Origin: Crocosphaera subtropica ATCC 51142
Lineage (GTDB): Bacteria; Cyanobacteriota; Cyanobacteriia; Cyanobacteriales; Microcystaceae
Assembly (NCBI RefSeq): GCF_000017845.1
Contig: NC_010546.1
Span: 3,570,001-3,602,000, forward strand
Direction of reading: 5' to 3'
Length of the DNA stretch: 32,000 nucleotides
A program made the position numbers and the translations under genes. Shown here in pieces: positions 1 through 32,000 of the stretch; position 1 is the stretch's first letter; every line of letters begins with the position of its first letter. The notes beneath the pieces are model-generated. The model was given only the letters and a program-made list of their open reading frames with translations. It did no database searches and was not told where the DNA came from.

Positions 1-59
1 AATTAGTTATATACTCTAAAAAGAGTGGCAGGCCAACTATCTGATTTATAAAGATACAA

Positions 60-78
60 GGTTTGAACGATTGAAACC
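60..78. promoter_or_regulatory. Imperfect palindrome GGTTTGAA-cga-TTGAAACC upstream of the sulfur operon; candidate operator or 5' UTR hairpin
   Basis: 7 of 8 arm positions are complementary. It lies a few nt upstream of AGGAG (83-87) and of ATG 97. Confidence 0.25.
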
Positions 79-96
79 CCCTAGGAGTAAGAAAAA

Positions 97-795
97 ATGC
101 TATTACGTCAATTGTTTGATCAAAACACCTGGACTTATACCTACTTAATTGCTGATCTGAATACCAAAGAAGCAGTATTAGTTGATCCTGTTTTAGAACA
201 GGTAGAACGGGACTTAAAACTCATTAAAGAACTGGGACTGACATTGCACTCTTGTTTAGAAACTCATATTCATGCTGACCATGTAACCGGAACAGCCAAA
301 TTAAGACAATTAACAGCTTGTCAGGGGATCGTCCCCGAAAATGCCACCGTTGGTTGTGCAGACCGCTTTATTCGGGATGGAGAAATCTTAAACGTAGGGG
401 AAATTAAGATACAAGCGATCGCAACTCCTGGTCATACCGATAGCCATATGTCTTATCTCGTCAATGATAATTGCCTTCTCACAGGAGATTCTCTGTTAAT
501 TCGAGGGTGTGGACGTACCGATTTTCAAAGTGGAGATGCCGGGACACTGTACGACCACATTACTCAACGACTCTTTACCCTACCAGATACCACCTTAGTT
601 TATCCTGGTCACGACTACAGAGGCCATACCGTTTCTACCATTGGCGAAGAAAAACAGTTCAATCCTCGCTTTGTCAGCCATGATCGGGCAAGTTTTATTG
701 AATTAATGAATCATCTTAACTTGCCTAATCCTAAAAAAATAGCAGAAGCGGTTCCTGCTAATCAACGCTGTGGTCAAGTACCAACTACCGTCTAA
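97..795 (+). CDS. Persulfide (sulfur) dioxygenase, ETHE1-like metallo-beta-lactamase fold
   Basis: HxHxDH motif (HIHADHVTG). ATPGHTDSH and C-terminal LVYPGHDYRGHTVSTIGEEKQFNPRF are typical of ETHE1/PDO. AGGAG RBS at 83-87. Confidence 0.85.
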   Translation: MLLRQLFDQNTWTYTYLIADLNTKEAVLVDPVLEQVERDLKLIKELGLTLHSCLETHIHADHVTGTAKLRQLTACQGIVPENATVGCADRFIRDGEILNVGEIKIQAIATPGHTDSHMSYLVNDNCLLTGDSLLIRGCGRTDFQSGDAGTLYDHITQRLFTLPDTTLVYPGHDYRGHTVSTIGEEKQFNPRFVSHDRASFIELMNHLNLPNPKKIAEAVPANQRCGQVPTTV

Positions 796-834
796 CATTT
801 ATTTTTATTCTTAAATAGTTGCATTGAAAAGCAG

Positions 835-1374
835 ATGAAAACACTTAATTCCGAGGCATTACCAACCATTGATAGCAATACCTTAAAATCATGGTTAGAT
901 AGCGATCGCGTCACCCTTGTTGATGTTCGGGAAGTTTCAGAATATGTGGGGGAACGGCTTCCTACGGCTTTACTGGTTCCCTTATCTAAATTGGAACCTC
1001 ATAATATTCCTCAAGAACAAGATAAGCCATTAGTTCTTTACTGTCGAACCGGCAACCGCTCTGCTCAAGCAGCACAAAAGCTCTTGGCGGTGGGTTTTCG
1101 AGGAGTGACTCATCTCGGTGGTGGTCTAGAAGACTGGAAAAAAAGAGGATTACCAACAATTGTCAATCGTAATGCGCCTATCAGCTTAATGCGTCAGGTA
1201 CAAATTGTAACCGGTTCATTGGTCATCACAGGCACGCTGTTAGGGGCGTTTGTTTCTCCTTGGTTTTTGATGCTCAGTGGTTTTATCGGCATGGGACTTC
1301 TTTTTGCAGGCATTACAGATACCTGCGCTTTAGCAAGGTTATTGGCAAAATTACCTTTCAACCAACGGTTGTAA
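835..1374 (+). CDS. Rhodanese-domain sulfurtransferase fused to a C-terminal DUF2892 (YgaP-like) membrane domain
   Basis: Active-site loop CRTGNRS. C-terminal hydrophobic hairpin with the ITDTCALARLL motif. 39 bp downstream of the dioxygenase gene. Confidence 0.85.
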   Translation: MKTLNSEALPTIDSNTLKSWLDSDRVTLVDVREVSEYVGERLPTALLVPLSKLEPHNIPQEQDKPLVLYCRTGNRSAQAAQKLLAVGFRGVTHLGGGLEDWKKRGLPTIVNRNAPISLMRQVQIVTGSLVITGTLLGAFVSPWFLMLSGFIGMGLLFAGITDTCALARLLAKLPFNQRL

Positions 1375-1381
1375 ATGGAAG

Positions 1382-2164
1382 ATGATGATTTGGATTATTG
1401 GACATTTTTTAGCCATTTGTATCGGACTCAGCTTAGGCTTAATTGGGGGAGGGGGTTCTATCTTAGCCGTACCCATCTTAGTTTATGTTATGGGACTAGG
1501 AGCTAAAACTGCGATCGCCATGAGTTTAGGCATTGTCGGTACAGTTAGCTTAGTTGGTGCTATTCCTCACTGGTTGCAAGGCAATGTTAACTGGCCAGTG
1601 GCTGTTATTTTTGCCCCGACTGCCATGTTAGGGGCTTATCTCGGTGCGCGAATGGCAAGCTTTGATTTTATTACGGAAACCCTTCAATTGATCTGCTTTG
1701 CCCTGGTTATGGTTTTGGCTAGTTTGATGATGATTCGCCAAGGAGGAAAAAGATTAAATAATCAAAGCTCGATCAAAGAAAAAGACAGTTTACAACATCA
1801 AAATCAACATAATTGGTTGTTTATCCTTCTCGAAGGATTAGGAGTCGGTATCTTGACAGGATTTGTGGGGGTGGGGGGCGGTTTTGCCATCATTCCTGCT
1901 TTGGTCCTTTTAGGGGGTCTTCCCATGAAGGAAGCGATCGGCACTTCCTTAATTATTATTACGTTTAAATCAATGACGGGATTCTTAGGTTATTTTTCCC
2001 AGGTAAATTTTGATTGGATGTTAATGATTTCTTTTGCGATCGCAGCCAGTTTAGGAACCCTTACAGGGGCTTATCTTACTCGTTTTATTGAGGCGAAAAA
2101 CTTACAAAAAGCTTTTGGTTATTTCGTTTTAGCCGTAGGCATTTTTGTTTTAATTCGACATTAA
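1382..2164 (+). CDS. TauE/SafE family sulfite/anion exporter (DUF81)
   Basis: Polytopic membrane protein with duplicated GGGGSIL / VGGGFAIIPAL motifs. 7 bp after the rhodanese stop, so probably one operon. Confidence 0.85.
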   Translation: MMIWIIGHFLAICIGLSLGLIGGGGSILAVPILVYVMGLGAKTAIAMSLGIVGTVSLVGAIPHWLQGNVNWPVAVIFAPTAMLGAYLGARMASFDFITETLQLICFALVMVLASLMMIRQGGKRLNNQSSIKEKDSLQHQNQHNWLFILLEGLGVGILTGFVGVGGGFAIIPALVLLGGLPMKEAIGTSLIIITFKSMTGFLGYFSQVNFDWMLMISFAIAASLGTLTGAYLTRFIEAKNLQKAFGYFVLAVGIFVLIRH

Positions 2165-2174
2165 ATTAACCTGA

Positions 2175-2209
2175 GTTCGGGGTTAGGGGTTCGGAGGTCG
2201 GAGTTAGAT
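2175..2209. repeat. Five tandem heptamers (GTTCGGG GTTAGGG GTTCGGA GGTCGGA GTTAGAT), STRR-like
   Basis: Read directly from the intergenic sequence between the convergent TauE and Cys-rich genes. Confidence 0.5.
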
Positions 2210-2341
2210 CATATTTAACAAAATAATGGGTGTTTTAGGCAACGATTTTATTAGCCTTTGAGCTTATCCCGAATTCACGTTAAATTAATAAATTTAATTT
2301 TTATTAGCGGAGTCTACCATAGTGAAAGAAAATATGAACAC

Positions 2342-2683
2342 CTAGTATTCACATTGAACACTACATGAATCTTTTGTACAAGTTTTTTTACCACATTTAC
2401 CTCCATCACATCTTGTACTACAACTATTAGTCCAGATTGTATTTCCATATTGGTCAATGCCACGACAACTAGCACCACAACTTACAGGACCTTTAGTATT
2501 TTCATCAGATATCAAGGAAACTTCAGTATCACACTCGGTAGTTATAATCTGATTCAAATTTCCTAATGGGTTTATTTCAGTTAGTGGAGTAAATATTTCA
2601 CTAGAAATAGGATCAGCGAATGCGCTAATTGTCAAAAAAGACAGTGTTAGAATTAAAACCAAAAATAATTTAATCACTTTCAT
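2342..2683 (-). CDS. Small secreted cysteine-rich protein of unknown function
   Basis: N-terminal Sec-type signal peptide (MKVIKLFLVLILTLSFLTISAFA/DP). The mature part has 9 Cys, including three CxxxC pairs and one Cx4C pair. I recognise no family. Confidence 0.55.
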   Translation of the reverse strand: MKVIKLFLVLILTLSFLTISAFADPISSEIFTPLTEINPLGNLNQIITTECDTEVSLISDENTKGPVSCGASCRGIDQYGNTIWTNSCSTRCDGGKCGKKTCTKDSCSVQCEY

Positions 2684-2906
2684 TTCAATATACCTTTAAA
2701 ATTCAGATTAACATCACTAAAATCATTTTTTTCAGTCCTATTAGACTATGACCCCTGTGCAAAGCTATCCCAATAGTAACGGCTTAATCTCCCTCAATAT
2801 TATTTGAATTAACTATATCAAAAAACTGGGACAGTATTTAAAATTTTAAAAAAGGTGCAAGATATGAGCCTCCCACTAGGAGCGATCACTACTAGCAACA
2901 GGTAGA

Positions 2907-2936
2907 AAGAAACACTTATTTTCCAATGTGTTTCTT
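2907..2936 (-). terminator. Candidate ffh terminator hairpin
   Basis: Perfect 9-bp stem AAGAAACAC/GTGTTTCTT with a 12-nt loop, 12 nt downstream of the ffh stop. The U-tract is weak. Confidence 0.4.
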
Positions 2937-2947
2937 AAGAGATCAAC

Positions 2948-4417
2948 CTATAAATTGCCAAACCCTTTCTTTTTCTTGTTTTTCTTGGCTTTTTTCTTTT
3001 TACCACCCCCATAACCCCGAAATCCTGGGGGTGCGCTTTGACCAAACATTCCGCCCATTCCTGGCATTCCACCGCCCATTCCTGGCATTCCGCCACCCAT
3101 TCCTGGCATCGCTGGCATTCCCCCTTGTCCCATTTGCTGCATCATCCCCCGCATACGGGTGAAATTCTTAATTAGTTTACTGACTTCTGCTTCAGGATGC
3201 CCAGAACCTTGAGCAATACGACGGCGACGACTGGGAGATTTTGCTAATATATCAGGGTTTTTCCGTTCTTCTAGGGTCATCGAACTGATCATGGCTTCGG
3301 TACGTTTGAGTTCCCCTTCTCCTTTTTCAATATCCTTGGTACTCAGTTTATTCATCCCCGGAATCATCTTTAAAATGCTGCCAAAGGACCCCATATTTTT
3401 CATTAGGCGCATTTGTTTGAGGAAGTCGTTAAAGTCGAATTTTGCTTCTAAAATCTTCGACTGCATCTGTTCGACATCGGACAGATCAATCTCTTCTTGT
3501 GCCTTTTCAACTAAGGTTAAGACATCCCCCATACTCAAAATACGGGAAGCCATGCGATCGGGATAAAAGGGTTGTAAGGCTTCGACTTTTTCCCCAACCC
3601 CCACAAATTTAATGGGTTGCCCCGATATTTGGCGTACAGACAGGGCTGCACCCCCTCTGGTGTCCCCGTCCATTTTGGTTAAAATGGCTCCTGTAACCCC
3701 AATTTGGTCGTGAAAAGTACGGGTAAGGTTAGCTGCTTCTTGTCCCGTCATAGCATCGACAACGAGCAAAGTATCATCAGGGTTAACCGCTTTTTTGACA
3801 CGGGCTAACTCTAACATCATCTCTTCGTCTATTTGCAGTCGCCCGGCGGTGTCAATAATAACCGTATCAATGCCCATTTCTTTGGCTTTTTCGACCCCTT
3901 GGGTGGCAATATCAACGGGGTTGGCCTGGTTTCCGAGTTCAAAAACAGGAACCTCTATTTGTTCGCCGAGGGTGACCAACTGATCGATCGCAGCCGGACG
4001 ATAGATATCCGTGGCTACCATCAAAGCAGTTCGTTGTTGTTTACGCAAATATAGGGCAAGTTTAGCGGTAGCGGTAGTTTTACCTGTTCCTTGTAACCCG
4101 GCCATTAAAATGACGGTGGGAGCATTTTCTGCCTGTGCTAGAGGAACGTTACTTTCCCCCATCACTTTGACTAATTCATCGTAGACAATTTTGATCAATT
4201 GTTGGCCAGGGTTGACCCCGGCGATCACTTCTGCACCGATCGCAGCTTTTTCCACATCTGCAATGAAGGTTTTAACCACTTGCAGGTTAACGTCTGCTTC
4301 TAAGAGGGCCCGACGCACCTCTTTTAAAGCATCTTGCATATTGGCTTCGGTGATCTTATCTTGACCCCGTAATTTTTTCCAAGCGTCTTCTAAGCGATCG
4401 GCGAGAGCATCAAACAT
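2948..4417 (-). CDS. ffh: Signal recognition particle protein Ffh (SRP54)
   Basis: N-domain, then G-domain motifs GLQGTGKTT, DTAGR, TKMDGD. Met/Gly-rich M-domain tail and a Lys-rich C-terminus. Confidence 0.97.
   Translation of the reverse strand: MFDALADRLEDAWKKLRGQDKITEANMQDALKEVRRALLEADVNLQVVKTFIADVEKAAIGAEVIAGVNPGQQLIKIVYDELVKVMGESNVPLAQAENAPTVILMAGLQGTGKTTATAKLALYLRKQQRTALMVATDIYRPAAIDQLVTLGEQIEVPVFELGNQANPVDIATQGVEKAKEMGIDTVIIDTAGRLQIDEEMMLELARVKKAVNPDDTLLVVDAMTGQEAANLTRTFHDQIGVTGAILTKMDGDTRGGAALSVRQISGQPIKFVGVGEKVEALQPFYPDRMASRILSMGDVLTLVEKAQEEIDLSDVEQMQSKILEAKFDFNDFLKQMRLMKNMGSFGSILKMIPGMNKLSTKDIEKGEGELKRTEAMISSMTLEERKNPDILAKSPSRRRRIAQGSGHPEAEVSKLIKNFTRMRGMMQQMGQGGMPAMPGMGGGMPGMGGGMPGMGGMFGQSAPPGFRGYGGGKKKKAKKNKKKKGFGNL
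3051..3113. repeat. In-frame 21-bp tandem repeat inside ffh (encodes GMPGMGG units)
   Basis: CCGCCCATTCCTGGCATTCCA and CCGCCCATTCCTGGCATTCCG are adjacent, followed by a degenerate third unit. Confidence 0.7.
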
Positions 4418-4427
4418 AAGGCTTTTA
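4237..4427. repeat. Direct repeat copy 1 (ffh codons 1-60 plus 10 nt of 5' UTR), part of the intact ffh
   Basis: 187/191 nt identical to 6784-6974 in the same orientation. Confidence 0.97.
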
Positions 4428-4484
4428 CTGTGTTAGATTGTTGTTCGAGTATTCTAATTGTACTAGATCGATTATGATGCTTTC

Positions 4485-4514
4485 TTTATATTTTTTTATC
4501 GCTGATAAAGCTAA
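4485..4514 (-). promoter_or_regulatory. Weak candidate promoter for intact ffh, located inside the cassette
   Basis: On the minus strand: TTAGCT (4509-4514), an 18-nt spacer, then TATAAA (4485-4490), about 70 nt upstream of the ffh ATG. Sequence match only. Confidence 0.2.
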
Positions 4515-4566
4515 TAAACTTTTATTATAATGGTACTAATCAGAAGTTTCGAGAAGGAAACTTGAC

Positions 4567-5952
4567 ATGGGTACCAAAATTACAGTTCGAGAAGCAGCTT
4601 CTATTCTAAAACTTACTGAACAGTATGTTCGGACTCTTTGTCGAAATAGGCTACTTCACTCTCAAAAGATTGGAAGAATGTGGCTTATTGAAGAAGAAAG
4701 TATGTTGCAGTATGGGCTAAGGACAGCACACTATGTTGCAGAAGATCATACAATTTACAACAATCAAAAAAGTAGACCCATTGCAATTAGCTTTTTTTCT
4801 GGAGCAATGGGTTTAGATATAGGAATAGAACAAGCAGGTTTTGATATAAAATTAGCTTGTGAAATTGATAAATATTGTCGTCAAACTATTGCCTTAAATA
4901 AGCCTAATATAGCTTTAGTTGGAGATATAAATAGTTGTTCAGCAGATGATATTCTTTCGTATGCAGGGTTAACTCGTTCGGATGATATTGATTTAATTGT
5001 TGGAGGTCCTCCTTGTCAAGCATTTAGCACCGCAGGAAAAAGAAATGGATTAAACGATAATAGAGGAAATATATTTCTCACTTACCTAACTATTATTTTT
5101 GATATTCGACCCAAATATTTTGTCATTGAAAATGTCCGTGGACTATTATCTTGTCCCCTAAAACATAGACCTCATAATATGAGAGGGACAGAGTTTCCCA
5201 ATTTAACTTTTGACGAGCTTCCAGGTGGTGCTTTAAATTTTGTCCTTAGCCTTGTGAGAAACAATGGCTATTCGTTCTCATTTAATCTGTACAACAGCGC
5301 AAATTTTGGAACACCTCAAATAAGAGAACGAGTTGTCATAATCTGTTCAAGAAATGGAGAAAAACCTCCATTTTTAATACCGACTCACTCAGAAAAGGGA
5401 CAATATGGACTTAAAAAATGGAAAACATTTAGACAAGCAACAAAAGGAATTGATAAGCATCATCACTTAACATTTCCTGAAAAGCGATTAAAGTATTACA
5501 AAATGCTTTCAGAAGGACAAAACTGGAAGTCTTTACCTAAAAATTTACAAAAAGAAGCACTAGGAAAATCTTACTATGCAGGTGGTGGAAAAACAGGTTT
5601 TCTGCGTCGACTTTCATGGAATAAACCATCTCCTACTCTAGTAACTCATCCCGCTATGCCTGCCACCGACTTAGCTCATCCACAAGAGAATAGACCTCTA
5701 TCTATCGAAGAGTATAAAAGAATACAAGAATTTCCTGATGACTGGCAATTGGCTGGCCCTCTTATTCAACAATATAAACAAATAGGGAATGCTGTACCCA
5801 TAAGTTTGGGGAAAGCAGTAGGCTTATTAATAATGAAACTTTTAAATCAGGAGAATATTCCAGATTATTCTAATTTTAGTTTTTCAAGATATAAAAATAC
5901 TAGCGATACAGAATGGCAAACCAAGTTTGAAAGTACATCTTCTAATTTATGA
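4567..5952 (+). CDS. DNA (cytosine-5)-methyltransferase with an N-terminal excisionase/MerR-type HTH domain
   Basis: C5-MTase motifs: I FSGAMGLDIG, IV GGPPCQAFS, VI ENVRGLL, VIII FGTPQIRERV, X QIGNAVP. Residues about 5-50 (ITVREAASILKLTEQYVRTLCRNRLLHSQKIGRMWLI) look like an HTH_17 domain. Confidence 0.93.
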   Translation: MGTKITVREAASILKLTEQYVRTLCRNRLLHSQKIGRMWLIEEESMLQYGLRTAHYVAEDHTIYNNQKSRPIAISFFSGAMGLDIGIEQAGFDIKLACEIDKYCRQTIALNKPNIALVGDINSCSADDILSYAGLTRSDDIDLIVGGPPCQAFSTAGKRNGLNDNRGNIFLTYLTIIFDIRPKYFVIENVRGLLSCPLKHRPHNMRGTEFPNLTFDELPGGALNFVLSLVRNNGYSFSFNLYNSANFGTPQIRERVVIICSRNGEKPPFLIPTHSEKGQYGLKKWKTFRQATKGIDKHHHLTFPEKRLKYYKMLSEGQNWKSLPKNLQKEALGKSYYAGGGKTGFLRRLSWNKPSPTLVTHPAMPATDLAHPQENRPLSIEEYKRIQEFPDDWQLAGPLIQQYKQIGNAVPISLGKAVGLLIMKLLNQENIPDYSNFSFSRYKNTSDTEWQTKFESTSSNL

Positions 5953-5986
5953 CTGTTTAAATTATATTTTTCCCACAGAGATATTA

Positions 5987-6688
5987 TTACTTTTGATAAT
6001 TTCTGTGTCTTTTTTCTTCATCTAAATATTGCCTCACAAAATTTATAAAACCTTGTTCATTCAAAGAATAACCCTGCATTGATGGTGGAAGATTATCCCA
6101 ATTAGTTTTTCCAGTTTTAGAAAATGACCGAAACCATTTTTGAATTGGAGTTCCATTCCGAATAGCACTACTCGAAGAGTTTTCTGAGTTATCTCTATTC
6201 TTTATCTGCAAGGGTAACCATGTTCCATCATCATTTCGGCGAATAAAATCAATTGCTTTGACAAAATTTCCACAACACCAATGCCAACCATTTGAGCGAA
6301 GTACCGAGTCAAGATATCTTTCCAAAAGCGCACCAACACAGTTTTCTGCACACATTGAATGTTGATGCTCAAGTTTGATTTGATTACACTGTTCTTCGCT
6401 ATATCCATAAGCCACTTGCATAACAACGCTAACGATTTCATCAGGGACTGTTTGTGGTATTGCTGGAAAATCGGACTTTCTATAACCATCAAAATATTTT
6501 TGAGCCAATATATTTAATCCTTCATCATTAAAGACAGAAGGCTTTTTTTTACCTCTCCAAGATAAAAATATTGGGTTATCTGAGAGAAAACAACATACTT
6601 CAGTAAATGATACAATTAGGCTTCTCTCATCTTCTGTTATTGCAGTATTTTCTGCAATTGTCTGAGCCATTGCTTGATTGAATTCCAC
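5987..6688 (-). CDS. Putative type II restriction endonuclease, partner of the adjacent C5-MTase
   Basis: Assigned from context only. It is tail-to-tail with the MTase (34-bp gap), within the same inserted cassette, and I can name no recognisable family. The track start is GTG at 6688, with AGAGGA upstream. An alternative ATG lies at 6670. Confidence 0.5.
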   Translation of the reverse strand: MEFNQAMAQTIAENTAITEDERSLIVSFTEVCCFLSDNPIFLSWRGKKKPSVFNDEGLNILAQKYFDGYRKSDFPAIPQTVPDEIVSVVMQVAYGYSEEQCNQIKLEHQHSMCAENCVGALLERYLDSVLRSNGWHWCCGNFVKAIDFIRRNDDGTWLPLQIKNRDNSENSSSSAIRNGTPIQKWFRSFSKTGKTNWDNLPPSMQGYSLNEQGFINFVRQYLDEEKRHRNYQK

Positions 6689-6778
6689 TTTTAAGGTGTC
6701 CTCTTGAGAAATTCGTAAAAATCAGATTACTTTAAATCATACTGATTGCACAGGGAAAAGTCTCTAGATAACGATTAA

Positions 6779-6964
6779 TTAGGCGATCGCAGCTTTTTCT
6801 ACATCTGCAATGAAGGTTTTAACCACTTGCAAGTTAACGTCTGCTTCTAAGAGGGCCCGACGCACCTCTTTTAAAGCGTCTTGCATATTGGCTTCGGTGA
6901 TCTTATCTTGACCCCGTAATTTTTTCCAAGCGTCTTCTAGGCGATCGGCGAGAGCATCAAACAT
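6779..6964 (-). pseudogene. Truncated duplicate of the ffh 5' end (codons 1-60, then A-stop)
   Basis: The first 60 residues are identical to intact Ffh. The ORF ends at the repeat/cassette junction, which coincides with a HIP1 site (GCGATCGC, 6783-6790). Confidence 0.92.
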
Positions 6965-6974
6965 AAGGCTTTTA
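6784..6974. repeat. Direct repeat copy 2 (ffh 5' fragment attached to the ancestral upstream region)
   Basis: 187/191 nt identical to 4237-4427. Confidence 0.97.
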
Positions 6975-7026
6975 AATTGTTCGGTTACTATTTAATGTTA
7001 TTTTCCTACTTCTTTCAGTTTACTTT

Positions 7027-7056
7027 ATTTTAGAACAAATCAACTAGATAATCTAG
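7027..7056 (-). promoter_or_regulatory. Candidate ancestral ffh promoter overlapped by the palindrome CTAGAT-A-ATCTAG
   Basis: On the minus strand: TAGATT (7050-7055), a 17-nt spacer, then TAAAAT (7027-7032). A 13-bp palindrome sits at 7044-7056. Sequence match only. Confidence 0.25.
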
Positions 7057-7161
7057 GGAAATGTTACGTTTAAGAAAATAGTCCCTAAACACTTAGCCAC
7101 GGGACATAAAATCTAATTAGAAGTTTAACCTATATTAATTTAACAAAAAATAGACTAATTT

Positions 7162-8124
7162 TCAATTCTTTTGAGGATAAACACCGCTTAATTTCATGAC
7201 ATCTTCAATAGTTGTGCAGTAATTATCCATGCCAAAGGTTGCAGGGGTGACGGTATCTTTATAAGTAAAATGTCGATAATTAATAGAAAAATAGTCCCAG
7301 TCTTCCATGCGTAAACGAAAGGCTTTAATAAAGAAGTTGATTAAGAAAATATACAAAGGAATGCGAAAATAAATTCTTTTATTGAGATAGTCACAAATCT
7401 TTTCTATGGCTTCGTTAACCGTTGTTTTTTGATTCCCTAAAACTAAATTCTTATTCTCTGATTCAGTGGGAGGATTTTCCACTAAATATTTAATGATTTT
7501 AGCGATATCTCTAGCATGAATATAATGAAAACTTCCATCAGCTTTAAACCAACGAATGAGATCAATCCATCTAATTACATCTTTAATGCCACCTGAGAGA
7601 TGAGAATAGGGTTTATTGAATTCACCACCGAAGACTAATGTAGGGAATACTGTAGTAATTTTATTATAAAATGGTAGATTGTTTAACTGAGTAAAACATT
7701 GATATTTTGTTCTTATATAATTCGTTCCTAATGTTCCTGCTTCGGGTAAAGGCTGATTATTTTGATCTAAAATACTGGCGGTAGAAAAGTAAATAATTTG
7801 TTCACAAACTTCGGGATCTAATAGTTTCATTAATCCGATTGTTTTGGTGACATTAATTTCAAAAGATTCATTAATTCCACCCCAACTGGTCGCAGCTAAA
7901 ATAGCAACATTAACTGTCTTCAAAAAGTCACTAAATTTTTCAAGATTTTGTAAATCGCCAATGATAAGATGAACATTGGGCCGACTTTGATAATGAAACT
8001 GTAGTTTCTCAGGATTCCTGACTAAAAAATAAAGTTCATGATCGGTTTCTTGGATCAAAGCTTCTGCCATATAATGACCAATACAACCGCTAGAGCCTGT
8101 AATAAAAATACGCTTCATTAACAC
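7162..8124 (-). CDS. NAD(P)-dependent epimerase/dehydratase family (extended SDR) protein
   Basis: N-terminal Rossmann motif ITGSSGCIGHY. Length and layout are typical of extended SDRs. Confidence 0.75.
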   Translation of the reverse strand: MLMKRIFITGSSGCIGHYMAEALIQETDHELYFLVRNPEKLQFHYQSRPNVHLIIGDLQNLEKFSDFLKTVNVAILAATSWGGINESFEINVTKTIGLMKLLDPEVCEQIIYFSTASILDQNNQPLPEAGTLGTNYIRTKYQCFTQLNNLPFYNKITTVFPTLVFGGEFNKPYSHLSGGIKDVIRWIDLIRWFKADGSFHYIHARDIAKIIKYLVENPPTESENKNLVLGNQKTTVNEAIEKICDYLNKRIYFRIPLYIFLINFFIKAFRLRMEDWDYFSINYRHFTYKDTVTPATFGMDNYCTTIEDVMKLSGVYPQKN

Positions 8125-8330
8125 CTTGCTAATTAAACTCCGTCAAACAACGACGGCTTGACGATACTAATTTAGCATAATCTGAAATTCTGAGCGTATC
8201 AATAAACATAATACAAGTTTTTGGAGACAAACAATCTTTTTACCGTATCACCTCATTTGTCAGTTGCTTTCTTATGATTATTCAGTTTGTTTGTCAGGCG
8301 TGCAAGATGTCAGTTTTATGGACCAACAGA

Positions 8331-8358
8331 TTGCCTCTCCTAGTATTAGGAAAGGCAA
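8331..8358 (-). terminator. Candidate hairpin downstream of the divergent psbA
   Basis: 11-bp stem with one mismatch (TTGCCTCTCCT/AGGAAAGGCAA) and a 6-nt loop, 24 nt after the stop. No clear U-tract. Confidence 0.35.
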
Positions 8359-8381
8359 GTTCAAATAGATTTCATAGGTTA

Positions 8382-9452
8382 TTAACTGATCACTGTAGCC
8401 TTACCACTGGCTAAGGTTAAAGGAAAGTGATGAGTATTCGGAGCGTGCATCGAACGAATTCCTAGATTAGCACGATTGAGAAGATCCGCTTCTGTGGGAA
8501 TTGTTCTACCTTGACTATCAAGAATGGATTGATTAAAGTTAAACCCGTTTAAATTGAAAGCCATCACGCTAATTGCAGCCGATGCACACCAAATTCCTAC
8601 CACTGGAATGGATGCTAACAGAAAATGAACGGAACGGCTATTTTTGAAGCCCAAGCTAGGGATGAGAAGACGGCCTAAATAGCCTAGATGTCCAGCAACC
8701 AGATTATAAGTGGCCTCTTGTTGACCAAAATGGTATCCTTGATTGATTGATTCACGGACAGTTGTTTCCCGTATGAGACTAGAAGTCACTAAAGAACCGT
8801 GTAACGCAGCTAAAACCGCTCCAGTAAAGATACCTGCAACCCCTAACATATGCAATGGGTGCATCAAAATATTATGGTCAGCTTGAAACGCTAACATAAA
8901 GTGAAACGTGCCACTAATACCTAACGGCATTCCTTCGGAAAAACTGCCTTGTCCCAGAGGATAAACGAGAAAGATAGAAGTAGCAGCAGCTACAGGGGCA
9001 GAAAAAGCGACGGAAATCCAAGGCCGCATTCCTAATCGATAACTTAATTCCCATAAACGCCCTAAATAGCACCAAATCCCGATTAAAAAGTGACAAATGA
9101 TCAATTGATAAGGTCCCCCATTATAGAGCCATTCATCAATCGAAGCAGCTTCCCAGATGGGATAAAAATGTAATCCAATGGCAGCCGAAGTTGGGATCAC
9201 AGCAGCACTGATGAGGTTATTACCCCCCAAGAGGGAACCAATAATCGGTTCTCTGATTCCTTCCATATCAACTGGGGGAGCCACCAAAAAAGCCAGAATA
9301 AAACTAATGGTAGCCACTAGCAGTGTTGGGATCATTAAGACTCCAAACCAACCAATGTAAAGGCGTTGATTGGTACTGGTGATCCATTCACAAAAGTTTG
9401 ACCACAGTTGACCGAAATCGAGTTCTTTTTGGCGAGGAAATACATTGGTCAT
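8382..9452 (-). CDS. psbA: Divergent photosystem II D1 paralogue (rogue/sentinel D1 type)
   Basis: Collinear with D1 over its full length ([69 protein letters not shown]). Mn-cluster ligand positions are substituted. Strong SD (TAGGAGGA) upstream. Confidence 0.9.
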
Positions 9453-9712
9453 AATTATTCCTCCTAATTATCCTAATCCCTTTCAACCTGAAGAATCCAT
9501 CAGAACTTGACAACAGGGTCGCAAGGGACTGAATCAGTTATATCTTAATTTTATTGTAAGTAATTCCCAGGAAAATACCCAGTTTTTTATAGTTTTATTA
9601 AGGATTAATAATAGCCAGCTTTAAATGGTTGAAATTCTTAAAAACACAGCATAATTATCTTCAATCAGTAATATTTTCATTTTAATTTACTGTTGGGATT
9701 CATTTTTAAATT

Positions 9713-9743
9713 AGAAAGATGAGGTTTTGCGCCTCATCTTTCT
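9713..9743 (-). terminator. Hairpin downstream of the PEP-CTERM gene
   Basis: Perfect 12-bp stem AGAAAGATGAGG/CCTCATCTTTCT with a 7-nt loop, 45 nt after the stop at 9789. Confidence 0.5.
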
Positions 9744-9788
9744 TCTTGAAACTCGCTATTGATAACGTTAGCTATCTAACTTAATAAC

Positions 9789-10481
9789 TTAAGATTTACG
9801 ACGACGACTGGCTAAACCCGTAGCACCTATAGCCAATAAACCAGCGATGGTTCCAGGTTCAGGAGTACGAGGGGGATTACCAGGGACGTTATCCTCAACT
9901 TCATAGGTGTATATAATCGCCACGTTACCACCAACATTCGCACTACCACCAAAGAAAACTCCTGAAGGGGCTGTCCCACTATATGATCCAGCAAGAGCAT
10001 TAGCCATAAAGCTTAGATTGAGCATCCCACCAATATAAGCACCAAAATCACCAGGCTCAATAATTGTATTAGATACTTGAGTTCCCATTTGTCCTGGGAA
10101 GTCGTTCTGACCAGGGATAACTGTACCTGATGGTTCAATTGCAGTTGCAGTGGTATTAATAGTTGTTGTGGGGGCTGTCACAGTCAACGTAACCGCAGAA
10201 GTTGCATTAATGAAGTCTTGATTAGTTCCTGTGGCATTAAAAATGGAAACGATACCAGTGCTATTAACGGTTGTTTGAATGGTTATACCAGTTAGCATTC
10301 CTAATGCAGAATCAAAACCAGGCAACGTGAAATCGAATGGCTCTGGGAAAGGTGTTGCAGTTTCTGGGATGTCGTAATCAAACATCTGTACCATGGTTGC
10401 TGCATTAGATTCACTGGCTAATGCCATAGCAACAACAGAACTAGAAGCCAAAGTAGTCAAGGCTTTTAAGGCTGAATTCAT
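9789..10481 (-). CDS. PEP-CTERM sorting-domain secreted protein
   Basis: N-terminal signal peptide. C-terminal PEPGTIAGLLAIGATGLASRRRKS has the PEP motif, a TM helix and an Arg-rich tail. Confidence 0.85.
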   Translation of the reverse strand: MNSALKALTTLASSSVVAMALASESNAATMVQMFDYDIPETATPFPEPFDFTLPGFDSALGMLTGITIQTTVNSTGIVSIFNATGTNQDFINATSAVTLTVTAPTTTINTTATAIEPSGTVIPGQNDFPGQMGTQVSNTIIEPGDFGAYIGGMLNLSFMANALAGSYSGTAPSGVFFGGSANVGGNVAIIYTYEVEDNVPGNPPRTPEPGTIAGLLAIGATGLASRRRKS

Positions 10482-10580
10482 ATACTCCTCTTATACCGTT
10501 TGATTAAGTGATATTACGGTTGATTAAGAAATCATACCAAATCCGCTTATAATAGTAGAGTAAAAACTTCGTGAATCTCA

Positions 10581-11061
10581 ATGCCTAAACAAGCTTTCAT
10601 TGCTCCTCATTTAAGTACAGAAGAACTTAAAGAAAAATATCGCAAGGCGAAAGACTCAGTAGAAGCTAGAAGGTGGCACTTTTTGTGGAAAGTTGCTAAT
10701 GGTTGGACAGTCAAAAATAGTGCCATAGCCGTAGGAATTAGTAATAGTTATGGATGGAAAATTTTAAAAAGCTATAACGGAAAAGGAATTGAAGGAGTGA
10801 ATAATGAAAAGAAAGAACGTCAAGAACATTCAAGAGGATTTATCCCCTTATTGAATGATGAACAATTTCAAAAACTAACAAAAGTAATTAAAAAGAAATC
10901 CCCTGATGGTGGATTATGGACAGGTCCGAAGGTAGCACGGTGGATAGAAAAAGAAACAGGAAGAAAAAAAGTTTGGAATCAAAGGGGGTGGGATTATTTA
11001 AAAAAGCTCAAATATTCCTGGCAGAAACCGAGACCGAAACATAGAAAAGGTGATAGTATAG
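10581..11061 (+). pseudogene. IS630-family transposase, N-terminal HTH part only, truncated by the ISAs1 insertion
   Basis: HTH/winged-helix region typical of IS630 ORFs (LWTGPKVARWIEKETGRKKVWNQRGWDYLKKLKYSWQKPRPKH). No DDE domain. The reading frame runs into the IS left inverted repeat and stops at its TAA. Confidence 0.75.
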
Positions 11062-12421
11062 CAGGGTAAGCTCATCTAAAATGGTATAAAATGTACTTGA
11101 CTAAGAAAGTAAAGTCTAGGTGAGGCAAAAAGGGACTTAAAATAAAAAAACAAAGTACAATTAGGACTTTCGTAATTATGGAATCAGAACATGGCCAAGG
11201 GGTTTGCAGACCAAAAACAATCTAGTAAGAAAAAAAAGGAAAAGGGAAATATAGCATCTATTGATGAAATCCAAAACAATTTATTAGGCTATGTCAAAGA
11301 AATAGAAGATCCTAGAGTACAAAGAAGCAAAAAACACCTCCTTAAAGATGTATTGGCGATCGCTATATTGGCAGTCATTGCAGGGTCCCAAGGTTGGGAA
11401 GATATGGAGAACTATGGTATCGCAAAACAGGAGTGGTTATCAGAGTTTCTAGAACTCCCTCACGGAATCCCGAGTGATGACACATTTAGAAGAGTTTTTG
11501 AGAGAATTGATCCAGAATCGCTGCAAAAATGCCTACAAAAATGGGTTCAATCTATAATGAATTCAATTCAAGGAGAAATTATCCCCATCGATGGCAAAAC
11601 ATTAAGGGGTTCTTACGATCGCAACGCCGGACAGTGCGCTTTATATACGGTCACAGCGTGGGCATCCCAGCAGAGTCTGGTGTTAGGACAAGTCAAAGTT
11701 GAAAACTACTCCAATGAAATTACGGCCATTCCTGCCTTACTCGAACTATTAGACATTACAGGCTCGATCATTACCATTGATGCAATGGGAACTCAAACCA
11801 GCATTATCCAACAAATTTGTCGGCAAAAAGCTGACTACATTGTTACTCTCAAAGCTAACCATCCTACTTTATTTTCTCAAGTCAAGCAATGGTTTACTGA
11901 TACCCAAAACAATGGCTGGGATGGCATTGAACATGATTACTACAAAAGTGTAACCAAGGGCCACCACCGCACCGAGAAACGATACGTTTGGGCTATACCA
12001 GTAGCAGCTATGGGAGAGCTTTACCAGCAACAACAATGGCATGGACTGCAAACTATTGTCGTAGTCGAACGCATCCGTCACTTGTGGAACAAGACTACCC
12101 ACGATATTCAGTTTTATCTGACCTCTTTACCTCCCAATGCCCAATTCCTTTGCCATGCGATCCGCACCCATTGGAGCATTGAGAATAACCTTCATTGGAC
12201 ACTCGATGTCACTTTTTCTGAAGATCAATGCCGTATTCGGTCAGAATATAGTCCACAGAACTTTGCTCTTCTAAGACGATTGGCTCTTAATGTTCTCCAT
12301 CAAGAAAAAACATTTAAACGTAGTCTTCGCCAGAAAATGAAGCAAGCTGCTATGAACAACAACTATATGATGACTGTTCTCAATTCCTTCTGTCAAGCGG
12401 ATTTTAGATGAGCTTACCCTG
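11062..12421 (+). mobile_element. ISAs1-family insertion sequence, 1360 bp, apparently intact
   Basis: Perfect 21-bp terminal inverted repeats CAGGGTAAGCTCATCTAAAAT (11062-11082 and, as reverse complement, 12401-12421) enclose a single transposase ORF. Confidence 0.9.
11191..12411 (+). CDS. ISAs1-family (H-repeat-associated) transposase
   Basis: The N-terminal motif DPRVQRSKKHLLKDVLAIAILAVIAGSQGWEDMENYG is the DDE_Tnp_1-associated domain. A DDE core follows (IPIDGKTLRGS, ITIDAMGTQ, HWSIENNLHW). Confidence 0.9.
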   Translation: MAKGFADQKQSSKKKKEKGNIASIDEIQNNLLGYVKEIEDPRVQRSKKHLLKDVLAIAILAVIAGSQGWEDMENYGIAKQEWLSEFLELPHGIPSDDTFRRVFERIDPESLQKCLQKWVQSIMNSIQGEIIPIDGKTLRGSYDRNAGQCALYTVTAWASQQSLVLGQVKVENYSNEITAIPALLELLDITGSIITIDAMGTQTSIIQQICRQKADYIVTLKANHPTLFSQVKQWFTDTQNNGWDGIEHDYYKSVTKGHHRTEKRYVWAIPVAAMGELYQQQQWHGLQTIVVVERIRHLWNKTTHDIQFYLTSLPPNAQFLCHAIRTHWSIENNLHWTLDVTFSEDQCRIRSEYSPQNFALLRRLALNVLHQEKTFKRSLRQKMKQAAMNNNYMMTVLNSFCQADFR

Positions 12422-12995
12422 TATGAAGATGTAAGTTTCTAAAATCACCTCCACTGAAGTCTTTACCACTTAAATTTCCTTTTCTAATGGCGTTACTAAG
12501 CATCATATTTGTGAGACTAGAATGAATAATCCCGTAAAACCCATCCTCTGGATCGAAAGATCTAACATAAGTATTTTGATTCTCTATGACCACAACAACA
12601 CCCGCTGCATTAACATCTGAAGCTTGATCGAAAATTAACAGCCAATTTGGTTCGTATTGTTCTATGATATCATCCTGAGAACTTAGTTTAAGATTTAGAA
12701 AATTCTGAGATTTTTTTAAAGCTTCTTCCAATGGAAGATATCCAAATACGCCTCCAACAGCAGAAATAAAATAATTCCATCCCCCTTTGTCTCCAGAATC
12801 ATCAATTCCGTTATGCCACTGATATAGCTCATAGATTTCTTTTGGTAAAGTATATGGAAAATTTTTACTAATTTCCCTAATTTGTTGATGAGAAAGTCCT
12901 GGCTTTAATCTAGAAACAATTTCAGAATGATATTTTGGTGGATGTTCGATAAGATATTGCTTAATTATTTCTAAGGACTCTATCAAAGCAGACAT
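12414..12995 (-). CDS. SMI1/KNR4 (SUKH-1) family protein with the start of a pentapeptide-repeat tail; 3' end cut by the IS
   Basis: SUKH-like core (LPKEIYELYQWHNG). The C-terminal GNLSGKDFSGGDFRN looks like pentapeptide repeats. The last two codons (GGG TAA) are supplied by the IS right inverted repeat. Confidence 0.7.
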   Translation of the reverse strand: MSALIESLEIIKQYLIEHPPKYHSEIVSRLKPGLSHQQIREISKNFPYTLPKEIYELYQWHNGIDDSGDKGGWNYFISAVGGVFGYLPLEEALKKSQNFLNLKLSSQDDIIEQYEPNWLLIFDQASDVNAAGVVVVIENQNTYVRSFDPEDGFYGIIHSSLTNMMLSNAIRKGNLSGKDFSGGDFRNLHLHTG

Positions 12996-13576
12996 AACGA
13001 TGTTTAAACACTGCTAATTCTCGTTAAATTATAATCCAATTCTGCTTTAGCAGTACATTTCAAATTATGAACCAAGGTTCTGACATTCCAAAAATAAACT
13101 CTAACTCTTCCCTCATCAATAAGTAAAACTTTTAACTCACCCAAACGTGCTTTTAAAATTCCTAATTTACATTCCGTTACTTGTAATAAAAGTTAATATT
13201 TTATTGAGAATAATTATTATTTGTTAACGAAGTTATGGGATTTTTGCGCTATACTCTAATTTTCAAAATAGAATTCTAGTATCTAATTTTTGCCAAAAAT
13301 AGGATCAAACCCTGATTACCTTGTTAAAAAAACATTTTCGTTTCTCTTCAACTCAGCCAAAATGCTCCCAAAAAAGCCCCAAAATTAGAAGCATTTTGTA
13401 TATTTTTATTACGAGTAAAAAATTAAATTTGACAAAATTTGTATAATATGAATGAAACAATTAAGGCATATTTATCCCTGCTTTTGGTCCCATTAATTTA
13501 TGTATTTTGTCAAGGACAATAAGATTAAAACATAGTAAAATCTTGGCATTGCAAACGAGAATTTTACTTGTTCAAA

Positions 13577-15253
13577 ATGTCAATTACCAATACGATTCAC
13601 TTTAGAAATGTCAAGGGCGATATCTTCGGTGGGCTAACGGCCGCGGTTATCGCGTTACCAATGGCATTAACATTCGGGGTCGCTTCTGGTGCAGGAGCGT
13701 CTTCTGGGTTGTGGGGAGCCATTTTAATCGGCTTTTTTGCAGCCCTTTTCGGAGGAACCCCTACCCTAATCTCTGAACCCACTGGTCCGATGACAGTGGT
13801 GATGACCTCAGTTATTGCCAGTTTAACCGCAGCTAATCCTGAGCAGGGGTTAGCCATGGCTTTTACTGTTGTTATGTTGGCCGGGTTGTTCCAAATTCTC
13901 TTTGGGGTGTTTAAACTGGGGAAATACGTTACTCTGATGCCTTATACAGTGATTTCTGGCTTTATGTCAGGCATTGGGGTGATTCTAATTATTTTGCAAA
14001 TTGCTCCCTTTCTCGGCCAAGCCAGTCCAAAAGGGGGAGTGGTTGGAACGGTGCAGAATATACCCAACCTCATCACCAATATCAATTCCACCACGTCCTT
14101 AGAAACCCTCTTAGCGGTTATCACTGTGGGCATTCTTTTCTTCTATCCTCGTAAGTTGAAGAAGTATATGCCACCTCAGTTACTTGCTTTAATTGTGGGG
14201 AGTTTAATTGCTGTATTCCTGTTTGGTGATGCTGATATTCGCCGTATTGGGGAGATATCTGTCGGTTTACCCAGTTTACAAGTTCCAACCTTTACGGCTG
14301 CTCAACTGCGGACGATGTTTGTGGACGCTTTAGTATTAGCCATGTTGGGTTGTATCGATGCGTTACTCACATCCCTGGTGGCAGACAGCTTAACCCGTAC
14401 AGAACACGATTCTAACAAAGAATTAATCGGTCAAGGACTAGGTAATTTAGTCTCTGGTTTATTCGGTGGTATCGCCGGTGCTGGTGCAACCATGGGAACT
14501 GTGGTTAATATTCAAACTGGGGGTAGAACTGCTGTTTCTGGTTTAACTCGGGCCTTAGTTTTACTTGTCGTGGTGTTAGGGTTAAGTCAATATCTGCAAG
14601 GTATTCCCTTAGCCGTTTTAGCAGGTATCGCCTTAAAAGTCGGTATCGATATTGTGGACTGGGGTTTCCTCAAACGCGCTCACAAAATCTCTGTTAAAGC
14701 TGCTTTGATCATGTACGGGGTGATTGGATTAACCGTATTTGTTGATTTAATTGTAGCGGTTGGGGTAGGTGTGTTTGTGGCTAACATTCTTACCATTGAA
14801 CGTTTATCGAATCATCGGGCTGATAAAGTTAAAGCAGTAACTTATGATGATGAAGAAATCGATCTCAAACCCGAAGAAAAACAGTTATTAGAAGAAGCGA
14901 ATGGTAGAGTGCTTCTCTTCTATCTCAGTGGTCCAATGATTTTTGGTGTAGCTAAAGCTATCTCTCGTGAACATAATCTTATCAACGATTATCAGGCATT
15001 GGTATTAGACTTATCGGAAGTTCCCATTTTAGGGGTAACCTCTTCTTTAGCGTTAGAAAATGCCATTCAAGAGGCTGTAGAAAAAGGTCGTCACGTCTTT
15101 TTAGTTGGAGTGAGTGGACAAGCAGAAAGCCGTTTGAGAAAGTTAGGGGTGATGGATATTGTTTCTCCTGATCATATTATGAGCGATCGCATCACGGCTT
15201 TAAAAGAAGCTGTCATGTCTGTTGAGCCATATAAAATAGAACACCCAAGTTAG
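13577..15253 (+). CDS. bicA: SulP-family anion transporter with C-terminal STAS domain, BicA-type (probable Na+-dependent bicarbonate transporter)
   Basis: SulP N-terminal motif GDIFGGLTAAVIALPMALTFGVASG, about 12 TM segments, and a STAS domain (RVLLFYLSGPMIFGVAKAI). The SulP/STAS call is firm. The BicA subtype rests on remembered resemblance and size. ATG 13577 is preferred over the track's TTG at 13568. Confidence 0.75.
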   Translation: MSITNTIHFRNVKGDIFGGLTAAVIALPMALTFGVASGAGASSGLWGAILIGFFAALFGGTPTLISEPTGPMTVVMTSVIASLTAANPEQGLAMAFTVVMLAGLFQILFGVFKLGKYVTLMPYTVISGFMSGIGVILIILQIAPFLGQASPKGGVVGTVQNIPNLITNINSTTSLETLLAVITVGILFFYPRKLKKYMPPQLLALIVGSLIAVFLFGDADIRRIGEISVGLPSLQVPTFTAAQLRTMFVDALVLAMLGCIDALLTSLVADSLTRTEHDSNKELIGQGLGNLVSGLFGGIAGAGATMGTVVNIQTGGRTAVSGLTRALVLLVVVLGLSQYLQGIPLAVLAGIALKVGIDIVDWGFLKRAHKISVKAALIMYGVIGLTVFVDLIVAVGVGVFVANILTIERLSNHRADKVKAVTYDDEEIDLKPEEKQLLEEANGRVLLFYLSGPMIFGVAKAISREHNLINDYQALVLDLSEVPILGVTSSLALENAIQEAVEKGRHVFLVGVSGQAESRLRKLGVMDIVSPDHIMSDRITALKEAVMSVEPYKIEHPS

Positions 15254-15613
15254 GTTTCGGTATTTCTCTTATCTTCCCGATTTAGGCTAGGTGTGTGAGG
15301 AGTGTGGGGAGAAAGAGGTTTTACATGATTCTGTTGTTTGATACTCAAATTTTCCCCTATTAACTTTAATTTATCCTGGCGCAAAATATGAGTATCATGC
15401 CTAATTTTTCTAGAAGCTAACTTCATAAAGTTACTGATAAAATGCCTGAATGGATATAAAGTAATTATTAGTGAGTTTAAATGTAAAATTTAGATAAAGA
15501 ATTGATTATCTAATCATTAGCAAAATACGAGATAATCAGGCATAATAGGATTAAGGCTCTACAATGTCTCAGAACAAGATAGACTTTAACCGTAGTAAGG
15601 AAATAATTTCGAT

Positions 15614-17299
15614 ATGGGAAAAAGCAGAAACCCTAATGCTGAAAAATGGTGGGAAACGGGTGTCATTTATCAAATTTATCCCTTAACCTTTGCCGATAGT
15701 GATGGCGATGGAATTGGAGATTTACAAGGAATTATCAAAAAATTAGACTATCTTAATGATGGCGATCCCGACAGTGAAATATCCTTAGGAATTGATGCTA
15801 TTTGGTTATCTCCTATTAATCAATCTCCTATGATCGATAATGGATATGATGTCAGTGATTATTATGATATTAGTGATACCTTTGGTAGCTTAGAAGACTT
15901 TGATCTGTTATTGTCTGAGTCTCATCAAAGAGGAATTAAAATTATTTTAGATTTAGTTGTCAATCATACCTCTAATCAACATAGTTGGTTTATTGCATCT
16001 AGTCAGAGTAAAGATAATCCAAAAAGTAATTGGTATCATTGGCAAGATCCTGCACCAGATGGAGGAGTTCCCAATAATTGGTTATCCTATTTTGGGGGAA
16101 CAGGTTGGACATTTAACGAAGTCAGACAACAATATTACTATCATACCTTTAATGAAAACCAACCCGATTTAAACTGGGGTCATTCGGACGTTAAAAGAGC
16201 AATTTTTCAAGTGATTCGTTTTTGGTTAGATAGAGGGGTTGATGGGTTTAGATTAGATGCGTCTAGTGTTTATAGTAAAGATAAATATTATCGTTATAAT
16301 CCTGTAAAATTTGGGGCAACAGACAAAAATAATTATAATAATCAACACCACTTATACGATAAAAATCAACCAGAAAATCATCACTTAATACGAGAAATAA
16401 GAAACACCATTGATGAGTATGAAGATAGGGTTTTAATTGGGGAAACGTTCATCGATAATCGACTCTATGATTCAACTATGTTTTATGGCGTTAATAACGA
16501 TGAATTGCACCTTGCTTTTACATTTGAATTTCCTTTTAGTCCTTGGTATCCTGGCTATTTACAGCGAGAAATTATCAAAAAAGAACTCATTACTCCTGAA
16601 GGCGCATGGCCAACCTACTTTTTAGATAACCACGATATTCCTAGACATTTATCTCGTTGGATTGAGTGTAGTTTGTGTACCAATCCTTTAGGAATTGCTC
16701 AAGCATCGGCAGCTATTTTATTGACCATTCGAGGAACTCCTTTTTTATACTATGGTCAAGAAATTGGCATGGTGGATAATTTGGATATTCCTCCCGATCA
16801 AATTAAAGACAAAGCTATCATTAAAAGCGATAGTGGAGAATTACCTCCTCCTAGGGACGGTGCCAGAACCCCCATGCAATGGAATGATGATGTTAATGCC
16901 GGGTTTAGCTTTGGAAAAGACGTTGATCCTTGGCTTCCTGTTAACGAAAATTATACAGAAAAAAATGTAGAAAAAGAGTTAAAAGATCGCCATTCTTTAT
17001 TAAACTTTTATCGACAGTTAATTAAAGCCAGAAAAAATAGCGAAGCGTTACGGTTTGGTCGCTGGAATAGCTTAATTCATTATCCTTACGAACATTTAGC
17101 TTATACTCGAAAAACTGAAGCCGAAACCGTATTAGTTTTGATTAACTTTTCCTATGAAAAAGATTTAACCATCGATGAATATATTGCGCCCTATACTTGG
17201 GAAGTGTTAGTCTCAAACGAGAGAGAAGTCGGTAAAATTATCGACTTACCCTCCAAATTATACCCTTTTGAAGTTTCCGTATTAAGACGAGATAATTAA
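15614..17299 (+). CDS. GH13 alpha-glucosidase / oligo-1,6-glucosidase-like enzyme
   Basis: GH13 conserved regions DLVVNHTS, GFRLDA, IGETF, FLDNHD. N-terminal WWETGVIYQIYPLTFADSDGDGIGDLQG. Confidence 0.9.
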   Translation: MGKSRNPNAEKWWETGVIYQIYPLTFADSDGDGIGDLQGIIKKLDYLNDGDPDSEISLGIDAIWLSPINQSPMIDNGYDVSDYYDISDTFGSLEDFDLLLSESHQRGIKIILDLVVNHTSNQHSWFIASSQSKDNPKSNWYHWQDPAPDGGVPNNWLSYFGGTGWTFNEVRQQYYYHTFNENQPDLNWGHSDVKRAIFQVIRFWLDRGVDGFRLDASSVYSKDKYYRYNPVKFGATDKNNYNNQHHLYDKNQPENHHLIREIRNTIDEYEDRVLIGETFIDNRLYDSTMFYGVNNDELHLAFTFEFPFSPWYPGYLQREIIKKELITPEGAWPTYFLDNHDIPRHLSRWIECSLCTNPLGIAQASAAILLTIRGTPFLYYGQEIGMVDNLDIPPDQIKDKAIIKSDSGELPPPRDGARTPMQWNDDVNAGFSFGKDVDPWLPVNENYTEKNVEKELKDRHSLLNFYRQLIKARKNSEALRFGRWNSLIHYPYEHLAYTRKTEAETVLVLINFSYEKDLTIDEYIAPYTWEVLVSNEREVGKIIDLPSKLYPFEVSVLRRDN

Positions 17300-17359
17300 T
17301 CGTGATTTTAAGATAACAGGAAACACAAAGCAAGTAATCTGTCGTCTAGAAAAACAACC

Positions 17360-18388
17360 TTAATGATTATCCAAATTTCCAAAAGGACGGGCTAAGGGTT
17401 CTCCGATAAAAATTCCTTGGCCAACCCAAGCAACACTTTTCCAATAAGCGTGTAATAAGTTATCTCCTTGCAAATAATGATACATGGCAATCCCTGGATG
17501 GGGAAATTTCTGAACAAAATTACAGGGTTCAACGACTGTTCCGTAACTACCGGTTGCACCCGCTTTTAACCACTCCAGACTACTCATTTGACCACTATCA
17601 GTTAGTTGTCCCCCAAAAGATGTGAGATGATCGGCGATCGCCCCTGGAAGAAAGCGATTGCTGTCTAATTGTCCCACTTTACTGACCCCTGTAAAATAAA
17701 ATAAAACATCCTTTTTATCTTTTAAAACATTGTCTTTAATAACTTCAATAGGAATTTTGGCAGACAATTGCTTAATAGTGGTTGAGTATAAACTAGAACG
17801 TACATTACGGGCTTTATCTTTGGTATCCATTAAATAGGCAGTTCCTTGAGGATGGGTATAATCTGAAGCCAAACCTCGATGAATTAAAGCTTTTGCGTCC
17901 TCAAAACTTGTAGCAGCAATGGTCATGGTAGGACGAATCCCGAAATCAAGAAACGGTTGAGAACGGTTACTATTAAAGTAAGGATTAGCAGCGATCGCTT
18001 GACATCCCTTGGCACAGTGACTGGTATCAAATCCTAAAGCAAAAGCACTGGTAATGGACATACAATCGACTCGATAGGGTTTTGTCCAAGTTAAAGCATA
18101 TCCTTTCACGTCAGGAGGAGTTAAAGCATCGACTTCTTGTTTAATGCGTGCAAAGTCTTTGGGAGATAACGTGGTAACGCTAGGATCGAAAATAATTTCA
18201 AGGATATAGTTAGTGGGAATATTGCGTTTTTGACGATAATATTGACCAATTTGAACACTTAGAGGATCAGCATGGTTAATAATAATCGCTAATTCTTTAT
18301 TTTGTTGTTTCAGTGGCCACCATTGACACCCATTTAATCCTAGGACTATTCCCCCTAAAGCGATCACAAACAGTAATTTTTTGCTCAT
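17360..18388 (-). CDS. Hypothetical lipoprotein of unknown function
   Basis: Internal start at 18388 gives MSKKLLFVIALGGIVLGLNGC with a lipobox and removes the overlap with the upstream gene. I can assign no family confidently. Confidence 0.6.
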   Translation of the reverse strand: MSKKLLFVIALGGIVLGLNGCQWWPLKQQNKELAIIINHADPLSVQIGQYYRQKRNIPTNYILEIIFDPSVTTLSPKDFARIKQEVDALTPPDVKGYALTWTKPYRVDCMSITSAFALGFDTSHCAKGCQAIAANPYFNSNRSQPFLDFGIRPTMTIAATSFEDAKALIHRGLASDYTHPQGTAYLMDTKDKARNVRSSLYSTTIKQLSAKIPIEVIKDNVLKDKKDVLFYFTGVSKVGQLDSNRFLPGAIADHLTSFGGQLTDSGQMSSLEWLKAGATGSYGTVVEPCNFVQKFPHPGIAMYHYLQGDNLLHAYWKSVAWVGQGIFIGEPLARPFGNLDNH

Positions 18389-18431
18389 AGAAATTTTTAA
18401 AACAGAGAATACAAGTTCACTCACAGCTTGT

Positions 18432-18980
18432 TTACATGAAGCGAGGAACTTGTTCAATATATTTTTCGTATTCTTCTCCGTAACGTTCTTGAAGCCAAGG
18501 TTCTTCAGTAAAAGGAGCCAAGAAAAACCACAAAGCTAACCCTGTATCTGTAATCATCACCATCCAAGAATTTGTTAGTAATGAATATCCTAAAAACAAA
18601 ATTAAATCTCCGATATACTCTGGATTTCGAGAATAATTATAAACTCCTTTGGTTATTAATTCTCCTTCTAACCCTAAAGAATCATGTATGCTAATGGCTT
18701 TTACTGCCCAAAACGCCAAGAAAAAGCCAGAAATGAGCAAAATCCCCCCTATAATCAATCTGAACCAGTGATTAAGAATAAAGCTATTCCAATCGTAAAT
18801 CCCTAACAAGAATATTCCCAAAAAGGCAATAATAAATAGTGTCCAATTGTAATAGAATTGCCACGAGTTTTGATAAGGAGGCGGCCACGCTCTAAATTTA
18901 GGGATGACTAATGTACCAATGAGAGAACTAAGCAGTAGTAAGTCAGAAGAAACCGTTAGCCAAAAAATGATGGGTTTCAT
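18432..18980 (-). CDS. Membrane methyltransferase family protein (ICMT/PEMT-like)
   Basis: Multi-TM protein with the C-terminal motif GVYNYSRNPEYIGDLILFLGYSLLTNSW. Start at MKPII (18980) is preferred over the longer track ORF. Confidence 0.7.
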   Translation of the reverse strand: MKPIIFWLTVSSDLLLLSSLIGTLVIPKFRAWPPPYQNSWQFYYNWTLFIIAFLGIFLLGIYDWNSFILNHWFRLIIGGILLISGFFLAFWAVKAISIHDSLGLEGELITKGVYNYSRNPEYIGDLILFLGYSLLTNSWMVMITDTGLALWFFLAPFTEEPWLQERYGEEYEKYIEQVPRFM

Positions 18981-19120
18981 TTTTTTCTCTTTTTTCAAGA
19001 TGATAGCAATAGAAAAGAGGTTTGGGTAGTGAGAATAAACTTCTTCCAAACCTCTTAGTGCTTTGAAAGTGGGATAAATAGCAATTTTTTCTATTACTTT
19101 TTACCTGCCGTTAATGTTTT

Positions 19121-22100
19121 CTATTTGTCATCGTCATCATCTTTTTCCTGTTTAGATTCAACAGACCAGGGAGGATCAGCTTCGGTGTACGCACGAGCAA
19201 TATTATCATCTAGGATCATATTCTCATCCACCTCATCTAATGTAGCCCCAATTAAACGATTAGGGGGTTTTTTGTCGCTATTGTTGTTGTCTCGTTCCCC
19301 TTGTCCATAACGATTATTAAGACTGTCTTCACCATTGTCTAAGGTTCCCATAACCATCTCTTCATGGGCATTGAACCCTGTTCCTGCTGGAATCAAACGA
19401 CCAATAATTACGTTTTCCTTTAAACCTCGTAGCCAGTCGGACTTACCTTCAATGGCTGCTTCGGTTAAGACACGAGTTGTCTCTTGGAAGGAAGCCGCAC
19501 TAATAAAGCTATCGGTGTTCAAAGAGGCTTTGGTAATTCCCAATAATACAGGAGTATATCGTGCCGGCGCACCTCCGGTGATGGCCATGGCTTCGTTAAC
19601 CTGCTCGATTTGTCGTAATTCCACCAATTCTCCTGGTAACATGGTGGTATCACCGCCATCGTCCACCCGAACTTTAGCGGTCATCTGACGGACAATTACT
19701 TCAATGTGTTTATCGGAAATATCAATTCCTTGAGACTGATAAACGCTCTGTACTTGATCCACTAAAAATTTCTGGGCTGCTTGTAAACCAATTAAGGCTG
19801 CTTCATAAACTCCTTTCTTGTCTACATAGTAGTCAAAGAAGACCTCTAATAATTCGTGAGGATTTGCTGGACCGTCAGTTAAATGCTCACCCACATCAAC
19901 CCGTTGATTATCAGACACAATGACATTTTGATTGAGCAGAATGGGATATTCGCTTACGGTGCCATCATCTTCAATGACTTTGACATCAACGCTTTCATCT
20001 TCTAAATACTCGACTTGACACACCCCTGGTTTACGAGAAAGAACACAAGCTTCTTTGGGTTTACGCGCTTCTAATAATTCCTCAATTCTCGGTAAACCTT
20101 GGATAATGTCACCAGTTTTTGCCCGTTCGTACACTAGCAATACCAGGTTATCTCCTCGTTGTACGAGATCCCCGTCAGCAATATGTAAAATGGCTCCAGG
20201 AGAAACTCGATAAGGACGAGCTAAACGCAATTTGATCTCGTAACCTTCTTCACCTTGGTTAACAGCGACCACTAAACCTGACTCAGCGGCGACCACCCCT
20301 GGAGCGAATTCAGTACCAGCAACAATTAAATCATCTTTAGCTACTGTTGGCTTTTCTTTAAGGGTAATAATTTCCAAGTCTTCATCTCTAACAATCAAAA
20401 CCCGTCGAACGGCTTCGAGTCCCCTTCTGATTCCTCGAACTTCCCCTTCTTCTCGGCATTGAATTTCTGTTTTAGCGACTACCGCTCCTGGAGCGATTTG
20501 ATCGCCATCGGTGACTAACACGCTGGTTGTAATGGTACCACCGTGAGGATCGGTATCAAGATCCCGACGTAGAATTAAGGACTCTAAGATCACTAGCTGT
20601 AGCCGTTGACAATCTTCTTCCTCATCGTTTTTCAGTTCAATATCTGCTGCTAAATTGGCTGCCGCTTGTTCGCTTCCAGTCTCAATTTCTAGCACTAATT
20701 GGGTACTTAAAAGGTGAATTCCATCTACGGATTTAACCCGTTCCCCATCTTTGTAGAAGAGTCGTTGTACGGATCTCAGTTCAATATGCCGTCCGACTTC
20801 TTCTTCATTGATAGACCCTTGGGAAGGAGCGGCCGGTTCATTACTCACGGGATATTCTTCCACGGGACGTAATAATAAGCCCAATCCTTCGGTACTTTCA
20901 ATCCATTCAACTTGACGTAAATCGGTCGTAACTACACCAGGTAAAACTTCAGTTCCCGGAGGAATGAGGTCTTCATTTTTATAGGACACTTCATCCGGGT
21001 CAACATCTAAATGGAATTCTCCTGGTTTAATAATAATTTCTCGGAGAATATCGTTTTTCTGTACGACTTCGATCGCCCCTGAACATTGGCAAAAGATATC
21101 TTTAACGACTTCTGTTCCGGCTTCGACATATTGTCCATCTTCGACCACTAATAAAGAGATATCTTTATTAACTTCGTGGGTTTCTTCGGGTACCCAGAGT
21201 AAGGTTCCCCCTTGTACCACTTCGTATCCCGTTTTTCGGCTGCCTTTGGCTACTTCAATGCCACCGTACCGTAACATTCCCCCGGTCGTGGTTTGATAGC
21301 GATCATCAATTAATTCGGCAATAATGGCGTGGTTTTGTACTTTGGTTTCGGGGGTCGCCTTTAATAAGAACCGTTGGCCATCTGCTGTATAAATTACATA
21401 TTGTTCGTGGCCGCCGGTACTTTCTTTGCGAACTTCAGCTTGATCCAATAAGACAGAAGCGGTAATAATGTCAATTTCACGGCTTTGGGGTTGATAGCGA
21501 ACCACACCGCCATTGACAGAAATCAACTTAGTTTCTGCTAACACTGTCCCTTCTGCCACTTCATCCCCATTGGACACTACGGGTTCAGCACCTGGGGGTA
21601 AGTTATAGACTTCCCCTGATAACACCCAAACCAGTCCCCCTCTTTGGGCAATGTGAGTGGTGTTACCTTGGCGATCGGTTTTTTCTTCTGCGATCAAGTT
21701 AGCAAAGAAGACTTCCCCTGCTAAATCAGTGGATACGTCTTTGGTTGCTCGTTCGGTTGAGCGAGTTGACTTAGCTGCAGTGACTTCGGCTAACATCTTA
21801 TCTTTTTCTACTGTGTCCCCATCGGCCGCAAACAGAACCGATCCAGGGGTCACAGAATAGGTCATTTTTTTACCACTGCCTGTAGGAGTCCAAATTAAGT
21901 CCCCTGCTAGTTCAACTTGGAAAGCGTCTTCCCCATGACGAGTTCTAACTTTACGGGTACTTAAGCCTTTACCCCATTTGACAGTTCCGTGATCAGGAGC
22001 TTTAATTTGTTCAGCGACTTCTCCGGTGAAAACCCCTCCTGTGTGGAACGTCCGCATGGTTAACTGAGTTCCCGGTTCCCCAATGGACTGGGCTGCAATA

Positions 22101-23041
22101 ATCCCGACGGCTTCTCCTAAATCTACGGGTCGTCCCGTGGCTAAACTCCAACCATAACAACACCGACACACCGATCGCGCCGCTTCACAGGTTAGGGGCG
22201 ATCGCACCATCACTGATTCTACACTCTTGCCGATTTTCGCTGCTAATGCTGCATCAATGGATTGGTTCCGTGAGGCGATGACTTCATCCCCTACCATCAC
22301 GTCTTCGGCTAAAACTCGTCCAAGAAGGCGATCGCCTAGGGCAATTTTGACGCGATCGCCATCTTTCATGGCGGTTACTTTTAGTCCTCTGCGGGTTCCA
22401 CAGTCGATTTCCCTAACGATCACATCTTGGGAAACGTCCACTAAGCGTCGGGTTAAATACCCTGAGTCGGCAGTCCGTAGAGCGGTATCTACCAATCCTT
22501 TTCGCGCTCCGTAGGATGAAATAACGTATTCTGTAACCGTTAATCCTTCGCGAAAGTTAGTTTTAATAGGTTGGTCAATAATCTGTCCTTGGGGATCTGC
22601 CATCAACCCTCGCATTCCCACCAACTGACGGACTTGACTCATATTTCCTCGGGCCCCAGAGAAAGCCATCATATACACCGAGTTCAATGGGTCAGTTTGT
22701 CGAAAGTTCCTGACTACCTCGTCTTTCAATTCTTCTGAGGTACTATTCCAGGTGTCAATTACTTTTTGGAAACGTTCGACTTCAGTAATTTCTCCGCGAG
22801 CATACCTGGCTTCTGTGATATTAATTTCTTTTTCAGCACTATCGAGCATTCCCCGTTTAGTGGGAGGGACGGTTAAATCGTCGATACTAATAGAAACACC
22901 TGCTTTTGTGGCATAACGAAAGCCTAAATCTTTTAAGTTATCCGCTACTTGAGAGCTACGGGCTGCACCATAATTTCGATACGCCCAAGAAATTAATTTC
23001 TTTAAACGGCCTTTGTCAACAATTTGGTTATAGAATGTCAT
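19121..23041 (-). CDS. rpoC2: DNA-directed RNA polymerase subunit beta-prime, C-terminal half (cyanobacterial RpoC2)
   Basis: Begins [25 protein letters not shown]. Contains the [23 protein letters not shown] region and a large lineage-specific insertion. Length 1306 aa. Confidence 0.97.
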
Positions 23042-23054
23042 CTCAGTTGGTAAT

Positions 23055-23103
23055 AGATAATTGATAGTTAATATTTGATAATTAATAGTTAATAACTGAT
23101 TCT
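23055..23103. repeat. Seven tandem AT-rich heptamers of the GATAATT family in the rpoB-rpoC2 spacer
   Basis: GATAATT GATAGTT AATATTT GATAATT AATAGTT AATAACT GATTCTA, read directly. Confidence 0.6.
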
Positions 23104-23128
23104 AATTTTTGCTATTAACTATTAATTA
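23077..23128 (-). promoter_or_regulatory. Long AT-only hairpin in the rpoB-rpoC2 spacer
   Basis: TAATTAATAGTTAATA (23078-23093) is the perfect reverse complement of TATTAACTATTAATTA (23112-23127). One extra flanking A-T pair gives 17 bp. The loop is 18 nt. Confidence 0.4.
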
Positions 23129-23150
23129 TTTACTGGTCACTGTTAACTGT

Positions 23151-26100
23151 TTACACTTCTTCTTCTTCGAGATCCTCGCTAGTTAAAGATTCATAGGTGG
23201 GACGGTTCGGCGCACGACGCTGACTATCAATCATCAGGTCAACTTCGACATCCCGACTGGTTCCGTCGTCGGCCGTTTCTACTTTATGAACAGCGATATC
23301 TAGGCCTAGAGATTGTAACTCTCGCATTAACACCTTAAAGGATTCGGGGGTTCCTGGACGGGGTATGGGCTTACCTTTAACAATGGCGTTTAAGGCTTCA
23401 TTCCGTCCCTGCATATCGTCGGATTTAACGGTTAATAGTTCTTGCAGGGTATAGGCTGCCCCATAAGCTTCTAATGCCCATACTTCCATTTCTCCGAACC
23501 GTTGTCCTCCCTGTTGAGCTTTACCACCGAGGGGTTGCTGAGTTACTAAGGAGTAGGGTCCAGTAGAACGGGCATGGATTTTATCATCCACTAGGTGAAC
23601 CAGTTTCAGCATATAGGCTTGACCCACTGTCACAGCACGATCAAATTTTTCTCCAGTTCGGCCATCATAAACGTCAATTTTTCCAGGATGGTCTGTGTTA
23701 TAAACCCAGTCTTTACGGGGTTTTTTAGCAGCTTTTTCTAATAATCCATGAACTGTTTTCCTAGATGATTCTTCTCCGTACATTTCGTCAAAGGGAGTGA
23801 TCTTAAACCGTACCCCTAAGTTTTCCCCTGCCCAACCTAAGAGGCATTCAAACACTTGTCCAACGTTCATCCGTGAAGGTACCCCTAAGGGGTTTAAGAC
23901 GATATCTATGGGGCGACCATCGGGTAAATAAGGCATATCTTCGATGGGTAAAATTCGGGATATAATCCCTTTATTCCCATGCCGACCTGCCATTTTATCC
24001 CCGACTTGGATTTTGCGTTTTTGGGCCACATAAACCCGAACGACCATATTAGCCCCTGGGGGGAGTTCGTCTCCTTGTTCACGGGTAAATACCCGCACAT
24101 CCACCACTCGGCCTTTTTCTCCGTTGGGGACTCTCAAGGAGTTATCTCGTACGTCTCTAGCTTTTTCGCCGAAAATGGCTCTCAACAGCTTTTCTTCTGG
24201 GGGTTGATCGGATTCTCCTTTAGGAGTCACTTTCCCAACGAGAATATCTCCTGCTTCTACCCACGCCCCAATCCGAATAATTCCTTGTTCGTCTAAGTTT
24301 CTTAGGGAATCTTCCCCAACGTTGGGAATTTCGCGAGTAATTTCTTCAGGACCTAATTTGGTTTGACGGGCTTCAATTTCAAATTTTTCGACGTGAATAC
24401 TGGTATAAACATCGTCGTACACCAATCGTTCACTGATTAAAATTGCGTCTTCGTAGTTGTAGCCTTCCCAGGGCATATAAGCCACTAAGATGTTTTGACC
24501 TAGGGCCAGTTCTCCCCCTTCAGTAGCTGAACCATCGGCTAATACTTGGCCCGGTACGACATCTTCTCCCACAAACACTAGAGGTCGTTGATTTAAACAG
24601 GTATCTTGATTAGACCGTTGATATTTTTGGAGGATATATTGAATTTCCTGGCCAACTTTTTCATGACCTTCGGGTCCTGTTACCCTGACTCGAATTTCAT
24701 TGGCATCAGCATAGGTAACAATGCCTTCAGTTCTTGAGACGATCACCATCCCGGAGTCTCTAGCTGCTTGGGCTTCTAATCCAGTACCCACCAGAGGCCG
24801 TTCGGGACGTAGTAAGGGGACGGCTTGCCGTTGCATATTAGACCCCATCAAAGCACGGTTAGCATCATCGTGTTCGAGGAAGGGAATCATGGATGTCGCT
24901 ACAGAAATGATCTGCACAGGAGAAACTGCAACATAATCCACTTGATCGGGGCTAGTAATAAAGAATTCCTGCCGATAACGAGTCGGAACAGCGTTTCCTA
25001 AAATATTTCCTTCTTCATCGGTGCTAATATCTCCAGGGGCAACCCGTAGATCGTCTTCTTCGTCGGCGGTTAAGTACACTGGGTCCAAATCCCGTCTCAC
25101 CCGACCATCTTGAACACGATAGTAGGGGGTTTCAATAAATCCATATTGGTTGACCCGTGCATAAGTCGCCAAAGAACCGATTAAACCGGCATTAGGACCT
25201 TCTGGGGTTTCCACAGGACAAATACGTCCATGATGGGAGGGGTGAATGTCTCGTACGGCAAACCCGGCTCTTTCCCTGGTTAACCCTCCTGGTCCTAGGG
25301 CGGAAATTCGTCGTTTATGGGTCAATTCTGCTAGTGGGTTAGTTTGATCCATAAATTGGGACAATTGAGATGACCCGAAGAATTCCTTGATAGCGGCCAC
25401 TAAGGGTTTAGGATTCACCAAAGAAGCAGGGGTCAAACTGTCAGATTCACTGACGGTCATTCTTTCTCGAATAATCCGTTCTAAGCGGTTTAAGCCCACT
25501 CTAACCTGGTTTTGTAGTAGTTCCCCTACGGATCTTACCCGACGGTTTCCTAAGTGATCGATGTCATCAACGGTACCAACATCAAATTCTAGGTTAATGA
25601 GATAATCGATCGCCGATAAAATGTCTTCAGGACGCAACACCCGAATGGTGTCTGGTGCGTTTAAGCGTAATTTCTTGTTGAGTTTATAGCGGCCTACTCG
25701 CCCTAAATCATAACGTTTACTGTCAAAAAAGCGAGATTCTAAGAGTTGTTGTCCACCGCTTACGGTGGGAGGTTCTCCTGGTCTTAATTTCCGATACAGT
25801 TCTAGTAAAGCGTCTTCTTCTGAAGGGTTCCCTTCTTTATCTAGGGTTCTTTGGTAAAATTCAGGATGACGCAAGGAATCTAAAATTTCGTTGTCACTCA
25901 GACCAATGGCTTTTAAGAGGACTTGAGCGGACAATTTTCGGGTTTTATCAATTCTGACCCAGACTAAGCCGTTTTTATCGGTTTCAAATTTTAACCAGGC
26001 GCCTCGGTTGGGAATTAAAGATGCTGAGTAGGTTCGTCGTCCATTTTTGTCGGTTTCTGCTTTATAATAAACCCCTGGAGAACGAACAATTTGATTAACG

Positions 26101-26465
26101 ATTACCCGTTCTGCACCGTTAATGATGAAGGTTCCCCGATCTGTCATTAGGGGTAAGTCCCCAATAAAAACTTCTTGTTCTTTGATTTCTCCCGTTTCTT
26201 TATTCATCAAACGGGTAGGAACATACATTTGTACGGAATAGCTGGCATCCCGTCGTTTAGCTTCATCAACGTCATATTTGGGTTCTTTTAATTTATAATT
26301 CTCTCCTAAAAAGTGTAGTTCTAATTTTCCTGTATAGTCGGTAATGGGGGAAAAACTATTGAGTTCTTCAATCAGTCCTTCTTCTAGAAACCAACGAAAA
26401 CTTGAATGTTGAATTTCAATCAAGTCAGGCAGTAAATTATAGTTATAGATAAGATTAGTAGTCAT
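23151..26465 (-). CDS. rpoB: DNA-directed RNA polymerase subunit beta
   Basis: 1104 aa with canonical beta motifs ([44 protein letters not shown]). Confidence 0.98.
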
Positions 26466-26502
26466 GATTTGCTCAATTGGCCGTTGTTATGGGGTAGGGC
26501 TG

Positions 26503-27288
26503 TCAATTATTCAGGGATAGGCTAAAGAGTTGACAAGCGTTAGCAGTGGTTTGTTGGGCTAAGGTTTCTAAGGGGACGTTGCGTAATTTGGCCAAAAATT
26601 CTGCAACATGGCGAACATTGGCTGGTTCGTTACGTTTTCCTCGTTTCGGTACAGGGGCAAGAAAAGGACAGTCCGTTTCAATTAAAAGGCGATCATCGGG
26701 AACAATTTTTGCACTGTCTTGGATAGTCTTGGCATTTTTGAAGGTCACGACTCCACTGAAACTGATATAAAACCCCAGGTCTAAAAACCATTGTGTTTCT
26801 TCTGGTGTTCCGCTCCAACAGTGCATAACCCCTTGAACTGGCCCTGCTTGGTGCCAAAATAATTCTATAACATCTTTTAGTTGTTGTGCCGCATCTCGAC
26901 AATGAATAATAATGGGTTTTTGGAGTTGATGGGCAATCTTTAGTTGTGCTTCTAGCACGTTCTTTTGTTGTTGGTGGTTATCGGCTTTGTAGAAGTCTAA
27001 CCCCATTTCTCCAATGGCTACCACTCGGTGGTCAGACTTAGCATAATCTAGTATTTCCATCTCAGTGGCATTAGTCCATTTTTGAGCGTCTAAGGGATGT
27101 AACCCAACGGCAAAGGATAGGTTACCAAAGCGATCAGCTAATGCCTGAATTCCTGAAAATTCAGATGGTTCAACACAAGAATGCACTAAGTGAACAACCT
27201 CTGCTTGTTGCCAATGGTTTTTGATGTCTTCAAGATCGGACTCAAACACATCAAAATTAATATGAACATGGGTATCTATAAGTTGCAT
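26503..27288 (-). CDS. tatD: TatD-family metal-dependent hydrolase (DNase)
   Basis: [30 protein letters not shown] and ETDCPFLAP motifs. 37 bp upstream of rpoB on the same strand. Confidence 0.9.
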
Positions 27289-27317
27289 TGGCCTCCTCTG
27301 TTCTGGTCATATCATTT

Positions 27318-27345
27318 GATAATTGATAATTAATAATTGATATTT
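27318..27345. repeat. Four tandem heptamers GATAATT GATAATT AATAATT GATATTT upstream of tatD-rpoB
   Basis: Read directly. Shares the 13-mer TTGATAATTAATA (27323-27335) with the rpoB-rpoC2 spacer (23074-23086). Confidence 0.6.
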
Positions 27346-27483
27346 ACTGCTTCAATCACTTTTCTGTCTTTCCTATCAATAAAGCTAATTATCTTTTATC
27401 GGTGATCCAAAGAAGAACAATTATGGAGTAACTTCCTCCCATTGTAGCTTCAAAAACGACCTATGTTCTGAGGTTTGACCTGG

Positions 27484-27777
27484 TTACGAAGCTGAGGCCA
27501 CTTGTTGCAGTGCTTTAGCTAAACGGGCTTTTTTCCTTGCTCCATTGTTACGATGCAAAACACTCCGTTTTACTGCTTTATCAATTTTACTATAAGCAGC
27601 CGACATTCTCTGATCCACCACTGCCTTATTTTCTGGTGTAGGGGACGCGGCGTATTCTTCAACCGCTTGGAGATATTTCTTCATGAGAGTTCTTACAGCC
27701 GACTTATAGCTTTTATTACGGAGTCGGTTGCGTTCAGATGTCCTAATACGTTTTAGTGCAGACTTTGAATTAGCCAC
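27484..27777 (-). CDS. rpsT: 30S ribosomal protein S20
   Basis: [35 protein letters not shown] 97-aa basic protein. Confidence 0.95.
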
Positions 27778-27996
27778 AGTCTTTAATCCAGAAGAGGTTT
27801 GCTAGTTACAATAGTATTTATTGCTATCGGACTTTGTATTATAGCAAAGCACCATATCCTTTTGCAACTTATTTTTTTGTTAATTTATGGAATTTTAGAT
27901 TTATCAGACGAAAAATCTTTTAATTGAACAGAACTACTGTATTGGTAAAATGTGATAAATAATTAAAGAGAAAGCAAGGCATGAATTGAGCATCAT

Positions 27997-29262
27997 ATGA
28001 ATAGACAATTTTTTCTTTGGCGTAATCGTTTGATCTGCATTGCTTTAACCTTTATTATTTTATTAATATTATTTGTTTCACAATCAATTTTTCAATCCTC
28101 AGGAAAAGTTATCGCATCCTCTATATTCCAAGAAAGACGGGGAGTTTGGTTAACGAATGTTGCTAGTTCTGTTTTGTTCGTTCCTGGTAGTGTTAACCGT
28201 GCGATTAAACAATTATCTCAACTTCATTTTAATACAGTTTATCCTGTTGTTTGGAATCGAGGTCATACTTTTTATCCCAGTAGTTTGGCAAAGGAAATGA
28301 TTGGAGAATCTCAAGAACCTTTGTTAAATTGGACAAGGAGTAATATTGACGTATTAAGAGTGATTATTGAAGAAAGTCATCAACGAGGTTTAGCGGTTAT
28401 TCCTTGGTTTGAGTATGGATTAATGATTCCTCGAAGTTCGTTAATAGCACAAAAACATCCAGACTGGTTAACTCATAGTCAACAGGGGACAGTCAATACA
28501 TTTTTTCAAGACGAACTCAAGACAAAAAATAAGAAAAAGTCAACAAACTTTTTAGAAAATTGGAGTCAACATAGTTATCAAAAACGAGCGAGTCAATTAG
28601 TTTGGTTAAATCCTTTTCATCCTGAAGTACAACAATTAATCAAAGGATTAATGTTAGAAATCATTATGCAGTATAAAGTCGATGGGGTACAGTTAGATGA
28701 TCATTTCGGAATACCAGTGGAATTAGGGTATGATCCGTTAACTATCAAACTTTATCAACAAGAACATGAAGGAAAAAATCCACCGAATGATCCTTATAAT
28801 GCTCAATGGATGAATTGGAGAGCAAAAAAACTAACAGCTTTCATGACAGATTTAGTTACAACCATTAAAATAGTAAATCCTGATATCTTAATCTCTTTAT
28901 CCCCTAATTCATACTCTTTTTCCTATCAAAATTATTTGCAAGATTGGAAAACTTGGGTCAAACAAGGGTTGATTGATGAGTTAGTTTTACAAGTTTATCG
29001 CAACGATATGGATAGTTTTAATCGAGAATTACAAGAATCAACTGTAAAGTTAGCTCGTCAGAAAATACCGGTTAGTATTGGTATTTTATCAGGAACACTT
29101 AATAATCCTGTCAAAATAGAACAAATTAGACAGCAAGTCGAAAAAGTTAGACAACAAGGGTTTGATGGCGTTTCTTTTTTTTATTGGGAGTCATTATGGG
29201 GTTATCTTTCTCCGGAATCTCCTTATAAACGTCGTCGTATTTTTGATGAAATGTTTAGATAA
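27997..29262 (+). CDS. Glycoside-hydrolase-like family 10 (GHL10/DUF187, YngK-like) protein
   Basis: N-terminal TM/signal segment, then RGVWLTNV, WFEYGLM and VDGVQLDDHFG motifs typical of this family. Confidence 0.75.
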   Translation: MNRQFFLWRNRLICIALTFIILLILFVSQSIFQSSGKVIASSIFQERRGVWLTNVASSVLFVPGSVNRAIKQLSQLHFNTVYPVVWNRGHTFYPSSLAKEMIGESQEPLLNWTRSNIDVLRVIIEESHQRGLAVIPWFEYGLMIPRSSLIAQKHPDWLTHSQQGTVNTFFQDELKTKNKKKSTNFLENWSQHSYQKRASQLVWLNPFHPEVQQLIKGLMLEIIMQYKVDGVQLDDHFGIPVELGYDPLTIKLYQQEHEGKNPPNDPYNAQWMNWRAKKLTAFMTDLVTTIKIVNPDILISLSPNSYSFSYQNYLQDWKTWVKQGLIDELVLQVYRNDMDSFNRELQESTVKLARQKIPVSIGILSGTLNNPVKIEQIRQQVEKVRQQGFDGVSFFYWESLWGYLSPESPYKRRRIFDEMFR

Positions 29263-29459
29263 TCGTCTTGGAAACAACAGCTTATACCAATTCTCTTTAT
29301 TAACAATAGAGAACCCAGATTAATTCTAGATTTTCTAAATTTTCTTGGGATTCGAGCAATAAAGCTAATCCATTTGTTCTTTCTGAACCATTAGCTTCTG
29401 TAACAATAAATCCTAGGTAAAGCTTTCAGCGATTTTTCTATGAGGAAGTTCAGGTAAAA

Positions 29460-29476
29460 GGTGGGCATTGCCCACC
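29460..29476 (-). terminator. Intrinsic terminator of the metallophosphoesterase gene
   Basis: Perfect stem GGTGGGC-att-GCCCACC, 12 nt after the stop, followed on the minus strand by TTTTAC. Confidence 0.7.
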
Positions 29477-29488
29477 CTACAAAGATTG

Positions 29489-31708
29489 TTAAGCAAAGAC
29501 AAAATCCGACACACTCAAGTCGCTAGACTCAATGCGTCTTAAGACCGCTAAATCTTGTCCTAAAGCATTAATGGTGGTATCGGCACCATTTTGAGTTAAC
29601 ATCAAATCGTCAAAACTGAGATCCGTTGCCCCAAAACCGATCACATCCTCACCGATGGTAAAGTCAGTGATGGTATTCGCATTAGCTGGTACATCAATGT
29701 CATCGTTGGTGAGCCAGAATTGATCCATTCCAGAACCACCAGTAACAACATTATCACCTTCACCGTAACCGAGGAATAACATATCATCCCCAGAACCTGC
29801 AAGGATGCGGTTATTGCTACCGGCAAAAATAATGTCGTCACCACTACCCAAGTCAATGCGACTACGAGAACCACCAGGGGCAAAGGTAACATCGACATAG
29901 TCATCGCCAGCACCAGCAAAGAGAATCTGATTATCTCCTGCAAATTGCTTGTCATCAGGGACTTCTGTGTCAAAGAAATCAGCATCAGACGTTCCAAAGA
30001 CAGTGGTTGGAAGCGGTTCGGGTTCAGGTTCAGAAGTTTGCTCAAGTTCGATTATGATTTCATCTCCATAAACTCGGCGCTCGGTATCGATTAGATTGTA
30101 GTTGGCATCGAGAACGGGAAAACTATAAACAGGAGTGAAGGTAATCTGTGTTAGGTTCTCTTCAACCAGATTTTCTAAGTTAACTTCTAGATGTCCATAG
30201 TGCTTGCCTCCAGCTACATTTTGAAGTACACCATTTACCTCTTGCCATAATTCTGCTTCGTCTTGGTCAGCAGTCCATTGACTAAACTCGTTGTAGCTGA
30301 GGAGATTTCCGTTCTCATCGGTGCGTTGTCCGCGCATTCCGTCTCCGGCCACCCCCACATCGTAGTAGTAAACCCCTTCTCCGTCGTTATCTTCATCGAC
30401 AAAGCTACGCTCGAACATTTCGCTATGACCAGAGAAAACCGCGACCACACCATATTCTTCAAACAGAGGATGATATTGACGCATCGGCGTTCCCCCCTGA
30501 CCAGAAGAATCTTCATGATTCATCGGTAAGCCATGAGTCCCGTTAGAGTAAGGAGCATGGTGGAACTGTGCAAAGATGATTTGTCCTTGTTCGCGAGCCG
30601 ATTCTAACTGTTTGATCGCCCAATTCCATTGAGGACTACCAGGGTTGAAGTCTGCTAAATCCGTACCCCCTGCTGCTTCATACTGTTCACGGGTGATGTT
30701 CTCTTGAGTATCCGTTCCAGGTCCAGTATATTCTTGACCGCTAATTTGAGGGGGTTGTCCTTCCCCCCCATAGTTGTTACGGTTATCGTCTGGTTCACCG
30801 TTGGAGCTATCGAGAGTCAGAATCGTTATGGGTCCGTAATCAATACGGTAGTAATTATCTTGATGTTCGGGAGTGCCATTGTCTGGCGCATCGAAATAAA
30901 CATCGTATTTTTCGCGACCAAATAAGGGCCCATACCGTCCGTCTGGGTCAGTTCCATAACCTCCGTTGAGTGCGCCAAAGTTCTCCCAGTTACCTAAAGC
31001 TGGTAGGATGGGGTACTCAGACAAGCCACTGTCAAACTCACCGGCATTATGACGGAAAAATTCATCCCAAGCCGGTTGATAACCACCCCCTTGAATTAAA
31101 TCTCCTGGCATCATCATAAAGTCGGGTTCTCGGCTGTTGATGATTTCCAGGTTGTTTCTGTAACCGACATTTTCTGTTAAGGGATAGTTAAGGCTATCGC
31201 CAGAAACCCCAAAAGTCTCTGCCCAAAGACTACCTTCTATATCTGGACGCAGTAAAGATTCTTCCTCTAAAGCGCCCTGTTGCCAATCACGACGATTAAC
31301 TCGACCGCGAGGTTCGGTTTCGCTGTCTGAAAGCACCACAAAGCGAATCTGATCCCAGTCTTCAGCAGTAGGGGCTGTCTCAAAGCTAGATTGAAAAGTA
31401 TCATCTCCAACTGTCACCGAATACTCGTAAGTGCTGTCCGGCAACAGATCCCTTATGTCTAAAGTGTGCTTATAGTTTTCATTGTCAAGCAACCATGATC
31501 CTGATTCTAAACCGTCAATCTCTTGATTTAACTCAGCATCAGTGTAACTAAGGATTGGCTCAAATGTGGGGTTAATGGTAAAGGTTAGGGGAACATTCAA
31601 TCCTGGTCCTGTAATTGATACTTCACTCGAAATATTGTCTTCGGTGAACCAAGTGATGTAAGTTCCATCGCTAGAGGGCTGTTGTAAATAAGGGTTAATG
31701 CGAAACAT
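29489..31708 (-). CDS. Secreted metallophosphoesterase (purple-acid-phosphatase-like) with C-terminal RTX-type calcium-binding repeats
   Basis: The N-terminal PYLQ..ITW beta-domain is PAP-like. Phosphoesterase motifs PGDLIQGG, GNWEN, FHHAPYS, SGHSEMFERS. C-terminal GAGDDYVD, GSGDDIIF, GSGDDMLF, GGSGMDQFW. No Sec signal, so it is possibly a T1SS substrate. Confidence 0.85.
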   Translation of the reverse strand: MFRINPYLQQPSSDGTYITWFTEDNISSEVSITGPGLNVPLTFTINPTFEPILSYTDAELNQEIDGLESGSWLLDNENYKHTLDIRDLLPDSTYEYSVTVGDDTFQSSFETAPTAEDWDQIRFVVLSDSETEPRGRVNRRDWQQGALEEESLLRPDIEGSLWAETFGVSGDSLNYPLTENVGYRNNLEIINSREPDFMMMPGDLIQGGGYQPAWDEFFRHNAGEFDSGLSEYPILPALGNWENFGALNGGYGTDPDGRYGPLFGREKYDVYFDAPDNGTPEHQDNYYRIDYGPITILTLDSSNGEPDDNRNNYGGEGQPPQISGQEYTGPGTDTQENITREQYEAAGGTDLADFNPGSPQWNWAIKQLESAREQGQIIFAQFHHAPYSNGTHGLPMNHEDSSGQGGTPMRQYHPLFEEYGVVAVFSGHSEMFERSFVDEDNDGEGVYYYDVGVAGDGMRGQRTDENGNLLSYNEFSQWTADQDEAELWQEVNGVLQNVAGGKHYGHLEVNLENLVEENLTQITFTPVYSFPVLDANYNLIDTERRVYGDEIIIELEQTSEPEPEPLPTTVFGTSDADFFDTEVPDDKQFAGDNQILFAGAGDDYVDVTFAPGGSRSRIDLGSGDDIIFAGSNNRILAGSGDDMLFLGYGEGDNVVTGGSGMDQFWLTNDDIDVPANANTITDFTIGEDVIGFGATDLSFDDLMLTQNGADTTINALGQDLAVLRRIESSDLSVSDFVFA

Positions 31709-31889
31709 AATTCAAGTACACCTTTGTTGAAATTTGATGAATTAAAAAAAATACGAAATTCTTGATTAATCTTGTTTTTGTGAGACAAGGAAGGGAATGC
31801 TAGTTAGTATGTATCGAGTTTTTTGATCACCATTTCAGGATTTTCTGTCATCACAAAAAAATCCCGAAAATTAACCATTAAAAAAAGGA

Positions 31890-31904
31890 GTAGGTATTAC
31901 CCAC
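31890..31904 (-). terminator. Degenerate copy of the 29460 terminator hairpin, followed by a T-run
   Basis: GTAGGT-att-ACCCAC (one mismatch), with TCCTTTTTTT downstream on the minus strand. Confidence 0.4.
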
Positions 31905-31916
31905 CCCAAAAAATGA

Positions 31917-32000
31917 TTAAGCAAACACAAAATCTGCCGCAGTTAAGTCAGTAGAATTAATACCTCTTAAGACCGCTAAATCTTGTCCTAAAGCATTAAT
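31917..32000 (-). CDS. 3' end of a paralogous RTX-tailed protein; gene continues beyond the window
   Basis: Translates to ...INALGQDLAVLRGINSTDLTAADFVFA-stop, compared with ...INALGQDLAVLRRIESSDLSVSDFVFA-stop for the gene ending at 29489. The last 35 nt of the window are identical to 29538-29572. Confidence 0.75.
   Translation of the reverse strand: MNALGQDLAVLRGINSTDLTAADFVFA

Follow-up and report, generated by a model that had tools for sequence, protein, structure and literature searches.

Restriction-modification (R-M) gene pairs are known to enter genomes by 'insertion with long target duplication' (Nobusato et al. 2000; Furuta, Abe & Kobayashi 2010, PMC2853133), for which the published repeats measure 46-423 bp and for which there is a cyanobacterial precedent of 88 bp in Microcystis (PMC2853133). 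Furuta et al. 2010 assigned loci to this class when the insert was <20 kb, the direct repeats were >30 bp and the repeated sequence was single-copy in a related insert-free genome (PMC2853133). A preliminary description of 32,000 nucleotides from the cyanobacterium Crocosphaera subtropica ATCC 51142, here called the window, proposed this architecture for the 5' end of ffh, and rightly so: the locus carries R and M without a mobility gene in a 2.4 kb insert, between 191-nt repeats that are single-copy in a relative. R-M pairs are known to settle in genomes in this manner, and the locus is a clear new case. However, it departs from the described class in three respects. The repeat takes in the start of an essential gene, with its promoter, leader and codons 1-60, which places R behind a second ffh-type promoter; the homology exceeds the near-identical part, as two different alleles; and two species share the arrangement, in which the R-M core is much younger than the sequences on either side. 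Homology-facilitated illegitimate recombination, which combines one homologous anchor with one illegitimate joint, was reportedly described by de Vries and Wackernagel in 2002, and 'resistance to replacement' of chromosomal R-M genes is said to have been demonstrated experimentally by Handa and colleagues in 2001. Survivors of such events keep the R-M genes and part of the incoming allele, leaving duplications, a history that for Crocosphaera we can only infer.

The insert between the repeats comprises 2356 nt and holds only a 461-aa methyltransferase and a 233-aa endonuclease ORF; the further ORFs of at least 50 aa all lie inside the R region (96 aa in another frame of the same strand, 52 aa on the opposite strand), and no transposase or integrase was found among the ORFs of the insert, as the preliminary description had stated. 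The 233-codon ORF (5987-6688, minus strand), previously suspected of encoding a restriction enzyme, matches 218/218 positions of the PF09570 RE_SinI model (1.3e-133) and PADLOC REase_II (2e-126), and aligns over residues 15-223 with AvaII (PDB 6G3B; 7e-51), conserving the catalytic residues E123, D147 and Q161-x-K163, the metal-anchoring residues and the W-reading residues M112 and E115. Its partner (4567-5952, plus strand) is a C5 cytosine DNA methyltransferase (PF00145, 4e-59; TIGR00675 dcm; PADLOC MTase_II, 3.5e-122) with an N-terminal HTH (PF12728 HTH_17, 8e-8), in whose translation the motifs FSGAMGLD, GGPPCQAFS, ENVRGL, QIRERV and GNAVP are visible. The two genes are convergent with a 34-nt gap, a pairing of R with HTH-M that recurs in 9/9 distant loci; the nearest relatives outside Crocosphaera are only 61-71% identical. 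These matches, together with the recurrent pairing, identify a bona fide R-M pair. Like AvaII (Anabaena variabilis) and SinI (Salmonella Infantis), type IIP systems of specificity G^GWCC, it joins an RE_SinI endonuclease with a conserved active site to a C5-methyltransferase, and its specificity is predicted accordingly from the family; the module is functional-looking, as judged from its coding sequences. GGWCC occurs 21 times in the window, against 41 +/- 6 in shuffles and a Markov expectation of 31, the lowest observed/expected ratio among 14 control words. This depletion is a modest one, 1.5- to 2-fold in a 32-kb sample.

Autorepression by HTH-methyltransferases is an established mode of R-M control (PMC3874152). 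The Crocosphaera enzyme resembles the self-repressing methyltransferases of the SsoII, Ecl18kI, EcoRII and ScrFI type (PMC3874152) in its fusion of an N-terminal HTH (PF12728) to a C5-methyltransferase, and in an imperfect inverted repeat over the promoter-proximal leader (4531-4550/4557-4576), which extends across the methyltransferase RBS and ATG. Within this leader core (4522-4566, plus strand), which is 43/45 identical to C. chwakensis CCY0110 before similarity stops at the right edge of the R-M core (J2), TATAAT lies at 4526-4531, in a promoter-like match (CTGATA-18-TATAAT) that the promoter scan did not place above shuffle expectation. Unlike in the SsoII type, the genes are convergent rather than divergent, so there is no common intergenic promoter region through which the methyltransferase could control R.

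The duplication itself, as first described, was recovered by pairwise alignment and by a repeat search. Copy A (4237-4427, minus strand) and copy B (6784-6974, minus strand) each comprise ffh leader -10..-1 and nt 1-181 and are 187/191 identical; their similarity ends abruptly at 4236/6783 and drops past 4427/6974. The repeat search returned a single long direct-repeat family (4237-4439 / 6784-6986, 96% over 203 nt), and since the remaining repeats within 3000-8500 are at most 32 nt long and at most 82% identical, a chance origin is excluded. Copy A forms the last 10 nt of the leader and codons 1-60 of the full gene, whereas copy B starts a 61-codon stump ORF (6779-6964, minus strand) that matches SRP54_N (9e-18). 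The four differences between them (ffh nt 25, 87, 133 and 165) are all synonymous, which looks like two functional alleles; as three of the four lie on the functional copy A, this does not discriminate. Copy A carries T87, C133 and G165, derived relative to the BG0011, SU3 and CCY0110 alleles, and copy B is 99% identical to the ffh of Cyanothece sp. BG0011, from which it differs at 2 of 191 nt, compared with 4 differences from copy A. The window is matched at 100% identity by four independent Logan assemblies (SRR26036484/86/88/89), whose contigs terminate at 4398 and 6830, exactly 30 nt (k-1) after the final base that distinguishes the copies; for 6830 this base is the T at 6800, specific to copy B. 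The contigs stop there because the de Bruijn graph holds both ffh copies, and these breakpoints rule out an assembly artefact.

The cassette had been described as inserted in the 5' end of ffh. A stump does stand beside the complete gene, but ffh is not disrupted: the intact gene (2948-4417, minus strand) encodes a 489-aa SRP GTPase (TIGR00959 ffh equivalog, 611 bits; SRP54_N, SRP54 and SRP_SPB domains) with 95-99% amino-acid identity to Ffh in other Crocosphaera, and it keeps its authentic upstream region, the 94 nt that separate ffh from the methyltransferase promoter (upA; 4428-4521, minus strand). Here a promoter-like AGTACAATT element is found at 4456-4464. It occurs once per locus, on the ffh-sense strand. 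Its position relative to the ATG is exactly -60 in 8 other loci of Crocosphaera, -57 in Alani8 and -47 in ATCC 51142; upA has a 13-nt deletion relative to other species. Local alignments of upA to MO188, MO199, MO167, Alani8 and SU3 all scored above 200/200 shuffles, and its distal box AAGTTTATTAGCTTTATC is similar to TAGTTTATTTGTTCTA in the naive MO167 spacer. Since the full gene retains these ~94 nt, the duplicated homology extends over ~290 nt, from about -100 to +181/195, and not just 191 nt.

On the stump side, the intergenic region (upB; 6975-7161, minus strand) between ffh and the SDR/epimerase-family gene that anchors the locus on the left (cce_3476; 7162-8124, minus strand; 100% identical to ACB52824.1; Pfam Epimerase/NmrA) is the syntenic ortholog of the naive spacer, scoring 101 against the MO167 spacer where the null maximum was 30. 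In a multiple alignment with the naive spacer it has a roughly 27-nt deletion, AGTACAATT is absent from it and its promoter has diverged. It is 91-98% identical to BG0011, and its proximal 69 nt are about 93% identical to the sequence at CCY0110 copy B. The two upstream halves, which are only 48-51% identical to each other, are different alleles, and a simple recent 191-bp target duplication in this genome is therefore a poor description.

Comparison with relatives bears directly on how the locus arose. BG0011 has exactly the collapsed, R-M-free single-copy site that the preliminary description predicted for an empty locus. The further claim that recombination between the repeats would restore a wild-type ffh locus does not hold, as collapse would leave ffh under the derived copy-B promoter, as in BG0011. 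CCY0110 has the same order of stump, R, M and ffh and the same endonuclease-side junction, although SDR and R lie on separate contigs. This original junction with ffh (J1), at about 6767-6771 (TTATC), reads identically in CCY0110 (..GCGATCGGTGCAGAAGTTATC|TAGAAAC..), and the adjoining R leader, the left end of the R-M core (6689-6771, minus strand), is ~96% identical. Nucleotide identity between the two species reaches 98.0% for R and 97.2% for M, against 91.8% for ffh and 87.9% for SDR; third positions diverge by 3-5% in R and M, 21% in ffh and 24% in SDR. Mismatches amount to ~2.5 per 100 nt within 4600-6823 and mostly to 5-13 per 100 nt over the remainder of ffh, leaving aside the conserved first 120 nt, and overall the core is ~5-fold less diverged than its flanks. 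As judged from these identities, the comparison shows that the R-M pair has moved between Crocosphaera species, by horizontal exchange after the species split. This R allele is carried by two genomes only, so the history rests on few taxa.

The flanks tell a more mixed story. Although its neighbours are close (M 97%, ffh 5' end 96%), upA is only 61-69% identical between ATCC 51142 and CCY0110, which implies either an old shared structure with a later sweep of the R-M core only or a later replacement of upA. The CCY0110 upA is 96% identical to that of MO188, and stump-side similarity between the two carriers is 87-93%. Among sister lineages the SDR-ffh spacer is occupied by a YefM-YoeB toxin-antitoxin pair or an Ada/Ogt-like gene, or is empty, and SU3, L104, L105 and C. 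watsonii have simple insertions at the same spot; the spacer is thus permissive and recurrently hit.

We consider it probable that an AvaII/SinI-type R-M module came to lie in the SDR-ffh spacer through one founding rearrangement, followed by interspecies exchange, and that it is regulated as follows. By analogy with its family, the methyltransferase would methylate GGWCC and its HTH would probably repress its own promoter, while the endonuclease would cleave unmethylated GGWCC. No terminator-like site was predicted between the stump and R, so R is probably transcribed from the duplicated ffh-type promoter upstream of the stump; ffh would be read from its retained canonical promoter. In the founding rearrangement the module would have joined ffh at about +195 on the R side and about -100 upstream on the M side, and the lack of a transposase in this step places it in the class of R-M insertion with long target duplication. 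J1 and J2, being common to ATCC 51142 and CCY0110, point to a single founder. Homologous recombination, anchored by the conserved sequences on either side, would since then have transferred the module from one Crocosphaera species to another or homogenised it between them, which would make the flanks mosaics of different alleles. Recombination between the ffh copies would yield a BG0011-type site without R-M, a loss that post-segregational killing would be expected to penalise.

No single history accounts for all observations at this locus. Staggered duplication, Campbell-type integration and homology-facilitated illegitimate recombination are all possible founders. The first two had been put forward at the outset and both stay among the candidates; what fails is a plain recent 191-bp duplication in this genome, given upstream halves that are ~50% identical. 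Most likely the founding step was recombination-dependent, with a homologous anchor and one illegitimate joint in a polyploid organism, and high illegitimate recombination has been reported for strain 51142; a staggered cut-and-fill duplication in this genome is less likely.

A founding event entirely in situ is a tentative alternative. R-M DNA would have joined at staggered positions ~-100 and ~+195 of ffh in the common ancestor of ATCC 51142, CCY0110 and BG0011, duplicating ~300 bp that were identical at birth; the stump promoter would then have decayed or adapted to driving R, gene conversion would have kept the coding part of the stump similar, BG0011 would have lost R-M via the repeats and inherited the decayed promoter, and the core would have been homogenised later. 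Both copies do contain homologous sequence from the distal box to +181. In each of the two species the complete gene has held on to the canonical motif, and it is the other copy, relieved of expressing ffh, that is derived; BG0011 also has this derived promoter, in contrast to eight lineages that are naive or carry different cargo. J1 and J2 are common to the two species, and documented members of the class have repeats of 46-423 bp, one of them from the cyanobacterium Microcystis. However, a stump promoter that is ~50% diverged adjoins 191 nt that are 98% identical with no non-synonymous change, gene conversion must end exactly at -10, copy B is nearer to BG0011 (2/191) than to its own partner (4/191), and a separate later R-M sweep is also required.

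Independent Campbell-type integrations, one per species, are in our view unlikely. A circular non-replicating DNA bearing R-M, the ffh upstream region and ffh nt 1-~195, excised for example from another lineage by repeat recombination, would have entered by one crossover in the ffh 5' end, leaving the resident promoter on the stump side and the donor promoter beside the complete gene. This would account for an R-M pair much younger than its flanks at the same place with the same J1 and J2, and for a BG0011-type resident allele in copy B and MO188-like T87, C133 and G165 in copy A. CCY0110 copy A has the common states at these sites, as a different crossover point would leave, and its upstream region is 96% MO188-like; ffh nt 1-181, the best conserved stretch of the gene between species (94-97% vs 85-92%), would make a good homology arm. 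Yet a circle would always bring the same upA, whereas those of ATCC 51142 and CCY0110 are 61-69% identical and differ in length at J2, and neither a circle nor a donor lineage in which R-M precedes ffh is among the sampled genomes.

A two-step 'resisted replacement' is more doubtful still. R-M would first have been simply inserted in the permissive SDR-ffh spacer, like the toxin-antitoxin and Ada/Ogt cargo of sister lineages, and an R-M-free allele (SDR, B-type promoter, ffh 5' end) would later have been imported, by homologous recombination in the SDR 3' end and, as in homology-facilitated illegitimate recombination, illegitimate joining of the broken end, at ffh ~+195, upstream of R; complete replacement would be lethal through post-segregational killing. 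ATCC 51142 and BG0011 are 86% identical in SDR but 93-99% identical over the tract that begins in the SDR 3' end, includes the stump and ends at J1, which is the footprint expected from such an import. The stump-side spacer is colinear with the naive one, simple insertions exist at the same spot in SU3, L104, L105 and C. watsonii, strain 51142 frequently undergoes illegitimate recombination, and the geometry needs no lethal intermediate. But J1 is common to CCY0110, so the event occurred once, and the divergent upA and the 87-93% stump-side similarity then need extra steps; nor does the stump-side spacer hold any remnant of earlier cargo. Finally, a neutral relic with a decaying endonuclease and a de facto orphan methyltransferase, to which non-synonymous:synonymous codon differences between ATCC 51142 and CCY0110 (R 7:7 and M 13:24, above ffh 8:86) and the modest GGWCC avoidance might point, is improbable: in both species the two reading frames are complete and span the whole of their family models, every catalytic and metal-anchoring residue of AvaII is conserved, and the recent spread between species speaks for selection or selfish maintenance.

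A HIP1 palindrome had been noted at one junction, and GCGATCGC is indeed present at 6783-6790. It is, however, secondary: CCY0110 has no HIP1 at its copy-B junction, where the ffh homology is 10-14 nt longer. Alignments of the window, CCY0110 and BG0011 place a 12-nt replacement specific to ATCC 51142 at 6772-6783 (minus strand), reading CCTAATTAATCG in the ffh sense where CCY0110 has the ffh sequence GTGCAGAAG. Seven of the eight HIP1 bases come from codons that are native to ffh and read GCG ATC GGT in every relative, and the replacement supplies the eighth base together with the TAA stop of the stump.

By homology, the two-gene cassette beside ffh is a predicted type IIP restriction-modification (R-M) system of the AvaII/SinI (GGWCC) family. 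The 233-aa product of the minus-strand ORF at 5987-6688 matches PF09570 (RE_SinI) at 1.3e-133 over 218 of 218 model positions and the PADLOC model for type II REases at 2e-126. Its sole solved relative is AvaII (PDB 6G3B, 6S48 and 6S58; E = 7e-51), which cleaves G^GWCC, uses E123 and D147 as its active site and anchors with M112 and E115 the metal ion that reads the central W (PMC7337904). All four residues, together with Q161-x-K163 of AvaII, are kept at the equivalent positions of our alignment, and the PD-(D/E)XK active site is intact. The partner, a 461-aa C5 methyltransferase on the plus strand (4567-5952; PF00145, 4e-59; TIGR00675; PADLOC MTase_II, 3.5e-122), has legible motifs I, IV (PC), VI (ENV), VIII and X in its translation and an N-terminal HTH (PF12728, 8e-8, residues 6-49). 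The endonuclease gene is paired with a convergent methyltransferase gene in nine of nine distant metagenomic loci (44-67% identity) and in Crocosphaera chwakensis CCY0110, and in all five of the nine loci that extend that far the methyltransferase match begins at about residue 1, HTH region included. Given this constant pairing, the cassette is a conserved two-gene module and not a solitary methyltransferase, and the R-M identity that the preliminary description had proposed for it holds. The W-reading residues and the rarity of the site point indirectly to GGWCC as the predicted recognition and m5C protection site: with 21 GGWCC in the window, where dinucleotide shuffles give 41 +/- 6 and a Markov model 31, its ratio is the lowest among 14 control words. 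This scarcity gives mild support to a long exposure to a GGWCC-type enzyme. In the literature searched we found no mention of the locus or of the tags cce_3472-3475, and no paper linking ATCC 51142 with GGWCC.

Like the SsoII-like autoregulating methyltransferases, the ATCC 51142 enzyme carries its HTH at the N-terminus, and self-repression through such a domain is an established regulatory mode of these methyltransferases (PMC3874152). A 20-nt imperfect inverted repeat (4531-4550/4557-4576) spans the ribosome-binding site and ATG of the methyltransferase gene, is about 70% preserved in CCY0110 as read by eye, and may be the operator for the HTH. A promoter and terminator scan returned 11 promoter-like sites where 10.4 were expected, so that its use is descriptive only. 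Two back-to-back matches at the cassette edge, 4524-4552 on the minus strand and 4502-4531 on the plus strand, share the palindromic TTATTATAA; one points to the methyltransferase gene and the other to ffh, and neither exceeds the shuffle expectation.

A repeat search of the window returned a single long direct repeat (4237-4439/6784-6986, 96% over 203 nt), the remaining nearby repeats all being at most 32 nt long and at most 82% identical. Pairwise alignment of 4237-4427 with 6784-6974 gave 187 identical positions of 191; similarity ends abruptly at 4236/6783 and drops past 4427/6974. Copy A (4237-4427, minus strand) comprises positions -10 to -1 of the ffh leader and nt 1-181 of the complete ffh (2948-4417, minus strand; TIGR00959 equivalog, 611 bits), while copy B (6784-6974) heads a 61-codon ffh stump with an SRP54_N match (6779-6964, minus strand). 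Listing of the ORFs in the 2356 nt between the copies confirmed the methyltransferase and endonuclease genes as the only ones, as had been claimed, with no transposase or integrase; inverted repeats in the region are no longer than 26 nt and no more than 76% complementary. The window is matched at 100% identity by four independent Logan assemblies, whose contigs stop at 4398 and 6830, exactly k-1 = 30 nt past the last copy-specific base. As reads that contain both copies are expected to give this pattern, the direct duplication is real and not an assembly error. Nucleotides 1-181 of ffh (4237-4417) are the most conserved part of the gene (94-97%, versus 85-92% for nt 182-600), also in R-M-free lineages, as taken over the window and its orthologs in nine loci (L005-L012 and L085), and would be an efficient substrate for recombination across species. 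The GC content of the cassette is not distinctive (0.32-0.37, with 0.31-0.47 in the surroundings). We dropped the argument that both copies evolved as functional sequence because their four differences are all synonymous (P ~0.014), as it is non-discriminating: judged by outgroups, three of these differences arose on copy A, the functional one.

The homology of the two ffh copies extends past 191 nt. Positions 4428-4521, the 94 nt that separate the complete ffh from the promoter of the methyltransferase gene, are not cassette DNA: they show significant alignments with native sequence upstream of ffh in the Crocosphaera loci MO188, MO199, MO167, Alani8 and SU3. They contain the element AGTACAATT, which lies exactly at -60 of the ffh ATG in SU3, MO188, MO199, MO167, XPORK-15E, copy A of CCY0110, L104 and L105, at -57 in Alani8, and at -47 in ATCC 51142 because of a 13-nt deletion; their distal end is similar to the naive-spacer box TAGTTTATTTGTTCTA. 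On the stump side, 6975-7161 is colinear with, and orthologous to, the naive spacer of MO167 (score 101 versus a null maximum of 30), with a deletion of about 27 nt and a diverged promoter without AGTACAATT. Both copies thus include DNA from upstream of ffh, and their homology extends over about 290 nt, from about -100 to +181/195. The upstream halves of this segment share only 48-51% identity, versus 98% over -10 to +181, and orthologs of different species show the same contrast, for example 54% upstream and 97% over -10 to +181 between Cyanothece sp. BG0011 and SU3. The complete ffh is therefore intact with its own canonical promoter, and the segment is bi-allelic and longer than 191 nt. Of the preliminary description, the near-identical 191 nt and the ffh duplication adjoining the cassette stand, but not the extent of the duplication, whose upstream halves are different alleles, nor, in any disruptive sense, the insertion in the 5' end of ffh, as the complete gene keeps its canonical upstream region.

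A scan for Ffh in one genome per species yielded eight Crocosphaera/Cyanothece loci. In the flank lies the gene of an SDR-family protein with 100% identity to cce_3476 of ATCC 51142; this gene is adjacent to ffh in BG0011 and in the MAG MO_167.B6. Other Crocosphaera MAGs with close SDR homologs were uninformative, as ffh does not lie beside SDR in them. The empty site predicted for a relative is present in BG0011, in which the two window copies fall on one stretch (L008 5991-6182) and the flanks are contiguous. Collapse of the repeats would yield this BG0011-type locus and not the canonical one, contrary to the expectation that it would restore a wild-type ffh locus. In CCY0110 the draft assembly breaks within the repeat: contig L086 terminates after the SDR gene, the spacer and ffh nt 1-61, and contig L085 starts at ffh nt ~142 and continues through the genes of the endonuclease and the methyltransferase to the complete ffh. 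These contents imply two different ffh starts in CCY0110 and the same architecture as in the window. Compared with ATCC 51142 and BG0011, the CCY0110 spacer between SDR and stump (L086 ~11060-11290) is longer by ~170 + 36 nt, among them a HIP1 octamer. The endonuclease shares a 90% cluster with proteins of ATCC 51142 and CCY0110, and we found no further carrier of this allele, the next best match being 71% among 5.8 billion proteins and 67% in the metagenome scan.

Between ATCC 51142 and CCY0110, nucleotide identity is 98.0% for the endonuclease gene and 97.2% for the methyltransferase gene (third-position divergence 3% and 5%), versus 91.8% for ffh and 87.9% for the SDR gene (21% and 24%). 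Mismatches number about 2.5 per 100 nt over 4600-6823 and mostly 5-13 per 100 nt in the remaining ffh, except for its conserved first 120 nt. Because the R-M genes are far less diverged than ffh and SDR, the R-M core was exchanged between the two lineages, or acquired by both from a common source, long after they split; the sequences give clear evidence of interspecies exchange of an R-M module at a fixed locus beside an essential gene. By their identities, the flanks of the module are mosaics. Over 191 positions, copy B has 2 differences from the BG0011 gene and 4 from copy A. ATCC 51142 and BG0011 are 86% identical within SDR, 93-99% identical between the SDR 3' end and the end of the stump, and only about 90-93% identical in the remaining ffh. 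Beside the complete gene, the CCY0110 upstream region is 96% identical to that of MO188 over -67 to -12, and copy A of ATCC 51142 has T87 and G165 as in MO188, together with C133, the state of most other lineages. Sliding-window comparison of ffh with species representatives allowed no crossover breakpoint to be placed, all relatives being at least 6% diverged.

At the endonuclease-side junction, CCY0110 reads ..GCGATCGGTGCAGAAGTTATC / TAGAAAC.. (slash at the junction), its ffh homology running 10-14 nt past the repeat edge of the window. In the ATCC 51142 stump only, GTGCAGAAG is replaced by CCTAATTAATCG (6772-6783; 12 nt, ffh sense), which creates a HIP1 octamer and an in-frame TAA stop one codon past it. 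Seven of the eight bases of this HIP1 site are the conserved ffh codons GCG ATC GGT, and HIP1 is very common here (12 copies versus 0.1 expected). The replacement, the native codons and the abundance of the octamer together make the coincidence of HIP1 with the junction secondary, and we rejected HIP1 as a recombination junction; the palindrome to which the preliminary description had drawn attention is incidental. At the methyltransferase-side edge of the R-M core, the two species are identical at 43 of 45 positions over 4522-4566, up to just past the TATAAT box, beyond which 19-45 nt are unalignable. Given that the endonuclease-side junction and this core edge are common to both species, we infer a single founding rearrangement, from which the module spread by way of recombination within the flanking homology.

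We favour a founding event that was recombination-dependent and included one illegitimate joint, since the two copies act as different alleles, since the BG0011-like tract ends at the endonuclease-side junction, and since high levels of illegitimate recombination have been reported for strain 51142 (PMC4320622). The least strained reading of the later history is an old shared architecture in which the R-M core, and perhaps the stump side too, was swept by homologous recombination; the swept tract would end only in well-conserved sequence, in the stump on one side and in the methyltransferase promoter on the other. Import of the stump and the R-M genes as cargo by homology-facilitated illegitimate recombination is also possible and accounts for the species-specific upstream regions, but it requires the same cassette-side breakpoint twice. 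Alternatively, a staggered duplication of ~300 bp may have taken place in an ancestor, and the BG0011 site may then have arisen by excision. The two mechanisms of the preliminary description, insertion with long target duplication and Campbell-type integration of a circle, are possible as well and each has something in its favour, namely the features of the insertion class (below) and the homology patch, but each conflicts with the identities of the upstream regions. For a circle carrying the R-M genes and an ffh patch speaks the inner flank of copy A (4428-4521), which prolongs the homology to the target locus as a donor-borne patch would; such a circle should, however, bring one identical upstream region, whereas that of the complete gene is 61-69% identical between the two R-M-bearing species, in between a methyltransferase gene at 97% and an ffh start at 96%. 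A fresh in situ duplication of the target should leave identical upstream halves, and these are 48-51% identical. A transposon, an integron or an integrase-borne island is ruled out, as there is no mobility ORF and the inverted repeats are short and poor.

R-M insertions with long target duplication have been defined by an R and an M gene within an insert of less than 20 kb, repeats of more than 30 bp that match one copy in a relative, and no mobility genes (Furuta, Abe & Kobayashi 2010; PMC2853133), and the published repeats measure 46-423 bp, with one cyanobacterial case (PMC2853133). The ATCC 51142 locus has every one of these features, with R and M in a 2356-nt insert, repeats identical at 187 of 191 positions, a single copy in BG0011 and no mobility genes, and it is a well-documented new example of this known class. 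It differs in that its repeats are different alleles of a promoter and gene start: as to whether the insertion itself made them, the adjoining ffh upstream DNA is of different alleles (48-51%) and copy B is nearer to BG0011 than to copy A. The repeats of such a locus thus need not be a fresh duplication. To our knowledge, insertion with long target duplication has been inferred from pairwise genome comparisons only, and the movement of R-M genes without a recombinase is still poorly understood. The present locus offers a natural series within one genus, with two species that share their junctions and have an R-M core much younger than its flanks, one species with a collapsed site, and sisters with a toxin-antitoxin pair, a repair gene or nothing. 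It also connects the spread of an addiction module with the best-conserved segment of an essential gene.

We consider it unlikely, though worth stating, that the module and the ffh stump form a self-contained, recombination-driven mobile unit, in which the best-conserved 190 nt of an essential gene, as a portable homology arm, would direct entry at the same locus in different species, with excision by recombination between the repeats and re-entry by single crossover. If so, the odd ffh promoter of BG0011 would be an excision scar and the endonuclease gene would be deliberately placed behind a copy of a housekeeping promoter. Such behaviour would be the 'virus-like life cycle' that has been proposed for R-M systems and of which we know no demonstration. 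ATCC 51142, a model diazotroph, is difficult to engineer, and the predicted AvaII-type (GGWCC) barrier and frequent illegitimate recombination both bear on the design of its transformation.

The SDR-ffh spacer is a permissive and repeatedly occupied spot for addiction and defence cargo. A YefM (Phd)/YoeB toxin-antitoxin pair lies between SDR and the ffh promoter in C. watsonii WH 8501 (L106 and L107, 6150-6613; L108, 1325-1788) and in a MAG locus (L105, 7284-7795), and the YoeB gene ends 15-40 nt ahead of the conserved ffh promoter element in both; in the Logan assembly L104 (3425-3679) only the antitoxin gene was called, beside an apparent degraded yoeB recognised by reading the sequence. In SU3, an AraC-HTH/Ogt-like gene (methylated-DNA-protein-cysteine methyltransferase-like, with a PCHRV motif; L005 4817-5926) occupies the place where ATCC 51142 has the stump and the R-M genes. 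The spacer is without cargo in MO167 and BG0011. Neither of these other insertions, YefM-YoeB or AraC/Ogt-like, is accompanied by an ffh duplication, and a search for YefM-YoeB remnants in both window spacers gave no score above shuffles.

Downstream of ffh, synteny was absent in every relative examined. A cysteine-rich ORF of 113 aa (2342-2683, minus strand), with a signal-peptide-like N-terminus and no Pfam match, sits there in a patch of low GC (0.32). At 3042-3124, the coding sequence of the Ffh C-terminal tail, rich in Gly and Met (GGMPGMGGG...), consists of short periodic repeats with spacings of 21 and 30 nt. Directly upstream of cce_3476, the product of 8382-9452 (minus strand) is a divergent reaction-centre protein of D1-like type (PF00124, 6e-89) whose N-terminus is unusual; from the gene numbering we take it to be, probably, the atypical psbA4 or 'sentinel D1' of ATCC 51142.

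Follow-up and report, generated by a model that had tools for sequence, protein, structure and literature searches.

The locus is located in a stretch of 32,000 nucleotides of the Crocosphaera subtropica ATCC 51142 genome (the window). Read along the minus strand, it contains the gene for an NAD-dependent epimerase/dehydratase, an intergenic region, a 61-codon fragment of ffh (the stub), a restriction endonuclease gene (R), a convergent methyltransferase gene (M), and an intact copy of ffh. The order and positions of these genes are as an earlier note had described them, and the open reading frames, the Pfam matches, the Logan contigs, and the assembly of C. chwakensis CCY0110 agree on this point.

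The intact ffh gene (2948..4417, minus strand) encodes an SRP54 homologue of 489 residues with the Pfam domains SRP54_N, SRP54, and SRP_SPB, showing 95-99% amino-acid identity to the Ffh proteins of Crocosphaera. The M gene (4567..5952, plus strand) encodes a C5 cytosine methyltransferase of 461 residues, with matches to Pfam DNA_methylase (PF00145, 4.4e-59) and NCBIfam dcm (TIGR00675). An HTH_17 domain (8e-8) is located at residues 6-49, in front of the catalytic domain, which starts at residue 74. The R gene (5987..6688, minus strand) has a GTG start and encodes a SinI-family Type II restriction endonuclease of 233 residues, matching the RE_SinI profile (PF09570) over positions 1-218 of 218 with E=1.3e-133. 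The stub (6779..6964, minus strand) gives a partial SRP54_N match. Its translation start is intact, and the protein sequence of its codons 1-60 is identical to that of intact Ffh. The epimerase gene (7162..8124, minus strand), assigned by Pfam, is on the evidence of synteny with BG0011 (L008), MO_167.B6 (L009), L005, and L096 the ancestral upstream neighbour of ffh. R and M are the sole two open reading frames of an insert of about 2.3 kb (4484-6783), and neither the list of reading frames nor Pfam reveals an integrase or a transposase in it.

The insert is flanked by a direct repeat of ffh sequence. The copy at the intact gene (copy A, 4237..4427) covers positions -10 to +181 of ffh, and the copy at the stub (copy B, 6784..6974) covers positions +181 to -10. 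The two copies of 191 bp have 98% identity, which is far beyond chance, and all four differing positions are synonymous. The homology reaches about 250 bp once a more diverged block upstream is added, and here the two copies carry unlike versions of the ffh upstream block, U2 before the intact gene and U1 before the stub (see below). From these alignments, the duplication appears to span about -62/-75 to +181/+193 of ffh, up to codon 60-64. The duplicated target thus takes in the start of the gene and the 5' UTR, together with the probable core promoter of ffh.

Both junctions contain filler sequence. The filler on the M side (4484..4521) is unique to this genome and covers both the -35 region of M and that of ffh. 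Sequence identity to CCY0110 breaks down over these positions, whereas both flanks are about 97% identical. On the stub side, a 12-nt filler (6772..6783, minus strand; CCTAATTAATCG) provides the stop codon of the stub (TAA, 6779-6781). A HIP1 octamer, GCGATCGC (6783-6790), is also completed by this filler. At the same position, CCY0110 runs on as ffh sequence, GTGCAGAAG, to about +193. The four single-nucleotide differences between the stub and the intact copy were considered as markers of the donor lineage and are too few for this purpose. The intact copy agrees with MO_188.B44 (L006) at T87, C133, and G165, but six other sites in the vicinity differ between the two. Sliding-window identity along ffh is uninformative on mosaicism, as the first 180 nt of the gene hardly vary within the clade.

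Long repeats raise the question of whether the stub and the cassette junctions were created by misjoining during assembly. Short-read assemblies do break at this repeat, and the CCY0110 contig as well as the Logan contigs end inside it. However, Logan contigs from four sequencing runs span both junctions independently and are 100% identical to the window across 6830..4398. The CCY0110 assembly has the same arrangement, with the 3' end of the stub followed by R, M, U2, and ffh, and is an independent confirmation of the junctions. The repeat copies can also be told apart by their four differences and their unlike flanks. An artefact can practically be dismissed.

The empty site is represented by BG0011 and MO_167.B6, where the epimerase gene, the intergenic region, and ffh are contiguous. 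Given this uninterrupted synteny, it is the stub, and not the intact gene, that adjoins the ancestral upstream region. This bears out the earlier note in placing R behind the stub and the ancestral upstream region of ffh. The epimerase gene is not adjacent to ffh in L097-L101.

CCY0110 carries the same cassette at the same site. Its contig starts inside the stub, and the comparison covers the 3' end of the stub, R, M, U2, and ffh; a search with the epimerase and among the cluster members found no CCY0110 contig with the 5' part of the stub and U1. The R proteins of the window and C. chwakensis are 97% identical. When the window is compared with CCY0110, the synonymous divergence (dS) of R is 0.05 and that of M 0.085, in contrast to 0.475 for ffh from codon 61 to the end; ffh codons 1-60 have a value of 0.14. 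The difference in synonymous divergence between R and M together and ffh has a p value of 1e-21 (Fisher's test). This contrast shows that the cassette has spread horizontally. The dN/dS ratios relative to CCY0110, about 0.17 for M and 0.24 for R, show that purifying selection acts on both. Between the stub and intact ffh, 4 of about 39 synonymous sites are substituted, which is near the divergence of the cassette and below that of ffh (p = 0.0016).

Vertical inheritance would instead call for a single insertion in the common ancestor of the window and CCY0110, with BG0011 and other genomes having lost the cassette or never having had it. The two occupied genomes do share the site, the orientation, and nearly the same junctions. 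Moreover, BG0011 has a U1-type promoter directly before its intact ffh, which is the exact product expected from recombination between the repeats. Nevertheless, a dS of R and M that is 6-9 times below that of the adjacent ffh is incompatible with co-divergence. Gene conversion between species could rescue vertical inheritance, yet it is itself horizontal transfer. We therefore regard this history as very improbable. The horizontal spread was not a simple event, however: the junction sequences differ on both sides between the window and CCY0110, as do the U2 alleles, and one transfer of a single block is insufficient as an explanation.

The block U2 (4428..4483, minus strand) is located directly before intact ffh and forms the diverged part of the duplication. 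BLAST searches and alignments identify it as native-type sequence, homologous to the ffh upstream regions of L006, L007, L011, L096, and L085. The earlier note had assigned 4428-4566 as a whole to a 139-bp cassette end, but 4428-4483 is duplicated target of the ffh type, and cassette or junction sequence is confined to about 4484-4566. The U block stays linked to ffh in eight further Crocosphaera genomes, with at least five different upstream neighbours, and it is the sole upstream sequence that does so. The neighbour is a gene for an 863-952-aa protein in L006 and L007, an anti-sigma-like gene in L011, and a divergent gene for a 215-aa protein in L012. In two other lineages, this spot upstream of ffh holds an Ada-like gene (L005) and a Phd/YoeB toxin-antitoxin pair (L096). 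Because the block alone is common to ffh in at least five genomic contexts, the native ffh promoter most likely lies inside it.

The best candidate for the -10 element is TACAAT (4457..4462, minus strand; -45 to -40 from the ATG), within the conserved sequence ATCTAGTACAATTA (4455-4468). The T, A, A, and T of the pattern TAnAnT are invariant in 11/11 aligned ffh upstream regions, and the spheroid-body genomes L013, L016, and L017 have TACAAT or TAGAAT at a similar distance. The aligned ffh upstream regions share no -35 element that would go with TAnAnT. An Rfam scan of 2700-7400 gives no credible RNA family, and the conserved block is therefore not a known riboswitch or leader. A literature search for transcription start sites, RNA-seq, or reporter data on the ffh loci of Crocosphaera/Cyanothece found none, and all the promoters described here are inferred from sequence.

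The corresponding block before the stub, U1 (6975..7039, minus strand), is orthologous to the only ffh upstream region of BG0011. The block itself is 93.3% identical to that of BG0011, and the upstream region 93-95% (94.4% when the intergenic region of U1 is included), compared to 86.8% for the neighbouring epimerase gene, which suggests that U1 is still under constraint. Its -10-like hexamer, TAAACT (7017..7022, minus strand), differs from TACAAT at degenerate positions of the -10 box only. Further upstream, a hairpin (GTCCC...GGGAC) followed by a T-rich run (7081..7105, minus strand) is predicted to fold in the window, L008, and L009. It is weak in the window (z = -0.7), and the stem in L009 is stronger and made of different bases. 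This hairpin is probably the terminator of the epimerase gene, in which case the ffh promoter would be limited to the last ~100 nt.

These observations bear on the proposal of the earlier note that the only functional ffh promoter was left with the stub, where it drives R, and that intact ffh is transcribed from a promoter in the cassette or by 2.5 kb of read-through antisense to M. The stub indeed adjoins the ancestral intergenic region. A minus-strand promoter in the cassette (TCGAAA-17-TATAAT, 4552-4524), with 10/12 agreement to the consensus, is directed at ffh, is kept in CCY0110, and overlaps the -10 box of M; it could contribute to ffh transcription. A terminator search between R and M gave no convincing candidate. 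In addition, the -35 position of the U2 hexamer falls on junction sequence, and the strength of the ffh promoter could therefore depend on cassette-side DNA. Single promoter matches carry little weight, however, as the scan finds 12 sites compared to 12.1 in shuffled sequence. Against the proposal, intact ffh retains 56-62 nt of native-type upstream sequence with the invariant TAnAnT, and this segment is an ffh-linked block and not cassette. As the only upstream sequence that accompanies ffh in its various contexts, it is where the native promoter is expected, and the terminator-like hairpin upstream of the U block would exclude more distal promoters. The proposal is thus improbable, and the dependence of an essential gene on selfish DNA is not supported. 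The related idea of host entrenchment is also weakened, as homologous recombination between the 191-bp repeats allows a precise and scar-free loss of the cassette.

A second question concerns the expression of R. The gene is preceded by a cassette-borne leader of 83 nt (6689..6771, minus strand), of which 79 positions are identical in CCY0110. It contains a Shine-Dalgarno sequence, AAGAGGA (6699..6705, minus strand), and a -10-like hexamer, TATGAT (6736..6741, minus strand). The interval between the stub and R shows neither a terminator nor a significant RNA fold, so that transcription from the stub promoter could plausibly continue into R.

It is also possible, though on balance we do not favour it, that R is expressed only from a promoter in its own leader, with TATGAT as the -10 element, and that the duplicated ffh segment is a neutral scar of the insertion. 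Other SinI-family loci have non-coding sequence directly before R (139 nt in L086) in contexts free of ffh, and several of these upstream regions carry -10-like hexamers. The 95% conservation of the leader between the two Crocosphaera genomes is in keeping with this, and the weak start codon (TTG or GTG) that most R genes of the family have suggests expression at a low level and under their own control. On the other hand, the leader has no recognisable -35 element and failed the promoter scan, the interval between the stub and R is free of terminator and structure, and U1 appears to be under constraint. No similarity was found between the R leader and L086 or the other SinI-family loci, and a cassette-borne R promoter is thus not demonstrable by conservation.

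The promoter and leader of M (4522..4566, plus strand) are also cassette-borne and were detected by the promoter scan, with an architecture that is kept in the M upstream regions of 7/7 SinI-family loci (the window and six others with available sequence). The putative -10 box, TATAAT (4526..4531, plus strand), is followed by GGTACT (4532..4537, plus strand) and by GTTTCG-N4-GGAAAC (4546..4561, plus strand), which overlaps the ribosome-binding site. The nested inverted repeats GGTAC...GTACC and GTTTCG...GGAAAC are conserved in all seven leaders. They could be an operator, or equally well reflect an RNA hairpin. A convergent arrangement of R and an HTH-bearing M is found in 10/10 other SinI-family loci. 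With M as the query, tblastn matches start from residue 1 in the six loci that have the 5' end of M on the contig, and from residue 5 in L095.

A search with R finds 1095 homologues, many of them named SinI family, and they are common in cyanobacteria. In a metagenome scan, only nine distant homologues (≤67% identity) were obtained, none of them adjacent to ffh. GGWCC occurs 21 times in the window, compared to 30 expected from base composition, a mild and uninformative depletion.

Overall, the locus is best described as a SinI/AvaII-family restriction-modification cassette that inserted at the 5' end of ffh with a long target duplication, by which the probable ffh promoter was copied. We give this reading a probability of roughly 70%. 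The insertion would have left the locus with two copies of the ffh core promoter. The outer copy (U1, TAAACT), joined to the ancestral intergenic region, would read through the stub and probably into R, which may additionally use its own 83-nt leader. The inner copy (U2, TACAAT), directly before intact ffh, most likely still drives this gene. For ffh, the change would then be one of context and not of core promoter, with junction and cassette DNA beyond about -62 and, at a distance of 64 nt, the M promoter, which is expected to fire away from ffh. The cassette would have moved, probably with the repeats on either side of it, between Crocosphaera lineages long after these diverged, and homologous recombination within the conserved 5' region of ffh is the likeliest route.

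The duplicated segment might even be a working part of the mobile unit, acting both as a highly conserved homology arm and as a housekeeping promoter from which R is constitutively transcribed. We consider this idea unlikely, but homing to the ffh 5' end through such an arm would explain a cassette dS that is 6-9 times below that of ffh. If the segment does work in this way, addiction-type modules in general would find a preferred landing pad at the upstream boundary of ffh. A housekeeping promoter that feeds R, if real, would bear on the balance between R and M in newly arrived restriction-modification systems. In any case, the ffh locus is a clean cyanobacterial case of an R-M pair acting as a mobile element without a recombinase, where the molecular-clock contrast, together with the empty site and the second occupied species, shows the horizontal spread.

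Four kinds of known systems can be compared with this locus. SinI of Salmonella infantis and AvaII of Anabaena are GGWCC restriction-modification systems. The end-to-end match of R to RE_SinI and the adjacent C5 methyltransferase of 461 residues are shared with them, making the cassette a predicted family member with a putative GGWCC specificity.

M.SsoII and M.Ecl18kI are C5 methyltransferases with an N-terminal HTH region that control the transcription of the R-M system to which they belong (PMC3978073, PMC2760811). M likewise has an additional HTH domain (about 70 residues) at its N-terminus, and the conserved inverted repeat in its promoter and leader is a candidate operator. In contrast to these systems, R and M are convergent here and not divergent, without a shared intergenic operator region, and the gene that diverges from the M promoter is ffh. 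A literature search on autoregulation by SinI methyltransferases gave nothing relevant.

Host entrenchment by selfish DNA, thought in the earlier note to be of a form not described before, has precedents in the dusA islands and in SXT at prfC. These elements insert at the 5' end and give the host gene a promoter, as shown experimentally (PMC8409611). The ffh cassette is similar in being a mobile element at the start of a housekeeping gene, which remains expressed. However, the dusA and prfC elements rely on a tyrosine integrase with a short att site, as opposed to repeats of 191-250 bp and no integrase here. They also put sequence of their own in place of the host promoter and N-terminus, whereas at ffh both the proximal promoter and the N-terminus are duplicated host-type sequence.

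The closest relatives are the insertions with long target duplication, described by Nobusato et al. (2000, Gene 259:99) and reported in the cyanobacterium Microcystis and for Type II systems, with repeats of 46-423 bp (Furuta et al. 2010, PMC2853133). The ffh locus is a further example of this known class. It has the features by which Furuta et al. defined it: an R and M pair in a small insert (2.3 kb here, below the 20 kb limit), the absence of integrase, transposase, or other mobility genes, direct repeats of host sequence longer than 30 bp, and a single copy of this sequence in a relative with an empty site. Promoters are never discussed in that paper (0 occurrences), and the class literature does not contain the point that a promoter-containing target leaves one copy facing the cassette and the other with the host gene. 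Compared to the class as described, the target here reaches from the probable core promoter through the 5' UTR to codon 60 of an essential gene. One of the resulting promoter copies would point into R, the two repeat copies carry unlike alleles of the upstream block, and dS shows movement between species at the same locus.

The locus is read on the minus strand, where an NAD-dependent epimerase gene (7162-8124) is followed by an intergenic region of 197 nt, a 61-codon fragment of ffh (the stub, 6779-6964), a gap of 90 nt, and a 233-aa ORF (gene R, 5987-6688) that matches the SinI-family restriction endonucleases over its full length (Pfam PF09570, E = 1.3e-133). Convergent to R, on the plus strand, is a 461-aa ORF (gene M, 4567-5952) for a C5 cytosine methyltransferase (dcm in NCBIfam) with an N-terminal HTH_17 domain (Pfam). 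A non-coding stretch of 149 nt separates M from full-length ffh (2948-4417, minus strand). This gene order, proposed in an earlier note made from the sequence, is confirmed by the ORF list and the sequence. Both junctions are covered at 100% identity by independent Logan contigs from four runs, which excludes an assembly artefact.

The stub and the 5′ end of intact ffh belong to direct repeats (6784-6974 and 4237-4427) that are in exact register and correspond to ffh positions -10 to +181. The two copies differ at four positions, all of them synonymous. A scan of GTDB genomes based on Ffh places the window in the Crocosphaera/Cyanothece clade. In Cyanothece sp. BG0011 and Crocosphaera MO_167.B6, the epimerase gene and the intergenic region lead directly into an uninterrupted ffh. 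The ancestral upstream region is therefore joined to the stub and not to intact ffh, as the earlier note had also stated. The BG0011 unitig has one additional A in an A-run at ffh codon 13 (L008:6036-6042) that would frameshift the gene, most likely a homopolymer sequencing error of that assembly. Near its 3′ end, ffh in the window carries an imperfect tandem repeat of 21-30 nt (3042-3124) that encodes the Gly/Met/Pro-rich C-terminal tail of the protein (GGMPGMGGGMPGMGG...). Such repeats are ordinary in the SRP54 M-domain tails of cyanobacteria.

The assignment of the DNA directly upstream of intact ffh is different from that made before. The earlier note took 139 bp here as the end of the cassette (the R and M insert) and proposed that expression of ffh had become dependent on cassette sequence. 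BLAST searches and alignments show that the ffh-proximal 56 bp of this segment (4428-4483) are not cassette, and that their homologs are the 60-75 nt that immediately precede ffh in eight genomes (CCY0110, SU3, MO_188.B44, MO_199.B6, MO_167.B6, Alani8, XPORK-15E, and the Logan Crocosphaera assembly L096). Intact ffh keeps this block, including a TACAAT hexamer, and its dependence on the cassette is not supported. The most novel part of the earlier interpretation was built on this mislabelled segment.

The neighbors upstream of the block are of at least five different kinds across these genomes (the epimerase gene directly, an Ada-like AraC/O6-methylguanine methyltransferase gene, a Phd/YoeB toxin-antitoxin pair, a gene for an 863-952-aa protein, an anti-sigma-like gene, and a divergent 215-aa gene), and homology between genomes always ends at about -75. 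As a result, no cis sequence other than this block remains with ffh throughout, and the native ffh promoter should be located inside the block. An alignment of 11 sequences shows a TAnAnT hexamer whose T, A, A, and T never vary. Nine of the sequences have TACAAT, among them the intact copy of the window (4462-4457), and the stub copy (7022-7017) and BG0011 have TAAACT, so that the variation is confined to the positions at which a -10 box is degenerate. TACAAT or TAGAAT is also found in spheroid-body genomes, about as far from ffh. A terminator-like hairpin with a T-run is located 3′ of the epimerase gene (7105-7081), and also in BG0011 (L008:5859-5884) and MO_167.B6 (L009:1508-1536). Its stem sequences differ among the three genomes, and it is strongest in MO_167.B6 (z = -2.05). 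This is probably the epimerase terminator, and its position would confine the ffh promoter to the last ~100 nt.

With 4428-4483 recognized as ffh-type DNA, the target duplication spans -62/-75 to +181/+193, a length of about 250 bp, and the probable core promoter is inside it. The intact copy in the window has a 13-nt deletion within the 5′UTR relative to its relatives. A promoter scan found promoter-like sites to be no more numerous than in shuffled sequence, and a literature search for transcription start data in the Crocosphaera/Cyanothece clade found none. We infer all promoter assignments at the ffh/R-M locus from sequence.

After the insertion, the locus would carry two copies of the ffh core promoter. 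The outer copy (U1, upstream of the stub) is of the allele that is the only ffh promoter region in BG0011, and it is 93-95% conserved relative to that genome, compared to 86.8% for the neighboring epimerase gene. U1 is followed by the translatable stub, the 90-nt gap, and R, an arrangement that supports the view that R is behind a copy of the probable ffh promoter. The gap contains no terminator-like site and no significant fold, which makes read-through from U1 into R plausible, in addition to any contribution of the R leader itself. This leader (6689-6771, minus strand) is 95% conserved between the window and Crocosphaera chwakensis CCY0110, a second genome with the cassette at ffh, and includes a Shine-Dalgarno sequence and, as a -10-like element, TATGAT. 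A recognizable -35 element is missing, and the leader shows no similarity to those of other SinI-family members. Of 11 loci compared, 9 have GTG or TTG as the start codon of R (6686-6688 in the window); L094 has ATG, and the start in L089 is uncertain. This pattern would fit an endonuclease whose translation is deliberately kept weak.

The inner copy (U2, 4428-4483), immediately before intact ffh, most likely still drives this gene. Intact ffh has lost all sequence beyond about -62 and has gained the divergent M promoter nearby. A possible further gain is a second promoter-like site, carried by the cassette on the same strand as ffh (TCGAAA-17-TATAAT, 4552-4524, minus strand); this site was found in the promoter scan and is conserved in CCY0110. 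The 191-bp direct repeats should allow precise loss of the cassette, giving U1 followed by ffh, the arrangement in BG0011. The insertion geometry would therefore add nothing to the ordinary post-segregational addiction of R-M systems.

Ten other SinI-family loci were compared (R identity 54-71%, plus one at 44%). All ten have the two genes in convergent orientation, and none has ffh nearby. Wherever the 5′ end of M is on the contig (seven of the ten), M has the HTH-bearing N-terminus. The region upstream of M was examined in seven loci (five of the ten, CCY0110, and the window), and all seven share a conserved architecture, in the order TATAAT-like -10 (4526-4531 in the window, plus strand), GGTAC(T/C), about 9 nt, (G/A)TTTCG-N4-GGAAA(C/T) over the ribosome-binding site, and ATG-nGTACC. 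The leader is at 4532-4566 in the window. This conservation across the family indicates that the predicted M promoter is cassette-borne. It is back-to-back with the putative ffh -10, at a distance of 64 nt in the window and only ~30 nt in CCY0110.

The M leaders (window 4526-4575; M upstream regions of L085-L090) contain conserved nested inverted repeats. The GGTAC(T/C) after the -10 pairs with GTACC at codons 2-3, and GTTTCG...GGAAAC overlaps the ribosome-binding site. Codon 2 is AGT, GGT, or CGT; the GT that is always kept suggests a constraint at the nucleotide level. The repeats could be an operator for the HTH of M itself, or could form a hairpin in the RNA and so mask the start site.

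The nearest homolog of R is that of CCY0110, with 97% amino-acid identity. The CCY0110 contig starts inside the stub and continues with R, convergent M, a U2-type block, and intact ffh. Nucleotide identity between the two genomes is 98.0% for R and 97.1% for M, compared to 91.1% for ffh beyond +181. R has a dS (Nei-Gojobori) of 0.05 and M one of 0.085; within ffh, dS is 0.14 over codons 1-60 and 0.475 from codon 61 onward (Fisher p = 1e-21 for R and M against ffh). The far lower dS of R and M indicates that the cassette reached, or passed between, the two lineages long after their split. The dN/dS ratios, 0.24 for R and 0.17 for M, place the cassette under purifying selection as judged from these substitutions. 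Between the repeat copies of the window, 4 of ~39 synonymous sites are different, a divergence like that of the cassette and unlike that of ffh (p = 0.0016), and the repeats therefore plausibly travel along with the cassette.

Both junctions and the U2 alleles differ between the two genomes, which a single, simple block transfer does not account for. On the M side, 20-37 nt are different. On the R side, CCY0110 runs on in ffh sequence to about +193, and the window has a 12-nt filler, CCTAATTAATCG, at the stub/cassette junction (6772-6790). This filler, absent from CCY0110, supplies the stop codon of the stub and turns GCGATCGG into GCGATCGC, the cyanobacterial octamer HIP1, of which the window has 12 copies.

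The gap between the epimerase gene and the ffh block (6965-7161; L005:4755-5937; L096:3197-3912) is a recurrent insertion point. It contains a 291-aa Ada-like gene (AraC HTH and O6-methylguanine methyltransferase) in SU3 (L005), a Phd/YefM antitoxin with a YoeB-like toxin in L096, and the R-M cassette in the window strain and CCY0110. All of these insertions end at about -75, just short of the conserved block. On the other side of ffh, synteny is lost directly after the stop codon (1-2940). CCY0110, SU3, BG0011, and others share genes downstream of ffh (isoamylase and others), and the window has a Cys-rich 113-aa ORF (2342-2683), TauE (1382-2164), a rhodanese (835-1374), and a metallo-β-lactamase-fold protein (97-795). 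Mobile-element debris with strongly positive GC skew is present 3.5 kb from the cassette (10581-12411), comprising a 162-aa protein with IS630-like HTH domains (HTH_23 and HTH_33; 10581-11069) and a 406-aa DDE_Tnp_1 transposase with a DDE_Tnp_1_assoc domain (11191-12411). Two genes upstream of the epimerase is a 356-aa Photo_RC (D1/psbA-like) protein (8382-9452) with a divergent-looking sequence. Atypical D1 copies are known in nitrogen-fixing unicellular cyanobacteria, and this may be one of them.

The definition of "insertion with long target duplication" as a class goes back to Nobusato et al. (2000). As surveyed by Furuta et al. (2010, PMC2853133), the class covers Type II systems, repeats of 46-423 bp, and a cyanobacterial case. 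The present locus agrees with this class on every criterion (PMC2853133). M has an N-terminal HTH, as in systems of the SsoII/Ecl18kI type (PMC3978073, PMC2760811), but the divergent R/M operator arrangement that defines this type is absent. Mobile elements at the 5′ end of a gene can supply it with a promoter, with experimental cases in the dusA islands and in SXT in prfC (PMC8409611). In contrast to the present locus, these elements use integrases and replace host sequence (PMC8409611). Promoters are not discussed at all by Furuta et al. (PMC2853133). What is new here is that one putative promoter copy faces the cassette and the other stays with the host gene, which extends the known class slightly and does not make a system of a new kind. 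The locus is a well-documented example of a known insertion class, with evidence for spread between species.
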